Assembly: GCA_944325325.1 (NCBI GenBank)
Contig: CALUZP010000065.1
Span: forward strand, 355-64,354
Source of the DNA: an uncultured Desulfovibrionaceae bacterium
Lineage (GTDB): Bacteria; Desulfobacterota; Desulfovibrionia; Desulfovibrionales; Desulfovibrionaceae
Reading direction: 5' to 3'
DNA length: 64,000 nt
Position numbers and translations under genes: made by a program. This document shows positions 1 through 64,000 of this stretch, piece after piece (the stretch's first letter is position 1; each line of letters begins with the position of its first letter). The notes beneath the pieces were generated by a model that did no database searches, had not been told where the DNA came from, and saw only the letters and a list, made by a program, of their open reading frames with translations.

Positions 1-102
1 CTGCCGGAAGGCGCGTTCGCCGCGCCAGGCAATGGCCAGGCCGGAAAGCGAATGGCGCAGTGCCGCCACCAGAGGGCCGAATTGAAAGTCGATGGTTCGC
101 AT
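1..102 (-). CDS. diacylglycerol kinase-like protein, first 34 codons only (gene runs off the window start)
   Basis: Minus-strand ATG at 102..100 opens MRTIDFQFGPLVAALRHSLSGLAIAWRGERAFRQ. The GL..AW..E.AFRQ pattern matches my recollection of the DgkA N-terminus. Too short to be certain. Confidence 0.45.
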   Translation of the reverse strand, partial: MRTIDFQFGPLVAALRHSLSGLAIAWRGERAFRQ

Positions 103-149
103 GGCGTGTCCTGTGAAGCGGGTTGGGAGTTGCAGCCAGGCTGGATGCT

Positions 150-195
150 GGGGGGAAGGGGAAGCCCTTTTTCAAAAGGGCTTCCCCTTCCCCCC
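150..195. repeat. G-rich near-perfect palindrome (GGGGGGAAGGGGAAGCCCTTT ... AAAGGGCTTCCCCTTCCCCCC), terminator-like hairpin
   Basis: Inverted repeat read directly from the sequence. The arm sequence is related to the hairpins at 603..650 and 36461..36505. Confidence 0.6.
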
Positions 196-602
196 AGACC
201 CCTCAACCGCCTCCTAAAACGTTTGTCGTGAGGGGAGAGTGCCGGTTGCGGCGAGCCGGCTGGGGAACCGTGAGCACTGCCGGGTACACCTTGTCAACGT
301 GTTTTCCGCAGGGAAAGTCCTTTTTCTGGTGGCCGTGCGGAATGCAGATCATGGCAGGCATAACAGGTGTGATTGCCGTGCGCCGTCTGTCGTTTCCGGA
401 CAGCGGACAGACATGCAGCGGTCAGAGGCTGCATGCAGCGCCGGTGTATGGGAGGCGGGACAGACGGGTTTCGCAGGATGCCTGGAGGCTGTCAGACAGC
501 GGCCGGCGGATTCCTGAAATACCGCAATGATCGTATGTGTTGCGTCAGTCTGTGTGTCGTGTTTGCCTTCAATACGTGTTTCGGGAAAGGGAATGGGGGT
601 CG

Positions 603-650
603 GGGGGAAGGGGGAGAACCCCTTTGCAAAGGGGTTTCTCCCTTTCCCCC
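603..650 (-). terminator. imperfect long GC hairpin about 30 nt downstream of the alaS stop, probable terminator
   Basis: GGGGGAAGGGGGAGAACCCCTTTG / CAAAGGGGTTTCTCCCTTTCCCCC inverted repeat. It lies immediately 3' of alaS on the minus strand. Confidence 0.55.
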
Positions 651-678
651 GCTTTCAGTCTGTCCGTCTGGTTCCCGG

Positions 679-3324
679 CTACGCGCCAAGCGCCTGACGC
701 AGCAGGGCGAAGACCTCATCGATGCCGGAGGGGTTGGAGCCGCCGGCCTGAGCCTGATCCGGGCGTCCGCCACCGGAGCCGCCGATGGGGCCGGCCACCT
801 GCTTGATGAGGGCTGGCGCGGTGAAGCGGTCGTGCAGTGCCTTGGGAACATAAAGGATGAGTGCAACCTTGCTGTCAGGGGTGCCGGCGTCGGGCGCGGC
901 CAGGCAGACCACACCCTGCACATGCTTGGAGCGCACGTCGTCCATGACTTCGCGCAGGGTCTTGACCGGCATGGGCGCAAGCCTGGCTGTGACCAGTTCT
1001 ATGCCGTTGACGGTTTCTTCGGTCATGGCGTTGCCCTGGCTGGAGGCGGCCACGGCCTTGTCGAGATCACGCCGCAGTTGTTTATTTTCTTTAAGCAGGC
1101 CGTCCACGCGGGCCTGCACGTCGTCGGGGCGGCTTTTCAGAAGGCCCGCCAGGGCGTGCAGCTGAGTGCGCTGGTTGGCCATATGCTGGAAGGCGTTCCA
1201 GCCGGTGAGAGCTTCAATGCGCCGCACGCCGGCGGAGATGCCCGATTCAGAGAGGATGACGAACAACCCGGCCTGACCCGTGGAGGCCAGGTGCGTGCCG
1301 CCGCACAGTTCCACAGATTCGGTATGCGCCTCGTTGCCGACGGTCAGCACCCGGACTTCTTCGCCATACTTTTCGCCGAACAGGGCCATGGCTCCGGAGC
1401 CGAGCGCCTCGTCGCGGTGCATGAGGCGTGCGGTCACGGGATAGTCGGCCATGATGGCGGCGTTGACTTCGTGTTCCACTCTGGCCACTTCTTCGGGCGT
1501 CATGGGAGCGATGTGTGAAAAGTCGAAACGCAGCCGCTCGGGCGTGACGAGCGAGCCGGCCTGCCGGACGTGATCGCCGAGCACACGGCGCAGCGCCGCG
1601 TGCAGAAGGTGCGTGCAGGTGTGCGAACGGGCCGAAGCCAGGCGGCGTTCGGCATCAACATGCAGGCCGAGTTCCTGATCGGGGAGGAGCTCGCCTTCAG
1701 CAACGCGGACTTTAAGCACGGTCAGATCCGCCGAAGGCTTGAGGGTGTCGAGGACTTCCGCTTTGCCGGCGGGTCCTTCAAGGCGGCCTGTATCGCCGGT
1801 CTGGCCACCGGAGGCGCCATAGAACGGGGTGCGCTCGGTCACCACATAGCCTTCCGCACCGGCGGGCAGGCTGTCTGCCGGCAGGGCGTCGGCGTCAAGC
1901 AGAGCCACAACCCGGGCAGTGGCGTCAAGGGCCGTATAGCCGATGAATTCGCTTTTGAGGCCGTCGGACAGCAGAGAGGCAAAGCGCGAGCCCAGATCCT
2001 TCTCACCTGAGCCTTTCCAGTTGGCCCGGGCGCGCCGGCGCTGTTCGAGCATGGCGGCCGTAAAGCCGTCTTCGTCCACGGCAAAGCCGCGCTTGCCGGC
2101 GATGTCGTTGACGATGTCGATAGGAAAGCCGTAGGTGTCATACAGCTTGAACAGCACGTCGCCGGGCAGGGATTTGTCCGCCTCGCGTGCGGCCATTTCG
2201 CTTTCCAGGAGGGCCAGCCCCTTATCGAGGGTCTGGCCGAAGCGCTCTTCTTCCTCGCGGATCACGCGGGCCATGAACTCGGCGCGCTCGTTCAGTTCAG
2301 GATACTGCCCGCCCATGACTTCCGCGACCTTCAGCGCAGTCTTGTACAGGAAGGGTTCCTGCATGCCGATCAGCCGTCCGAAGCGGAAGGCCCGGCGGAT
2401 AAGGCGGCGCAGGATGTAGCTGCGGCCTTCGTTGGAAGGCAGGATGCCGTCGGCGATCATGAAGGCAATGGCCCGGCTGTGGTCGGCGATGACGCGCAGG
2501 GCCGTATCGGTGTCCGGATCTTCCCGGTAGCGCACGCCGGCCAGTGAAGCCATGTACTGGATGAACGTCTGGAACAGGTCCGTGTCATAGTTGGAGCGCA
2601 CGCCCTGGCAGACGGCGGCGATGCGCTCAAGGCCCATGCCCGTGTCGATGGAGGGATGAGGCAGGGGAGTGCGGGTGCCGTCCGCGGCCTGATCATACTG
2701 CATGAACACGAGGTTCCAGATTTCGAGGAACCGGTCGCAGTCACAGGTGCCGATGCCGCAATTGGGACCGCAGGCCATGTCCTCGCCCTGATCCACATGG
2801 ATTTCGGAACAGGGGCCGCAGGGGCCTGTATCACCCATGGACCAGAAATTGTCCTTCTCACCCAGCCGGTAAATGCGCGAGGGGTCGACACCGGCCACAC
2901 GGACCCAGAGGTCGAAGGCCTCGTCATCGTCCTTGTATACAGTGATGTAGAGTTTTTCGCGCGGGATGCCCAGTTCCCTGGTTACAAACTCCCAGGCCAT
3001 GCGGATGGCGTCTTCCTTGAAATAGTCGCCGAACGAGAAATTGCCGAGCATTTCAAAGAAGGTGTGGTGGCGCGCGGTGCGGCCCACGTTGTCAAGGTCG
3101 TTGTGCTTGCCCCCCACGCGCAGGCACTTCTGGGCGGAGGTGGCACGGGTGTAGTCGCGTTTTTCCTGGCCGAGAAAAACCCGTTTGAACTGGACCATGC
3201 CCGCGTTGGTGAACAGCAGTGACGGGTCGTCGCGCGGGATGAGCGAGGAGGAAGGCACTTCACGGTGGTTGTATTTTTTGAAGTGATCCAGAAATTTACG
3301 CCTGATTTCCTGGGCTGTAAGCAT
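679..3324 (-). CDS. alaS: alanine--tRNA ligase
   Basis: ORF 679..3432 trimmed to the internal ATG at 3324 ([17 protein letters not shown]...). Contains [18 protein letters not shown], the editing-domain HTCTHLLH motif and a C-terminal [15 protein letters not shown] (DHHA1-like) tail. Confidence 0.96.
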
Positions 3325-3503
3325 GCTGGTTCCTGTCGTGTGGCTGGATGTGCTGACCCGTCCTGCCGCGTCAGCGGGTGACGCGGCAGGACGGGCGTGA
3401 TGGTTGTATATGCAGCAGGCGCTGTGGGCCATGTCGGGCGCCTGGACGCAGGCCGGCCGGCATGGCGTTTTCCCCTGTGCGTGCAGCGCAGGGACGGTGC
3501 GGT

Positions 3504-4625
3504 CTACTGTTCGTCGCTGTAGGGCAGATCGTCCAGATAGCCGTTATCGGCTGGTTCTCCGGGCATGTCGGCATCCGCGTCGGCTTCTGCAGCAGCAAGG
3601 GCCTCGTTGGGATGCATACCGAGATGCTCGATGACCTTGGCCTCGATGGCGTTGCGCAGTTCGGGTGTTTCGTCAAGCAGCGCGCGGACCTTTTCCTTGC
3701 CCTGGCCGAGCTTTTCAGCGCCAAAGGCAAACCATGCACCGCTCTTGTCGATGATCCCGAGCTCCACGCCAAGATCGATCAGTTCGCCGGAGCGTGAGAT
3801 GCCCTGCCCCCAGATGATGTCAAACTTGGCTTCGCGGAAGGGCGGGGCCATTTTGTTCTTGACGACCTTGACGCGCGTCAGCGAACCGTAGGCTTCATCC
3901 TTGTCCTTGAGGGTCTGGATTTTGCGGATGTCCATCCGGACAGAGCTGTAGAACTTGAGCGCATTGCCGCCGGTGGTGGTTTCGGGGTTGCCGTAGCCGG
4001 TGGTGCCGATCTTCATGCGGATCTGGTTGATGAAGATCACGGCGGTGCGCGACTTGTGGATGGTGCCGGTCAGCTTGCGCAGAGCGTGACTCATCAGGCG
4101 GGCCTGGCCGCCCACCTGGGTTTCGCCCATGGCGCCTTCCAGTTCGGCCTGGGGGATGAGGGCGGCCACCGAGTCGATGACCACCAGATCCACGGCCGCA
4201 GAACGGACGAGCATGTCGGCAATTTCCAGAGCCTGTTCGCCGTGGTCGGGCTGCGAGATGAGCAGTTCGTCGGTCTTGACGCCGAGCCGCTTGGCATACG
4301 TGACGTCGAGGGCATGCTCGGCGTCGATGAAGGCGGCGGTGCCGCCGGCCTTCTGGCATTCGGCGATGATGTGCAGGGTAAGGGTCGTCTTGCCTGAAGA
4401 TTCGGGGCCGTAGATTTCAGTCACGCGGCCACGGGGGATGCCGCCGATGCCCAGCGCCAGGTCGATGCCGATGGAGCCGGTGGGGATGACGGGAACCTGG
4501 ACATGGACGTCGTCGGAAAGGCGCATCACCGCGCCCTGACCGAAGCGGCGCTCAATGGTGGCCAGCGCGGTCTGCAGCGCCTCGCGGCGCGCGTCTTCAG
4601 GAGACAGAGTGGGCTTTTTTGCCAT
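3504..4625 (-). CDS. recA: recombinase RecA
   Basis: ORF 3504..4652 trimmed to MAKKPTLS at 4625. Has Walker [32 protein letters not shown] and an acidic C-terminal tail. Confidence 0.97.
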
Positions 4626-4712
4626 GGTATTCTCCATAACGGCCGGAACCATGTTCTTCCGGCCCTGCTGAGGAAAGCGGAGTCCAGCCTCCGCAGGTAG
4701 GAAACTTTCCGG

Positions 4713-5747
4713 TTATTCAAGCAGGCCCTGTTCCGCCATGCCGCCGGGCATGCGCAGATGCCGGTACGCACGGGCTGTGGCCATGCGGCCGCGCGGCGTG
4801 CGCTTGAGAAAACCGCACTGGATGAGGTAGGGCTCGTAAATTTCCTCCACCGTGCGGACTTCTTCGGCTACGGCGGCCGCCAGCGTTTTTACGCCGACCG
4901 GGCCGCCATTGTAATATTCGATGAGCACCCGAAGGAGCTTGCGGTCCATCTGGTCAAGGCCGAATTCGTCCACGTCCATGCGGTTGAGGGCGTTTCTGGC
5001 CTGTTCGGCATCCACAATTCCCTTGCCAAACACTGCGGCAAAGTCCCGCACACGGCGCAGCAGGCGGTTGGCAATGCGCGGCGTCCCCCGGGACCGGCGG
5101 CCGATTTCAAGCGCGCCGTCCCCGGTGACGGGCACGTCAAGAATCCGCGCCGAGCGCAGCACCACGCGGGCGAGTTCCTCGGGGGTGTAGTATTCAAGCC
5201 GGCTGATAATCCCGAAGCGATCGCGCAGCGGTGAGGAAATCAGCCCGATGCGCGTGGTCGCGCCCACCAGCGTGAACGGCTCGAGATCAATTTTGACCGT
5301 CCGCGCCGCCGGCCCCTGCCCGATGACCAGATCGAGCTTGAAATCTTCCATGGCGGGATAGAGGATTTCCTCCACGGCAATGGGCATGCGGTGGATTTCA
5401 TCCACGAACAGGATGTCGTGCCGGGAAAGGTTGGTCAGGATGGCGGCCAGATCCCCGCTGCGTTCCAGCACCGGGCCGGAGGTGCAGACCAGATTGACGC
5501 CCAGTTCCGCAGCCATAATCTGTGCGAGCGTCGTTTTGCCAAGGCCGGGATTGCCATGAAACAGCGTGTGATCCATGGCCTGGCCGCGTTCGCGCGCGGC
5601 GTTCAGATACACACGGAGGTTGGCGCGCAGCTCTTCCTGGCCGATAAAGTCCTCAAGCCGCGTGGGCCGGATGGATTCCTCCGCCGGGACGCGCTCTGGC
5701 AGAGGGCCTGCTGCGGCCGCGCCGAACAGATCCTGGGCATCGCTCAT
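4713..5747 (-). CDS. ruvB: Holliday junction branch migration ATPase RuvB
   Basis: [39 protein letters not shown] and the [16 protein letters not shown] motifs. Overlaps the ruvA stop by 4 nt. Confidence 0.97.
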
Positions 5748-6370
5748 CGCGGTTCTCCCTGGCGGATGCGGGCCATGGCCTTCAAGGCCGCCCGCAGGGC
5801 GCCGCTGACGTCGAGATCCGGCTCGTCGTGCAGGATCTGCTTGATGACCGGACCGGCTTCAAGCTCGCTGTAGCCCAGCCCCTCAAGGCCGGCAAGCGTG
5901 TCGCGGTAGACGCTGCCGGGACGCGGGCCCGCGCCGCCGGGCGCAGCCAGTGCCGGGCAGTCCTCCACCTTGAGCTTGTACTTCAGTTCCAGAAAAATGT
6001 GCTGCGCGGTTTTCTTGCCAATGCCTGAAACCCGGGTCAGCGGCGTGGGATCGTCGTCGAGGACAAGCCGCCGCAGGTCGTCCGGACGGAAAACCGACAG
6101 AATGGCAAGGGCCGTGCGCGCACCGACCTTGGACAGCGAGATGAGTGTCACAAACGTCTCGCGCTCGTCCCACGTCTCAAAGCCGAACAGCTCCTGGGCG
6201 TCTTCGCGCACGATGAACGAGGTGTAGAACGCCACCTGAGCGCCCTTTTGCGGCAGGCGCGAAAGGGTGTGCAGCGGCAACGACACCTCATAGCCAACGC
6301 CTGTTGCGGTAATTACCACGGCGGCGTTTGGCCCTGTTTGGTCAAGGCGACCTTCAAGATATGCGATCAT
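5744..6370 (-). CDS. ruvA: Holliday junction DNA-binding protein RuvA
   Basis: MIAYLEGRL start, OB-fold N-terminus and HhH motif [17 protein letters not shown]. Immediately upstream of ruvB. Confidence 0.93.
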
Positions 6371-6771
6371 GGCCGAACCATAGCCGATTTCAGGTTATGA
6401 GGGAAGAGCGGCGCACAGCCGGCACACGCCTCAGCCACACAGAGGGCAGCACGGCGAGTCCGCAGGGACGGCAGGCCGTGCCAGGGACTCTTTTCCAGGC
6501 CGCCCGACGCCGGGCCTTCTGGTTTGGCGGGCCGTCAGAACGGCACCGGCAGAATACGGCAGCGGCCTGCACTGGGTGTTCGGAGCGTGCCGGCGCTGGG
6601 CACATGGGCTTTTCCTCCTGCGCGAACAGGGACGTCAGCACCACAGGCACGGGGACAACCTGCTGTGCGAACTTCCTTGCCTTTGTGGACAGGGGCGGCA
6701 GGGCAAGCCGGGCGGGTGCCCCTGTCCCGCAAGGACAGATGCCGCGCGGGCATGGCCGCGCGCCGTGCGGC

Positions 6772-7359
6772 TCAGGCAAACACACCGTGCTCCCAGAGGA
6801 TCTTTATGCCGATACCCAGCAGGACCAGGCCGCCGGCCACACCTGCGTGCCGTCCGAACAGGGCCGCCCTGGACAGGCGCTGCCCCAGAAACAGTCCCAG
6901 TGCTGTCATCCCGGCGCAGACCAGGCCAATCACCACGGACGGCATGAGGATCGGCATCTTGATCAACGCAAACGACAGCCCTACGGCCAGCGCGTCGATG
7001 CTGGTGGCCACAGCCAGAAGCAGCAGGCTCGCGCCCCGGGAGGGATCCTTTTGGGGCGGCGGGCAGGAGCAGTTTTCCGTCCCGTCGCGGCGCAGGCCTT
7101 CGCGCAGCATGGAACCACCGATCCAGGCCAGCAGGATGAAGGCAACCCAGTGATCCCAGCTTTCAATAAAGCCACGCACATACAACCCCAGTGTCCAGCC
7201 GATTACCGGCATGAGGAACTGGAACAGGCCGAAGGCCAGCGACATGCGGAGGTAATGGCCGGCCTGCGGACGGCGCAGGGCGCAGCCTGCACCCACAGAC
7301 ACGGCAAAGGCGTCCATGGCCAGGGCCAGGGCCAGCATCAGGATGGCTGCCGCGTTCAT
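6772..7359 (-). CDS. mntP: manganese efflux pump MntP (DUF204)
   Basis: 195-aa polytopic protein with the repeated LAxAMDAFAVS / ATSIDALAVG motifs typical of MntP. Its ATG overlaps the upstream ATPase stop (ATGA). Confidence 0.85.
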   Translation of the reverse strand: MNAAAILMLALALAMDAFAVSVGAGCALRRPQAGHYLRMSLAFGLFQFLMPVIGWTLGLYVRGFIESWDHWVAFILLAWIGGSMLREGLRRDGTENCSCPPPQKDPSRGASLLLLAVATSIDALAVGLSFALIKMPILMPSVVIGLVCAGMTALGLFLGQRLSRAALFGRHAGVAGGLVLLGIGIKILWEHGVFA

Positions 7360-8849
7360 GACAGAAGATCCTCAGGGCAGGGACCGTTCCAGGTGACCCG
7401 GCCGTGATCCAGCCGCAGCAGGTGCGTAATGGTCGGGATAAGATCCTCACGGCGGTGGGAGACCAGGACGATCTGCACCCCCTGATCCATAAGGGCGTCC
7501 ACCAGCTCCAGCACATGATCGCGCGCGGCCGGATCCAGTCCCGAACAGGGTTCGTCCAGCAGCAGCAGATCCGGCGAGCCGATGAGGGCCCGGGCCAGCA
7601 GGAGCCGGCGCATTTCGCCGGTGGAACAGCGCCGGATGGAGCGCCGGGCCAGATGCTCGACGCCAAGCAGGCGCATACAGTAGTGGGCTTCGTCAAGCTC
7701 GTCGGAAGCGATGGCGCGGTAGACGCCTACACTGTTGTCAAAGCCAGAAAAAACCAGTTCTTCTCCGGTGATGTCGTAGGTATAGGTGGCCTGCTGCAAG
7801 TCCGAAACCAGCCGGATCCCCTTGCGGATGCACTCGAGCTTGACCTGCTCTCCGCCCTGCCTGGGCAGCCAGCGGCGGACGCTGCCGCCTGCGGCGGCAA
7901 ATTCGTCGCCGGCCACAAGCCGCATGAGCGTGGATTTGCCGGCGCCGTTGTCACCGAGGACGGCCCAGTTCTGACCAGGTTCGATAGTCCAGTTGATGTC
8001 GTGCAGGACAGGTGTTCCGCTGAGGTAGACAGTGGCGTTGACGATTTCGATGCGTGCGCCTTCACCGTGCTTGACGCCGGACAGCTGGGGAGTGAGATCC
8101 ATGCCGCAGTTGGAAGACACCGCAAGGTGGGCAACGGGTTTGCCGGGCAGCGCGCGATCTGAGACAATGCGTCCGTGCTCCATACAGATTTCGCGGTGCA
8201 TCCAGTCGGGGAGCGTCTCGGGGCGGTGGGTGCTGATGACCAGTGTGGACAGCACCGACGCCTTTTCCAGCATGGCAAGCAGGCGCAGGCGCGAGTCGGC
8301 ATCAAGGCCGTCGGTCACTTCGTCGAGCAGAAGCGCGCGGGGGTTGCGGATGAGCCCGCGGGCCACCAGCAGGCGGCGCAGTTCGCCCTGCGACAGTTCC
8401 GGCACCCGCCGGGACAGGAGCGGCTCGGCGTCCAGCTGCGCGGCAAGCTCATGGATGCGCGCCTTGTCCTCGCCTTCTGCATGGCGCAGCACATAGACGG
8501 CTTCCGAAATGCCGCCGAAGACCAGATCTTCGCCGGTAATGTCCCAGCCCTGCAAGAGGATGCGCTCCTGCTGGGCCGGCGCAATGAGCGAAACCATGCC
8601 GCGTCCGGCCAGAGGGGACGTTTCGGGGCCCCCGGCCGTATGCCAGACAATGCGGCACCGGCTGTCCTGATCGGGCCACTGTTCGCCGCGCAGCAGGCGC
8701 AGCAGCGTCGATTTGCCGGCGCCGTTGCCGCCGCGCAGGGCAAGATGTTCCCCGGCGTGCAGGGAAAGGGTCACGTCATCAAGGGCGCGCAGTCCCTGAT
8801 AGGTCACTCTGGCGTCAGTGACGTCAATGAGGGGAGAACAGAATTCCAT
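7356..8849 (-). CDS. modF: ModF-like ABC ATPase with two nucleotide-binding domains and no membrane domain
   Basis: Two Walker A sites (GGNGAGKSTLLRLL, GDNGAGKSTLMRLV) and two signature/Walker B pairs. The SGFDNSVGVYR segment resembles E. coli ModF SGYFDSIGIYQ, and the length (497 aa) also matches. Confidence 0.75.
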   Translation of the reverse strand: MEFCSPLIDVTDARVTYQGLRALDDVTLSLHAGEHLALRGGNGAGKSTLLRLLRGEQWPDQDSRCRIVWHTAGGPETSPLAGRGMVSLIAPAQQERILLQGWDITGEDLVFGGISEAVYVLRHAEGEDKARIHELAAQLDAEPLLSRRVPELSQGELRRLLVARGLIRNPRALLLDEVTDGLDADSRLRLLAMLEKASVLSTLVISTHRPETLPDWMHREICMEHGRIVSDRALPGKPVAHLAVSSNCGMDLTPQLSGVKHGEGARIEIVNATVYLSGTPVLHDINWTIEPGQNWAVLGDNGAGKSTLMRLVAGDEFAAAGGSVRRWLPRQGGEQVKLECIRKGIRLVSDLQQATYTYDITGEELVFSGFDNSVGVYRAIASDELDEAHYCMRLLGVEHLARRSIRRCSTGEMRRLLLARALIGSPDLLLLDEPCSGLDPAARDHVLELVDALMDQGVQIVLVSHRREDLIPTITHLLRLDHGRVTWNGPCPEDLLS

Positions 8850-8966
8850 ACCTCAAAACTCCAGAAAAAGCAGACGTTGCGGAAGGCCGGGAGCCTGAGG
8901 CCACCGGGCGCGTGCCGGGTTGCGCGGAGCGTCCGCCGGAACCGGCTGCAGTCCAAACAGACCTCT

Positions 8967-9116
8967 CTAGAGCGTTTTGCCGTTGGAAAAGGCAGAACGC
9001 GAGGCGGCAGCACAACGCTGCCCGGCCAGAATTGAGCGGAAAAACCGCGGTGTTTCCGCGAAACGACAGGCCGTATGGTTTGAAGCGCAAAAGGTTTCAA
9101 ACTGAAAATGCTCTAG
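8967..9116 (+). mobile_element. MITE-like element copy A (core 8971..9112, 142 bp) flanked by CTAG/CTAG
   Basis: Aligns along its full length with copies at 22462..22603, 35894..36034 and 44434..44575. Termini are AGCGTTTTGCC ... CTGAAAATGCT (imperfect terminal inverted repeat). The right CTAG contains the TAG stop of the PHP phosphatase gene. Confidence 0.8.
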
Positions 9117-9952
9117 AAAGGCTGCTCGTACGCCTTGCGTTTTACAAAGTAGCGGCTGCTGGCATAGCCGTACTCACGGGCGTAGTCGGCCAGCCGGTCA
9201 AAGTTCCAGCCCAGCTGTCTCACGTTGTGCGCGTCGGAGGCAAAGGTGACGGGCAGGGCCAGGTCGGCGGCCAGGCGCATGATGCGCGGGCCGGGATAGA
9301 TTTCGGCACAGGGCTTGCGCAGACCGGCTGCCGAGATTTCCATAGCCATGCCAGCCTCTTTCATGGCTGCAAGCGCACGCCGGACTTTTTCCAGATTGTC
9401 GGCGTCGTCAAGCCAGGCGTTGAAGCGGTCCACGCTGAAAATCTTGATAATGTCCGGATGAGCGGCCACATTCATAAGCCGGCTGCCGGCCATTTCGGCA
9501 AGCGCCTGAAAATAGGCGGTGTAGCGCTCGTGGCAGACGTCATCCGAGACGTCCCAGTCAGCGGCGCTGGCGTCAAAGCCCCAGTGCCCGAGAAAATGGA
9601 CGCTGCCAAGCAGATAGTCCCAGGGTTCCGAGGCGGCCATACGGGCGATGAACGGCTGTTCGGCCGAAAACCAGTCCACTTCCAGCCCCAGCAGCACGCG
9701 CAGCGGCTTGGCGTCGGCGGGCGCTGTTTCCCAGCGTTCACGCAGGGCGCGGACTTCAGACAGGTAGGCAGGAAAGCCTGCCTTGAGCTGCTCGCGGTAC
9801 TCCTGTGGATAGTCATAGCCTTCAGGACGCGGCGAGTGTTCGGAAAAACCGAGAATGCGCATGCCGGCGGCAGCCGCGGCCGCGGCCATGTCGGACACGC
9901 TATCCTTGCCATGGGAATAAAAGGTATGGCAGTGCAGATCGACAGTAATCAT
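9113..9952 (-). CDS. PHP-family histidinol-phosphatase (HisJ/HisK type)
   Basis: ORF 9113..10027 trimmed to MITVDLHCHTFYSHGKD at 9952. Has PHP metal motifs (HCH, SEHSP, HPD, SDAH). Confidence 0.8.
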   Translation of the reverse strand: MITVDLHCHTFYSHGKDSVSDMAAAAAAAGMRILGFSEHSPRPEGYDYPQEYREQLKAGFPAYLSEVRALRERWETAPADAKPLRVLLGLEVDWFSAEQPFIARMAASEPWDYLLGSVHFLGHWGFDASAADWDVSDDVCHERYTAYFQALAEMAGSRLMNVAAHPDIIKIFSVDRFNAWLDDADNLEKVRRALAAMKEAGMAMEISAAGLRKPCAEIYPGPRIMRLAADLALPVTFASDAHNVRQLGWNFDRLADYAREYGYASSRYFVKRKAYEQPF

Positions 9953-10910
9953 GGGCAATATCCACAATGGAGAAAAGGGGTTCAACGTTGAATTGGCAAT
10001 AATGAACCAGACTTCTGTCAAGGTCAAGAACGGTCTGGCCCTGTCTGGCGGATCCCCTGTCGGGAATGTCAGGAAGACGCTGGGTGCTGAAGATGTTTTT
10101 GAAGGCAGCGCAGCTGGGCAGGACAGTCTGTCATTTGTAGCGGGATGGATCCTGCCTACCGTTGAGGGGCGTTCCCCGCAGGCTGTATCACCTGCGTGCA
10201 GGAATGGAGCCGGGGCCTGTAACTGCCTGATGGTGCGCGCATGAGGCTGTTTGATGTGCTTTTCATGGTGATGAAGCCGGAGGCGCTGCTCCTCCGGGAC
10301 GCGGTGTACTGTGTGTGCCGGTTGCCAGCCCGGATGGGGCTGTGGAAAACGGGCTGTACCGCCTGCTCTGTGCGGCTGGCGTTTTTCCTCCGGGCACGAA
10401 ATCAGGGATCGGACGATACGTTAGAGAACATCCCTGGTGTTTCTCCCCGTGCCCGGCGACCGGCTTAAGTTTGGCCAAACCTTGGTCTTGGCCGGACTCT
10501 GGCGCACGGCTGATACAGCCGGCGGAGTGGTGTTTGTGCAGCCGGCGGGCGAGACGGTGCTCCATAAGTGAGTGGCCGCTATGGATCTGCAGTCGGTCCG
10601 GACAGGGATGTCCCCATTCTGTCCGTCCTGGATCTGCCTGCCGTGTTTGCAAAAGCAAAGCTGTCTGCAACGCCGGGAATGTTCCGTAGTAAAAACGGTT
10701 TGACGTCTGGAGCAATTCAAGCCATACTTAATGTTTACGCCAGATGGTTTGCTTTTATTAAGCATTCTTTCGCAAAGGTGAATCAAGGCATATATAATAT
10801 ATTGATATTTTTTTAGGAATAAAGTTTTCTTTTCGAAACTATGGCAGTGGTTTCCTTAAAAAACCGCGAAAAACCCTTTTCCGTCAGACTGAACCCGAGG
10901 TAGTTGTCTC

Positions 10911-13900
10911 ATGCCACGCAAGGGGCCTCATATTTCCATTTCGCCGGAAGCGGTTGTCAATCGCATTCTCCGTATCGAACCGCAGGAGTTCGCCAAGTGG
11001 CCGCAGTCGGTGCGCGACCTGGCTGTGGAGCTTTCCGAGGAACTGTTCCTTGTGATCTGCAACCCGTTTGTAGATCCGGACATGGTGCGCCAGAGTGTCG
11101 CCGAGCGTTTCAAGAGGGAACTCTTCTCACTGGCCAACCATTATGCCAATACGCTGGATGAAGGCATCACGCTGTTCTGGACGGCGCACGAGGCCGCGAT
11201 GGAGTTTCGCGAGGAGCTGTGCCGCCGCCTGGACAGCATCCTGCCGTCGGACGCGATCATCACCGCGCCCGGCGATCTGGTCAGTTGTGCGACTGACGCC
11301 ACCGACCTGCGGCTGGAGCTGCCGCTGCTCATTGTCGAACCGGCCTCGGCCGAGGAGATCAGTGCACTTATCCGGCTGGCCAACGAAATGAAGTTTGCCA
11401 TTGTGCCCATGGGCGGCGCTTCGGGGATGACTGGCGGGGCGGTGCCCGTGCGCCGGAGGACGGTGGTGGCCAGGCTGACCCGCCTGACAACGATCGGCGA
11501 CGTGGATTTGAAGAATAACACCATGACGGTGCAGGCCGGGGTGATCACCCAGAACGCCGTGGACAAGGCCGCCAGGCAGGGCCGGCTGTTTACGGTGGAT
11601 CCCGCGTCGCGCACGTCGTCGAGCATCGGCGGCAATATTGCCGAAAACTCCGGAGGCCCCTATGCCTTTGAATACGGCACGACGCTCGACAATCTGCTGA
11701 GCTGGCGGATGGTCACACCCACGGGCGAGATCATCGAGATCATGCGCGTCAATCATCCCCGGCACAAGATCCTGCCGGAGGAAACGGCTGTCTTTGAAGT
11801 GCGCGATGTGCCAAGCGGGGGACTGCGTTCGGTCATCGAGCTGCGCGGTGACGAAATCCGCCTGCCCGGCCTTGGCAAGGACGTGACCAACAAGGCGCTG
11901 GGCGGACTGCCCGGCGTGCAGAAGGAAGGCGTGGACGGCATCATTGTCGACGCCACCTTCATCGTGCACCACATCCCGGCCCTGTCGAGAGTCATGCTGC
12001 TTGAATTCTTTGGCCGTTCCATGCACGAGGCTTCGGTGGTCATTGGCGAGATCGTGGCCCTGCGCAACCGGATCCGCCAGAACGGCGACTATGCCAAGCT
12101 TTCGGCGCTGGAAGAGTTCAACGCCAAGTACATTCAGGCCATCGACTACAAGTGCAAGTCCGGCCGCAGCGATCAGCCTATTTCGGTAGTGGTCCTGCAG
12201 GCCGACGGCGATGACAAGGCCCTGCTTGATCGCGCGGTGGGTGAAATCGGCGAAATTGTGGCCGGGCATGAGAATGTGGCCTTTCTTGTGGCTCGCGACG
12301 CCCGTGAAGCCGAACTGTTCTGGGAGGACCGGCACAAGCTGTCGGCCATTGCCCGCAAGACGTCCGGTTTCAAGGTCAATGAGGACGTTGTGATCCCCAT
12401 GCAGCATATTCCGGATTTTGCGCTGTTCCTCGAACGGCTCAATCTGCGCTGCGCCGCCTGGGCCTATCGCCGGGCCCTGCAGGACGTGGGGCGGCTTCCC
12501 GGCCTGCCGACTACGCCGCCCGGCCTGAACCGCGAATTCAGTTTTGCTTCGCACATCATCGAAATGGGTGATGACGAACAGGCTCCCTGTTCGGATGAGG
12601 AACTGATGGGCCGCGCCCGCGGCTACCTGAACGAGCTGGCCGGCGCGTTGCCCGATCTGGTCAAGAAAATTGCCGCCATTCAGGAAAAAATGGACGCCAA
12701 GCGGCTGATCGTGGCCAGCCACATGCACGCCGGCGACGGCAACTGCCATGTGAATATCCCTGTCAATTCCAACGACGCCGAGATGCTGCGCCTGGCCGAA
12801 AAGGTCGTGGACAAGGTTATGGCCACGGCCAAGGCCATGGGAGGCGCGGTGTCCGGCGAGCACGGCATCGGCATCACCAAGCTGGCCTATCTTGACGAAA
12901 ACAAGATGGCCGCCATCCGCCGCTTCAAGGAGCAGGTCGATCCGCGCGAGGTGTGCAACCCGGCCAAGCTCATCCAGCGTGAACTGCCTGCACGGCCGTA
13001 CACCTTTTCGTTCAACCGGCTGATTAACGACATCCACGAAAGCGGCCTGCCCGAAAAGGAACGCCTGGTCAACATGCTGCAGCTGGTTCAGAACTGCACG
13101 CGCTGCGGCAAGTGCAAGCAGGTCTGTCCCATGCTCTACCCTGAGCGCGGCATGCAGTACCACCCGCGCAACAAGAACATGATTCTGGGCGCAGTGGTCG
13201 AGGCCATCACTTACAGCCAGTTCACCACGGGCTCTCCCTCGCCGGCAGCCATGGCCGAACTGCGCTGCATGGTCGAGCACTGCACAGGCTGCGGACGCTG
13301 TGAGGCTGTGTGCCCTGTGCACATCCCCTCGGCCGAAGTGGCCCTGGTTCTGCGTTCGTTCCTGGAGCATGAAGGGGCCGGGGGACATCCGCTCAAGTCC
13401 CAGATTCTTTCCTGGCTGGTGCGCAAGCCGGCCAAGCGCGTGCCGCGTGTGGCCAAGGTTGCGGCCATCGGCCAGAAGGCTCAGAACCAGATGCTCAACT
13501 TTGTTCCGGCTTCCCTCAGAAGCAGGATGTCCAGCCCACTGTTCGCCAGCAAGGGACCGACCACCAATTATACCAACCTGTACGATGCGCTGCATATCCG
13601 GCAGGGGCACATCTTTGCGCCGGCCGGTGCGGAAGGCGGGCCCGCAGTGCTCTATTTCCCCGGCTGCGGCGGCAGCCTGTTCCACAGGGCTATCGGGCTT
13701 TCGTCCCTGGCCCTGCTGCTCAGTGCCGGTGTGACCGTGGTGGTGCCCCCGCGTCACCTGTGCTGCGGATATCCACTGCTCAGCTCCGGTGCGGACGACA
13801 AGTTCGAACGCAACCGGATCAGCAATATCGAGGTCCTGCGTCAGACACTGCAGCGGGCGTCGGACGCGGGGCTGACTATCAACCAGATCGTTACCGCCTG

Positions 13901-14483
13901 CGGCTCCTGCCGTGAAGGCCTCGGCAAACATCAGCTTGCCGGGGAACTCGGGCTGCCTGAAATGCCGTTCATCGACGTTTCTCAGCTTGTTATCCCGCGC
14001 CTGGAGTCTGATCCCCAGCGCTGGCCGTCCACGGTCATTTTCCATGCTGCCTGCCATACGGCCTGGGCAGGCGTGCACAGGGTCAAGGGCGTGCAGATCC
14101 AGAGCAACGCCCTGTCGGACTTCACCGGGGCGGACGTGCGCATCAGCCAGCGCTGCTGCGGCGAATCCGGCATGGGGGCGATGACGTCGCCGCAGATTTA
14201 CAACCTGCTGCGCGAACGCAAAATGGAAACCTTGTCCAAGGATCTGGAAGGGTACGATCCGCGCGGACCTGTATTGGTCAGCTGCCCGTCGTGCAAAATC
14301 GGCATTGCCCGCAGCCTGATCCGCATGGGGCAGCGCCGCCCGGTGCTGCATACCTCCGAATGGCTGGCGCGGCTCCTGTTCACCCCGGTGTGGGGCCCTC
14401 ACTGGCTCCGGGTGTTCAGCCGCCGGATTACGGCCATCCCGGCCGATGAGCACGGCGTGCGCAGGGTGGATATGGGCTCATAG
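10911..14483 (+). CDS. FAD-linked oxidase fused to an Fe-S/CCG oxidoreductase (YdiJ / GlcD-GlcF-like 2-hydroxyacid dehydrogenase)
   Basis: 1190 aa. N-terminal FAD-binding PCMH domain (FAIVPMGGASGMTGGAVP), two ferredoxin motifs (CTRCGKCKQVCP, CTGCGRCEAVCP) and C-terminal cysteine-rich CCG-type repeats (ACGSCREG, SCPSCKIG). Substrate not determinable from sequence. Confidence 0.88.
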   Translation: MPRKGPHISISPEAVVNRILRIEPQEFAKWPQSVRDLAVELSEELFLVICNPFVDPDMVRQSVAERFKRELFSLANHYANTLDEGITLFWTAHEAAMEFREELCRRLDSILPSDAIITAPGDLVSCATDATDLRLELPLLIVEPASAEEISALIRLANEMKFAIVPMGGASGMTGGAVPVRRRTVVARLTRLTTIGDVDLKNNTMTVQAGVITQNAVDKAARQGRLFTVDPASRTSSSIGGNIAENSGGPYAFEYGTTLDNLLSWRMVTPTGEIIEIMRVNHPRHKILPEETAVFEVRDVPSGGLRSVIELRGDEIRLPGLGKDVTNKALGGLPGVQKEGVDGIIVDATFIVHHIPALSRVMLLEFFGRSMHEASVVIGEIVALRNRIRQNGDYAKLSALEEFNAKYIQAIDYKCKSGRSDQPISVVVLQADGDDKALLDRAVGEIGEIVAGHENVAFLVARDAREAELFWEDRHKLSAIARKTSGFKVNEDVVIPMQHIPDFALFLERLNLRCAAWAYRRALQDVGRLPGLPTTPPGLNREFSFASHIIEMGDDEQAPCSDEELMGRARGYLNELAGALPDLVKKIAAIQEKMDAKRLIVASHMHAGDGNCHVNIPVNSNDAEMLRLAEKVVDKVMATAKAMGGAVSGEHGIGITKLAYLDENKMAAIRRFKEQVDPREVCNPAKLIQRELPARPYTFSFNRLINDIHESGLPEKERLVNMLQLVQNCTRCGKCKQVCPMLYPERGMQYHPRNKNMILGAVVEAITYSQFTTGSPSPAAMAELRCMVEHCTGCGRCEAVCPVHIPSAEVALVLRSFLEHEGAGGHPLKSQILSWLVRKPAKRVPRVAKVAAIGQKAQNQMLNFVPASLRSRMSSPLFASKGPTTNYTNLYDALHIRQGHIFAPAGAEGGPAVLYFPGCGGSLFHRAIGLSSLALLLSAGVTVVVPPRHLCCGYPLLSSGADDKFERNRISNIEVLRQTLQRASDAGLTINQIVTACGSCREGLGKHQLAGELGLPEMPFIDVSQLVIPRLESDPQRWPSTVIFHAACHTAWAGVHRVKGVQIQSNALSDFTGADVRISQRCCGESGMGAMTSPQIYNLLRERKMETLSKDLEGYDPRGPVLVSCPSCKIGIARSLIRMGQRRPVLHTSEWLARLLFTPVWGPHWLRVFSRRITAIPADEHGVRRVDMGS

Positions 14484-14520
14484 CACTGCCCCCGGCGCTC
14501 TGCCTCCTGGCTGTTTCCGC

Positions 14521-14554
14521 AAGCCCCGCCTGCCAGACATGGCAGGCGGGGCTT
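14521..14554 (+). terminator. perfect 14-bp-stem hairpin downstream of the FAD/Fe-S oxidoreductase
   Basis: AAGCCCCGCCTGCC-AGACAT-GGCAGGCGGGGCTT, 38 nt after the stop. No T-tract follows. Confidence 0.6.
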
Positions 14555-14886
14555 CCAGCATGCCGCTAAGGCATGCAAACCGGCAGGCGGTATGACAAAG
14601 GCATCAGCGGATGGCAGACGGGACAGGCCTGCCATTGCCAGGAAAGCCGCTGTACAAAGGGCGCTGCAAAGGTTTCCCCGTACTATGAGAGGGCCGGGGG
14701 TGTCCCGGAAAAACAGAAGTCAGAGACGTGCTGGATCCAGGGAGCAAGCGAGGGCCTTGTGGCGTGCCGGGGCTGGATTGCTGCGCCATTTTCCGTTATG
14801 CAGGACCGTTGTACGGCCGTCTCAGGCCTGCCCCGTGCCGGGCTGGTGTGGAGAGTCCGGCAGGGCCGTCAACCAGGAGTGTCATC

Positions 14887-15813
14887 GTGAGCTTTTTTTC
14901 CGTCCGTCCCGTATTGAGTGGCAGTCTTCTGGCCCTGCTGGCAACGATCATCTGGTCCGGCAACTTTGTCCTGGCCCGCGCCATGGCTGAGGAGGTGCCT
15001 CCACTGACCCTGTCGCTGCTGCGCTGGGGCACGGCATTTGTGATCCTGCTGCCCTTTGGCGCGCGCAATGTCTGGAAGGCCAGGCGGTGTATCGCATCAC
15101 GGTTGGGCTATTTTATTTTTACAGGGCTGGTTGGCGTTACGCTGTTCAACTCGCTGATCTACATTGCCGGCCGGACAACACCGGCCATGAACATGGCGCT
15201 GCTGGCCGCCAGCTCGCCGGTGTTCGCCCTGCTGCTGTCATGGCTGGTCAAGCTGGGGCGGCCCAACCTGCGCCATGGGCTGGCCGTACTCTGTGCCCTG
15301 ACAGGCGCCCTGATCATCATCGCACGCGGAGATGTCCATGCCCTGCTCAGACTCGAATTCAGCACCGGAGACGTATGGACCCTGGCCGGCGCCGTGTGCT
15401 TTGCCGCCTACTCCATCCTGGTGCGCTGGGCTCCCAGGGAGCTTTCGCCCGTCGGGTATCTGATGACTGTGGTGGGGTTTGGGGTGATTCTGCTTGTGCC
15501 CATGGTTGCCGTGGAACTGGCGTCCGGCGCACATGTCGCCTGGAGCCCGCTGCTTGCTCTGCAGGTGCTGCACCTGGGGCTTGGCATGAGCGTGGTGGCG
15601 TTTTTGTGCTGGAATGCGGCCATTGCCCGCATCGGGGCGGCCAGCGCTTCAATGATCTACTATTCGCTTCCGGTGCTTAGCGCTGTGCAGGCCATGTGGC
15701 TGCTGGGCGAACGCCTGACGGGCGCGTTCCTGGTTGGCGCGGCGTTCGTCTTGTGCGGCATCCTGCTTGGCCGTCCCATCAGCCGTCCGGCAGGCGGCAA
15801 GCCCGTCCGATAG
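14887..15813 (+). CDS. EamA/DMT-family transporter
   Basis: ORF 14728..15813. The hydrophobic EamA-like body begins at VSFFSVRPVLSGSLLALLATIIWSGNFV, so GTG 14887 is proposed as the start (uncertain). About 10 predicted TM segments in two repeats. Confidence 0.78.
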   Translation: MSFFSVRPVLSGSLLALLATIIWSGNFVLARAMAEEVPPLTLSLLRWGTAFVILLPFGARNVWKARRCIASRLGYFIFTGLVGVTLFNSLIYIAGRTTPAMNMALLAASSPVFALLLSWLVKLGRPNLRHGLAVLCALTGALIIIARGDVHALLRLEFSTGDVWTLAGAVCFAAYSILVRWAPRELSPVGYLMTVVGFGVILLVPMVAVELASGAHVAWSPLLALQVLHLGLGMSVVAFLCWNAAIARIGAASASMIYYSLPVLSAVQAMWLLGERLTGAFLVGAAFVLCGILLGRPISRPAGGKPVR

Positions 15814-15814
15814 T

Positions 15815-15865
15815 GAGCGGTGCGGCACAGCGCTGACAGTTCTGCCTGTCACCAAATAAGGAGCT
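15815..15865. repeat. possible degenerate fragment of the MITE-like element (terminal third)
   Basis: Shares GTTCTGCCT plus scattered matches with the end of copy B, and occupies the syntenic position relative to the duplicated segment 15905..16228. Similarity is weak. Confidence 0.25.
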
Positions 15866-16078
15866 CCCCGTTCACTGCACTCGGGAAGGGGGCCCCGTCG
15901 CGTTCAGGGCGCTGTGCCCGCCGCTGTCCTTCCCGTTCCTTCTGCATAACCGGGAGGCGCATGCCGGCCGTGCCGGAGGCTGTGTGCCCTGCCACCTTAC
16001 ACTCGGCGAACGTTGTAGCGCAACAGTGAGGCGTATTGCGCTCAGAGAGCCTGTGCGTCCTGGCGGCCATGCCGGCGG

Positions 16079-16228
16079 TTATGGCTGCCCGGAGCGCGCG
16101 GTGTCTGCGGTCTCTTTCCGGATGGCCTCGATGCCCCCCTGAAGCCTGATAAACAGGATGCGCCGGATATGTCGCGCCAGCTCCTCCGGTGGCAGATGCA
16201 GGGCCGGGATCAGCAGGTCCTCAGGATG
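16079..16228 (-). pseudogene. 3' fragment of a TetR-family regulator gene (paralog of 22810..23505)
   Basis: The minus-strand frame reads ...DLLIPALHLPPEELARHIRRILFIRLQGGIEAIRKETADTARSGQP*. The intact TetR ends ...SLIPALRLPPEELARHIKRFLFTGLQGYIEATREETADTALPGQP*. There is no N-terminal HTH and no start codon. Confidence 0.8.
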
Positions 16229-16614
16229 GATATCCTGACCCAAATGCCAAAGCGATTGGAACGCGTTTTTATGGTCCCGTGTCCTTTTTGGGGATCGTCC
16301 CCTTGATGGCTGAATTTGAGAACATGGATAATACCCCTCTCTGAGGACTCTGTGAATGTCGATTCCAGGACGTCCCCGGGAGCGGGAAAAAACGGGTGAT
16401 AGCGTCCATCCGGGCAGAAGGCGGATAAAAAAGAGGAGGCATGGCGTCCTTTAGCGATCTGCCTCTTGTTTACCCGGCAAGTGAAATACTGAGCCCTGAA
16501 GAAGGACGCCTGGCATGCACAGAGCACGCCAGGCATCTTCAGTATCAGGGGAGGAGGTTTCCTGCCATGCGGAGAGGCCGGGAGGTCTTGTTCCGCCTGG
16601 ACATCTCCTTAAGG

Positions 16615-17559
16615 CTATCGGGTGTGGTGCTGCATTTTCCGGCTGGCCAGTGAGGCCATGAACGCGTGCGCAACGGAAGCGCCGGCCAGTGCGGTAATGC
16701 CTGAAGGATCCTTGTCCGGCAGCACTTCCACAAGATCCATGCCGGTCATGTTGAGCTGGCTGCAGATGGCGCGCACCATGGTCAGGGCTTCGTAGGTGGT
16801 GAAGCCCTCGACTTCCGGCGTGCCTGTTCCCGGCGCGGCCGTGGCGTCGAGGAAGTCGATGTCAAAGGACAGGAAGGCCGGCCGGTCGCCAACCCGCTTG
16901 AGCACTTCGGCAATGATCGGTTCCATGCCGCGCCGGTGCAGTTCTTCGCCCATGACGATGCGCAGGCCCTGCGACTTGGGCCAGCTTAAGGCGTCCCGGC
17001 TGTACAGGGGGCCGCGAATGCCGATCTGGGTGGAGTGTTCGGGGCTGATCAGACCTTCCTTCAAAGCCCAGTAGAACGGGGTGCCGTGGTTGTAGGGCTT
17101 GCCGTAATAGCCGGAAATAGTGTCGCTGTGGGCGTCGAAGTGCACCAGCGCCACAGGGCCATGGACGGCGTGGGCGGCGCGCAGTGAACCCAGGCTGATG
17201 GAATGGTCGCCGCCGAGGATGACTGGTGTCGCGCCGGAGTGGAATAACGGAATCAGACCGTCACGGATGGCGTCGAGGCTTTCTTCCATGTAGCCGGGGA
17301 TGGTGTCGATGTCGCCGCAGTCCACGACTTTCAGCATTTCATTGATGTCTGCGTCCAGAACGGAGCAGTACGGCTTGAGGATCGTTGACGCCTCGCGCAG
17401 GGCGGCCGGCCCGAACCGTGTTCCTGGCCGGTAGGACGTGCCGCTGTCAAAGGGAACGCCTACAACCGCGACATCAGCGCCTTCAGGCGTGGACTGGAAG
17501 GGCATGCGCATGAACGTACGGATGCCGCAGAAGCGGGGAGAGGAATTGACGAAAGCCAT
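16615..17559 (-). CDS. agmatinase/guanidino-acid hydrolase (ureohydrolase family)
   Basis: ORF trimmed to MAFVNSSPRF at 17559 (AAGGAG upstream). Mn-site motifs HFDAHSD, GGDHSISLG and SFDIDFLD are present. Confidence 0.88.
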   Translation of the reverse strand: MAFVNSSPRFCGIRTFMRMPFQSTPEGADVAVVGVPFDSGTSYRPGTRFGPAALREASTILKPYCSVLDADINEMLKVVDCGDIDTIPGYMEESLDAIRDGLIPLFHSGATPVILGGDHSISLGSLRAAHAVHGPVALVHFDAHSDTISGYYGKPYNHGTPFYWALKEGLISPEHSTQIGIRGPLYSRDALSWPKSQGLRIVMGEELHRRGMEPIIAEVLKRVGDRPAFLSFDIDFLDATAAPGTGTPEVEGFTTYEALTMVRAICSQLNMTGMDLVEVLPDKDPSGITALAGASVAHAFMASLASRKMQHHTR

Positions 17560-17635
17560 GGAGTCTTTTCTCCTTTGTGTTGTGGCGCGGACAGGATTGA
17601 CGCCTTGATCCCTGCCTTCCTGCAGGGAGCAGCTG

Positions 17636-18949
17636 TTAGTCAAAAATCTTGTTGGGCAGCCAGGTGGTAATTTCAGGGAAGCACATCATGAGGGCGAGGA
17701 ACGCCGCCTGGATGAGAATGAACGGGATGGCGCCGCGGTAGATGTCGGGCAGCGTGACTTCCGGCGGTGCGACCGCCTTCATGTAGAACAGGTTGAGGCC
17801 ATACGGCGGCGTGATGTAGGCCATTTGCATGTTGATGACAAACAGGATGCCGAACCAGACAGGATCAAAGCCCAGCGCAACGACAATGGGCAGATAGATC
17901 GGCATGCACATGAAAAGGATGGCAATATCGTCCATGAACATGCCGAGCAGGAAGAAGCTGAGCTGGATGACCGCCATAATGAGGATGGGGTTGGGATCGA
18001 GGCTCAGGACCATCTGCTTGATCATGGCAGTTGCGCCAAGCCCTGTGTAGACTTTGCTGAACACAAGCGCCGCGATGATGATGTAGCCGGCAAATCCGGT
18101 GATGCTGAAGGTCTGGCGGCAGGCGTCGCTGAGCATCTGCAGGGACAGGCGCCGCTTGACGGCTGCACAGAGCACAGCGCCTGCCGCGCCGAAGGCGGCG
18201 GCTTCCGTCGGTGAGGCCAGGCCCAGGAAAATGGTGCCGAGGATGGCCGCAATGAGCAGCAGCGGCAGGATCAGCGAACCCAGGGACTTGAGTTTCACGT
18301 CAAGAGGCGGCAGCTCTTCCTTGCTCAGCGCCGGCGCGACTTCAGGTTTCAGCCAGGCGAGCACGCCGATGTAGATGGCATAGCATGCGGCCAGCATCAG
18401 CCCGGGGATGACGCCGGCCGCAAACAGCTTGCCGACGGAAACGCCGGTCAGGAAGGAGTACATGACCATCATGGTGCTGGGCGGGATAAGAAAGCCCAGC
18501 GCCCCTCCGGCCTGTACAATGCCCACTGCCAGCCGGCGGTCATACTTGCGCTGCAGCATGGCCGGGACGGCAATGACGCCCATTGACAGAACCGTGGCGC
18601 TGCTCACGCCCAGCATGGCCGCCATGAGCGCGCAGATGAGCACCGTCCCGATCCCCAGCGCGCCGCGCGCCCGTCCCGCCCAGAGGTAGACGGTATCGAA
18701 AAGATCCTTAGCAATTTTGGATTCGTGCAGGATAAACCCCATGAAGATGAACAGCGGCACGGCGCTCAGCACGAGGTTGTTCATCAGCTCCATGGTTGAG
18801 AAATACAGGATGTCCAGGGCTCCTTCGCCCCAGAGGAACATGGCGGCCAGCGTGCCTATGGAACCCAGGCAGTACACCACCGGCAGGCCCGTGCTCATCA
18901 GCAGCAGCATCGACAGGAACATGAGTGCGGTAACGGCAAAGGGACTCAT
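17636..18949 (-). CDS. dctM: TRAP transporter large permease
   Basis: 437-aa polytopic protein with DctM-like organisation. Overlaps the dctQ stop. Confidence 0.9.
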   Translation of the reverse strand: MSPFAVTALMFLSMLLLMSTGLPVVYCLGSIGTLAAMFLWGEGALDILYFSTMELMNNLVLSAVPLFIFMGFILHESKIAKDLFDTVYLWAGRARGALGIGTVLICALMAAMLGVSSATVLSMGVIAVPAMLQRKYDRRLAVGIVQAGGALGFLIPPSTMMVMYSFLTGVSVGKLFAAGVIPGLMLAACYAIYIGVLAWLKPEVAPALSKEELPPLDVKLKSLGSLILPLLLIAAILGTIFLGLASPTEAAAFGAAGAVLCAAVKRRLSLQMLSDACRQTFSITGFAGYIIIAALVFSKVYTGLGATAMIKQMVLSLDPNPILIMAVIQLSFFLLGMFMDDIAILFMCMPIYLPIVVALGFDPVWFGILFVINMQMAYITPPYGLNLFYMKAVAPPEVTLPDIYRGAIPFILIQAAFLALMMCFPEITTWLPNKIFD

Positions 18950-19452
18950 TGCAGTTCCTCCCCTGTCCAGGCAAACCAGAGATTCCGGAGGAATACGGCA
19001 AAGGTCTGGAGCAGCATCAGACCAATGGCCACCGGGATCAGGGCCTTCCAGTGATATAGGGGCTGCCCCCAGGCCGAAGAGGAAAGTTCCTGGAATTCCC
19101 AGGCTTCAATGGCGTAGATCAGCGAGACGCTGAACAGCTGGACAAAAAAGATGAACGTGAAGCCATAGGTCAGGCAGTTGACCACGGCGCGGGTACGCGG
19201 ACGCCAGCGCGAGGAGAAGACGTCCACGCCAACCTGAACGTTTTCCAGAATGGAGCTCGGGCCGGAAAAGATGATGTAAATCCCGAAAATCATCATGGCC
19301 AGTTCCGTGCCCCAGATCGTGGGGGAGTGGAAAAAGTACCTGGCAGCAGCTTCAAAGATCATGACAGCAACCAGAGGAATCATGATCCATTTGGTCAGAC
19401 GGCAGATCGCGGTATTGAGGTGATCGATGCCGTACACAATGGCACGGAGCAT
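18946..19452 (-). CDS. dctQ: TRAP transporter small permease
   Basis: 168 aa with 4 TM segments. AGGAGG lies 7 nt upstream of the ATG, and the gene is directly upstream of dctM. Confidence 0.85.
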   Translation of the reverse strand: MLRAIVYGIDHLNTAICRLTKWIMIPLVAVMIFEAAARYFFHSPTIWGTELAMMIFGIYIIFSGPSSILENVQVGVDVFSSRWRPRTRAVVNCLTYGFTFIFFVQLFSVSLIYAIEAWEFQELSSSAWGQPLYHWKALIPVAIGLMLLQTFAVFLRNLWFAWTGEELQ

Positions 19453-19846
19453 GCGGTGTCCTCCTGTTCGTTTGCGGTGAGAGCGCCTTGCCGTCTTTTT
19501 TCGGAAGACGCGTTTGCGTGACGGGGCCTCTTCCGGCGGGCATCCGGGAAGGGGCGGTGTGCAGCTGAAGCGTTCCGGCGGACACAGGCGCGGACGTCCG
19601 CGTCCAGCCTCAGGCCTCAGTCTTATGGTTGAAGGGCAGGCCCCTTGCGGCAGAGCCGCAGCAGGCCAGGCGCGATGCCGGCGTCAGGTCTGCACGCAGC
19701 CGGCTGAAACCGTGTTTTTCCGGCTGGCGGCCTTTGCGGCCGTCAGGCAGCGTTCTTGTGGTGCGTTGCCGCAGAGATCACGTTCCGGAAAGAGCCGTGC
19801 AGGCAGCCCGGTCAGGCGAACCGGGGTGCTGCACGGGCGGCTGTGT

Positions 19847-20845
19847 TTAGAGGCGTCCCTTTTCCTTGGCAAAGGCCTTGAGGATTTCCACAGCCTGCTT
19901 GGCGTCAGGGGACTTTTTGGCTTCTTCTTCCCAGACTGTCAGAGCGGCTCTGGTCAGTTCCTTCTGATCCGCTTCGTCAAAGGTCGTCGTCTTGTCCTTG
20001 AAGATTTCATTGATCACGTCAGCGCTTGTACCCATGGCCCAGTCATAATAGACGGTGCGGGTTTCCAGGGCTGCGGTGCGGAAGGCTTCGCGGATCTCTT
20101 CAGGGAATTTTTTCCAGAGCTTCTTGTTGATGATCAGCGTGTCGGTAATCGGGTCGATGAGCGGCGTCACATTGAGCCAGCCGGCAGCTTCATAATACTT
20201 TGTTTCCTTGTATTCGGCTGCACAGCCATACACAACGGCGTCAATCTGGCCGGTGGTCAGCGCCATGTAGATGTCTTCCGGGGGCATGTTGACACAGCTC
20301 ACGCCCAGGGCTGTCAGCATCTTGGCAGACGCGCCGACGACCCGCACCTTCATCTTGCGCATGTCATCCAGGGAGCGGATGGGCTTCTTGCTCAGCGTGT
20401 TGTAGGGCGCAGCCCAGACGGGCCCAAGATATACGACGCCCAGCTTGTCATACTGTTCGGCAAAGAGCTTGCCGAGCCCGCGCTTGTCATACAGTTCCGT
20501 CGCTTCCTGCTCAGACATCCAGGACATGGGCAGGCCCGACTCGATAAGGCCGCTCTTGCGTTCCGAGAAGTGGTGACCCATGCCGTGGCCAATGTCGATC
20601 ATGCCGCTGCGCACCGATTTCAGGATGTTGGCCGAGCCAACCAGTTCACCGCCGGTGAAAACCTGGATTTCCACCTTGCCGCCGGTCAGCTTTTTGACTT
20701 CGTCCGCAAAAAATTTGGCTGCCGTTGCCGTCGTCGGGGAGTAGTAGGTTTGCAGCTTGAGGTTGTACTCCGCCGCATCCGCCGGAAAAGCCATCAGACA
20801 GGGAAGGGCCAGAGCTCCCAGGAACGCCAGGAATCGCTTGAACAT
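19847..20845 (-). CDS. dctP: TRAP transporter substrate-binding protein (DctP family)
   Basis: ORF 19847..20860. The second ATG (MFKRFLAFLGALALPCLMAFPADA signal peptide) is preceded by AAGGAG at a 6-nt spacing. DctP-like body follows. Confidence 0.88.
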   Translation of the reverse strand: MFKRFLAFLGALALPCLMAFPADAAEYNLKLQTYYSPTTATAAKFFADEVKKLTGGKVEIQVFTGGELVGSANILKSVRSGMIDIGHGMGHHFSERKSGLIESGLPMSWMSEQEATELYDKRGLGKLFAEQYDKLGVVYLGPVWAAPYNTLSKKPIRSLDDMRKMKVRVVGASAKMLTALGVSCVNMPPEDIYMALTTGQIDAVVYGCAAEYKETKYYEAAGWLNVTPLIDPITDTLIINKKLWKKFPEEIREAFRTAALETRTVYYDWAMGTSADVINEIFKDKTTTFDEADQKELTRAALTVWEEEAKKSPDAKQAVEILKAFAKEKGRL

Positions 20846-20928
20846 ATTCTGCTCCTTCAAGGTGTTAGAAGATTAATTTTGGAGGATTGACCGGAATATG
20901 TGTTTGCCTTATCGTCCTGCAAATTGAA

Positions 20929-20973
20929 ACATCAACTCATGCATCTGTTGATGTGAATATTACAGATTTCACA
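20929..20973. promoter_or_regulatory. two adjacent inverted repeats in the dctP / gntR intergenic region, candidate operator
   Basis: ACATCAAC-N10-GTTGATGT (20929..20954, with a central ATGCAT) overlaps TGTGAA-N10-TTCACA (20952..20973). They lie 85-130 nt upstream of the dctP start in an AT-rich stretch. Confidence 0.4.
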
Positions 20974-21681
20974 ATGCTTGGCAAGAAAAAAACGTCTTGC
21001 GGGGACAGCCTGTTATTTTTTAAATAAAATATTAATTGATTTTAGTGCATTAGAGATGCATGCAAAGAAAAAGGCACGACAGGAGACCCACCCGGGATGC
21101 CTCCTGCTGCGGTTCCGGGAGAATCGTGGATGTGGCGCATGGGGCGGTATGGCAGGAACAGCCTGCAGGCCGGACGTATTGCGCAGCGGCGCGCGGTTGC
21201 CTATACAGGGCTGCCTGGGGGCGGAACCATGACCCCGGACAGGGAATGCACAGCGGACTGCCGTGCCGCCGCTCTGGCATGCAGGTTGTGGGTTTTATCC
21301 TGAGTGAGCCGTGCGCACGGGGGATTGGCTTCGTCCTGTCCCGCGCCACCATCCTTCAAAAGGAGGGAAGCCGGGTGCATGGAGAAGCAGCCCGGCTTGT
21401 AATGGCAGTAAGGTTGCGGAAGTTCGGGTGAGCGTGGGCACGGGTGGCAGCCGTGCCGGCCGGAAACGGCGCTGAAAGCGTGTGTGGCTTTCCCCAGCCG
21501 GGCGTGGCGCGATTGCAGGCCGGAGTCATGGTGTTTGGTGTTGTGAGTGGCCTGCGTGTCATGTCATGCGCACGCTGTCGTGTGCGGGCTGCAACAAACG
21601 TATACGGGATGTGCCGGGGCATGCTGAAGACCGCCAGTGAGGCCGTCAGGGCGGACTTGTACCGTGAGAGCATAGGCTGTC

Positions 21682-22461
21682 ATGGATTTTGAGCGCGTTG
21701 ATGTATCAGATGCAACATGCTACACAGCTGTTTTCAGAAAGAACCGTTGCTATGCCGCTGAGGATACCGTCTTGAAGAACAGTACGTCTGCAAAAGAAGC
21801 GCAAAGGAAGCCCGTTTCAGGACGGGAAATCGTCTATCAATATATTCAGAAGCAGATGAAGCGGGGGGAAATTCCTCCGGGGAGCGTGCTGGATCTGCGT
21901 GCCATCAGTCAGGCGCTCGGCATCAGCAGCACGCCGTTGCGCGACTCGCTGATCCGGCTTGAGGCTGAAGGCTATGTAAGCATTTTCCCACGCAGCAAGG
22001 TCGTGGTGAACAGGCTGGAGCTGGAAGATTTCCCGTTTTTGTATGAAATCATGGGGGCGTTGGAGTACACGCTCATTGCCGGTGCTATGGACGCCTATAC
22101 GCCTGAACTGCTGGCTGAAATGCGGGCCATGAACACCCAGATGCGTGAAGCGCTGCTCGCCGGCGACATGACCAGCTATGACGAGCGGCATTATGCGTTT
22201 CATGAGACGTTTTTCCAGGTGCGTCCCAATCTGTTTGCCAAGCGGATTCTTAAGCCCATCAAGAACCGGCTCTGGGATTTCCCCCGAAAGAATTTTGTAC
22301 GGGAATGGTATGTGGCCGCTACGGAAGAGCATGAGATGATTGTCGCGGCCATTGAGGCCAGGGACGCTGAAGCGCTGGCGCATGCGGTCAAGGAACGGCA
22401 CTGGGATTTTGCCTATAACCAGGATTCCATCTGCAAGGCGTACGCCTTCGAACAGGCTTAG
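21682..22461 (+). CDS. GntR-family transcriptional regulator (FadR/FCD subfamily)
   Basis: wHTH LRAISQALGISSTPLRDSLIRLEAEGYVSIFPRSKVVV followed by a helical FCD-like domain. The true start may be downstream (for example TTG 21772, preceded by GAGGA). Confidence 0.85.
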   Translation: MDFERVDVSDATCYTAVFRKNRCYAAEDTVLKNSTSAKEAQRKPVSGREIVYQYIQKQMKRGEIPPGSVLDLRAISQALGISSTPLRDSLIRLEAEGYVSIFPRSKVVVNRLELEDFPFLYEIMGALEYTLIAGAMDAYTPELLAEMRAMNTQMREALLAGDMTSYDERHYAFHETFFQVRPNLFAKRILKPIKNRLWDFPRKNFVREWYVAATEEHEMIVAAIEARDAEALAHAVKERHWDFAYNQDSICKAYAFEQA

Positions 22462-22607
22462 CGCCTTTTCAGTTTGAAATGCTTTGCGTTTCAAACCATA
22501 CGGCCTGTCGTTTCGCGGGAAAAACGTGGTTTTTTCGCTCACGTCTGGCCGGGCGGCGCTGTGCCGCCGCCTCGCGTTCTGCCTTTTTCAATGGCAAGAC
22601 GCTCTAG
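22458..22607 (-). mobile_element. MITE-like element copy B (core 22462..22603, 142 bp) flanked by TTAG/CTAG
   Basis: Reverse-complement alignment to copy A across the full length. The left TTAG contains the TAG stop of the GntR gene. Confidence 0.8.
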
Positions 22608-22809
22608 CACCAGGGCGTTTCCCGGGCGCGTTGCACCTGAGAAGCGTTTTTCCCGGGAGAGGTGGGGCGTGTGTCCGCCTCTGTTCTTCCCGTTTCCTTC
22701 GCACGGCCGGCAGGCGCCTGCCGGCCGTGCCGCTGTATCCCGCACCCGGGGCAACAGTGAGGCGCATTGCGGTCAGAGGTCCTGTGCCTCCTGGCGGCCA
22801 TGCCGGCGG

Positions 22810-23505
22810 TTATGGCTGTCCGGGGAGCGCGGTATCTGCTGTCTCTTCCCGGGTGGCCTCGATGTATCCCTGGAGCCCTGTAAACAGGAACCGCTTGATG
22901 TGTCGCGCCAGCTCTTCCGGAGGCAGGCGCAGGGCCGGGATCAGCGAGTTCTTGAGGTCTCTGTCGGCAACGAGCAGGGCCATACAGGGGGCCATGAGAC
23001 TGACGACGCCGCAGTGTACCGCAGGACTGTCGGGGGGCAGCTGCATGTACTGGCCGAGCAGGTCGTGGACGATGCCGACCTTGGGCATGACGTTGCGCGC
23101 GACGCCGGCGGCAAACAGCGGTGTGGGGAAGATGACTTCCCGCGCCCAGAGGCGCAGCTGCCAGCCCCGGGGGTTGCGCAGGTTCAGGATCAGGCCGTCG
23201 ACGAGCCGTTCAATCTTTTCGCGCGGGGAGACGGGGCTGCCGGCCAGCTGCATGAGGAAATCCAGGCTCATCATGTGGGTGTGGGCGATTTCGAGTACTG
23301 CCATATACAGGGCGTCGCGGCTGCCGAAGTGATAGTTGACGGCGGAGAGATTGCTTTTGGCGCGCAGGCAGATGGCTTTGCTTGTGGTGTCGGCGTATCC
23401 CCGTTCGGCAAAGAGCTGCCCGGCGGCTTCGAGAAGCCGGGCTCTGGTGGTGTCGCCGTCGTCACGGGGGGCACGGCCGGCGCGGCCGGCGTTCAGGACA
23501 GGCAT
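22810..23505 (-). CDS. TetR-family transcriptional regulator (YbiH/CecR-like context)
   Basis: N-terminal HTH RARLLEAAGQLFAERGYADTTSKAICLRAKSNLSAVNYHFGSRDALY. Lies 9 nt downstream of the last ABC-2 permease gene. Confidence 0.88.
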   Translation of the reverse strand: MPVLNAGRAGRAPRDDGDTTRARLLEAAGQLFAERGYADTTSKAICLRAKSNLSAVNYHFGSRDALYMAVLEIAHTHMMSLDFLMQLAGSPVSPREKIERLVDGLILNLRNPRGWQLRLWAREVIFPTPLFAAGVARNVMPKVGIVHDLLGQYMQLPPDSPAVHCGVVSLMAPCMALLVADRDLKNSLIPALRLPPEELARHIKRFLFTGLQGYIEATREETADTALPGQP

Positions 23506-23514
23506 GACGTCACC

Positions 23515-24624
23515 TCAGTCCAGGTTGCGGAACAGCCAGGCAGCCAGTGGCAGCGTGAGGACAGCCACGGCGGCCATGGGCACGCAGTTCACGGCCAGAT
23601 CGGCTATGACCGCGCCTTCCAGGTAGACGCGCCGCACGCATTCGAGCATGAAGCGCAGCGGATTGAGCCAGGTCAGCAGCTGGAGCGCCTCGGGCATGTT
23701 GGCAATGGGCGTGGCCAGTCCGGAGAGCAGGATCAGCGGCATGATGAGCACAAAGGTGTACACCAGGGCCTGCTGCATGGAGCGCGATACGGCCGAGATG
23801 GACAGGCCGATGCCCACACAGCTGAGGATGAACAGCGTCAGGCAGGCGTACAGCGTCCATAGGGAGCCCGCGAAGGGGATGCGGAACCAGAACCGGCAGA
23901 CCAGCAGGATGAGCGTGGCCTGCACCAGGCCGACGAACATGGGGGGCAGTGCCTTGCCAATCAGGATTTCCGGCGGGGAAAGCGGGGTGACCAGCAGCTG
24001 GTCAAAGGTGCCCTGTTCGCGTTCGCGGGTCACGCTGAGCCCGGCAAGCATGATTACCTGCATCATGCTGAGCGTGGCGATGAGCCCGGGGACGATGTTC
24101 CAGCGGGTTTCCAGGTTGGGATTGAACCAGGCGCGGCTTTTGAGCACAATGGGCATGCTCACGCCCCGTTCGGCATTGACGCTTTCGACAATGCTGCTCA
24201 GATAGCCTGAGGCGACGCCGGCGGTGGTGGAGTTGCGTCCGTCGAGGATGGCCTGAACGGGCGCGGTGTCGCCTGCGGTGAGCCGTGAATCCAGATCGGG
24301 CGGCATGTGCAGCACAAGGAGCGCCTCACCGGCGTTGATGCAGCGGGCGATGTCCGCCGGGACGCGCAGCGTGGCCACGCGGCGGAAAATGCCCGAGCCG
24401 TCCATTTTGGCCAGGATGCGTGTGGAGGCTGCGCCGTGGCTTTCGTCAAGCACGGCATACGGCACCTCATCGAGGTCAAAGGTTGCGGCATAGCCGAACA
24501 GGATGGTCTGCGCGATGACCGGCAGCACAAGCACAATGCGGCTGGCCGGGTCCTTGAGGATGGCCAGCAGCTCCTTGCGGCAGAGTACCCGCAGGCGCCG
24601 GAGCCAGTTGAGCAGCTCGTTCAT
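23515..24624 (-). CDS. ABC-2 type transporter permease (YbhR/YbhS-like)
   Basis: 369 aa with an N-terminal TM, a large periplasmic loop and a C-terminal ABC-2 membrane domain. Overlaps the upstream permease. Confidence 0.85.
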   Translation of the reverse strand: MNELLNWLRRLRVLCRKELLAILKDPASRIVLVLPVIAQTILFGYAATFDLDEVPYAVLDESHGAASTRILAKMDGSGIFRRVATLRVPADIARCINAGEALLVLHMPPDLDSRLTAGDTAPVQAILDGRNSTTAGVASGYLSSIVESVNAERGVSMPIVLKSRAWFNPNLETRWNIVPGLIATLSMMQVIMLAGLSVTREREQGTFDQLLVTPLSPPEILIGKALPPMFVGLVQATLILLVCRFWFRIPFAGSLWTLYACLTLFILSCVGIGLSISAVSRSMQQALVYTFVLIMPLILLSGLATPIANMPEALQLLTWLNPLRFMLECVRRVYLEGAVIADLAVNCVPMAAVAVLTLPLAAWLFRNLD

Positions 24625-25778
24625 TTGAACAGCCTCTTGGGCGTACCGAGGTACGCCAGAATGAGGAACAGGATGGCGTACCCCAGCAGCACACTGTTGT
24701 TTTTGAGGATGAGCGGCCAGATGTCACCGGCAAGGAACAGGGTCTTGATCAGTTCCATGTAGTAGGTCGCCGGCAGAATTTGGCCCACATAGCGGACCAG
24801 GGGCGGCACGCAGCGCAGGTCAAACAGAAAGCCTGAAATCATGACCGCCGGCAGGAACGTGGCAAACAGGGCCAGCTGGCTGGCCAGGAACTGCTTTTTG
24901 GTCAGGGCGGAGAGCACGAGCCCCAGCGCCAGCGAAACAATAAGATACAGCATGGACGTGAGCAGCAGCACGATCAGCGAGCCGTACAGCGGCACCTGAA
25001 ACAGAAAGCGTGCGGCGAGCAGGCACATGAAAAAGCCGATCATCCCGACCAGGAAATAGGGGATGATTTTGGAGAGCAGGATTTCCGACCGGCGCACAGG
25101 GGTGACGAACAGCGATTCAAGCGTGCCCCGCTCCCACTCGCGCGCCATGACCAGTGCGGTCATGAATGCGCCGACCAGCGTCATGATGATAACGACAAGG
25201 CCCGGCACAAGGTACCAGGTGCTGGAGTTGGCCGCATTGAACCACAGGCGGTCGACCACTTCGATCCGGCCTGTGGACGCCGTGTCTGCGGCAACGCCGG
25301 GCGACGGGCCGCCGCGGTCGCTGTTGCGCAGAACCCAGAGGTTGAGAGCGCTGCTCACATAGCCCCGGATGGCCGTGGCGCTGGTGGGATCCGTGCCGTA
25401 GAGCACGAGCTGCACCTGAGCGGAGCCTGTGGCGAGCTGGTCGGCAAAGTCGGCCGGCAGGCGGACGATGCCGTCGACCTCGCGAGCTCTGAGCAGGCGT
25501 TCGGCCTCACGCATGGAGGCGACGTAGCGCGGTGAAAGGTATTCGCCGTCCAGGCCGCTCAGCACGTCCCGGGCCAGGGGCGAATCGTCGTCCATGACGA
25601 TGGCTATGGGCGCATGCCGCACGTCCAGGGAGATGGCGTAGCCAAACAGCAGGATCAGGATGATGGGCAGAACGATGCCGATCAGGATGTTGCTGCTGTC
25701 GCGCCAGAGCTGGCGGAATTCCTTGTGCGTCAGCGCACTGAGGCGGACGAGGCATGCGGGGGGAACTGGTCGTTTCAT
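24621..25778 (-). CDS. ABC-2 type transporter permease (YbhS/YbhR-like)
   Basis: 385 aa with the same architecture as its neighbour. Overlaps the ATPase gene stop. Confidence 0.85.
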   Translation of the reverse strand: MKRPVPPACLVRLSALTHKEFRQLWRDSSNILIGIVLPIILILLFGYAISLDVRHAPIAIVMDDDSPLARDVLSGLDGEYLSPRYVASMREAERLLRAREVDGIVRLPADFADQLATGSAQVQLVLYGTDPTSATAIRGYVSSALNLWVLRNSDRGGPSPGVAADTASTGRIEVVDRLWFNAANSSTWYLVPGLVVIIMTLVGAFMTALVMAREWERGTLESLFVTPVRRSEILLSKIIPYFLVGMIGFFMCLLAARFLFQVPLYGSLIVLLLTSMLYLIVSLALGLVLSALTKKQFLASQLALFATFLPAVMISGFLFDLRCVPPLVRYVGQILPATYYMELIKTLFLAGDIWPLILKNNSVLLGYAILFLILAYLGTPKRLFK

Positions 25779-27733
25779 GACCTGTCTCCTGCCTGTGCGG
25801 CACGATGCTGCTCGACAATGCGGATGAAGGCCTCTTCCATGCTGGTCACGTCCGGACCGGCCTGACGCCGTACTTCGCCGGGCGTGCCCAGGGCCAGGAT
25901 TTTCCCGGCGTCCTGGATCACCATGCGATCGCAGTATTCGGCTTCTTCCATAAAGTGCGTGGTGATGATGATGGTGGTGTCGCCGGCCGCAAGTTCGGTG
26001 ATCTGCCGCCAGAAGGCGCGCCGGGCCAGCGCGTCAATACCGCTTGTCGGCTCGTCGAGAAACAGAATCTGCGGTTCGTGCAGCAGTCCCGTAGCCATGG
26101 CCAGACGCTGGCGGAACCCGCCGGGCATGGCATTGCAGGGCAGGCCGGTCTCCTCGCGCAGATCGAACTGGCGGCGCACGGTGGCGATCCGTTCGCGCAG
26201 CCGCCGTCCGTGCAGGTTATAGATGCCGCCAAAGAACTGGAGGTTTTCTTCGACGGTCAGCGCGCCGTACAGCGAAAACTTCTGGGCTACATAGCCGATG
26301 TTGGCGCGTGCCTGAGCCCGTGCCGTGCGCAGATCCCTGCCGGCCACCCGCAGCAGGCCGCTTGTGGCGGGCAGCAGCCCGCACAGCATCCGGAAGGTTG
26401 TGGTCTTGCCCGCGCCGTTGGGGCCGAGCAGGCCGAAAATCTCGCCACGGTGGACGCAGAACGAAGTGCTGTCCACCGCCGTGAACGCGCCGAAGCGCTT
26501 GACCAGATCACGCACTTCAATCACGACGTCATCCGCCGCACCAGTGTCTCCGCCGCCGGCCGCGCCGATCCGGCTGCCGGTCTCCGGTGTGCCGGGCCGG
26601 ACTGCGGGGGTGCGCTGCACTGACGGCGTTGCGCCTGTTCCGGCACTGGCAGGATGGGCTGGGCTGCCTGTGCCGCCAGCCGTATCCTGAGGGGCGTCCC
26701 GTCCGGCAGTACCGTCTGCCACGGTGTCGGGCGTATCGTTTCCCTTCTGGCCGTCCTGCGGTATCCCGGCAGACTCGCCGGAGTGTACAGCCTTTTTCTG
26801 CTGTTCGCGCAGCAGCAGCATGAAACCGTCCTCCAGGGTGGGCGGCACAGAATGCGCCACAAGGCCAAAGCGCGCCTGCAGCGTTCCTTCGTCGACGCCC
26901 CGGCGCAGCATGCAGTGGACAAGACCGCCTGCCGGCACCGCGTCGGCAATGGTTGCTGTATCGTCAAGCAGGGCGGCCTGTACCGTGCGGGCCACCGTGC
27001 CTGCGGGCAGCTCCACATCAAAGCAGCGCCCGGAAGCCAGCGCCGCCAGCTCGTCTGGCGTGCCCTGGGCAATCAGATGTCCCTCATGCATGATGAAAAC
27101 CTGTCCGCAGAGGGCCGCCTCGTCCAGATAGGCGGTGCTGACCAGTACGGTCAGCCGTTCTTCTTCCTCAAAGTGTTTGAGGATGCTCCACAGTTCCCGG
27201 CGTGACAGAGGATCCACCCCGGCTGTAGGCTCGTCGAGCAGCAGGATGGCCGGCGGGCGGACCAGGGTGCAGGCCAGGCCGAGCTTTTGTTTCATACCGC
27301 CGGAAAGCCGTCCTGCCAGCCGTTCTGTAAACCGGTCAAGATCCATCATGGCCAGAAGCTTGGCGTTGCGTGCCTCGCGCTGTCCGGCGGGGACGCAATG
27401 CAGGTCGGCATACAGCTCCATGTTTTCGCGGACGGTCAGATCTTCATAGAGGCCGAAGCGCTGCGGCATATAACTGGTGCGGTCCTGCACGTCCTGAGGG
27501 CGGGAGGCGGCGTCGATGCCCAGTACGTCGAGGGTGCCGGACTCCGGCGTTGTCAGGCCGCAGATCATCCGCAGCAGCGTGGTCTTGCCTGCCCCGTCCG
27601 GCCCGACCAGAGCTGAAATCATGCCACCCGGCACGTCGAGCGTTACGTCATTCACAGCCTGCACAATCCGTCCGGACTCCTTGATCCGGAATGACTTGCT
27701 GACGTTGCGGGCCTGGATTGCCACGTCGCTCAT
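25775..27733 (-). CDS. ABC transporter ATP-binding protein with duplicated NBDs (YbhF-like)
   Basis: Walker A GPDGAGKTTLLRM and GPNGAGKTTTFRML; signatures LSGGMKQKL and MPGGFRQRL. The two NBDs are separated by a low-complexity linker of about 90 aa. Confidence 0.9.
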   Translation of the reverse strand: MSDVAIQARNVSKSFRIKESGRIVQAVNDVTLDVPGGMISALVGPDGAGKTTLLRMICGLTTPESGTLDVLGIDAASRPQDVQDRTSYMPQRFGLYEDLTVRENMELYADLHCVPAGQREARNAKLLAMMDLDRFTERLAGRLSGGMKQKLGLACTLVRPPAILLLDEPTAGVDPLSRRELWSILKHFEEEERLTVLVSTAYLDEAALCGQVFIMHEGHLIAQGTPDELAALASGRCFDVELPAGTVARTVQAALLDDTATIADAVPAGGLVHCMLRRGVDEGTLQARFGLVAHSVPPTLEDGFMLLLREQQKKAVHSGESAGIPQDGQKGNDTPDTVADGTAGRDAPQDTAGGTGSPAHPASAGTGATPSVQRTPAVRPGTPETGSRIGAAGGGDTGAADDVVIEVRDLVKRFGAFTAVDSTSFCVHRGEIFGLLGPNGAGKTTTFRMLCGLLPATSGLLRVAGRDLRTARAQARANIGYVAQKFSLYGALTVEENLQFFGGIYNLHGRRLRERIATVRRQFDLREETGLPCNAMPGGFRQRLAMATGLLHEPQILFLDEPTSGIDALARRAFWRQITELAAGDTTIIITTHFMEEAEYCDRMVIQDAGKILALGTPGEVRRQAGPDVTSMEEAFIRIVEQHRAAQAGDRS

Positions 27734-28728
27734 GCGCCGCCCTCTTTCGCCAGACGGACCGTGGCGGGCATGCCCAGCCGCAGGCGGTTTTCGGGGTCCT
27801 CGACCATGACGCGCACTTCATAGAGCAGCGCGGTGCGCAGCTCTTCGGTCTGCACCGTCTTGGGCGTGAATTCCGCAACGGAGGCAATGAACCCTACTGT
27901 CCCTGTCATGGGTGCGTCCGGCCAGGTGTCGGTGGTCACAAGCAGGCGCATGCCTTCATGGATCAGTCCCAGCTGTGTCTCCGGCACATAGGCCCGGATC
28001 CACTTGGGACTGGTCAGGGCAACCAGATAGACGGCGCGCTGGGGCGAGGCCATGTCACCCGGTTCGAGCAGTCTGGAGCGGACGACGCCGTCACAGGGCG
28101 CAATAAGGACGGTTTCGGCAATGTCGTGCTCCAGAATGGCCAGTTGCGCCTTGGCGCTCTGCAGCTGCGCGCGGGCTTCGGCAATGTCTTCGTCACGCGG
28201 GCCGATTTCCGCCAGGCGCAGGGCCTCATTGGCCGAACGCAGCCGGGCGGCGGCCATGTCGTCGGCAGAGATGGCGTTGTCAAGTTCCTGACGGCTGACG
28301 GCATGTCCCCCGCCGCCGGCATACAGCGTCTGCATGCGCTTGCGCTGCTGGGCGGCAAATTTGGCTTCCGCCTGGGCGGCAGCCACACTGGCCCTGGCCT
28401 GGGCCAGCTCTTCGGGACGGGTGCCGTTCAGCAGCCTGAGCAGAGCCTGATCCAGCGCGGCAATGTCGGCACGGGCCTTGTCGGCCTGCAGGCGCAGCGA
28501 GGTGTCGTCAAGCCGGGCCAGCACCTGGCCCGTATGGATCCGGTCGCCTTCCTCCACAGCCATGTCCAGCACGCGGCCGCTGCTGTTGAAGGCCAGCGAC
28601 ACCTGCCGGATATCCACATTTCCGTAAAGCACGAACTCATCCGCGCTGCCATACAGCCGGTGAAAGCCGTACCAGCCGCCGGCTGCGGCCACGGCCAGGA
28701 CAAGCAGAACTATCAGCCATTTTTTCAT
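27730..28728 (-). CDS. HlyD-family membrane fusion protein (YbhG-like)
   Basis: ORF trimmed to MKKWLIVLLVLAVAAAGGWYGF at 28728. Has a lipoyl-like segment, a coiled coil and a beta-barrel layout. Confidence 0.85.
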   Translation of the reverse strand: MKKWLIVLLVLAVAAAGGWYGFHRLYGSADEFVLYGNVDIRQVSLAFNSSGRVLDMAVEEGDRIHTGQVLARLDDTSLRLQADKARADIAALDQALLRLLNGTRPEELAQARASVAAAQAEAKFAAQQRKRMQTLYAGGGGHAVSRQELDNAISADDMAAARLRSANEALRLAEIGPRDEDIAEARAQLQSAKAQLAILEHDIAETVLIAPCDGVVRSRLLEPGDMASPQRAVYLVALTSPKWIRAYVPETQLGLIHEGMRLLVTTDTWPDAPMTGTVGFIASVAEFTPKTVQTEELRTALLYEVRVMVEDPENRLRLGMPATVRLAKEGGA

Positions 28729-28936
28729 GTTGTACCTCGGTGCCGCGCGGGATTGCGCGGTTCGTCGCCATGCGGCCTGTCTTTTGAACACCCCGCATGC
28801 ACGGATGGCCTGTTGCGCCTTGCGGACTGGCATGCTCCCGCTCCTGCGCTGTGGACGTCAGAGCATGCCTTACGGGCTCGTCCCCCGGCAGCCATGTCTG
28901 ACCTGGCCGGGAGCCGGCTCTATGCAAAAGACTGTG

Positions 28937-28960
28937 TTAAAATTCAAATTTGAATTTTAA
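28937..28960. promoter_or_regulatory. perfect 24-bp palindrome, candidate TetR operator of the efflux operon
   Basis: TTAAAATTCAAATTTGAATTTTAA equals its own reverse complement. It sits in an AT-rich island about 210 nt upstream of the HlyD start, directly 3' (minus strand) of a TTGACA (28986..28981) and a TATAGT-like box. Confidence 0.5.
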
Positions 28961-29169
28961 CTATAATAAATACGGCATATTGTCAAGATAATGAGAACAT
29001 GAACCGGGATGAATGTTGCGCCGTCGAGTCCGTGAACGGCTTGCCCGACGTGAGGATCCAGAGCCGGTCGCTCTGCCACATACAAAGACAGGCAGCCGTT
29101 AAGTGGGAAAGAGGCAAAGACGCCTGGAACGCCTCCGGGGAGGTATGCAGTGTTGTCTGGCCGTATGGA

Positions 29170-30093
29170 TCAGCCGGCGATGTCGTTTCGCGTGACGCAC
29201 CAGGGGGAGGGCCATGGAGGCAGGGCAAGAAAGACCCTGGCCCCGGGCGTGCCGGGCTCGAGGGTGAGGCGGAAGGCGTGCAGGAGCAGGCCGGGGATGG
29301 CCGAGCCCCGGGGAAAGGCCCGGGCCCCGCCGTATTTGGCGTCACCGAGAATGGGATGTCCGCGCGAGGCGAGCTGTACGCGTATCTGATGGGTGCGGCC
29401 GGTCAGCAGGCGGATGCTGAGCAGAGTTGCCTCGGGAAACGCACGCAGGACGGTGACGTCCATGACGGCCTGTCTGCCCGTGCTGGTAGTGTGTACCCGT
29501 TCGGGGCCACCCGGCCTGTCCGTACGCTTTTCGAGCTGGTCTACAAGGCGCAGAGAGGAGGGCAGTTCCCACCGTCCGGCGCACCAGGCCAGGTATTCCT
29601 TACTGAGCGTGTCGTGGTGTGCAAAGGCCTCGTTCAGGCGGCGCAGGGTGGCATAGCTGCGGGCTACAAGCAGCACGCCCGAGGTGTCACGGTCGAGCCT
29701 GTGGGCAGGGGTGGGGGCAAAGGAGGCGTCCGGCGGCATGGCGGCGCGCAGGCGGGTGACGACACTGTCGTCATGGCCTGTGCCCGGATGGGTGGCCAGG
29801 CCCGCCGGCTTATTGATAACCAGCAGATCGGGCGATTCCCAGACAATGGGGAGATCCAGCCGTGCGCCATCCACGGCGGACGGGAGCGTCTGCAGCCGGG
29901 CAAAGGGCGGCAGGCGCAGTTCGTCACCCGCTTCGAGCCTGTCGAAGGGGCCGCGCCGGCCTCCGTTGACGCGTACCTGTCCTGTGCGGATCCAGCGGTG
30001 CAGTTCACTCTGGGAGGCCTCAACGCGCCGTGCAAGGCATTGCAGCAGCTTTTGGCCGGCTTCGGCGTCGCTGACCCGGAATGACGCGCCCAT
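29170..30093 (-). CDS. RluA-family 23S rRNA pseudouridine synthase (S4 domain plus catalytic domain)
   Basis: HRLDRDTSGVLLVA catalytic motif, N-terminal S4-like segment and GRTHQIRVQL. Confidence 0.88.
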   Translation of the reverse strand: MGASFRVSDAEAGQKLLQCLARRVEASQSELHRWIRTGQVRVNGGRRGPFDRLEAGDELRLPPFARLQTLPSAVDGARLDLPIVWESPDLLVINKPAGLATHPGTGHDDSVVTRLRAAMPPDASFAPTPAHRLDRDTSGVLLVARSYATLRRLNEAFAHHDTLSKEYLAWCAGRWELPSSLRLVDQLEKRTDRPGGPERVHTTSTGRQAVMDVTVLRAFPEATLLSIRLLTGRTHQIRVQLASRGHPILGDAKYGGARAFPRGSAIPGLLLHAFRLTLEPGTPGARVFLALPPWPSPWCVTRNDIAG

Positions 30094-30095
30094 GG

Positions 30096-30914
<819 letters not shown>

Positions 30915-30983
30915 GGGTTTCGCTTCTGGAGCGGGGCGGGGGTGGCGTTGTGCGCCCCTGCCCCTGACCGGGTTGTCCCGGGG

Positions 30984-32846
30984 TTAATCGTTGTCGTAAT
31001 CCAGGGCGGGGGGCAGATCCTCTTCGGCCAGGAATTCCTTGGAATGGATGCGCCGGCGGACAGGGCCGCTGGGCGTGTCGTCCTCAGGGGTGGAGACCGG
31101 CTGGCGTTCAAGCGTGGGCTCGGGCAGCGAGTTGTAGGCCGTCCAGAAGGGCGGGATAAGGGCCGTGAGGCTGCCGGGGTTGCTCAGCCGCAGATCGCGC
31201 CGGGTGAAGGCCGCCAGTGCAAAGCCAATGCCCCACCAGACATCCGGTGCGGCCCAGGGCAGGCGGTCGCCTTCCGGCAGGGGCTCGAGGGTATGACCGT
31301 TGCGGGCATACCCCAGATGGCGGAGGAACTCGTCCGCGAGAAGCGTGTCGACGCCTTCCGGCAGGGCGGGCAGCTTTGCGGGGCCGGAGGCAGACAGCCG
31401 GCTGACAAACAGAGCCAGGGCCGGTCCGGCCAGCTCTGCCGGCAGATCCGTAAAGTCCCAGGCCTCGGGCGCGTCCTCGCGCGGAGCGCTCTCTACCTCA
31501 CCGGCGCTGACATGCAGCTCCACGACACGGCGCAGCAGGGCTTCCGCCGGTGCGGCCAGGCGTTCATTGGCAGGCCACTGGCCGTGCAGGACGACATGGC
31601 CGCCGGTGAGCCCGGGCATGGCCAGCAGAGCGAAGGCCAGGGGTAGCGTCATGGCGAGAGCCGGGGCGGCGGCCATGCGTGGAACGCCCGGCGTCACGCG
31701 CAGCGTGAAGCCCTGACGGGTCGTTTCACAGCCGCAGCCGTGCAGGATGGTCTCGGCTTCGTCAAGCAGAGTGCCCGCATGGGCGCACGCACCAAGATCT
31801 ACGGTGACCGGCTTGTGCCAGAACGGGGTGGCCAGCAGCAGGGCGGTAACGGCGTCGTCAGGCAGTTCGCCGGGCACGTTGACGGTGCAGGGCAGCAGAG
31901 CAGAGGCCTCAAGGCGTACAGGCAGGCCGTCCTGTCCGGGAACGACGCTTGACAGACGCGCGCCAAGGCGAGGCAGAAAATGCCGTACAGGCGAGAGATC
32001 GAGGAACCGCAGGGTGCTTTCCCCCAGGATCTTGACCCGCGTCGGACGGGTCAGCAGCAGAAAGAGCAGCAGGTAGAGGTTGAGCGGATCTTCGCCAACG
32101 TGCAGGACCTTGTCGAGGACGGAGCGCACAGCGCCGCCCTGTCCGGGGCCGGCAAAACCCTTGCCGGCGGCAATGCGGACGCGGGGAGTGCCGGCGTCGT
32201 CCCAGCGGGCGTTGGCGCCGAGCTGGCCGAGCATCTTCACGCATTCAACAAGGGGGGTGTTGAGCAGAACGCCGTTGATCGTTGTCTCAGCGCCGGCAGC
32301 CGCAGCCAGGGCGGCGTACAGGCGCGCCTGGCGGGAGGAGCCGGGCAGGGTGAGGTCGGCCTGCACGGGGGAGGAAGACGGCGCAAGGTTGAACGCGCCT
32401 GTAGTCAGATCTTCGGCTGCGACGTTGACTTCCTGCAGCAGGGTGAACATCTGGCGGATGAGGCGCGGATCGCGGCTGACGCGGGCGGCATGCTCCTCCC
32501 AGTGGGTGCGCAGGGCGCGTTCGCGGGAGGCGTTTTCCGGCATTCTGGCCAGCAGGCGCGCCCGCCGTACGATCAGTCTGAGGATGTCTTCATCGACGTC
32601 GCGCAGGGGACCGAGGCTGTCGCTGCGGCGCGGCGCGCGGGCCGATCCATCGCTGGCGGGCCGTCTGTCATCGCGACGGAAACGGGAAGGCGCGGTGTCA
32701 GCACCGCCGGTATGGCGGTCGGTGCGTCCGCTGCGGGGGCGATCAGGACGGGAGGCGTCACGAGCCGGCGCATCCCGGCGTGGCGCATGTTCATCTCGGT
32801 TTTTGAAGGGAGGGCGAGGCTCGCGCGGGGTCTTTACGTCGTTCAT
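30984..32846 (-). CDS. EPSP-synthase-fold (enolpyruvyl transferase-like) protein with an Arg-rich N-terminal region and a chorismate-mutase-like helix; catalytic motifs appear degenerate
   Basis: ORF trimmed to MNDVKTPREP at 32846. Residues from about 190 on follow the EPSPS pattern (LPGSSRQARLYAALAAAAGAETTINGVL..). My recollected motifs PGSKS, GNAGTAMR, RPM, SSQ, KESDR and DHR are all replaced. Confidence 0.5.
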   Translation of the reverse strand: MNDVKTPREPRPPFKNRDEHAPRRDAPARDASRPDRPRSGRTDRHTGGADTAPSRFRRDDRRPASDGSARAPRRSDSLGPLRDVDEDILRLIVRRARLLARMPENASRERALRTHWEEHAARVSRDPRLIRQMFTLLQEVNVAAEDLTTGAFNLAPSSSPVQADLTLPGSSRQARLYAALAAAAGAETTINGVLLNTPLVECVKMLGQLGANARWDDAGTPRVRIAAGKGFAGPGQGGAVRSVLDKVLHVGEDPLNLYLLLFLLLTRPTRVKILGESTLRFLDLSPVRHFLPRLGARLSSVVPGQDGLPVRLEASALLPCTVNVPGELPDDAVTALLLATPFWHKPVTVDLGACAHAGTLLDEAETILHGCGCETTRQGFTLRVTPGVPRMAAAPALAMTLPLAFALLAMPGLTGGHVVLHGQWPANERLAAPAEALLRRVVELHVSAGEVESAPREDAPEAWDFTDLPAELAGPALALFVSRLSASGPAKLPALPEGVDTLLADEFLRHLGYARNGHTLEPLPEGDRLPWAAPDVWWGIGFALAAFTRRDLRLSNPGSLTALIPPFWTAYNSLPEPTLERQPVSTPEDDTPSGPVRRRIHSKEFLAEEDLPPALDYDND

Positions 32847-33078
32847 GTCAGCTATCCGTTTGTTAGGTAAAAATCTTTTGAGGGACTGCGGCGCAGGGCA
32901 GACAAAGAGGCCGCATGCCGCGGTGTGTACGCTTATTTGTCTCAGGATGCAAGCGTAAAAGCGCATGATGATGCCGGTGCTGGCGTGTTGCGTCCGGCAG
33001 GGACGGCAGACGCCGCATAACGCGGCGTCCTTGCGTCGGGGACGGCTGGACAGCCGTCCCCGGAAACCTCAGTTGAAG

Positions 33079-34017
33079 TTACATCTGAACCTGCTGGATC
33101 CCGTCCAGCTTCCACAGGCCTGTGCCGTCGGCATGCCGCACGAAGTGCCAGATTTCCCGCACGTCCGTCGGTGCGGACTGCCGGGCGTCTTCTCTGAGCA
33201 CGACGTTGAAGAACACGGACGCCATCTGTTCGCCATGATCTTCGCGGACATCAACAAGCTGGGCGTCGATAAGCAAAATTTCGGTCTTGCCGGGATTGGG
33301 ATCCTCGGCGGCCTGCTCCCGGATGATCTTGACCAGGGCCGGGGTGGAGAACTCGGCAATGTCGTCGATGTCTCGACGGTCCCAGGCGGCGTTGAGGCGT
33401 GCATAGGCAGCCTTGGCGCCTTTAAGGAATTCTTCGGTGTCAAAGCCTGCGGGCACATGGACGCCGGACGTTTCAACAGTGGCGTTGCTGCCGTCCGGCG
33501 CAGCGGAGGACACCCCGCCGCCCGACAGCAGATCCCAGTTCGGCCCGCTGCGTGGCGTGCCGGGACCTCCTGCGCCCGGGGACTGGGTCTGATAGCGCAG
33601 ATTGCCGAACGCAGGGCCCGCCGATTCCTGTTCCGTGTTCCGGCGCGCGCCGCGCAGACGGGCAAACAGCCGGAAAGCCAGGTAGACCAGACCGCCGAGG
33701 ATGAGGATGTTCAGGATACCGCCGATAACACCGCCGCCCATGCCGCCGAACAGCGAGCCGAGCAGAGTGCCGGCCAGAAGGCCCCCAAAGATGCCGCCCA
33801 TGCCGGGCCGCTGGGCTGCGGCAGCCGCCTGTGGCGTTTCACGGGTGACCCGGGACTGGTTGAAGGTCGAGGCAGGCGGCGTGGCCGGGCGCGACATGAA
33901 CGAGCGTCCGCCAAAGGAGCGCCCGCCGCCAAAGCGCGCCGCGTCAGCGGTGTCGACCGTGACGGCGAGCATGATCAGGGCAAGAAGGCTACAGCAGAAA
34001 ATGGCAAATTTGGACAT
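33079..34017 (-). CDS. Tim44-like domain membrane protein
   Basis: ORF 33079..34593 trimmed to MSKFAIFCCSLLALIMLAV (signal/TM) at 34017. Has a Gly-rich TM segment GGIFGGLLAGTLLGSLFGGMGGG and a C-terminal Tim44-like alpha/beta domain. Confidence 0.75.
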   Translation of the reverse strand: MSKFAIFCCSLLALIMLAVTVDTADAARFGGGRSFGGRSFMSRPATPPASTFNQSRVTRETPQAAAAAQRPGMGGIFGGLLAGTLLGSLFGGMGGGVIGGILNILILGGLVYLAFRLFARLRGARRNTEQESAGPAFGNLRYQTQSPGAGGPGTPRSGPNWDLLSGGGVSSAAPDGSNATVETSGVHVPAGFDTEEFLKGAKAAYARLNAAWDRRDIDDIAEFSTPALVKIIREQAAEDPNPGKTEILLIDAQLVDVREDHGEQMASVFFNVVLREDARQSAPTDVREIWHFVRHADGTGLWKLDGIQQVQM

Positions 34018-34366
34018 GATGTTCCCGCTTGGTTTGGGTGTGGCGTCCTGGTTCACGGTGCATACCGTGCGACGCATACTCATTTTGAGTATAGCTACTC
34101 GGTGCGGGCTTGGCAAGCTGTGATGGCGCCTGTCAGCCTTGACAAGGCGGCACGCTGCACGGCACATCCATGGTTCTGCAACAAACGTATAACAGCCCGT
34201 TTGAGGCGTTTTGCCTGCCGGCTGCGGAAAAATGCCGTCTGGCAAAAGAACGCCGGAGCCATGGCGGCACCGCACTGCTGAAAAACGGCGGGTGCTGCAT
34301 CGGCTGTACAGAAGGCCGTCTGACAACGGGCATAGCCGGCACAGTCCGGGACTGCTGGAGGCGGAT

Positions 34367-35893
34367 ATGATCGCGCGGCTGTGCTGCGGCGGCGTCCAGG
34401 GAGTGGAAGGCTTCCGGGTGGATCTTGAGGTGGAATTGGTCCGCAGGGGCCTGCCCGCCTTTGTTATGGTGGGGCTTGCCGAGGGGGCGGTGCGTGAAGC
34501 CAGGGAGCGGGTGCTTGCCGCTGTCCGGGCAGGCGGGTTCCGCCTGCCGCCAGCGCGTGTGACGGTCAATTTTGCCCCTGCCGATCGCCGCAAGGAGGGC
34601 AGCGCCTACGATCTGCCGCTGGCCGTGGGACTGCTGTGCGCGGCGGAACTGCTGCCTGAAGGCTGTGCCCAGGGCTGGTTTCTGGCGGGTGAACTGTCTT
34701 TGACGGGTGAGCTGCGCGCTGTGCCGGGCATCCTCCCGTTGGCGCTGCTGGCCAGAAAGGAAGGCGCAAAGGGCATGATCGTCCCGGCCGCCAACGCAGC
34801 GGAAGCGGCAGCCGTGCAGGGCCTGCCTGTATACGGCATGGCCTCGCTCGGTGAAGTTGCGGCGTTCCTTGCCGGTGCCCGTGCGGCGTCGCCTGTGCCG
34901 TTTGTCCGGCCGGAGCTTGAACATCCGGCCTACCCGGTGGACTTTGCCGACGTCAGAGGCCAGGAGCATGCCAAGCGGGCCATCGAAATTGCCGCCGCCG
35001 GCGGGCATAACCTGCTGTTCGTAGGTCCCCCCGGCAGCGGCAAGAGCATGCTGGCCCGGTGCATCCCCACCGTGCTGCCGCCGCTCACCTTTGAAGAGTC
35101 GCTGGAGGTAACCAAGATCTACAGTGTTGCCGGAAGGCTTGGCAGCCACGGGCTTATCCTGGAACGGCCCTTTCTGGAACAGCATCCTACGGCCTCGGAA
35201 ATCGCCCTTGTTGGCGGCGGAGCCATTCCCCGCCCGGGAGCGGTATCGCTGGCGCACAGGGGGGTGCTGTTTCTGGACGAGCTGCCTGAATACCCGCGCG
35301 GCGCGCTCGAAGTGCTCCGCCAGCCGCTGGAAACAGGAGAAGTCACCATTTCACGATCAGCCCAGATCGTCACCTTCCCTGCCGACTGCATGCTGGTTGC
35401 GGCCATGAACCCGTGCCCCTGCGGCTATCTGGGCGATCCGGGGCACGAGTGCGTATGCTCCCCCGCTCAGATCCGGCGCTACCAGGGGCGGATCTCAGGC
35501 CCGCTTCTTGACCGGATTGACATGCACGTCACTGTGCCGGCTGTGCCGTATGACGAATTGCAGTCCGGCAGGCCCGGCACCAGCTCGGCCGTCATGCGGG
35601 AACGCATTGCTGCAGCACGGGCTGTGCAGAGGGAACGCTACAGGTCCATGCCCGGCTGCCGCACCAACGCCGATCTGGCCGGCCGGGCGCTGTCGGTGTG
35701 GTGCGAGCCGGACAAGGCCGGTCAGGCCTTCCTGCGCGAGGCTGTGCACAACCTGGCGCTGTCCGCCAGGGCCTATACCAGGATTCTGCGCATCGCGCGG
35801 ACCGTTGCGGATCTGGACGGCTGCGAACACGTCGAGCTGCGCCACCTGGCCGAGGCGGTCAGCTGCCGTGTGCTCGACAGGGATCGCGGCTAG
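34367..35893 (+). CDS. YifB/ComM-family Mg-chelatase-like AAA+ ATPase
   Basis: ORF trimmed to MIARLCCGGVQGVEG at 34367. Has a Lon-like N-terminal domain, Walker A GPPGSGKSMLARCIP, GVLFLDELPE and a C-terminal ChlI-like domain. Confidence 0.92.
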   Translation: MIARLCCGGVQGVEGFRVDLEVELVRRGLPAFVMVGLAEGAVREARERVLAAVRAGGFRLPPARVTVNFAPADRRKEGSAYDLPLAVGLLCAAELLPEGCAQGWFLAGELSLTGELRAVPGILPLALLARKEGAKGMIVPAANAAEAAAVQGLPVYGMASLGEVAAFLAGARAASPVPFVRPELEHPAYPVDFADVRGQEHAKRAIEIAAAGGHNLLFVGPPGSGKSMLARCIPTVLPPLTFEESLEVTKIYSVAGRLGSHGLILERPFLEQHPTASEIALVGGGAIPRPGAVSLAHRGVLFLDELPEYPRGALEVLRQPLETGEVTISRSAQIVTFPADCMLVAAMNPCPCGYLGDPGHECVCSPAQIRRYQGRISGPLLDRIDMHVTVPAVPYDELQSGRPGTSSAVMRERIAAARAVQRERYRSMPGCRTNADLAGRALSVWCEPDKAGQAFLREAVHNLALSARAYTRILRIARTVADLDGCEHVELRHLAEAVSCRVLDRDRG

Positions 35894-36038
35894 AGTCTTT
35901 TGCCATTGAGAAAGGCAGAACGCGAGGCAGCAGCATAGCGCCGCAAGGGCAGAACTGCACGGCCCCCGCGTTGTTTCTGCGAAACGACAGGCCGTATGGT
36001 TTGAAACGTGAAGCGTTTCCAACTGAAAAAGGCTCAGG
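35890..36038 (+). mobile_element. MITE-like element copy C (core 35894..36034, 141 bp) flanked by CTAG/CAGG
   Basis: Same orientation as copy A and the most diverged copy. The left CTAG contains the TAG stop of yifB/comM. Confidence 0.75.
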
Positions 36039-36460
36039 AACGTCCGGAGAAAACCGCTGCCGTCAGGCCGGAGCGCCGGGATTTTCCCCGACATCTCCCT
36101 GTCTTCATGCCTGTTGTCCCGGAGCCTTCCGCAGGCCGTGCGGGACAGCAGGCACGATTGCGCGGCCTGGCCGGGGAGCCACTTCAGCCCGTCAGCCGCC
36201 GTGCAGGGAACTTCCTGACTCACCTGTCCTTAACCTGTCCGGGCAAGGGCTGGCGGATCTGCGGGCGTCCGGGCGGATCAGGCAAGTCCATGCCCAGGGG
36301 AGCGCCTGCGGAGGGGCTGGCAGTCATATACCGCGCGGAATACAGAAACGGCCAGTCATCGTGCCAGAAGTCGTTGCAGTCCAGTCAGCCGGACACGTCT
36401 GAGGCGTCCGGACCGTGTGCCGACACAGAACGGAACGCCGCACATGCGGAAAGACAAAGG

Positions 36461-36505
36461 CCGGGGGCAGGGGGAATCTTGTTGCAAGATTCCCCCTGCC
36501 CCCGG
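36461..36505 (-). terminator. perfect 21-bp-stem hairpin 52 nt downstream of echF, probable ech operon terminator
   Basis: CCGGGGGCAGGGGGAATCTTG-TTG-CAAGATTCCCCCTGCCCCCGG. The G-rich arm style is shared with the hairpins at 150 and 603. Confidence 0.65.
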
Positions 36506-36557
36506 CGGGGTATTCAGGAGACTGGACAGGCGTCAGCCGCAGTGTCTGCCGTTCTGT

Positions 36558-37061
36558 CTATTTCGTCTTTTTTCTGGTGCGCTTTTCCGCTTCCCTGAGG
36601 TCAGGGGTGGCGGCACTGACGGGCCGTGCGGGTTCTTCTGCGGGCTGGGCGTTGACCGCGGGCACGGCCGAAGGCGTTTCGGAACGGTGGGGCGCTGAAG
36701 GCATGGCCTTGTTCCGGGTCCGTTCCACACGCGCGACACCCTTATGGTAGACCACGAACTTGGTGGGCACGGGCATGCGGTGCGAGCTGAGCATGAACAG
36801 ACTGTGGGTGGGGCAGCTGTCCACGCAGATGCCGCAGTAGACGCAGCTGAAGGGGTCATAGCCCCAGAACGCTTCCTTGGGGTCTGTGGAGATGCACTGC
36901 GCGGGGCATTTGTTGGAACAGGCGCGGCAGAAGATGCACGTTTCCACAGAGTTGATGAGGCGTCCGCGGTAGAGCGGGAAGGGATCCCTTCTGGTAAAGG
37001 GGTATTTGCGTGTGGCTGGGCGCTTGAGGAAGTTGCGCAGCAGCGTACTGATCATCAGCAT
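36558..37061 (-). CDS. echF: Ech hydrogenase subunit F (2x[4Fe-4S] ferredoxin-like)
   Basis: ORF trimmed to MLMISTLLRNFLKRP at 37061. Cluster motifs CIFCRACSNKCP and CVYCGICVDSCP, plus a C-terminal low-complexity tail of about 55 aa. Confidence 0.85.
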   Translation of the reverse strand: MLMISTLLRNFLKRPATRKYPFTRRDPFPLYRGRLINSVETCIFCRACSNKCPAQCISTDPKEAFWGYDPFSCVYCGICVDSCPTHSLFMLSSHRMPVPTKFVVYHKGVARVERTRNKAMPSAPHRSETPSAVPAVNAQPAEEPARPVSAATPDLREAEKRTRKKTK

Positions 37062-37243
37062 GTTGAACCTCCGGTAAAGCCGGGATACAGCCCGGCGGCT
37101 GCCCTGAGGCGCCGGGCTGGCCGGCATGCCTCCCAACGGCTGGGTATGTCGAACATCAACGCGGGACGGGCCTGTGGAACAGGGTGCCTGCGGAACGTGC
37201 CAGATGTGCACCGCAGGCAGCCTGCCCGTCCAGACCGGCCGGG

Positions 37244-38320
37244 CTAGCGCTCGGTGCAGCTGATGCAGGGGTCGATGCTCAGCACGGCAACAGGCACGTC
37301 GGCGAGCTGAAGTCCCTTGAGCATGGCCAGCATCGGCGGGATGTTCGCAAACGTTGGCGTGCGGATGCGTACCCGATCGAGGTACTTTGAGCCGTTGCCC
37401 TTGACATAGTAGAGCAGTTCACCGCGAGGCTGCTCCACGCGGGCCACGACCTCCCCTGTGGGATTGCCGCGAACTTTGACGTTGATTTCGCCTTCGGGCA
37501 GGTGGTTGATGGCCTGCCGGACGATATCCATGGACTGATACACTTCCTTGAAGCGCACGATCGTCCTGGCCCAGCTGTCGCCGTCGAGGGCCGTGACCGG
37601 GGTGAAGCCCAGTTCCTTGAAGGCTTCATAATGCAGCATGCGGGCGTCCTGCGCCACGCCGCTGGCGCGCATGGTGGGCCCGACCGCGCCCAGCTGGATG
37701 ACCTGTTCGGCGCTCAGCACGCCGACGCCCACGGTACGCTTGCGCAGTGTGTAGTCGTCGGTGCAGATTTTTTCGAGGCGGTGCATTTCGATTTCAAGCA
37801 GGTTGAGCTCGTCGACGATCCAGCGCTGGTGCTCGCGGGAAAGATCCTTGCGCACCCCGCCGACCACGTTGGTGGAGATGATGACGCGGTTGCCGGCCGT
37901 GGCTTCGTTGATGTCCATGATCCGCTCACGGATTTTCCAGAACTGCATGAACAGGCTTTCAAAGCCGATGGCGTCGGCCAGCAGTCCCAGCCAGAGCAGG
38001 TGGCTGTGCATACGGTGCAGTTCCGACCAGATAATCCGCAGGTATTTGGCGCGGCGGGGCACCTCGACCTGCATGAGGTGCTCCACGGCGTGGCAGAAGC
38101 ACATGGCGTGGATGCACGAACAGATGCCGCAGACGCGCTCGACGATGAAGATCATCTGGTTGTAGTCGCGCAGGGAGGTGAGGTTTTCGAGCCCGCGGTG
38201 GATGTATCCCAGCTTGGGTATGGCTTCGACAACCGTTTCGTTCTCCAGCACGAGGGAAAGGTGCAGCGGCTCGGGAAGCACCGGATGCTGGGGGCCAAAG
38301 GGGATGAGTGTGCGAGACAT
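37244..38320 (-). CDS. echE: Ech hydrogenase large [NiFe] subunit (NuoD/HycE-like)
   Basis: ORF 37244..38722 trimmed to MSRTLIPFGPQHPVLPEP at 38320 (AAGGAG 7 nt upstream). NiFe ligand motifs RVCGICSCIH and C-terminal DPCISCTER. Confidence 0.92.
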   Translation of the reverse strand: MSRTLIPFGPQHPVLPEPLHLSLVLENETVVEAIPKLGYIHRGLENLTSLRDYNQMIFIVERVCGICSCIHAMCFCHAVEHLMQVEVPRRAKYLRIIWSELHRMHSHLLWLGLLADAIGFESLFMQFWKIRERIMDINEATAGNRVIISTNVVGGVRKDLSREHQRWIVDELNLLEIEMHRLEKICTDDYTLRKRTVGVGVLSAEQVIQLGAVGPTMRASGVAQDARMLHYEAFKELGFTPVTALDGDSWARTIVRFKEVYQSMDIVRQAINHLPEGEINVKVRGNPTGEVVARVEQPRGELLYYVKGNGSKYLDRVRIRTPTFANIPPMLAMLKGLQLADVPVAVLSIDPCISCTER

Positions 38321-38694
38321 GGTGACTCCTTGCCGGAAACCGGGGCCAGGGGCCCGCTTCCGAAGCGTTGGGACAATCTGTTGCCCGGGAAAACGGCCGG
38401 GGGCCGTTTGCTGCCGGCGCCGGGGCTTGCCGGCCTGGCGCCCGGGGACGGCGCTTGCTGCGCCCGGGGCTGTTTCATGCGCGCTGTGCCGCCGGATTCT
38501 GCCGTCAGTCCGGGGAGCGCGCTGGAGGTGCCGCCTTCTTCCCAAATCCACATTGCCTGGCCTGCCGGCGCTGCGTCTGCCGGTTTCGCTGGCAGCGGGC
38601 GCGGCCGGAGCGGCCTCTGGCAGGCTGTGCCTGCATCCTTTTTGAAAGCGCCTGTCTTTTGTGCAGGCACAGGCCGGTCCGCAGGCCGGGTGCC

Positions 38695-39084
38695 TTAGCG
38701 TCCGATGGTGGAAATGGTGCACGAAGGACCGCGCAGCAGTGGCGGCGGAGTGTCCTTTTCCAGATACAGGCAGCCCTGGAAGTCGATGACGAGACCGTCC
38801 CAGGTGATGCCGTAGTGGTCGCGGCTTTCGTTCTCGATCAGCATGGCGCAGAAATAGATGTCCGAGATGCTCGGCACCGTGACGCCGATGGGTACCGTGA
38901 GCCTGTAGTGGCGCATCTCAAGGTTCTTGTCATAGTGATAGATGATGTCCAGATTGCCGTCACCGAGGTTGACCACCGACAGAGTGACCAGCCGGTACCC
39001 GGCCTCAAAATTGGCCCGGGCCACCTCGCGCACACGGTCGAGCGGCAGCGGTTCGGCTTCCAGGATGTCCACATGGTTGGGCAT
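38695..39084 (-). CDS. echD: Ech hydrogenase subunit D (NuoC 30-kDa-like)
   Basis: 129 aa with a NuoC-like core (LVTLSVVNLGDGNLDIIYHY.. ESRDHYGI). Positioned between echC and echE. Confidence 0.8.
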   Translation of the reverse strand: MPNHVDILEAEPLPLDRVREVARANFEAGYRLVTLSVVNLGDGNLDIIYHYDKNLEMRHYRLTVPIGVTVPSISDIYFCAMLIENESRDHYGITWDGLVIDFQGCLYLEKDTPPPLLRGPSCTISTIGR

Positions 39085-39098
39085 GGCGGTTCTCCAGG

Positions 39099-39593
39099 TT
39101 ATTCAAAGACGGTGGTTTTCGGGAGGGGCTGCAGGCCAAGCTTGCCCTTGACGACCTCAAGTGCGAGCACGACTCCGTCGATGATGGCTTCGGGCTTGGC
39201 GGCACAGCCGGGGATATAGACGTCGACGGGGATGATCTGGTCGACGCCGCCAACGACGTTGTAGCAGTCCTGGAACACGCCGCCGGAGCAGGCACAGGTG
39301 CCCACGGCAATGACGGCCTTGGGATCGGGCATCTGATCGTAGATGTTGCGCAGCACGGCCTTGTTGCGGTGGTTGACCGTGCCGGTGACCAGCAGTACGT
39401 CGGCGTGCTTGGGATCGCCGATGTTCAGGATGCCGAAGCGTTCGAGGTCGAACACCGGCGTCAGGCAGGCCAGGACTTCGATGTCGCAGCCGTTGCAGGA
39501 GCCGCAGTCGTAGTGGATGACCCAGGGCGACTTGACGCGCCCCTTGTTGATGTAGCCGCCCAGGGCTTCGGTCAGCTTTTTTGCGATATCCAT
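39099..39593 (-). CDS. echC: Ech hydrogenase small subunit (NuoB-like)
   Basis: ORF trimmed to MDIAKKLTEALGGYINKG at 39593. Has CGSCNGCDIE, a GTCACSGG cluster and PGCAAKPE, as in NuoB/HycG. Confidence 0.9.
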   Translation of the reverse strand: MDIAKKLTEALGGYINKGRVKSPWVIHYDCGSCNGCDIEVLACLTPVFDLERFGILNIGDPKHADVLLVTGTVNHRNKAVLRNIYDQMPDPKAVIAVGTCACSGGVFQDCYNVVGGVDQIIPVDVYIPGCAAKPEAIIDGVVLALEVVKGKLGLQPLPKTTVFE

Positions 39594-39604
39594 AAGGCAA
39601 ACTC

Positions 39605-40453
39605 CTAACGGACGTAGAACCAAAGGATGTTGAAGACCGCCAGGGCCAGCGTGGGCCCGAAGGCGTTTTTCAGCATCCATTGCCACGTCATGCGCGCGGT
39701 GATGTTGTCCACAAGAATTTCTGCCAGATAGGTTATCACCAGCAGGATGACCATGCCCACGAACGACGTGTGCCAGAACAGCGCGCAAAGGCCGAGGATC
39801 AGGATGGTGTCGAGCCAGTGGGAAAGTTCAAGCAGCGCCAGCTGCGGGCCGCTGTACTCGGTCAGCACGCCTCTGACGATTTCCTGATGTCCGTGGTGGC
39901 AGGCCGAGATATCAAAGGGCGACTTGCCCAGTTTGATGGTCAGGGCATAGCCCAGCGCGAGATACAGGAAGGGCAGCTGCAGCAGCAGCGGTGTTTCGAC
40001 CGCATACACGTCGGCCACCATGAAGCTGCCTGTCACGGAGGCAATGCCCACAAACACCAGCGTGATCAGCGGCTCGTAGGCGAGCATCTGCAGCAGTTCG
40101 CGCTGGGCGCCCACATTGCTGTAGGGCGAGGGGATGCTCAGCGCGCCGGCCACCTTGAACACGGCGCTGATGGTCATGACGAAGAAAAGCAGCAGCAGGT
40201 CGCCCTGCATGTAGAACAGGAACAGTGCCAGCGCCGAGGCGGTCACGCACACGAACGAGCAGAAGACCAGCCAGGGGTTGCTCACACAGGGGGATTTGCC
40301 GCACAGTTTCAGCACGTCATAGAAGGGCTGGAGCAGCGGCGGGCCCATACGGGACTGCAAACGGGCGGTGAGCTTTCTGTCAAGGCCGGCAAGCAGGCCG
40401 CCGGCCGGGACGGACAGCGCGAGCGCCACAAGGGCAAACAGGAACTTGAGCAT
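39605..40453 (-). CDS. echB: Ech hydrogenase membrane subunit B (NuoH-like)
   Basis: 282-aa polytopic protein with the NuoH/HycD-like motif LDRKLTARLQSRMGPP. Confidence 0.88.
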   Translation of the reverse strand: MLKFLFALVALALSVPAGGLLAGLDRKLTARLQSRMGPPLLQPFYDVLKLCGKSPCVSNPWLVFCSFVCVTASALALFLFYMQGDLLLLFFVMTISAVFKVAGALSIPSPYSNVGAQRELLQMLAYEPLITLVFVGIASVTGSFMVADVYAVETPLLLQLPFLYLALGYALTIKLGKSPFDISACHHGHQEIVRGVLTEYSGPQLALLELSHWLDTILILGLCALFWHTSFVGMVILLVITYLAEILVDNITARMTWQWMLKNAFGPTLALAVFNILWFYVR

Positions 40454-42405
40454 CAGATCAGACCTCCCAGCATGAGCGTCAGCAGGACCAGCGCAATGGT
40501 GTTGCAGGTTCGCGTAAGCGTTGCTTCACCAAACCATTCGGCCAGGTAGTAGTTGGACAGGGTGGGCTGGACAAGGCTGCTCATCGGGCCGTTGAAGCCG
40601 ATTTTTTCGCCTTCGACCATCTGAATGCCTGACAGGTAGGGCAGGCAGGGAGCGCTGCCGTCTGCCGTGCTGGCCGCCTTGCGCGCAGCGCGTATGGCAA
40701 GCCAGACGCCTGCACCCAGCAGGATGAATATCGGATAGACCGCAAACAGGCCGATGCCGTTGTCAAACAGACCCCAGCTGACTGTATAGAGCCCGCGCAG
40801 GCCAAACTGTGCAGCGATGTTGGGGCCCAGCCCGGCATACACAAACGGCGAGAGCAGCGAAAGAACAACCGCAGCCAGCGCCAGCGCCGACAGCGCAAAG
40901 CGGACGGTGTCTTCCTGGATTTCGGTGGAAGGGGCCTTCCGGGCCAGCGGGTTGACGCCCAGGATAAGGCCGGCCCAGCGTGCCCAGAACAGGACTGTCA
41001 GCGCGCTGCCAAAGGCAATCAGCACCACAAACACAGGCATGAAGATCGAACTTGCCGCCGCCGCTTCGATGGCCATCCACTTGGCAAGCAGTGCACCGAA
41101 CGGGGGCAGCATCAGGGTCACGATGCCGATGAGGGTGATGACCGCCGTGCGCGGCATAATCTGGTAGAGTCCTCGCATGTCTTCAATGTCGCGCGAACCG
41201 ATATGCTGTTCGATGCTGCCCACGCAAAGGAACATGAGGCCCTTGGAAATAGCGTGGAATATCAGCAGCAGCGTGGCGGCCGTGATGGCGGCCGGGGTGC
41301 CGATGCCGGCGCAGCCGATGATCAGGCCGAGGTTGGCAATGGTGGAGTAGGCAAGAATTTTTTTGCCGTTGCTCTGGCCGACGGCCAGGGCCGAGGTGGC
41401 CACAAAGGTGAACAGGCCGGCCAGTGCAATCATGGGGGAGAGCATGGTGCCTACATACGCCGGGGCCAGGCGGAGCACGAGATAGACGCCGGCCTTGACC
41501 ATCGTGGAGGAGTGCAGCAGGGCCGATACGGGCGTGGGGGCCACCATGGCGCCGCACAGCCAGCTCTGGAAGGGCAGCTGAGCGGATTTGGTGAACCCGG
41601 CAAGACAGAGCAGGGCCAGCGGCAGCAACGGTGCGCCAGCCTGCACGGCCGGATTCGTGCCCATGGCCAGAAGCTGGCTGATCGACAGCGTGCCTACCGT
41701 GCTCTGCAGGAACAGCATGGCCGCCATGAAGGCAACGCCGCCAAGCAGATTCATCCACAGGGCGCGCATGGCGTTGGTTCGTGCGATGGGTGTCTGATCA
41801 TGGCCGATCAGCAGGAACGAGCAGAGCGTGGTCACTTCCCAGAAGAAGAACATCCAGGCGAGGCTGTCGGCCAGAACAAGGCCGTTCATGGCTCCGAGGA
41901 ACAGCAGCAGCACGAAGAAGAAGCGTGGCTGGCGCGTCCTGGCCAGGCGCAGGTGTTCTTCATGCTCCTTCATGTAGCCGATGGCGTAGATGCAGATGGC
42001 GCCCCCCACAAGGGAGACGATGAGCACCATGGCAATGGAAAGCGTGTCGGCAATGAAGGCCGCAGGCGCGTGGCCGTCCAGCAGGCCAAAGTCAAGGAAA
42101 ACAAGTCCGGCCAGCTGGGCCAGGGCAAAGGCCAGCCCCAGCTTGTGCCGCCGCGAGATGACAATGGACAGGATGATCAGCAGTAGAACGAAGTCCAGCA
42201 GGGTGATCAGGCTGCCAAGCATGCTGGTTGCCGGGATGGGCAGTGCAAAACTGCCGTACAGCGCAAGTCCCACGGCAGACAGTGCCGTCAGCCCCACCCC
42301 GCCGAAAACGATTTTGTTGCGCAACGCCTCGTTCGTACAGACCAGGGTGACCAGTGCGGCAAACACCGGGAGCACAATACAACCCCAAAGCAGAATGTGT
42401 AGCAT
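40453..42405 (-). CDS. echA: Ech hydrogenase membrane subunit A (NuoL/Mrp antiporter-like)
   Basis: ORF trimmed to MLHILLWGCIVLPVF at 42405. About 650-aa polytopic protein of proton-pumping antiporter-like subunit architecture. Confidence 0.88.
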   Translation of the reverse strand: MLHILLWGCIVLPVFAALVTLVCTNEALRNKIVFGGVGLTALSAVGLALYGSFALPIPATSMLGSLITLLDFVLLLIILSIVISRRHKLGLAFALAQLAGLVFLDFGLLDGHAPAAFIADTLSIAMVLIVSLVGGAICIYAIGYMKEHEEHLRLARTRQPRFFFVLLLFLGAMNGLVLADSLAWMFFFWEVTTLCSFLLIGHDQTPIARTNAMRALWMNLLGGVAFMAAMLFLQSTVGTLSISQLLAMGTNPAVQAGAPLLPLALLCLAGFTKSAQLPFQSWLCGAMVAPTPVSALLHSSTMVKAGVYLVLRLAPAYVGTMLSPMIALAGLFTFVATSALAVGQSNGKKILAYSTIANLGLIIGCAGIGTPAAITAATLLLIFHAISKGLMFLCVGSIEQHIGSRDIEDMRGLYQIMPRTAVITLIGIVTLMLPPFGALLAKWMAIEAAAASSIFMPVFVVLIAFGSALTVLFWARWAGLILGVNPLARKAPSTEIQEDTVRFALSALALAAVVLSLLSPFVYAGLGPNIAAQFGLRGLYTVSWGLFDNGIGLFAVYPIFILLGAGVWLAIRAARKAASTADGSAPCLPYLSGIQMVEGEKIGFNGPMSSLVQPTLSNYYLAEWFGEATLTRTCNTIALVLLTLMLGGLI

Positions 42406-42571
42406 GTAAACCTCGCTTTGCAGACGGGAGCGGGTGGGCCATTCCTTGCGGTTCACACTGAAAACGCGTCGGTTTTGTTAGCATTCATACCGACTCCGCT
42501 TTACTTGACATGGCGGATTCTACAAGGAAGGTCAATAGATTTTTCAATGGCGGGCATGTATCCCGTGCTAT

Positions 42572-42587
42572 TGAGAATTCTTTCACA
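42572..42587. promoter_or_regulatory. Rex- or CRP/FNR-type inverted repeat upstream of echA
   Basis: TGAGAA-TTCT-TTCACA matches TGTGAA-N4-TTCACA (Rex operator) at 11 of 12 half-site positions. It also fits TGTGA-N6-TCACA with one mismatch. About 170 nt upstream of the echA ATG. Confidence 0.35.
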
Positions 42588-43617
42588 CTGCGTTTGCCAT
42601 ACAGAATGTCTGCCTGAATGGCGCGGGAAGCCCTTTTTTGTGCCGGGACAGGAAATACAGCAAAGGGGATCCTATACTATTTTGCATAATAACAAATTGA
42701 AATAAAATAATAAAGAGGTAAATTTCATCTAGCCAGCTTGTGATAGAGCTGCGTAATTACGGAACAAAATGCGTGCATGACTCTTGCATGGGAGCAGACC
42801 GGCCGGCCGGCGGCGTGGCTGGTGCCGGTGGTGCTGCGGTTCTGAATGGCTGGTCTGTACCGGGCAGCCGTTGCCAGGATCCTTCTTTTGCACATCGGAG
42901 TAAGAGCAGACTTGTGACACAGGGCTGCAATGCGGGATGCAGTCTGCATGCCCACAGGGAACGGCCGGGCAGGATTCTGGTGACCGCCTGCGCCGGGCCT
43001 GACGTGGTTGAATGGTACGGCGTTGTGCAGGCACGATGTCTGGAGCCGGTGTTGCAGGATCGGCGGTCAACCCGGGGTGCCGCACAAGCCGTCTGCTTTG
43101 TCCCCGGACGCCTGCCGGGTTCTCCCTGGGCCGGCAGGCAAGTATCGTCTGATGATTCCGGCGGCAGTCAGCGGCAACGGGCCGGATGCTGTCTGGAGGG
43201 GCGGCCGGGATGGTCGTACACAGGGGGCAGGGTCTGGGCCGGCTTCAGGGAGGGCCGGTTTTGCGCAGAGCGTCAGGGCGTTACGAGGCGGCTCGGGTGG
43301 CGCGGCCGGACGGACAGAGAGAAGACCGTGCGGAGGCAGCGTTGCCACATCAGGCAGATCCAGGGGGCGGCTGCGCATTTTGTCAAGTGTATGCCGGCTG
43401 CCAGGGGCATTGCGCGTGCCACCGCATGGGGCTGTTTGGAAACAGAGCGCTGCTCTCTGTGCAGTGGGCATGCGACAGCCGCTGCACAGGGCCGGAGCAG
43501 GGAAGGAGCGGGCGAGGGGGTGGAGGAAGGGGGGAAGCCCCCAGGGCCCATGCAGCGTGCCGGTTCTCTTCTGGCGGGCAACACATCGAAAGTGCCGGCG
43601 CAGGCGGAAGGGCGGTG

Positions 43618-44211
43618 TCAGGCCTGGTCTGTGTGGGCGTTGGCCAGGCGGGTCGCTTCGGCGATGTCGCCGCGGGCGAAGGCCAGCACGCAGTTCAGTG
43701 CGTCGGGGAACAGGCGTTCTATGGCCTGGCGATCCTGCGGCGCGGGGCGTCCCAGCACCCAGCTGACGGTATCGCCGCCCTGGGGGCGGCCGATGCCTAT
43801 CCGCAGGCGGGCAAAATCGGGCGTGCCCAGGCGCTGGGTGATGGACTTCAGACCGTTGTGCCCGGCATTGCCGCCGCCGCGTTTGAATTTCATACGGCCG
43901 GGAGGCAGATCGAGTTCGTCGTGGATGACCAGGATATGCTCAGGGGTGATGCGGTGCCAGGCAGCGAGGGGCTGCACGCAGTCGCCGGACAGGTTCATGA
44001 AGGTTTGCGGCTTGGCCAGCAGCCAGTCGCCGTCAAGATTCTTGAAGCGGCCCCGCCACAGAAGGCATTGAAAGCGGCTGCCGGACTGTCCGCTGACGGA
44101 TTCCATGGCGCGCATCAGTTCGTCGATGCAGAAAAAGCCCATGTTGTGACGGGTGCCCTCGTACGAGGGGCCCGGATTGCCAAGACCGACGATAAGACCA
44201 TTCAGAGCCAT
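43618..44211 (-). CDS. pth: peptidyl-tRNA hydrolase
   Basis: LIVGLGNPGPSYEGTRHNMGF and GGGNAGHNGLKSI motifs. Confidence 0.95.
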   Translation of the reverse strand: MALNGLIVGLGNPGPSYEGTRHNMGFFCIDELMRAMESVSGQSGSRFQCLLWRGRFKNLDGDWLLAKPQTFMNLSGDCVQPLAAWHRITPEHILVIHDELDLPPGRMKFKRGGGNAGHNGLKSITQRLGTPDFARLRIGIGRPQGGDTVSWVLGRPAPQDRQAIERLFPDALNCVLAFARGDIAEATRLANAHTDQA

Positions 44212-44429
44212 AGGCGCACCAGTAAGCTTTTGTCCAACGTCCAGTTGTATGTCTGTCAGTTCTGCCCTGCGGAGGCAGCCGCGCCGCAGGCAGTGCTGCC
44301 GGACGCCACGTCAGAGGTGTGTGTACAGGATGGCTGCACCTGCATCCAGGGGGACGGCGACCTTGCCCATAGTGGCTCTTGCGGGGTGTGTCCCCGCGCG
44401 GGCTTTCCAGATGCAGGGAGGGCCGTTAC

Positions 44430-44579
44430 TCCATGAGCATTTTCAGTTTGAACCGTGTTACGTTTCAAACCACACGGCCTGTTGTTCCGTGAAAAAACGC
44501 GGTTTTCCGCTCTGTTTGGGCCAGGCGGCGCTGTGTTGCCGCCGCGCGTTCTGTCTTTTTCAATGGCAAAACACTCATG
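44430..44579 (-). mobile_element. MITE-like element copy D (core 44434..44575, 142 bp) flanked by CATG/CATG
   Basis: Reverse-complement alignment to copy A. Lies inside the rplY-pth spacer and has a perfect 4-bp flanking direct repeat. Confidence 0.8.
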
Positions 44580-44742
44580 CTGCTTCTGGACTGGCATAAG
44601 AGGAAGCAGCCATTCCCTCCGGGCGTAACGCGTGTTCCCGCAGGATTCAGGAACGCCGTGGCAACGGGCTCTGCGGAGGGCAGAGACGGCAAAGGCGCCG
44701 GCCGGAGCCGGCGCCCTTGCAACAGAGACGGAATGCACCTGC

Positions 44743-45324
44743 CTATTCGGCTGCGGCATCGGTATCGCTGCTCGGCGGCAGGACCGACACGATGGCGTAG
44801 TTCACATCGTAGGAGGCCTGGACGCCTTCGGGCAGCTTCAGGTCGGCCACCTGGATAGTGTCATTGATGTCCATGTCGGAGAGGTCGACGACAACCTTTG
44901 CGGGCATGTCGAGCGGCTTGGCCATGAGCAGGACGCGTTCGCGGTAGGTTTCAAGCACACCGCCGACCTTGGTGCCGCGCGCAACACCGGTGAATTCCAG
45001 AGGCACGACGACCTTGACGGGCCGGTCAAGATCCACGCCGTAGAAGTCGACATGGGTGAAGGTGTTCTTGCAGGGGTCGCGCATGGCGTCCCAGAACAGC
45101 ACGGGATGGCTGCCGTCGCCCTTGATGTCGATATTGAACACGGTGGTGCGGCCCACCTGTTCAAAGATCTTGTTCAGATCCTTCAGGCTGACCTGGAGCG
45201 CGATGTTTTCGCCGGAACGGGAATAGAACACAGCGGGGATGAGACCCTGCGCACGCAGACGGCGGTTGTAGCCCTTGCCAAGATTTTCGCGCTTCTGGGC
45301 GGAAAGAGTTTTGAATTCGGCCAT
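44743..45324 (-). CDS. rplY: 50S ribosomal protein L25 / general stress protein Ctc
   Basis: 193 aa. LSAQKRENLGKGYNRRLRAQGLIPAVFY start, two-domain Ctc form with an acidic C-terminus. Confidence 0.92.
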   Translation of the reverse strand: MAEFKTLSAQKRENLGKGYNRRLRAQGLIPAVFYSRSGENIALQVSLKDLNKIFEQVGRTTVFNIDIKGDGSHPVLFWDAMRDPCKNTFTHVDFYGVDLDRPVKVVVPLEFTGVARGTKVGGVLETYRERVLLMAKPLDMPAKVVVDLSDMDINDTIQVADLKLPEGVQASYDVNYAIVSVLPPSSDTDAAAE

Positions 45325-45444
45325 GGTGATGGTTCTCCTTGGATTGTGCGACCGCGGGACATATACCGCGATCCTGTCAGGTCGGTATCTGCCAGAAATG
45401 TTGTCGGCGCTGCCGTGGCGGCCTGCGGCAGCGCCGGGGGAAAC

Positions 45445-46380
45445 CTAGAACAGGGCGCTGACCGAAGATCCGATGTGGATGTTGTGGATGGTTTTGGCAA
45501 GCAGGCTTGCGATGGAAACCACCTGGATCTTGGGACAGGCGCTGAGCTTTTCCGGTGAGCTGATGGTGTCTGTCAGGATGATGCTCTTGAAGACCGAGGC
45601 GTTGATGCGGTCGATGGCCGGGCCGGAAAGCACGCCGTGGCTGGCGCAGGCGTACACTTCACGCGCGCCTTCGGCCTGCAGGACCTGGGCGGCTGCGGTG
45701 ATGGTGCCGGCGGTATCGATGATGTCGTCGACGAGTACGGCGATTTTGCCATCCACGTCGCCGATGACATGGGTGGCACTGGCCTGGTTGGGACGGTCGC
45801 GTCGCTTGTCGATGATGGCGAGCGGAGCTTCGATGAGTTTGGCGTAGGCGCGGGCACGTTCCACACCACCGGCGTCGGGCGAAACCACCACGATGTCGTG
45901 GCGCATGTCGATGAGCGGTTCAAGCAGAACGCGGGAAGCAAACAGATTGTCCACAGGGCAGTTGAAGAAGCCCTGGATCTGTCCGGCGTGCAGGTCGACC
46001 GTCACCACCCGGTGGGCGCCGGCCATGCCGATGAAGTCGGCGGTGAGCTTGGCGCTGATGGGCGCGCGGGGGCTGACCTTGCGGTCCTGGCGGGCATAGC
46101 CGTAGTAGGGAATGATGGCGCTAATTCTGCCGGCGCTGGCGCGCTTGAGGGCATCGAGCAGCAGGCAGAGCTGCATGAAGTTGTCGTTGACGGGCGCACA
46201 GGTCGACTGGACGACAAAGACGTCGTCGCCGCGCACGCTGTTGCCGATTTCGATGCGGACTTCCCCGTCACTGAACTTGTCGCACAGCACTGGTGTCAGC
46301 TGGCAGCCCAGATGTTCACAGATGGCTTTGGCCAGCGGCTCGTTGGACGTCCCGGACAGAATTTTCAGATCGCCGTACAT
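45445..46380 (-). CDS. prs: ribose-phosphate pyrophosphokinase
   Basis: 311 aa. Has YYGYARQDRK and VLVDDIIDTAGT (PRPP-binding loop). Confidence 0.96.
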   Translation of the reverse strand: MYGDLKILSGTSNEPLAKAICEHLGCQLTPVLCDKFSDGEVRIEIGNSVRGDDVFVVQSTCAPVNDNFMQLCLLLDALKRASAGRISAIIPYYGYARQDRKVSPRAPISAKLTADFIGMAGAHRVVTVDLHAGQIQGFFNCPVDNLFASRVLLEPLIDMRHDIVVVSPDAGGVERARAYAKLIEAPLAIIDKRRDRPNQASATHVIGDVDGKIAVLVDDIIDTAGTITAAAQVLQAEGAREVYACASHGVLSGPAIDRINASVFKSIILTDTISSPEKLSACPKIQVVSIASLLAKTIHNIHIGSSVSALF

Positions 46381-46806
46381 ACGTTTTGCCCCGATGTGTG
46401 TGTTCCCTGGAAACTGTCCTCAAGGGGCGGGATACCCTTGGGCAAGGCGCCAAGGCGCCGGACTGGCGGATTCGGAGGCCCCTGTGGCTTCCGACATCCA
46501 AAGAACAGCGCCAGGCGGCGGCCGTTGGACTGTCTGTCCGCCAAGGCTCACTGACAGCGCGCTGTAAAAAAGCGGCGTTGATGCGGGGCCCTTGCGTACA
46601 GACGCGGGAGAGGGTGCCTGTCAGCCAGGAGCCGCCCTGCAGGAGCACGCCGTGCCCATCGCCATCATTACAGGCGGGGCCTGGGCCTTTTGCATGCCGC
46701 AGCCCGGGATTCACAGCCTTGTTTGCAGCTGTTGAAGACACGCAAAACCGGCATGCCACCACGGGAAATGGCGCAAGCCGGGATACACTGTGAAAGCCGG
46801 GAAAAC

Positions 46807-46882
46807 TGGCTGGGGCGGAAGGACTCGAACCCTCGAATGACGGGACCAAAACCCGTTGCCTTACCTGCTTGGCGACACCCCA
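46807..46882 (-). tRNA. tRNA-Gln (anticodon UUG), CCA encoded
   Basis: Reverse complement is TGGGGTGTCGCCAAGCAGGTAAGGCAACGGGTTTTGGTCCCGTCATTCGAGGGTTCGAGTCCTTCCGCCCCAGCCA. It folds as a cloverleaf with a 7-bp acceptor stem, anticodon loop TTTTGGT and T-loop TTCGAGT. Confidence 0.93.
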
Positions 46883-46905
46883 GCATGGATTTTTCCGGGA
46901 GAGGG

Positions 46906-47799
46906 TCACAGACTCTGGGCCAGCGCGCGCATCCCTTTGTCAGTCCACTGCCGGGCCAGGTCATGGCAGGCTGTGGCTGCTGAGGGGGGGAAGAGCCCGA
47001 AGAGTGCGGAACCGCTGCCGCTCATGGCAGCGCCTGCGGCGCCCTGTTTCAAAAGGGCCGCCTTGAGCCTCTCCAACTCCGGATGAGCCTTGAAAACGAC
47101 CGGTTCAAGATCGTTTGCAAGAACAGTCCGATCGCGAGATAAACTCGCTCCAAGTGTCCGGAAAGCCAAATATCTATCGTCGGAGCAAACGCTTGTCAAG
47201 CGGTTTTCCGGCGCGGCGGCCTGCTGGCGGTCCCAGGCGCCGTAGGCCCAGGGAGTGGAGACATGCACGTCCGGACACAGCAGCAGCACGCTCCAGCCGG
47301 AGAGCGACGGGGCCAGTTCAGGCATGGGGGTGATGCGTTCGCCAATGCCCTGCACCCGGCAGGGGCAGGCGTGCAGGAAGAAGGGCACATCGGCCCCGAC
47401 TGCCGCCGCACAGGCCGCCAGTGTGGCGTCGGGCAGCGGCCGGGCCAGCCGGTTGTTGAGCCAGCGCAGCAGGGCTGCCGCGTCGGCCGAGCCGCCGCCA
47501 AGACCGGCGCCGGAGGGGACTCCCTTGACGAGCCTGACATCTGCCCCCGGTGCTTCGCCGGCCAGCGCGGCAAGGCGCGCGTGGGCGCGGGTCAGCGTGT
47601 TCTGCCCGGGATCAAGGGATGGATCGTCGCAGTGGACGATGAGGCGGCCGTCGGTGCGCGGCGTCAGGATGAGCTCGTCGTGCGGCTCTGCCAGAGGCCA
47701 GAACAGGGAATCGATGAGGTGCATGCCGTCGGGACGGACGCCGGTGATGCGCAGCCCGAGGTTGATCTTGCAGCCTGAGCGCAGGGTTTGGGAAGTCAT
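46906..47799 (-). CDS. ispE: 4-diphosphocytidyl-2-C-methyl-D-erythritol kinase
   Basis: KINLGLRITG start motif and GHMP kinase loop PSGAGLGGGSADAAA. Confidence 0.92.
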   Translation of the reverse strand: MTSQTLRSGCKINLGLRITGVRPDGMHLIDSLFWPLAEPHDELILTPRTDGRLIVHCDDPSLDPGQNTLTRAHARLAALAGEAPGADVRLVKGVPSGAGLGGGSADAAALLRWLNNRLARPLPDATLAACAAAVGADVPFFLHACPCRVQGIGERITPMPELAPSLSGWSVLLLCPDVHVSTPWAYGAWDRQQAAAPENRLTSVCSDDRYLAFRTLGASLSRDRTVLANDLEPVVFKAHPELERLKAALLKQGAAGAAMSGSGSALFGLFPPSAATACHDLARQWTDKGMRALAQSL

Positions 47800-48351
47800 G
47801 CTGTGTCTCCAGAACGCGGGGGGGCGCTACGGGTGGGATGGCGCGCCGCCGCAGGGCAGCGGGCTCCATGGGGCCTGTTTGTGCGCCGCCAGAGCGTGGC
47901 CAGGCGGACGAAGGGGGCGAGAGTTCCGGGGCCGCAGCCGGAAGTCTGCACCGTTCGTGTGCCCCGGCGGGCGGCCTGTTGTCACTGTCTTTTTTGAGGC
48001 TGAACAGAGCTCCTGTCAGGCCTGTGCGTCCTGGGCACAGGCAGCCTGCCGCATGCCGGCATGCGCCCGGCCGGCGTTCCGGGTTATGCAGGGCCGGGCA
48101 CACGGGGGAATGACCTTGCCGGGCGGTACACCGGCGACGTGTTTTTACCTCTTCCCGTGTCAGGTCAGGGAACGGCCTCAGCGAGCTGGCCGGACTCTTG
48201 AAAGGGTCCCTTCCAGGCCGCTCACAGATTTCGTGCACCGTGCAGCAGGCGGGGCCTGACAGAAACAGGCGCGCCTGAGCAGGGAGGGGCCTGTGCCCTT
48301 TGGCGGCCAGATTCTTGAGGCGGCCAAAGACCAGAGGCCCCACAGCGGGTG

Positions 48352-49194
48352 TCACTCTTTGGTTTCAGGCACTTCCGGCGGGAGCTTTTCGGCCAGCACC
48401 AGCCGGATCTGCTTGACATCCGCGTCCTTGATGGTGAAGCGCCAGTTGTCCAGGACAAAGCTTTCACCTGTCTGGGGCACATGGCCGGCTTCAAGGCAGA
48501 GGTAGCCGCCGATGGTGTCCACCTCTTCAGTTTCAAGGTGCAGGCCAAGCTTTTCGAGATCTTCCAGCCAGGCGCGGCCGGACAGCTCATAGCAGCCGTC
48601 GCCAATCTGGCGGATGTCTTCCTGTTTGGGAGTGTCGTGCTCGTCTTCGATGTCGCCGACGATTTCTTCAATCACATCTTCGATGGTCACCAGGCCGGAG
48701 GTCCCGCCGTATTCATCGACGGCGATGGCGATGTGATTTTTGCGCGTGCGGAATTCCTGGAGCAGCTGCACCACGATTTTGGTTTCCGGCACGAAGAAGG
48801 GGGGCCTCATGATGCTGTCTACGGGAGCGTTCTGGCGCTCCGGATCAAGCATGGCGCTCAAAAGATCCTTGGCGTAGGCAATACCGATGATGTTGTCGCG
48901 CGTTTCAGAATAGATGGGCAGCCGGGAATGGCCGGTTTCCACGATGTTGCGGGCGGTTTCCAGAATCGGGGTGCCCGAGGGCACACAGTCAAAATCCGTG
49001 CGGGGCGTCATGATGTCCTGCACCTGAAGTCCGTCCAGCTGGAGGATCCCGAGGATCATGGAGCCTTCCTCGGCTTCCAGCTCGCCATCGTCACGGGCTT
49101 CCATCACCGCATGTTCCAGGTCATCGCCGCCGTGGCGATGTCCGAACCAGTTTCGTAAACGCGACCAGACGGTATCATCCGTACTTCGGTCCAC
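48352..49194 (-). CDS. CBS-pair / CorC_HlyC domain protein (CorC/TlyC-like)
   Basis: ORF 48352..49515 trimmed to GTG 49194 (AAGGAG 6 nt upstream; [17 protein letters not shown]). Tandem CBS domains are followed by a transporter-associated domain. Confidence 0.82.
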
Positions 49195-49547
49195 CGGTAT
49201 CTCCTTGGTTGAGGGTTTGTTGCCGCCGGGACGAGAGCCATGGAAAAGTCCTGGCCAGTGCGCGCAGCGGATATGGATCCGGCCATGCCTGCCCTGACGC
49301 GGGGCCCTGCGTCCCCTTGTGTGCCAGGGCCGCTGGATTTTATGTCTGAACGCCTTCAGCATAGCTGAAGGCACATCGTTCGGCAAGGGCGGCAGGGCCT
49401 CTGTGCACTGCAAAACGCATGACCCGGTGTGTTTGCAGCTGCCGGCGTGCAGGGCAGCCTGCGCGGTCTGCTTCAGGCAGGCCAAAGCGCCCGTCCGGAC
49501 ACTGAAAAACAGCACGGCACCGGGGTCTGCACTCCGGTGCCGGAAGC

Positions 49548-50864
49548 CTATTTGCTCATGGCGTTGATGAAATCGGCGTTGGATTTGGTGCCGCGCATCT
49601 TGTCCAGCAGAAATTCCATGCTGTCGATGGAGGACATCGGCGCAAGGATTTTGCGCAGGATCCAGACACGCTTGAGCACGTCTTCGGGCAGAAGGAGATC
49701 TTCCTTGCGCGTGCCCGTGCGGTTGATGTCGATGGCCGGGAACACGCGTTTTTCGGCCAGGTGGCGGTCGAGATAGATTTCCATGTTGCCGGTGCCCTTG
49801 AATTCTTCAAAGATCACCTCGTCCATCCGTGAGCCGGTGTCGATGAGCGCTGTGGCGATGATGGTCAGCGAACCGCCGCCTTCGATGTTGCGGGCGGCGC
49901 CGAAAAAGCGCTTGGGACGCTGGAGGGCGTTGGCGTCAAGCCCCCCGGAAAGCACACGGCCTGACGAGGGCGTCACCGCGTTGTAGGCGCGCCCGAGACG
50001 GGTGATTGAGTCAAGCAGGATCACCACATCGCGCTTGCGTTCGACCAGACGCTTGGCCTTTTCGAGCACCATTTCACAGACCTGCACATGCCGCTGCGGC
50101 GGCTCGTCAAACGTGGAGCTGATGACTTCCGCGCGCTTGACGGTGCGTTCCATGTCGGTCACTTCCTCGGGGCGCTCGTCGATAAGCAGCACAATAAGGT
50201 AGGCGTCCGGATGGTTGGCGTTGATGGAGTTGGCGATGTTCTGCAGGAGGATGGTCTTGCCGGTCCGTGGAGGGGCGACAATGAGCGCGCGCTGGCCGCG
50301 GCCGATGGGGGCCATCAGGTCAATGACCCGGCAGGAAAGGTTCTTTTCGCCGTTTTCCATGATGAAACGGCGGTTGGGATACACGGGAATCAGGTTGTCG
50401 AACAGGACCAGGTGCTTGGCGGTTTCCGGCGGTTCGTAGCCGATTTCCTTGACCTTGAGCAGGGCAAAGTAGCGTTCGCCTTCCTTGGGAGGGCGGATCT
50501 GCCCGGAGACCACGTCTCCCTTGCGCAGATAGAAGCGGCGGATTTGTGACGGAGAGACATAGATGTCGTCGGGGCCGGGCATGTAGCTGGACAGAGGAGA
50601 TCGCAGAAAGCCGTAGCCGTCAGGAAGGATTTCAAGCACGCCGTCGCCGAAGATCATGCCGCTGCGGGAAGCGCAGGCCTGCAGCATGGCGAAGATAAGC
50701 TCCTGCTTGCGCATGGAGCTGGCGTTTTCGATTTCGTGCTCTTCGGCCAGGCTCATGAGCGCGGACATGCTCATGGTCTTCAGTTCCGAAAGATTCAGCG
50801 TCACACCTTCCTGTTCCGGCAAGGCGCTTTCCTCGACATCGGTAACGATTTTTTTCTTCCGCAT
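49548..50864 (-). CDS. rho: transcription termination factor Rho
   Basis: ORF trimmed to [12 protein letters not shown] at 50864. Has a Rho N-terminal/CSD-like domain ([14 protein letters not shown]) and Walker [16 protein letters not shown]. Confidence 0.96.
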
Positions 50865-51201
50865 ATTGTGGAGGGATGGAGGTAAGAAGTCGATACAAAA
50901 ACCGCCGCGGCAACAAGCCATGGTTGCGCGCCGGAAGAAACCGGAAACGCACAGGGAGGGGATGGCGGGGAAAAGACGGATTTGAGAAGCGCGGCGAGGG
51001 CCAAAAATGTTGCTAGCGCAACTACGGCCGCTTGGCAAGCGCAAAGCGCCGTTTTGCAGACATTTTTTGATAAAAAAATGGAAAATGGATGCAAAAGGCG
51101 TCACTGGGGGCCGGATTCCGGCCCCAAAACGCCGTTTTGCGGTCTGTTTAGCCTGCTGGAGCACGCTCCCGGCCGGCCGGGACAGACCGTGGAACAGACT
51201 G

Positions 51202-52218
51202 TTACAGTCCTCTGTTCTTGAACATCACAATCATGTCGGCAACGCGGTTGGAATAGCCCCATTCGTTGTCGTACCAGGACACGACCTTGGCCAGGGTGCC
51301 ATCCTGCACCGTGGTGTATTCGGCTTCCACGATGGAGGAATGCGGATCTCCCTTGAAGTCCATGGAGACAAGCGGCAGGTCGGAGTAGGCAAGGATCCCC
51401 TTCAGGCGGGTTTCGGAGGCTTCGCGCAGTACGGCACGCAGCGTGTCGGTATCAGTGGGCTTGCTCAGGATGGCGGTGAAGTCCACAATCGACACCGTAG
51501 GCGTGGGCACGCGCAGCGACCAGCCGGTAAACTTGCCCTTGAGCGCCGGGATGACCTTGGCCACGGCCTGTGCAGCCCCGGTGGACGTGGGGATGATGTT
51601 GCAGGCGGCGGCTCTGGCGCGGCGCAGATCCTTGTGAGGCAGATCCAGGATGCGCTGGTCGTTGGTGTAGGCGTGGATGGTGGTCATCGCGCCGGTTTCG
51701 ATGCCGAAGCGTTCCTGCACGATGAGCGCCACGGGCGCAAGGCAGTTGGTCGTGCAGGACGCGTTGGAGATGATGTGATGCTTGGCCGGGTCATACTGAT
51801 CGTCGTTGACGCCCATGACGATGGTGATGTCCTCTTCCTTGGCCGGCGCGGTGATGATGACTTTTTTGGCGCCGTTGTCCAGATGGACATGGGCCTGCTT
51901 GGCGGACCGGAATATCCCCGTGGATTCGACGACCACGTCAACGCCTTCCTGTCCCCAGGGGAGCTGGGCAGGATCGCGCTCAGAGAAGCAGCGGACCTTC
52001 CAGTCGCCTATGCTGGCCACGGTGCCGTCAAGCTGGATATCCATGTGGGCGCGGCCGTAGTTGGTGTCAAACTCAAGCAGATGGAAATTAGTCCTGGCGT
52101 CATACAGGTCGTTGATGGCGACCACTTCGATCTGATCGGCGTAGTTGGCATACAGGGCGCGGAAGACCTGGCGTCCGATACGCCCGAATCCGTTGATGGC
52201 AACTCTTGTCTTTTGCAT
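51202..52218 (-). CDS. gap: type I glyceraldehyde-3-phosphate dehydrogenase
   Basis: ORF trimmed to [18 protein letters not shown] at 52218. Active site [12 protein letters not shown]. Confidence 0.96.
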
Positions 52219-52514
52219 GGGAAATGTCCTTGCCGCCCTGGGGCGGCTGGTTGGTTGAGGACGGCTGTGTGTGCGGGGCCGTCCCGGTGCGCCTGTGCCT
52301 GGCGGCACAGGGCGTCTTCACCTGGCGCGGCGTCATGTCCCGGCCGGGACTCAGGCAGGCCGGTCATCCCGTGTCTTGCAGAACGCGGGGTTACCTGCGC
52401 CAAGGACTCGTTCAAAGCTTCCTTGTCCAGCGCGCCGCACGGCACTGAAAGGGCGGCCCCGGTCAGGGCCGGCGCGTCCGTGCCGCGCCGGCGGGGAAAG
52501 CCCCCGCTGCTGCG

Positions 52515-53072
52515 CTAGTCTTCGTAGATCCGGTTGTTGAAGGAGGTGAGCAGTTCGTACTTGCAGCGCAGGGCCTCGTTCACGCGGGCGTTTTCGATGG
52601 CGATGGCGGAAATGTTGGCCACCCCCTGCAGAAACGCCTTTTCTTCTTCCGAGAAGTCCCGCTCGGTGGAAGAGTAGACGCGCAGCAGGCCGATGGGCCG
52701 GCCGTCCACTGTCAGCGGGGCGGAAAGCACCGACACCAGACCCTCTTCATGAGCGTTGGCGGGATACTGGAAACGGGGATCGGCACAGACGTCGCGCACA
52801 TGGATGACACGTCCGGACAGGACATCGCTGTCCATGCCGCTTTTGGCCACCTCCACGGGTCCCTTGCGCATGTAGCCGGCCGAAAGGCCGTAGGCCGCGC
52901 TGGCCAGCAGGATTTTGCCCGTCCTGTCCAGCAGGCGGATGGTGCTTGCCTTGCAGCCCATGTTCCGGGCGGTCTGTTCGGTGATTTTCTGCAGAACGAT
53001 GGCCGGTTCAAGGCTGGAGGTGACAACGGTGGCCACATCCAGCAACGCGCGGAAATAGTCTTGCGAAGCCAT
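52515..53072 (-). CDS. GAF domain-containing protein
   Basis: 185-aa single GAF-like fold pattern (…STIRLLD…VLSAPL…GLLRVYS…). No output domain. Confidence 0.7.
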   Translation of the reverse strand: MASQDYFRALLDVATVVTSSLEPAIVLQKITEQTARNMGCKASTIRLLDRTGKILLASAAYGLSAGYMRKGPVEVAKSGMDSDVLSGRVIHVRDVCADPRFQYPANAHEEGLVSVLSAPLTVDGRPIGLLRVYSSTERDFSEEEKAFLQGVANISAIAIENARVNEALRCKYELLTSFNNRIYED

Positions 53073-53156
53073 TGGGATTCTCCACTGGGTAGAGAGTTGC
53101 AGTACCCGCAGAGCCCGGGGGAGCCGGACAGCCGGCGCGGCCTGCGGGGAAAGGGA

Positions 53157-53738
53157 TCATTGTGCCTGCTGGGCCAGGCGCTGCACTTTTTTCAGAAACC
53201 GCTCTTCCTCGCTGAAGATGCAGGCGCAGTAGTTCTGTCTGTACAGGCCCCAGGCCTTGGAAAGATCAATGCCTTCCTGCCAGCCGGGCCGGAAGTCCAT
53301 GTACAGGAATTTCACGCCGCCCACGCGGGCCTCGGCGCGCTCGCCTTCCTCGCGGATGCTTTCATGGCGCTGGTGGCGCGAATAGAGCAGGCTCGTGCAG
53401 AAGGCGTCAAACCCGTACTCGCGGGCCGCAGCAGCGGTGAGCGTCAGCCGGCTGGCATAGCAGTAGGCGCAGCGGCGGCCGTCCGGATTGGCTGCCAGGC
53501 CCCGCTCGTACACGACGCCAAGCCAGCCGGAGATGCTGTAGACGTCATACTGCCAGATGACCGGCAGATCAAGCCTGCGAGCGGCTTCCTGCATGGCTTC
53601 GCTGCGCCGCAGAAACTCGCTGACGGGGTGGATGTTGGGATTGGCAAAATAGGCCGTGACCTCATGGCCGGCCTCGCGCAGCATCTTGACGGACATGATG
53701 CTGCACGGGCCGCAGCAGGCGTGAAGCAGAACACGCAT
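53157..53738 (-). CDS. queH: epoxyqueuosine reductase QueH (DUF208)
   Basis: MRVLLHACCGPCS N-terminus plus conserved CxxC / C residues (CAYCY, CACIF), typical of QueH. Confidence 0.85.
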   Translation of the reverse strand: MRVLLHACCGPCSIMSVKMLREAGHEVTAYFANPNIHPVSEFLRRSEAMQEAARRLDLPVIWQYDVYSISGWLGVVYERGLAANPDGRRCAYCYASRLTLTAAAAREYGFDAFCTSLLYSRHQRHESIREEGERAEARVGGVKFLYMDFRPGWQEGIDLSKAWGLYRQNYCACIFSEEERFLKKVQRLAQQAQ

Positions 53739-53741
53739 GGC

Positions 53742-56519
53742 TTACACTTCTCCAGGGGCGATCCGGATTTCCAGCCGCAGGTGGAATTCCTTTTCCAGCG
53801 CAGCCAGTCTTTCCCGTTTGTGGTTGAGCACATACACGGCCAGCTCGGCCCCCAGCGGGCAGATGTATTCCGACTGGCCGTTGCGGGCGGCCAGGCGCAT
53901 CTGGCTGCGCAGTTCGCGCAGCAGCTGCAGGGCCTGCCACTCCATGTTGCGGCGCAGGCCCGTGCCGCGGCAGTGCGGGCAGGGCTCCTGCGAAATGGAG
54001 ATGGCCGACGAGCCGATGCGCTGGCGCACGATCTGCAGCAGGCCGAAGGAACTCATATGGCCAATGTCATGCCGGGCCCGGTCGCTCTTCATGGCGGCGT
54101 GCAGGGTCCGTTCCACCTCGCGGCAGCGGCTCTGATCGCGCATTTCGATGAAGTCAATGACAATCTGGCCACCCACGTCGCGCAGCCTGAGCTGGCGTGC
54201 AATGCTTTCGGCGGCTTCCAGGTTGGTGCGCAGCGCCGTGGCTTCAAAATTGTTCTTGCCCCCGGACTTGCCGGAGTTGATGTCGATGGCCATCAACGCT
54301 TCGGTCTGGTCAAACACGAGCCGTCCGCCGGAGGGCAGCGTGACCTCTCTGGCGTGCACCTGTTCCAGCTGCTTGCGGACGTTGAAATATTCCCACATGG
54401 ACTTTGCCGGATTGTCATACAGGCGGACAAAGTCGCCGCGCCGCGGGAACAGCATGCTGGTCATGGCGCGCATGGATTCGGCGGTGGCAGGGTCGTCCAC
54501 CCAGACTTCGGTCACGTCGTCAGACAGATAGTCGCGCACTGCACGGCTGGCCAGACCCGGCTCCTCATAGATGAGGCAGGGCGCTTTTTCCGTGCCCGCG
54601 CGCTTGTGGATGTCTTTCCAGACCCGCTTGAGATAACTCAGATCCTTTTGCAGCGTGGTCTTGCTCGTGCCTGCGCTGACCGTGCGGACAATGGCCCCGA
54701 GACCTTCGCCGGGGTTCAGTCCCTTGATGAGCTCACGCAGGCGGTTGCGTTCCTCGCCGTCCTCCACCTTGCGGGAAATGCCGATCTGCTCCTGGCCCGG
54801 CGTAAGCACAAGGAAACGCCCGGCCAGCGAAACCCAGGTGGTCAGAAAAGCTCCCTTGCTGCCGTTGGGCTCCTTGACGACCTGGACCAGCACTTCCTGG
54901 CCGGCCTTCATGACCTTCTGGATGGGCGGGTACTTGCCGCCTTTTTCCGGATCGTGATGCGTGAGCCAGTATTCGGGATGGACTTCGTCGATCTGCAAAA
55001 AACCGTTCTTGGCACCGCCAAAGTTGACAAAGGCCGCCTGGAGGTTGGGGTCGATGTTGCTGACGATGCCCTTGTAGATGTTGCCGCGGATTTTTGCCTG
55101 ATGGACCATTTCTACATAATATTCGGCCACCAGGTTGTCTTCGAGGATGACGACTTCCACCAGCTCCCCGGGCAGAACGCTGACCAGCATCTTGCGTTCG
55201 GCAGCGGGTTTTATCCCTCTGACGGCATTTTCGTTCTCGGCGGCGTCTGCGTCAGCGTATTCTGCCGGCAGTGTTCCCGGCGTTTCGGCCGCTACTTCAG
55301 CCGCCGCTTCCTGTGCGCGTGCGGCCGCCTCGGCCTTGCGGCGGGCCGCAGCGGCGCGGCGGCGTGCGGAGCGCGAACGGGGCTTGGAGGCGGGCTGGGC
55401 GGCAGCTTCGGCTGGCATGGCCTCGGACTCCGGAGCGGCCGGCGGCACCGCCGGATCCGCCAGTGCCGGTTCGATCAGCAGATCCGCAGTGGGCGGCAGG
55501 GCCAGAGGCTCGTCACTGGCGGGCAGGGCCAGCCGTTCGTCACTGGCAGGCAGGGCGGCCTGTGGCGCATCAGTCTTCCGACGGTTCCTGCCCCCGCGGT
55601 GCGTGCGCTTGCGCCGGGGGCTGGCCTCTTCCTCCTGTTCCAGCCCCGGTGCGGCTTCGGCGCTGTCCTGCGGAGCGGCCTGTTCGGCGGCAGGCGTCTC
55701 GGACCGGGATCCTTCGGCCGGCGCGTCCCCATCGACGGGCCGGACGTCCGCGACTTTGGGAGCCTCAGGCCGGGATTCTTCGGCCGGCGCGTCCGGAGCA
55801 GCCGGCGCAGGGGCCGCCGGGGCAAGAAGTTCCTCGATAACGGGCGGCCGTATAGCGGATTCGTCAGGCGCCGGGGTGTCGTCTGCGGGGCCGGCCTGGT
55901 GCGCCGCTTCAGCGTTTCCCGGGGCGGGGGCTGGTGTGCGGCGGGAACGGGATCGGGAAGCGCGGGACGGCCGTGCCGGAGCGGTTTCCTGCACCGCTGG
56001 GGCGTCATCCTGATGCACGGTTTCAGCTGGCACGGCCGGGGCGATGAGACTGTCGAGCACGGGCGGGCGGTCTGCTTCAGGCGCAGGGACTCCGGCGGTT
56101 CCGCCATCGCCGGTCACAGGCTGGGCCGCGGCGGCTTCAGCCGGCGCTGCCGTGGAAAGGTCTGCCGGCGCTTCGGCATGGGCTGCGGCCGCCTTTCTGG
56201 CACGCGGGCGTCTGGCCGGCGTTTTGCGTGGCCGGGACGCCGGGGCGGGGGAGGCGTCAAGATCGTCAACGACCGGAGGCGTCAGGGCCGGTGTCTGGCC
56301 GGCGTCTGCGGCCTGGGGTTCCTGCGGGGTCTGGGCCTTGCGCTTTCTGGACGGCCTTGAAGGTTTGGACTTCCCGGCTTCGGAGGAAGCAGCCGTGGCG
56401 TCATCCACGGCGGGTTCGGCTTTCTTGCGGGGGCGGCGGGGTCTGGCGGGCTTTTCGGTCAGGCTCTTGACATGAGCGGCCTGTTCCTGATCATCGTCAA
56501 AAATTTCAGTTACTACCAT
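53742..56519 (-). CDS. rne: Rne/Rng-family ribonuclease (RNase E/G) with an N-terminal low-complexity region of about 443 aa
   Basis: The C-terminal ~480 aa carry the S1 domain (IYKGIVSNIDPNLQAAFVNFG), the DNase-I-like/5' sensor region (AIDINSGK) and the Zn-link CPHCRGTG. The N-terminal half is Ala/Pro/Glu/Arg-rich. Confidence 0.9.
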   Translation of the reverse strand: MVVTEIFDDDQEQAAHVKSLTEKPARPRRPRKKAEPAVDDATAASSEAGKSKPSRPSRKRKAQTPQEPQAADAGQTPALTPPVVDDLDASPAPASRPRKTPARRPRARKAAAAHAEAPADLSTAAPAEAAAAQPVTGDGGTAGVPAPEADRPPVLDSLIAPAVPAETVHQDDAPAVQETAPARPSRASRSRSRRTPAPAPGNAEAAHQAGPADDTPAPDESAIRPPVIEELLAPAAPAPAAPDAPAEESRPEAPKVADVRPVDGDAPAEGSRSETPAAEQAAPQDSAEAAPGLEQEEEASPRRKRTHRGGRNRRKTDAPQAALPASDERLALPASDEPLALPPTADLLIEPALADPAVPPAAPESEAMPAEAAAQPASKPRSRSARRRAAAARRKAEAAARAQEAAAEVAAETPGTLPAEYADADAAENENAVRGIKPAAERKMLVSVLPGELVEVVILEDNLVAEYYVEMVHQAKIRGNIYKGIVSNIDPNLQAAFVNFGGAKNGFLQIDEVHPEYWLTHHDPEKGGKYPPIQKVMKAGQEVLVQVVKEPNGSKGAFLTTWVSLAGRFLVLTPGQEQIGISRKVEDGEERNRLRELIKGLNPGEGLGAIVRTVSAGTSKTTLQKDLSYLKRVWKDIHKRAGTEKAPCLIYEEPGLASRAVRDYLSDDVTEVWVDDPATAESMRAMTSMLFPRRGDFVRLYDNPAKSMWEYFNVRKQLEQVHAREVTLPSGGRLVFDQTEALMAIDINSGKSGGKNNFEATALRTNLEAAESIARQLRLRDVGGQIVIDFIEMRDQSRCREVERTLHAAMKSDRARHDIGHMSSFGLLQIVRQRIGSSAISISQEPCPHCRGTGLRRNMEWQALQLLRELRSQMRLAARNGQSEYICPLGAELAVYVLNHKRERLAALEKEFHLRLEIRIAPGEV

Positions 56520-56688
56520 TGAATCCTCAAAAAAATTTCAGGCACGGGCCGCGGTATGCCGCGGCAGGTTGCCGTGCCCCTTGCTGTGCGGCCAGGCCGT
56601 TTACAGGCCGGCCGCCGTTCAAATTCGCTGCCGGCGGGTGGCGGCAGAATCGTGGCGTCAGCCCGGGAGCAGGCGTGCTGTCCCCGGG

Positions 56689-57372
56689 TCAGTTTCCGGC
56701 AACGTGCCGGCTGACCTCCAGGGTTGCGCCAAGCGAAAGGACGGCGTAGCCACCGTCGCCCAGCGCCCCGGGATTGACCACACGCGTCCTGCCCAGGCGA
56801 TCTTCCGCGCAGGACTCGTGGATATGCCCGCAGAGGCATACGTCGGGCTGATGCTTCACAATGAATTCACGCACGGCCTCAGAGCCCACATGAAGCCCGC
56901 CGGCGGTCCTGTCGCATGCCGTCCCGAGCGGGGGCGTGTGCGAGACAAGGACAAGCCGGGAGCTGTTCCGGGCCTGGGGCAGAAGTTCGTCAAGCCATCT
57001 GGCGATGTCGGCTTCGGAAAACTCGCTGGGCGTGCCAAAGGGCGTCGGGGTGGAGCCGCCAATGCCCAGAACGGCCGTCGCTGCGTCCAGCTGGCGGACA
57101 GTGCGGTGCAGATCAATGCCGGCCTCACGCAGGCAGGCGGCCACGCCGGGCTTGTCCATATTGCCGAACAGCGCAAGCGTCGTGGGATTGAAGGCGGCCA
57201 CGCTGTCCAGCACATGCCTGGCGGCCGCAGCGCCGCCGGCCGTGGTGAGGTCGCCTGTGATGAGGATTCCCTCCGCGCTGGCGGTGCCGGGAATGGCGGA
57301 CAGGCGATCCGTCCGGCCGTGGAGATCGCCGATGACGATCCAGAAGGGGGCATGCGAACTTTGCATCTGCAA
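56689..57372 (-). CDS. metallophosphoesterase family protein
   Basis: GDLHG, GDL, GNMD and CGHIH motifs in the canonical order. Confidence 0.8.
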   Translation of the reverse strand: MQMQSSHAPFWIVIGDLHGRTDRLSAIPGTASAEGILITGDLTTAGGAAAARHVLDSVAAFNPTTLALFGNMDKPGVAACLREAGIDLHRTVRQLDAATAVLGIGGSTPTPFGTPSEFSEADIARWLDELLPQARNSSRLVLVSHTPPLGTACDRTAGGLHVGSEAVREFIVKHQPDVCLCGHIHESCAEDRLGRTRVVNPGALGDGGYAVLSLGATLEVSRHVAGN

Positions 57373-57439
57373 ATCTTATATGCTATTTAAAAAATCTACA
57401 AGATACCAACACGCCGCTTTTGCGGACAAGTGAGGAAAA

Positions 57440-58042
57440 ATGAGCGACGACGCACGACAGCCGTTGCGCAGCCGGATGATTGCGGCACGGAAGGCGTTTG
57501 CCAGGCAGACGCCCCTGCTGGCGCAGGAGGCGGCGCAACAGGCGCAGCAGCGCATTCTGGCCTGCCGGGCCTGGCAGGAGGCCCGCAGTGTGGGGCTGTA
57601 TGTGCCTGTCCGCAGCGAGCTGTCCACCGCGCTCCTGTGTGAGGCGGCCTGGCGGGAGGGGCGGCGCTGCCTTCTGCCGCGCTGTCTGACGGGCGGCGCT
57701 GAGGCCAGGGGCCAGATGGAATTTCACGACTGCCCCGGCGAAGACGCCCTGCTGCCGGGTTCGTTCGGCATCCCGGAGCCCGATCCGGCGCGCTGCCCGG
57801 TGGCGGCCGGGCCGCCGGATCTGCTGATTGTGCCTGCCGTGGCGCTTGATCGCGACGGGTACAGGCTGGGCTATGGCGGCGGATACTATGACAGGCTGCT
57901 GGCCAGGCCCGGCTGGGAGGGCGTGCGCACGCTGGGGCTGGTATTTGCGCTGCAACTTGTTGATCGCCTGGACCGGCGTCCGTGGGACAGGCCCCTTGAC
58001 GGACTGGCCACCGAGGAGGAACTGACATGGCTGCGGAGGTGA
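57440..58042 (+). CDS. 5-formyltetrahydrofolate cyclo-ligase
   Basis: 200 aa. Has VPAVALDRDGYRLGYGGGYYDR, characteristic of the MTHFS/YgfA family. Confidence 0.88.
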   Translation: MSDDARQPLRSRMIAARKAFARQTPLLAQEAAQQAQQRILACRAWQEARSVGLYVPVRSELSTALLCEAAWREGRRCLLPRCLTGGAEARGQMEFHDCPGEDALLPGSFGIPEPDPARCPVAAGPPDLLIVPAVALDRDGYRLGYGGGYYDRLLARPGWEGVRTLGLVFALQLVDRLDRRPWDRPLDGLATEEELTWLRR

Positions 58043-58761
58043 TTCCTTTTGTGTTTCCCGGCGTGCCGGGGGTGCGCTGCGCGTTTCAGACACGGGTCGG
58101 GGGCGTTTCGCCTGCACCGTGGGACAGCGCCAACATTGGCGACAATGTGGGCGACGATCCGGTGCGGGTGGCTGCCAACAGGCAGGCCCTGCGCGAGACC
58201 CTCGGCGTTGACAGCCTGGTGGCGCTCCATCAGGTGCACGGCACGGTCATGCATTTTGATCCTGCTGATCCGGACGTGACGCTGGAGGGCGACGGACTGG
58301 CCACCACCCGTCCCGGGCTGGGCCTGCTCATCCGGACGGCAGACTGCCAGCCTGTGCTGCTGGCGCATGCGAAAGGCCGGCATGTGGCGGCGCTGCATGT
58401 GGGCTGGCGGGGCAACCGGCTGAATTTCCCGGGTCTGGCGGTTGAGGCGTTCTGCCGGCAGTATGATCTGCGCCCCAGGGATCTGTACGCGGTGCGCGGG
58501 CCGAGCCTTGGGCCGTCGTGTGCGGAGTTCGTCAATTTTGATGACGAATGGGGCAGGGACTTTGCAGACTGGTTCGACGCCAGCCGCAAAACCATGGATC
58601 TCTGGCGGCTGACGGCCGATCAGCTCCATGCAGCCGGGGTGCCTGCGGCGCACTGCTTCGGGCTTGACCTGTGCACCTGTCTGCTGCCGGAGTTGTTTTT
58701 TTCCTACCGGCGTTCCGGGCAGACGGGCCGGCAGGGCAGCGTCATCTGGATTGAGGGCTAG
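58027..58761 (+). CDS. pgeF: peptidoglycan editing factor PgeF / YfiH (DUF152, LACC1 family)
   Basis: QVHG, TADCQPVLL and HVGWRG motifs. Overlaps the 5-FCL stop by 16 nt. Confidence 0.88.
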   Translation: MAAEVIPFVFPGVPGVRCAFQTRVGGVSPAPWDSANIGDNVGDDPVRVAANRQALRETLGVDSLVALHQVHGTVMHFDPADPDVTLEGDGLATTRPGLGLLIRTADCQPVLLAHAKGRHVAALHVGWRGNRLNFPGLAVEAFCRQYDLRPRDLYAVRGPSLGPSCAEFVNFDDEWGRDFADWFDASRKTMDLWRLTADQLHAAGVPAAHCFGLDLCTCLLPELFFSYRRSGQTGRQGSVIWIEG

Positions 58762-59033
58762 CCCTCTCCGGCGCGGAGGTGCAGGCAGACTTCAGGTGTC
58801 ACGTCTTCCCTTGACGCACTCCGGCGCGGGGGTGCAGGCGCGGTGCGGGGGTGTGCGGCCTGAAGGCCGTTTCTGCGCCGGTTGCGCGGGACTGGCTGGC
58901 GGATTCTACACGCCGGATGGGCATGTCCGGTTTCTGCGCCGGCGGCGCGGGATCGGCAGGCATGGTTTTGGATGCAGAACAGGGCGGCGGATGCGGAGGG
59001 CAGGCCACGCCGCGTGGAAACAGGAGGCATGAC

Positions 59034-60158
59034 GTGGCGGAAGAAGCGATAGTGGCGCGGCGGCGCCTTGAGGTGGCCCTGGCGCGGATCCGGCCGGCAG
59101 ACATGGATCTGGAATCCGCGGCACGGGCCAGACTCGACGACTTGACCAAGCCCCGGGGCAGTCTGGGGCGGCTTGAAGACGTGGCCACGGCGCTGTATGT
59201 CATGGCCGGCGGAGTGACGCCGCTGCGGGTGGATCCTGTGCGGTTCTTTACGGTGGCGGCGGATCATGGCGTGGCCGCCGAGGGTGTCAGCGCCTACGCC
59301 CAGGATGTGACGCGGCAGATGGTTCATAACTTTCTGTCGGGAGGTGCGGCCATCAACGTGCTGTGCCGGACGTTCGGCATCGGCCTGCAGGTGGTTGACG
59401 CCGGCTGCCGGGGCGGCGCATTTGCCGCGCACCCCATGCTCATTGACCGCCGTCTGGGCGATGGCACGGCCAACATGGCCGCAGGGCCGGCCATGACGGA
59501 GGAAGTCTGTGCCAGGGGCCTGCTTGCGGGCATGGAGCTGGCGGCGGAGGCTGTTTCTGCAGGGGCGCGCTGCCTGGGCATTGGTGAAATGGGCATCGGC
59601 AACACAACGGCGGCCTCAGCTTTGTTTGCCGCCTGGCTCAAGCTTTCGCCGGAACGGCTGACAGGGCCGGGCACGGGCCTGAACGCCGAGGGGGTACGCC
59701 GCAAGACTACGGTGATTGCACGGGCTCTTGAGGTCAATGCCGGAGCACTGCAGAGCGGGGATCCCATACGCGTGCTGGCCGCGCTCGGCGGATTTGAAAT
59801 TGTGGTCATGGCGGGGGTGGCACTGGGTGCGGCGAACTGCCGGGTACCCTGTCTGATTGACGGTTTTATAGCCCAGTCTGCCTGGCTTGCGGCCCTGAAA
59901 CTGTGTCCGGCGGTCCGGACGTACACGCTTGTGGCCCATGTCTCGGCCGAGCCGGGTAGTGCGGCCCTGCTGCCGGCGTTTGAAACCCGCCCGCTGTTTG
60001 ATTTGGGCATGCGCCTTGGCGAGGGCACAGGGGCGGCGCTGGCTGTGCCGCTGCTGCGCGCTGCGGCGGCGCTGTTCAACGACATGGCGACGTTTTCCGG
60101 CGCGGATGTTTCCGGCAGGCTGTACGCTGCGGGAGCGCCGGAAGGGGCCAGGCCATGA
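59034..60158 (+). CDS. cobT: nicotinate-nucleotide--dimethylbenzimidazole phosphoribosyltransferase
   Basis: ORF 58851..60158. GTG 59034 is preceded by AGGAGG at a 6-nt spacing. Has [12 protein letters not shown] and GEMGIGNTT motifs. Confidence 0.88.
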
Positions 60159-61162
60159 CGGCCGCTCCGGAAGGGGCCAGGGAGCCGCTGCTTGAAGTCA
60201 GGCATCTGTCCCGGGGGTTTGATGTCCGCCGGGGGCTGTTCCAGACGCCTGCCGGGCGTGTGCTGGCTGTGGATGACGTGTCGCTGTCTGTAATGCGGGG
60301 CGAGACGCTGGGCCTGGTTGGCGAGTCCGGCTGCGGCAAGTCCACCCTGGCACGGCTGATTCTGCGGCTTGTGCCGCCGGACAGCGGGGACATCCTGTTT
60401 GAGGGGCGTTCCCTGCTTGACGGCAACGTGCCTCCCGAGGTGGCGCGGCGGCTGCAGATGGTCTTTCAGGATCCCTTTTCCTCGCTCAACCCGCGCCTGC
60501 AGGTCGGGACTTCCATCGGCGAACCGTTGCGTGCGGCGGGCGTCCCGCCTGAGGAAACGCGCCGGCGCGTGGCGGCCATGCTGGAGCAGGTAGGCCTCCT
60601 GCCGGAACATGCCACGCGCTATCCTCATGAGTTCTCCGGCGGGCAGCGGCAGCGTATCGCCATTGCCAGGGCCGTGATCCTCCATCCCGAATTCATCGTC
60701 TGTGACGAGGCTGTTTCAGCGCTGGACGCCTCGGTGCAGGCCCAGGTCCTCAACCTGCTCAAAGACATGCAGCAGCGCTACGGGTTCGCCTATCTGTTTA
60801 TTTCCCACGATCTGGCGGTGGTCGGGCACATGAGCGACCGGGTTGCCGTCATGTACCTGGGCCGGATTGTCGAAATCGCCCCGCGCGACCGGCTGTTCGG
60901 TTCGCCGGCGCACCCGTATACGCGGGCGCTGCTTGACGCTTCCCCGCGGCGCGAGCCGGGGCGGCGTCCGCATGTTTCGCTGGGCGGAGATCTTCCAAGT
61001 CCGCTGGATCCGCCTTCAGGATGCGCGTTTCATCCCCGCTGCCCGCTGGCGTTTGAGCGCTGCCGGCGGATGAGACCCGTGTTGCAAACCTTTTTCCCGG
61101 GGCATCTGGCCGCCTGTCATCTGCTGGCGGCGGCCGGTCAACCGGCTGACTTTCAAAGGTAG
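60155..61162 (+). CDS. oligopeptide/dipeptide-type ABC transporter ATP-binding protein (OppF/DppF-like), no cognate permease or binding protein nearby
   Basis: Walker [14 protein letters not shown], signature [13 protein letters not shown] and a C-terminal oligopeptide-type extension HPYTRALL ... GCAFHPRCP. Its ATG overlaps the cobT TGA (ATGA). Confidence 0.85.
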
Positions 61163-61166
61163 CGCC

Positions 61167-63161
61167 ATGCCTATGCCGATCAAACCGTCGTCGTTCGCAC
61201 ACGTTCTCATGCTCGTTGTGGCACTTGCCCTGACGGGCTGCGCGCAGAAAATCATCGATCTGTCCGACGTCTCGTCCATCTTCTCCCCTGCACCGCCGAG
61301 CAGCAGCGCGCTGGGTCAGGCCGATGCGGCCTGGAACGCGGCCAACATGCGCGAGGCAGAGCGGCTCTACAAGAACGCCCTGCAAAGTCCCACGCTCAGC
61401 GATCGCGAACGGGAGATGGCGCTGTCGCGGCTGGCTGAGGCAGCTATGGCCAACAAGCATGCCGGCGTGGCCCTGGAGGCCCTTGACGCCTGGAAGCGCC
61501 TTGACGGCAGTGTGGCCGCCTCCGAAAGCTGGCTCAGGCTCTGGTGCAGGGCGGTCATGGCGCTTCCTCCGGCGCAGGCTGTCAGCCGGGCGCAGGCAGT
61601 GGTCAACGCGGCCCAGGAGGCCGTGCCCTTCAGGGCAGCCGCAGCGGACGTGCTGATGGCCCGCGGCCAGTCCGGCGACGGGCTGATGTGGGCGCAGCGG
61701 CTGACCTCCCTCTATCAGCAGGCCGGCCGGAAGGATCGCATCGTCATGGAACGCTGTCTGGTGCAGATTGGCGGCGACATGCCGGCAAACACGCTGGTGA
61801 GCCTGCTGCAGTACACGCTGCCTGACACGGACGGCGTCTTCCCCTGGTCTGTGCTGCTGCTTGAAAAGGCGCGCCGGGAAGGCGCGGCCGTACCCTACGA
61901 CACAGCGGATCCGGCCCTGGAAGGCACGACCCTGAGCCGGATCCTCGGCAGTGGCGTGTTTGCCGACACAGGGCTCATTGCGTCCACATTGCAGGGCGGC
62001 CAGACGCCAGGCCGGACGCCTGCCGTCCAGGTCTCAAGCGTGCCGATGTATGCCGGCTCCTACGCGCTGGCGTTGCCGCTGAGCGGCTCCTACTCGGCGC
62101 TGGGCAACAAAATCGCGCTGGGCGCCAAGGCCGCGCAGACCGAACTGAACAGCCGCGGCATCCGGACAGAACTGTATATCCTCGACACGGATCGTGCCGA
62201 CTGGATAAGCCGTCTGAACAGTCTGCCCCCGCAGTGTGTGACGGTGGGCGGCCCCATGCTGCCTGCCGCCTTCGATCAGGCCCGGGCCGCACAGGCTGTC
62301 CGCCAGCGGGCGTTTTTCACGTTTTTGAGCTCGCTGGGCGAAGGCGAGGAAGGCAGCATGGCGTGGCGCTTTTTTACAAGCCCGTCCGACCAGATCCGTA
62401 CGATGCTCGATTTCGCCGGGCGTGCGGGCGTGCGGCGCTATGCCGCCCTGTATCCCGAAGACGCCTTCGGACGCCGCATGTCTACGCTGTTTTTGCAGAC
62501 AGCGTCTGCAGGCAGCGTCGTCACGAGCCGGTCGTACCCGAAGGGCAGCGTTTCGGAATGGAACGCCGTGACGGCCAAGCTCGTCGGCAGCTATATGGTG
62601 GGCAAGGTGCCCGCATCCTCGGCAAACTTTGAAGGCGTGTTCCTGCCCGACTCGTGGAACAACGCGGCATTGCTCATTCCCTGTCTGTTTTTCAACGGGG
62701 AGGATCGCCTGCTTATCATGGGTACATCGCTTTGGGAACAGGGACTCCCCGGCGGCGCGCGGCTTGACGCAAGCAACCTGTCGCTGGTGGTCTTCCCCGG
62801 AGCCTGGAACGCCACCAACCCGACGCCCGCGGCACGCAGCCTGAGCACGCTGCTTGGCGGCGAGGACGAGGCAGACATCTGGACGGGTCTCGGGTATGAC
62901 TTTGTCCGCTTTGCCGCAGCGCTCCATCTGCAGCCCGGCTGGACGCCCGGCAGGGTCAACAGCCTTCTGCGCGGGGCCCAGCAGATCAGCTGGAGCATGG
63001 CTCCCATGACCTGGAATGCCAGCGGCAAGGCCAGCCGGCAGCTGTATGTGTTCAACCCCACCCGGGACGGCGCGCAGCTGGTGACGCCGCAGGAAATGCG
63101 CCGGCGCATCGATCAGGCCCGGGCCCGTTATGATCGCCGCATCAAGGCAGGACGGAAATGA
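61167..63161 (+). CDS. LpoA/LppC-like lipoprotein (TPR-like N-terminal domain plus type-1 periplasmic-binding-fold C-terminal domain)
   Basis: Lipobox LALTGC. Helical repeat N-terminal half. C-terminal half YALALPLSGSYSALGNKIALGAKAA resembles the LpoA/Leu-binding fold. Starts 4 nt after the ATPase stop. Confidence 0.65.
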   Translation: MPMPIKPSSFAHVLMLVVALALTGCAQKIIDLSDVSSIFSPAPPSSSALGQADAAWNAANMREAERLYKNALQSPTLSDREREMALSRLAEAAMANKHAGVALEALDAWKRLDGSVAASESWLRLWCRAVMALPPAQAVSRAQAVVNAAQEAVPFRAAAADVLMARGQSGDGLMWAQRLTSLYQQAGRKDRIVMERCLVQIGGDMPANTLVSLLQYTLPDTDGVFPWSVLLLEKARREGAAVPYDTADPALEGTTLSRILGSGVFADTGLIASTLQGGQTPGRTPAVQVSSVPMYAGSYALALPLSGSYSALGNKIALGAKAAQTELNSRGIRTELYILDTDRADWISRLNSLPPQCVTVGGPMLPAAFDQARAAQAVRQRAFFTFLSSLGEGEEGSMAWRFFTSPSDQIRTMLDFAGRAGVRRYAALYPEDAFGRRMSTLFLQTASAGSVVTSRSYPKGSVSEWNAVTAKLVGSYMVGKVPASSANFEGVFLPDSWNNAALLIPCLFFNGEDRLLIMGTSLWEQGLPGGARLDASNLSLVVFPGAWNATNPTPAARSLSTLLGGEDEADIWTGLGYDFVRFAAALHLQPGWTPGRVNSLLRGAQQISWSMAPMTWNASGKASRQLYVFNPTRDGAQLVTPQEMRRRIDQARARYDRRIKAGRK

Positions 63162-63491
63162 AACAGCCGGGCCGGGCGGCTCCTGGAGAAGGGGTTGCCT
63201 CCCCTGGCAAAAGGGTTTTGTTCCCGGGATATTCTTGACCTGAAAGTTGTCTTCCGGGCAAAAAGGACGTAAGGGAACGTGCCCCTGCCCGCAGCCTGGC
63301 GGTGCAGGGGCGTGCCTTGTCCCGCGCTGTGCCTTGCCCCCCGGAAGGATGGCAGGCTGTCCTTCTTCTGGCCGGGGTACGCTTTTGTCAGCGCCGGTCA
63401 GCGCGCAGCTGCGTTTCACAGCGGTCCGGGCGGCTTTCCGGTAACGCTGCCTGCATGGCTGCATAACCTACATTGGAATAATAGAGCTGTT

Positions 63492-64000
63492 ATGGAACCT
63501 TCCTTCATAAGCCAGGCCCTTTCGCTGCTCCTGCATGTGGATCAGCATCTTTTTGATCTGGTGCAGGCCTACGGGGCGTGGCTGTATCTTATCTTGTTTG
63601 TGGTGGTGTTTTGTGAAACGGGGCTGGTTGTCACTCCGTTTCTGCCTGGGGATTCGCTTCTTTTTGCCGCGGGGACCCTGGCCGGAGCGGGCTACATGAG
63701 TTATCCCGGCGTGATGGGTACGCTCCTTGCCGCCGCTGTGCTGGGTGACGCCGTCAATTTCGAAATCGGCCGAAAGACAGGACCATCCATTTTCAACCGT
63801 GACACTCGCTGGCTCAACAAGCAGCATCTGCTCAAGGCCCATGCCTTTTATGAGCGGCACGGAGGCAAGGCCATCATCCTGGCCAGGTTTATCCCCATCG
63901 TGCGCACGTTCGCACCGTTTGTGGCCGGTATCGCCCTCATGCATCCGGTGCGTTTCCTGAATTTCAATATCATCGGTGCAGTCTGCTGGGTGCTCGGTCT
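63492..64000 (+). CDS. DedA-family membrane protein (partial, runs off window end)
   Basis: Not in the ORF track because there is no stop in the window. My own translation from ATG 63492 is MEPSFISQALSLLLHVDQHLFDLVQAYGAWLYLILFVVVFCETGLVVTPFLPGDSLLFAAG...RFIPIVRTFAPFVAG, a classic DedA/SNARE-associated motif set. Confidence 0.85.
   Translation, partial: MEPSFISQALSLLLHVDQHLFDLVQAYGAWLYLILFVVVFCETGLVVTPFLPGDSLLFAAGTLAGAGYMSYPGVMGTLLAAAVLGDAVNFEIGRKTGPSIFNRDTRWLNKQHLLKAHAFYERHGGKAIILARFIPIVRTFAPFVAGIALMHPVRFLNFNIIGAVCWVLG

Follow-up and report, generated by a model that had tools for sequence, protein, structure and literature searches.

Results

Four copies of a repeat in the window

The window, by which we mean the whole stretch of 64,000 nucleotides that was analysed, contains four copies of a short repeat, here referred to as the Desulfovibrio MITE, which can be aligned to each other over approximately 144 bp (Table 1). 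A 20-mer from the core of the element occurs four times in the window, with an expected number of zero. Three of the copies adjoin the ends of genes encoding ComM/YifB, a GntR/FCD regulator, and a PHP-domain phosphoesterase, and the identities of all three genes are backed by Pfam. The neighbours of the fourth copy are ctc, encoding L25, and pth. A preliminary description of this DNA had noted that in three of the four copies the TAG stop codon of the adjacent gene lies within the tetranucleotide flanking the element, and the coordinates of all three proved to be correct. An Rfam search of the whole window at gathering threshold returned a tRNA as its sole match and none on the MITE.

Table 1. 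Copies of the MITE and associated genes in the window
Feature	Position	Strand	Remarks
MITE copy A	8970..9113	+	144 bp; TA duplications 8968-8969 and 9114-9115
MITE copy B	22461..22604	-	144 bp; TA duplications 22459-22460 and 22605-22606
MITE copy C	35893..36035	+	143 bp; TA duplication 35891-35892; right flank degenerate (AG, 36036-36037)
MITE copy D	44435..44576	-	142 bp; in the ctc-pth spacer; AT/AT flanks 44433-44434 and 44577-44578; off any stop codon
comM/yifB (Mg-chelatase-like AAA ATPase)	34367..35893	+	stop TAG 35891-35893, within CTAG 35890..35893; TA (duplication) plus G (element base 1)
GntR/FCD regulator gene	21682..22461	+	stop TAG 22459-22461, within TTAG; TA plus terminal base of the right end of copy B
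PHP-domain phosphoesterase gene	9113..10027	-	stop 9115..9113, within CTAG 9113..9116; TA plus terminal base of the right end of copy A
tRNA gene	46810..46882	-	

The element forms a large, structured family in gut Desulfovibrio

A search profile made from the four window copies yielded 276 matches, which merged into 272 elements, in the window and a set of further loci with a total of approximately 790 kb of gut Desulfovibrio DNA. Both termini were present in 134 of the 272 elements. The loci were obtained by an exact-pattern scan of species-representative genomes that returned at least 118 blocks; nearly all of the blocks listed belong to gut Desulfovibrio, including D. piger ET209, Ca. D. 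intestinigallinarum, Ca. D. gallistercoris, and several MAGs. Since each locus is an 8-kb block selected for the presence of the element, the counts given here describe element-bearing regions of about a dozen species, mostly MAGs, and not a whole-genome census.

The element is 142–147 bp in length, has no coding capacity, and is present in many dispersed copies in about a dozen Desulfovibrio genomes. Its 144-nt consensus is bounded by imperfect inverted ends of approximately 19 nt, GAGCGTTTCACCTTTGAAA and GAGCATTTTCAGTTTGAAA, and the commonest left end among the copies is GAGCGTTTCAACTTTGAAA. The consensus folds into four hairpins with a minimum free energy of -73.6 kcal/mol (z = -7.3). Direct counts of base pairs over 112 copies revealed compensatory pairs in the two subterminal hairpins, at positions 9:25 (CG in 65 copies, TA in 27), 10:24 (AT in 65, GC in 21), and 117:125 (CG in 69, TA in 29); these counts track subfamilies and therefore represent few independent events. 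RNAalifold recovered only hairpin 1 from the 112-copy alignment, probably on account of alignment gaps.

Short forms of the element occur as internal-deletion variants of approximately 90 bp and as mini-elements of 26–35 bp. The latter are flanked by TA and comprise little beyond both ends or hairpin 1; examples are located at L080:1610-1640, L072:3075 (minus strand), L001:5197, and L025:2295 (positions within the numbered loci). The mini-element in L080 is placed exactly on a stop codon, and the orthologous sites are empty. A blastn search of plasmids with the MITE consensus gave no match. In the literature, which our searches covered incompletely so that absence is weakly supported, we found neither a description of this Desulfovibrio family nor any account of stop codons overlapped by the termini of a MITE.

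The element duplicates 2 bp, mostly TA, in a YTAR context

Intact TA/TA flanks were observed in 56 of 145 copies, and most of the others are one transition away from this state. Among the intact copies, a pyrimidine (T or C) precedes TA in 47 and a purine (A or G) follows it in 45; both occur together, giving the motif YTAR, in 36 of the 56, as TTAA (12), CTAA (9), TTAG (9), or CTAG (6). The base at -3 (T 27, C 20, A 7, G 2) and that at +3 (A 25, G 20, T 9, C 2) vary independently. The target duplication thus spans 2 bp, with no repetition of the bases on either side of TA. The occupancy per site was 14–16% for CTAG and CTAA/TTAG, 7% for TTAA, and at most 3% for every other context, values that would reflect the intrinsic preference of the transposase, as read from surviving copies and not from de novo insertions. 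The insertion preference that had been proposed for CTAG/YTAG is real and strong, and the motif itself is broader than suggested.

Occupied and empty versions of orthologous sites were both found, demonstrating presence/absence polymorphism. Empty sites were compared by anchoring on the flanks, as the cross-species MAFFT alignment was unreadable. The sequence CAC TA[GAGCAATTTTCAAAGGTGAAACGCTC]TA G TCG in L080, which harbours a 26-bp mini-element, corresponds to CAC TAG TCT in both L030 and L009. A copy in L068 is flanked by TT on either side, compared to a single TT at the empty site in L093, indicating that the duplication comprises 2 bp but is not strictly TA. In a sister lineage, the comM ortholog, whose protein is 92% identical, ends with ...GGC TAG and is not followed by the element; it is the sole informative homolog, and its intergenic DNA is too diverged to be aligned beyond the stop codon. 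Matched flanks other than TA were observed in about 10 of the 145 copies (AA/AA in 4, AT/AT, TT/TT, and CA/CA in 2 each), for example at copy D of the window (44433-44578), L004:5278-5412, and L068:6573-6716.

Two other readings of the termini were considered and rejected. Hairpin elements of the IS200/IS605 or RAYT type (REP/PATE) insert 3' of a fixed tetra- or pentanucleotide and have neither a duplication nor inverted ends, whereas the present element has inverted ends and a true TA duplication. Duplications of 3 or 4 bp are incompatible with flanking bases that vary independently and with an empty site that has a single TA.

A candidate autonomous partner belongs to the IS630 family

A metagenome scan was performed using a query that combined the shared terminus with two 'not-this-base' positions, by which the interior of the MITE was excluded. 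The scan yielded elements of approximately 996 bp (L204 and L218) that are flanked by TA within CTAG and have the ends GAGCATTTCAACTTTGAAA, as found in L204. According to Pfam, these elements encode an HTH open reading frame and a DDE_3 open reading frame, and the latter passes the NCBIfam model NF033545 (IS630 family transposase) with 123.6 bits at a cut-off of 100. Through a homolog named IS630 family transposase, we also located a unit of 999 bp, including both TAs, in a Desulfovibrio sp. MAG (L244:1-999), which has perfect 19-nt ends, GAGCATTTTAACTTTGAAA. Its transposase is encoded in two overlapping frames, and the A-run at the overlap (ttttaaaaaaaactc) suggests programmed frameshifting. 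Many of the transposase homologs are situated on contigs of approximately 1 kb, as is expected of a multi-copy repeat that breaks assemblies.

A link to the MITE was provided by the start of a contig (L115) from the MITE-rich Ca. D. intestinigallinarum, where one end of such an IS reads into its interior. This 19-nt terminus is identical at 19 of 19 positions to the commonest left end of the MITE, and by our own reading of the sequence the adjoining interior encodes the C-terminus of a transposase. Within the window and the 790 kb of loci, searches for paired ends and multi-copy proteins returned no full-length IS; what they yielded were mini-derivatives and a second MITE family. By the criteria tested, the repeat is a MITE of IS630-family descent, with the ~997-bp IS630-family element as its candidate partner. 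Its mobilisation would most probably depend on a DDE transposase of the IS630 family acting in trans.

Insertion at a stop codon rebuilds TAG

Both ends of the element open with G, so that the junction reads TA|G inward from either flank. Accordingly, the present stop codon is TAG at all 27 stop-associated complete copies. The codon that preceded the insertion was reconstructed from the distal duplication and the next base; among the 27 copies it was clean TAG in 10, TAA in 5, and TAT or CAT in 3, while in the remaining 9 the distal duplication has decayed, mostly to xAG or xGG. A gene in L080 with the element at its stop codon has orthologs ending with TAA (L030) or TAG (L009). Thus, TAA stops were turned into TAG in 5–6 of the 27 cases. 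A hit on a stop codon rebuilds TAG, even from TAA, because the duplicated TA is completed by the terminal G of the element. It had been suggested that the duplication regenerates the stop; the stop is indeed kept, but the duplication contributes only TA, and the G comes from the first position of the element. The gene is entered via the left end of the element in 16 copies and via the right end in 11, revealing no orientation bias.

Insertion can occasionally trim a few C-terminal codons. At L040:7546-7684, L101:647-786, and L101:1527-1666, the pre-insertion codon is the non-stop TAT or CAT, and these three insertions may have cut off the final few codons and brought in a TAG of their own. Two of the genes concerned score low for coding potential (about 20 and 73) and may be artefacts of gene calling.

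The stops of the genes called in the window and L001-L118 comprise 245 TAG, 174 TGA, and 135 TAA (17, 19, and 10, respectively, in the window). TAG as the commonest stop codon is unusual for bacteria. In these element-rich blocks, 46 of the 245 TAG stops are located at MITE termini. The high usage of TAG results in a larger supply of stop-codon targets.

Occupancy of stop codons follows the target motif

The association with gene ends was quantified on genes called with a codon-usage model of our own, not on curated annotation; the calls recover the expected genes of the window. The element is found at gene 3' ends beyond the window, as had been predicted: 46 of 382 termini lie exactly on a called stop. 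Stop codons also turned out to be tolerated landing sites, since 27 of the 134 complete copies (20%) occupy stops; the other 107 lie between genes, with not a single copy in coding sequence.

When all non-coding TA sites are considered, 27 stop sites are occupied and 325 free, compared to 107 and 5174 intergenic sites (OR 4.0, p = 4e-8). At YTAR sites only, the corresponding numbers are 19 occupied and 137 free at stops against 71 and 503 in intergenic regions (OR 0.98), and at non-YTAR sites 8 and 188 against 36 and 4671 (OR 5.5, p = 3e-4). Stratification by context gave an expectation of 23.5±4.1 stop-associated copies, with 27 observed, and a Mantel-Haenszel OR of 1.22. The null model based on intergenic sites, which had been put forward as the decisive comparison, hence reveals no enrichment at stops once the YTAR context is matched. 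Dedicated targeting of stop codons beyond the YTAR preference is not supported, and the simple explanation in the preliminary description, a target preference that makes stops natural landing sites, is right in outline.

The composition of the target sites is in line with these numbers. Stop codons make up 40% of the CTAG sites in the loci, with 53% of these sites located between genes and 7% within coding sequence; the corresponding shares for CTAA/TTAG are 14% at stops and 16% in coding sequence. A fifth of all non-coding YTAR sites are stop codons, which would account for the roughly one in five surviving copies that adjoin stops. The three cases in the window are therefore not the coincidence that a lack of enrichment had been expected to imply, but a by-product of the motif. 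At the family-wide rate of 0.21, finding three of four copies at stops has a probability of ~0.03; by our own arithmetic this rises to ~0.09 at the rate of the window itself (~0.3, from 12 stop sites among ~40 non-coding YTAR sites). Three stop-sited copies out of four in one window are mildly lucky.

Two departures from a uniform distribution over the motif were observed. Approximately 18% of the unoccupied YTAR sites are coding, yet none of the 134 copies lies within a gene, which indicates purifying selection. With respect to spacer type, 56 elements are in tandem, 19 in convergent, and 9 in divergent spacers, compared to 196, 52, and 73 free YTAR sites; copies are thus under-represented in divergent (promoter) spacers and over-represented in convergent ones. 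The depletion in divergent spacers is consistent with selection against promoter disruption. In addition, the approximately fivefold excess at non-YTAR stops is not predicted by a pure target-preference model. Possible causes are a wider sequence context, selection, or uncalled genes that swell the intergenic class.

Discussion

Origin of the stop association

We consider it very probable that the repeat is a non-autonomous MITE of the IS630 type whose TA/YTAR preference and terminal G explain the association with stop codons with no recognition of the stop codon as such. Insertion sites show a 2-bp duplication that is nearly always TA, with YTAR strongly favoured. Where the TA that is hit opens a TAA or TAG stop codon, the upstream gene retains its full length and ends with TAG. 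Intragenic insertions would be purged by selection, while those at stops or in spacers would be tolerated, and in these GC-rich genomes YTAR sites would be scarce within genes.

A further step would be to regard the G at both ends as an adaptation that turns TAA and TAG stops into harmless landing pads, and hence into reserved safe sites. We view this extension as unlikely. If it applied, the conversion of TAA to TAG and the occasional new C-termini (the three TAT/CAT candidates) would be its side effects, the element could contribute to the high TAG usage of these Desulfovibrio genomes, and the excess at non-YTAR stops (OR 5.5) would be the footprint of a selective advantage.

Alternatively, copies might be kept at gene 3' ends by positive selection for a function as terminator, mRNA 3'-end stabiliser, or RNase target, and not through the supply of sites. 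The very strong structure of the element and the excess remaining at non-YTAR stops would fit such a role, as would copy A, in which a hairpin followed by a T-run forms a terminator-like site in the direction of the PHP gene; in copy C, however, no terminator-like site was found. A function at gene ends would also account for the bias towards convergent and away from divergent spacers relative to free YTAR sites, but purifying selection explains the depletion in promoter spacers equally well. Similarly, pairing in the subterminal hairpins is kept by compensatory changes, but these are in transposase-proximal hairpins and track subfamilies, as expected if the structure serves transposition. Given that stops show no excess in the preferred context and that neither orientation prevails, we regard a 3'-end function as unlikely.

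The ends of the MITE start with GAG, and ends of this kind are listed for several IS5-family groups in the ISfinder tables. The element might accordingly stem from an IS5-family IS (IS427, ISL2, or IS1031 groups, with ends GAG/GA) or duplicate 3–4 bp of YTAR, as does MITEPsy1 of Pseudomonas syringae, an IS5-related MITE with a 4-nt duplication at CTAG or YTAA targets (PMC3189936). The two elements have their target words in common, but differ in that MITEPsy1 duplicates 4 nt and is derived from IS5, whereas the Desulfovibrio MITE duplicates 2 nt and is derived from IS630. An IS5 origin is highly improbable in view of the non-duplicated bases at -3 and +3, the single TA at empty sites, and the IS630-family transposase encoded by the matching autonomous element. 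Pure coincidence, with no site preference and three stops hit by chance, would suffice for the window, which alone is not significant, but is extremely improbable given the TA flanks and YTAR preference over more than 100 copies, the number of termini placed exactly on called stops, and the crude enrichment over all non-coding TA sites.

Relation to known elements

As a non-autonomous IS630-type MITE, the element is best compared with IS630 itself, which is said, in work by Tenzen and Ohtsubo from the early 1990s, to duplicate TA within CTAG. The two have in common the 2-bp TA duplication and a CTAG-like palindromic context, and the transposase of the candidate partner falls into the same NCBIfam family. 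They differ in that the Desulfovibrio MITE is non-autonomous and has a broader preference, with CTAA/TTAG used about as readily as CTAG and followed by TTAA; the candidate partner, of ~997 bp, is set apart by a transposase that spans two overlapping frames, the overlap containing an A-run.

Among MITEs, RUP (repeat unit of pneumococcus) is non-coding, has inverted ends resembling those of IS630-Spn1, inserts at TA, and is present in many intergenic copies; reportedly, its preferred targets are IS elements (PMC2229807). The Desulfovibrio MITE resembles RUP and IS630-Spn1 as a non-coding element of ~100–150 bp with IS630-like inverted ends, insertion at TA, and many intergenic copies. In contrast to RUP, it resides in a host of another phylum, has YTAR as its target, has a fifth of its copies at stops, and possesses ends that start with G and rebuild TAG. 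The Correia/NEMIS elements of Neisseria are structured MITEs of ~100–155 bp that occur in a long form and in short forms with internal deletions, and that have TA termini and stem-loop transcripts (PMC2229807). Size, structure, long and short forms (the ~90-bp variants), and TA at the termini are shared with the Desulfovibrio MITE; however, the same review names no autonomous partner for Correia/NEMIS, whereas a candidate IS630 partner is available here.

No new mechanism is revealed, and the Desulfovibrio MITE joins the known IS630-derived MITEs. It provides a quantified example of how a short transposon target motif can mimic targeting of gene ends. The ingredients of this mimicry are a TA/YTAR preference, a terminus beginning with G, and a genome with almost no YTAR outside spacers and stops. 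The results are also of value for the annotation of gut Desulfovibrio (D. piger group): copies of this abundant family interrupt MAG assemblies and lie flush with stops, where TAA can be turned into TAG or a few C-terminal codons can be lost, and a candidate IS630 partner is now identified.

Related elements in other loci

Several sequences related to the MITE were encountered. In another species, the comM ortholog ends with TGA and is followed approximately 150 bp downstream by composite fragments of the element (L083:3950-4390); with ~320 bp of other sequence between the left and the right part, this arrangement may represent a nested insertion. A second MITE family of ~160 bp in Desulfovibrio MAGs has an unrelated interior but the same GAGC...GCTC termini and TA flanks (L039:3402-3570 and 5744 to the end; L048:679, minus strand). 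The metagenome scan revealed many more MITE families that share this IS630-type terminus, such as TAGAGCATTTTCACTTTGAAAATGCTCTAACGGACGATGGCG... in L124, L126, and L131.
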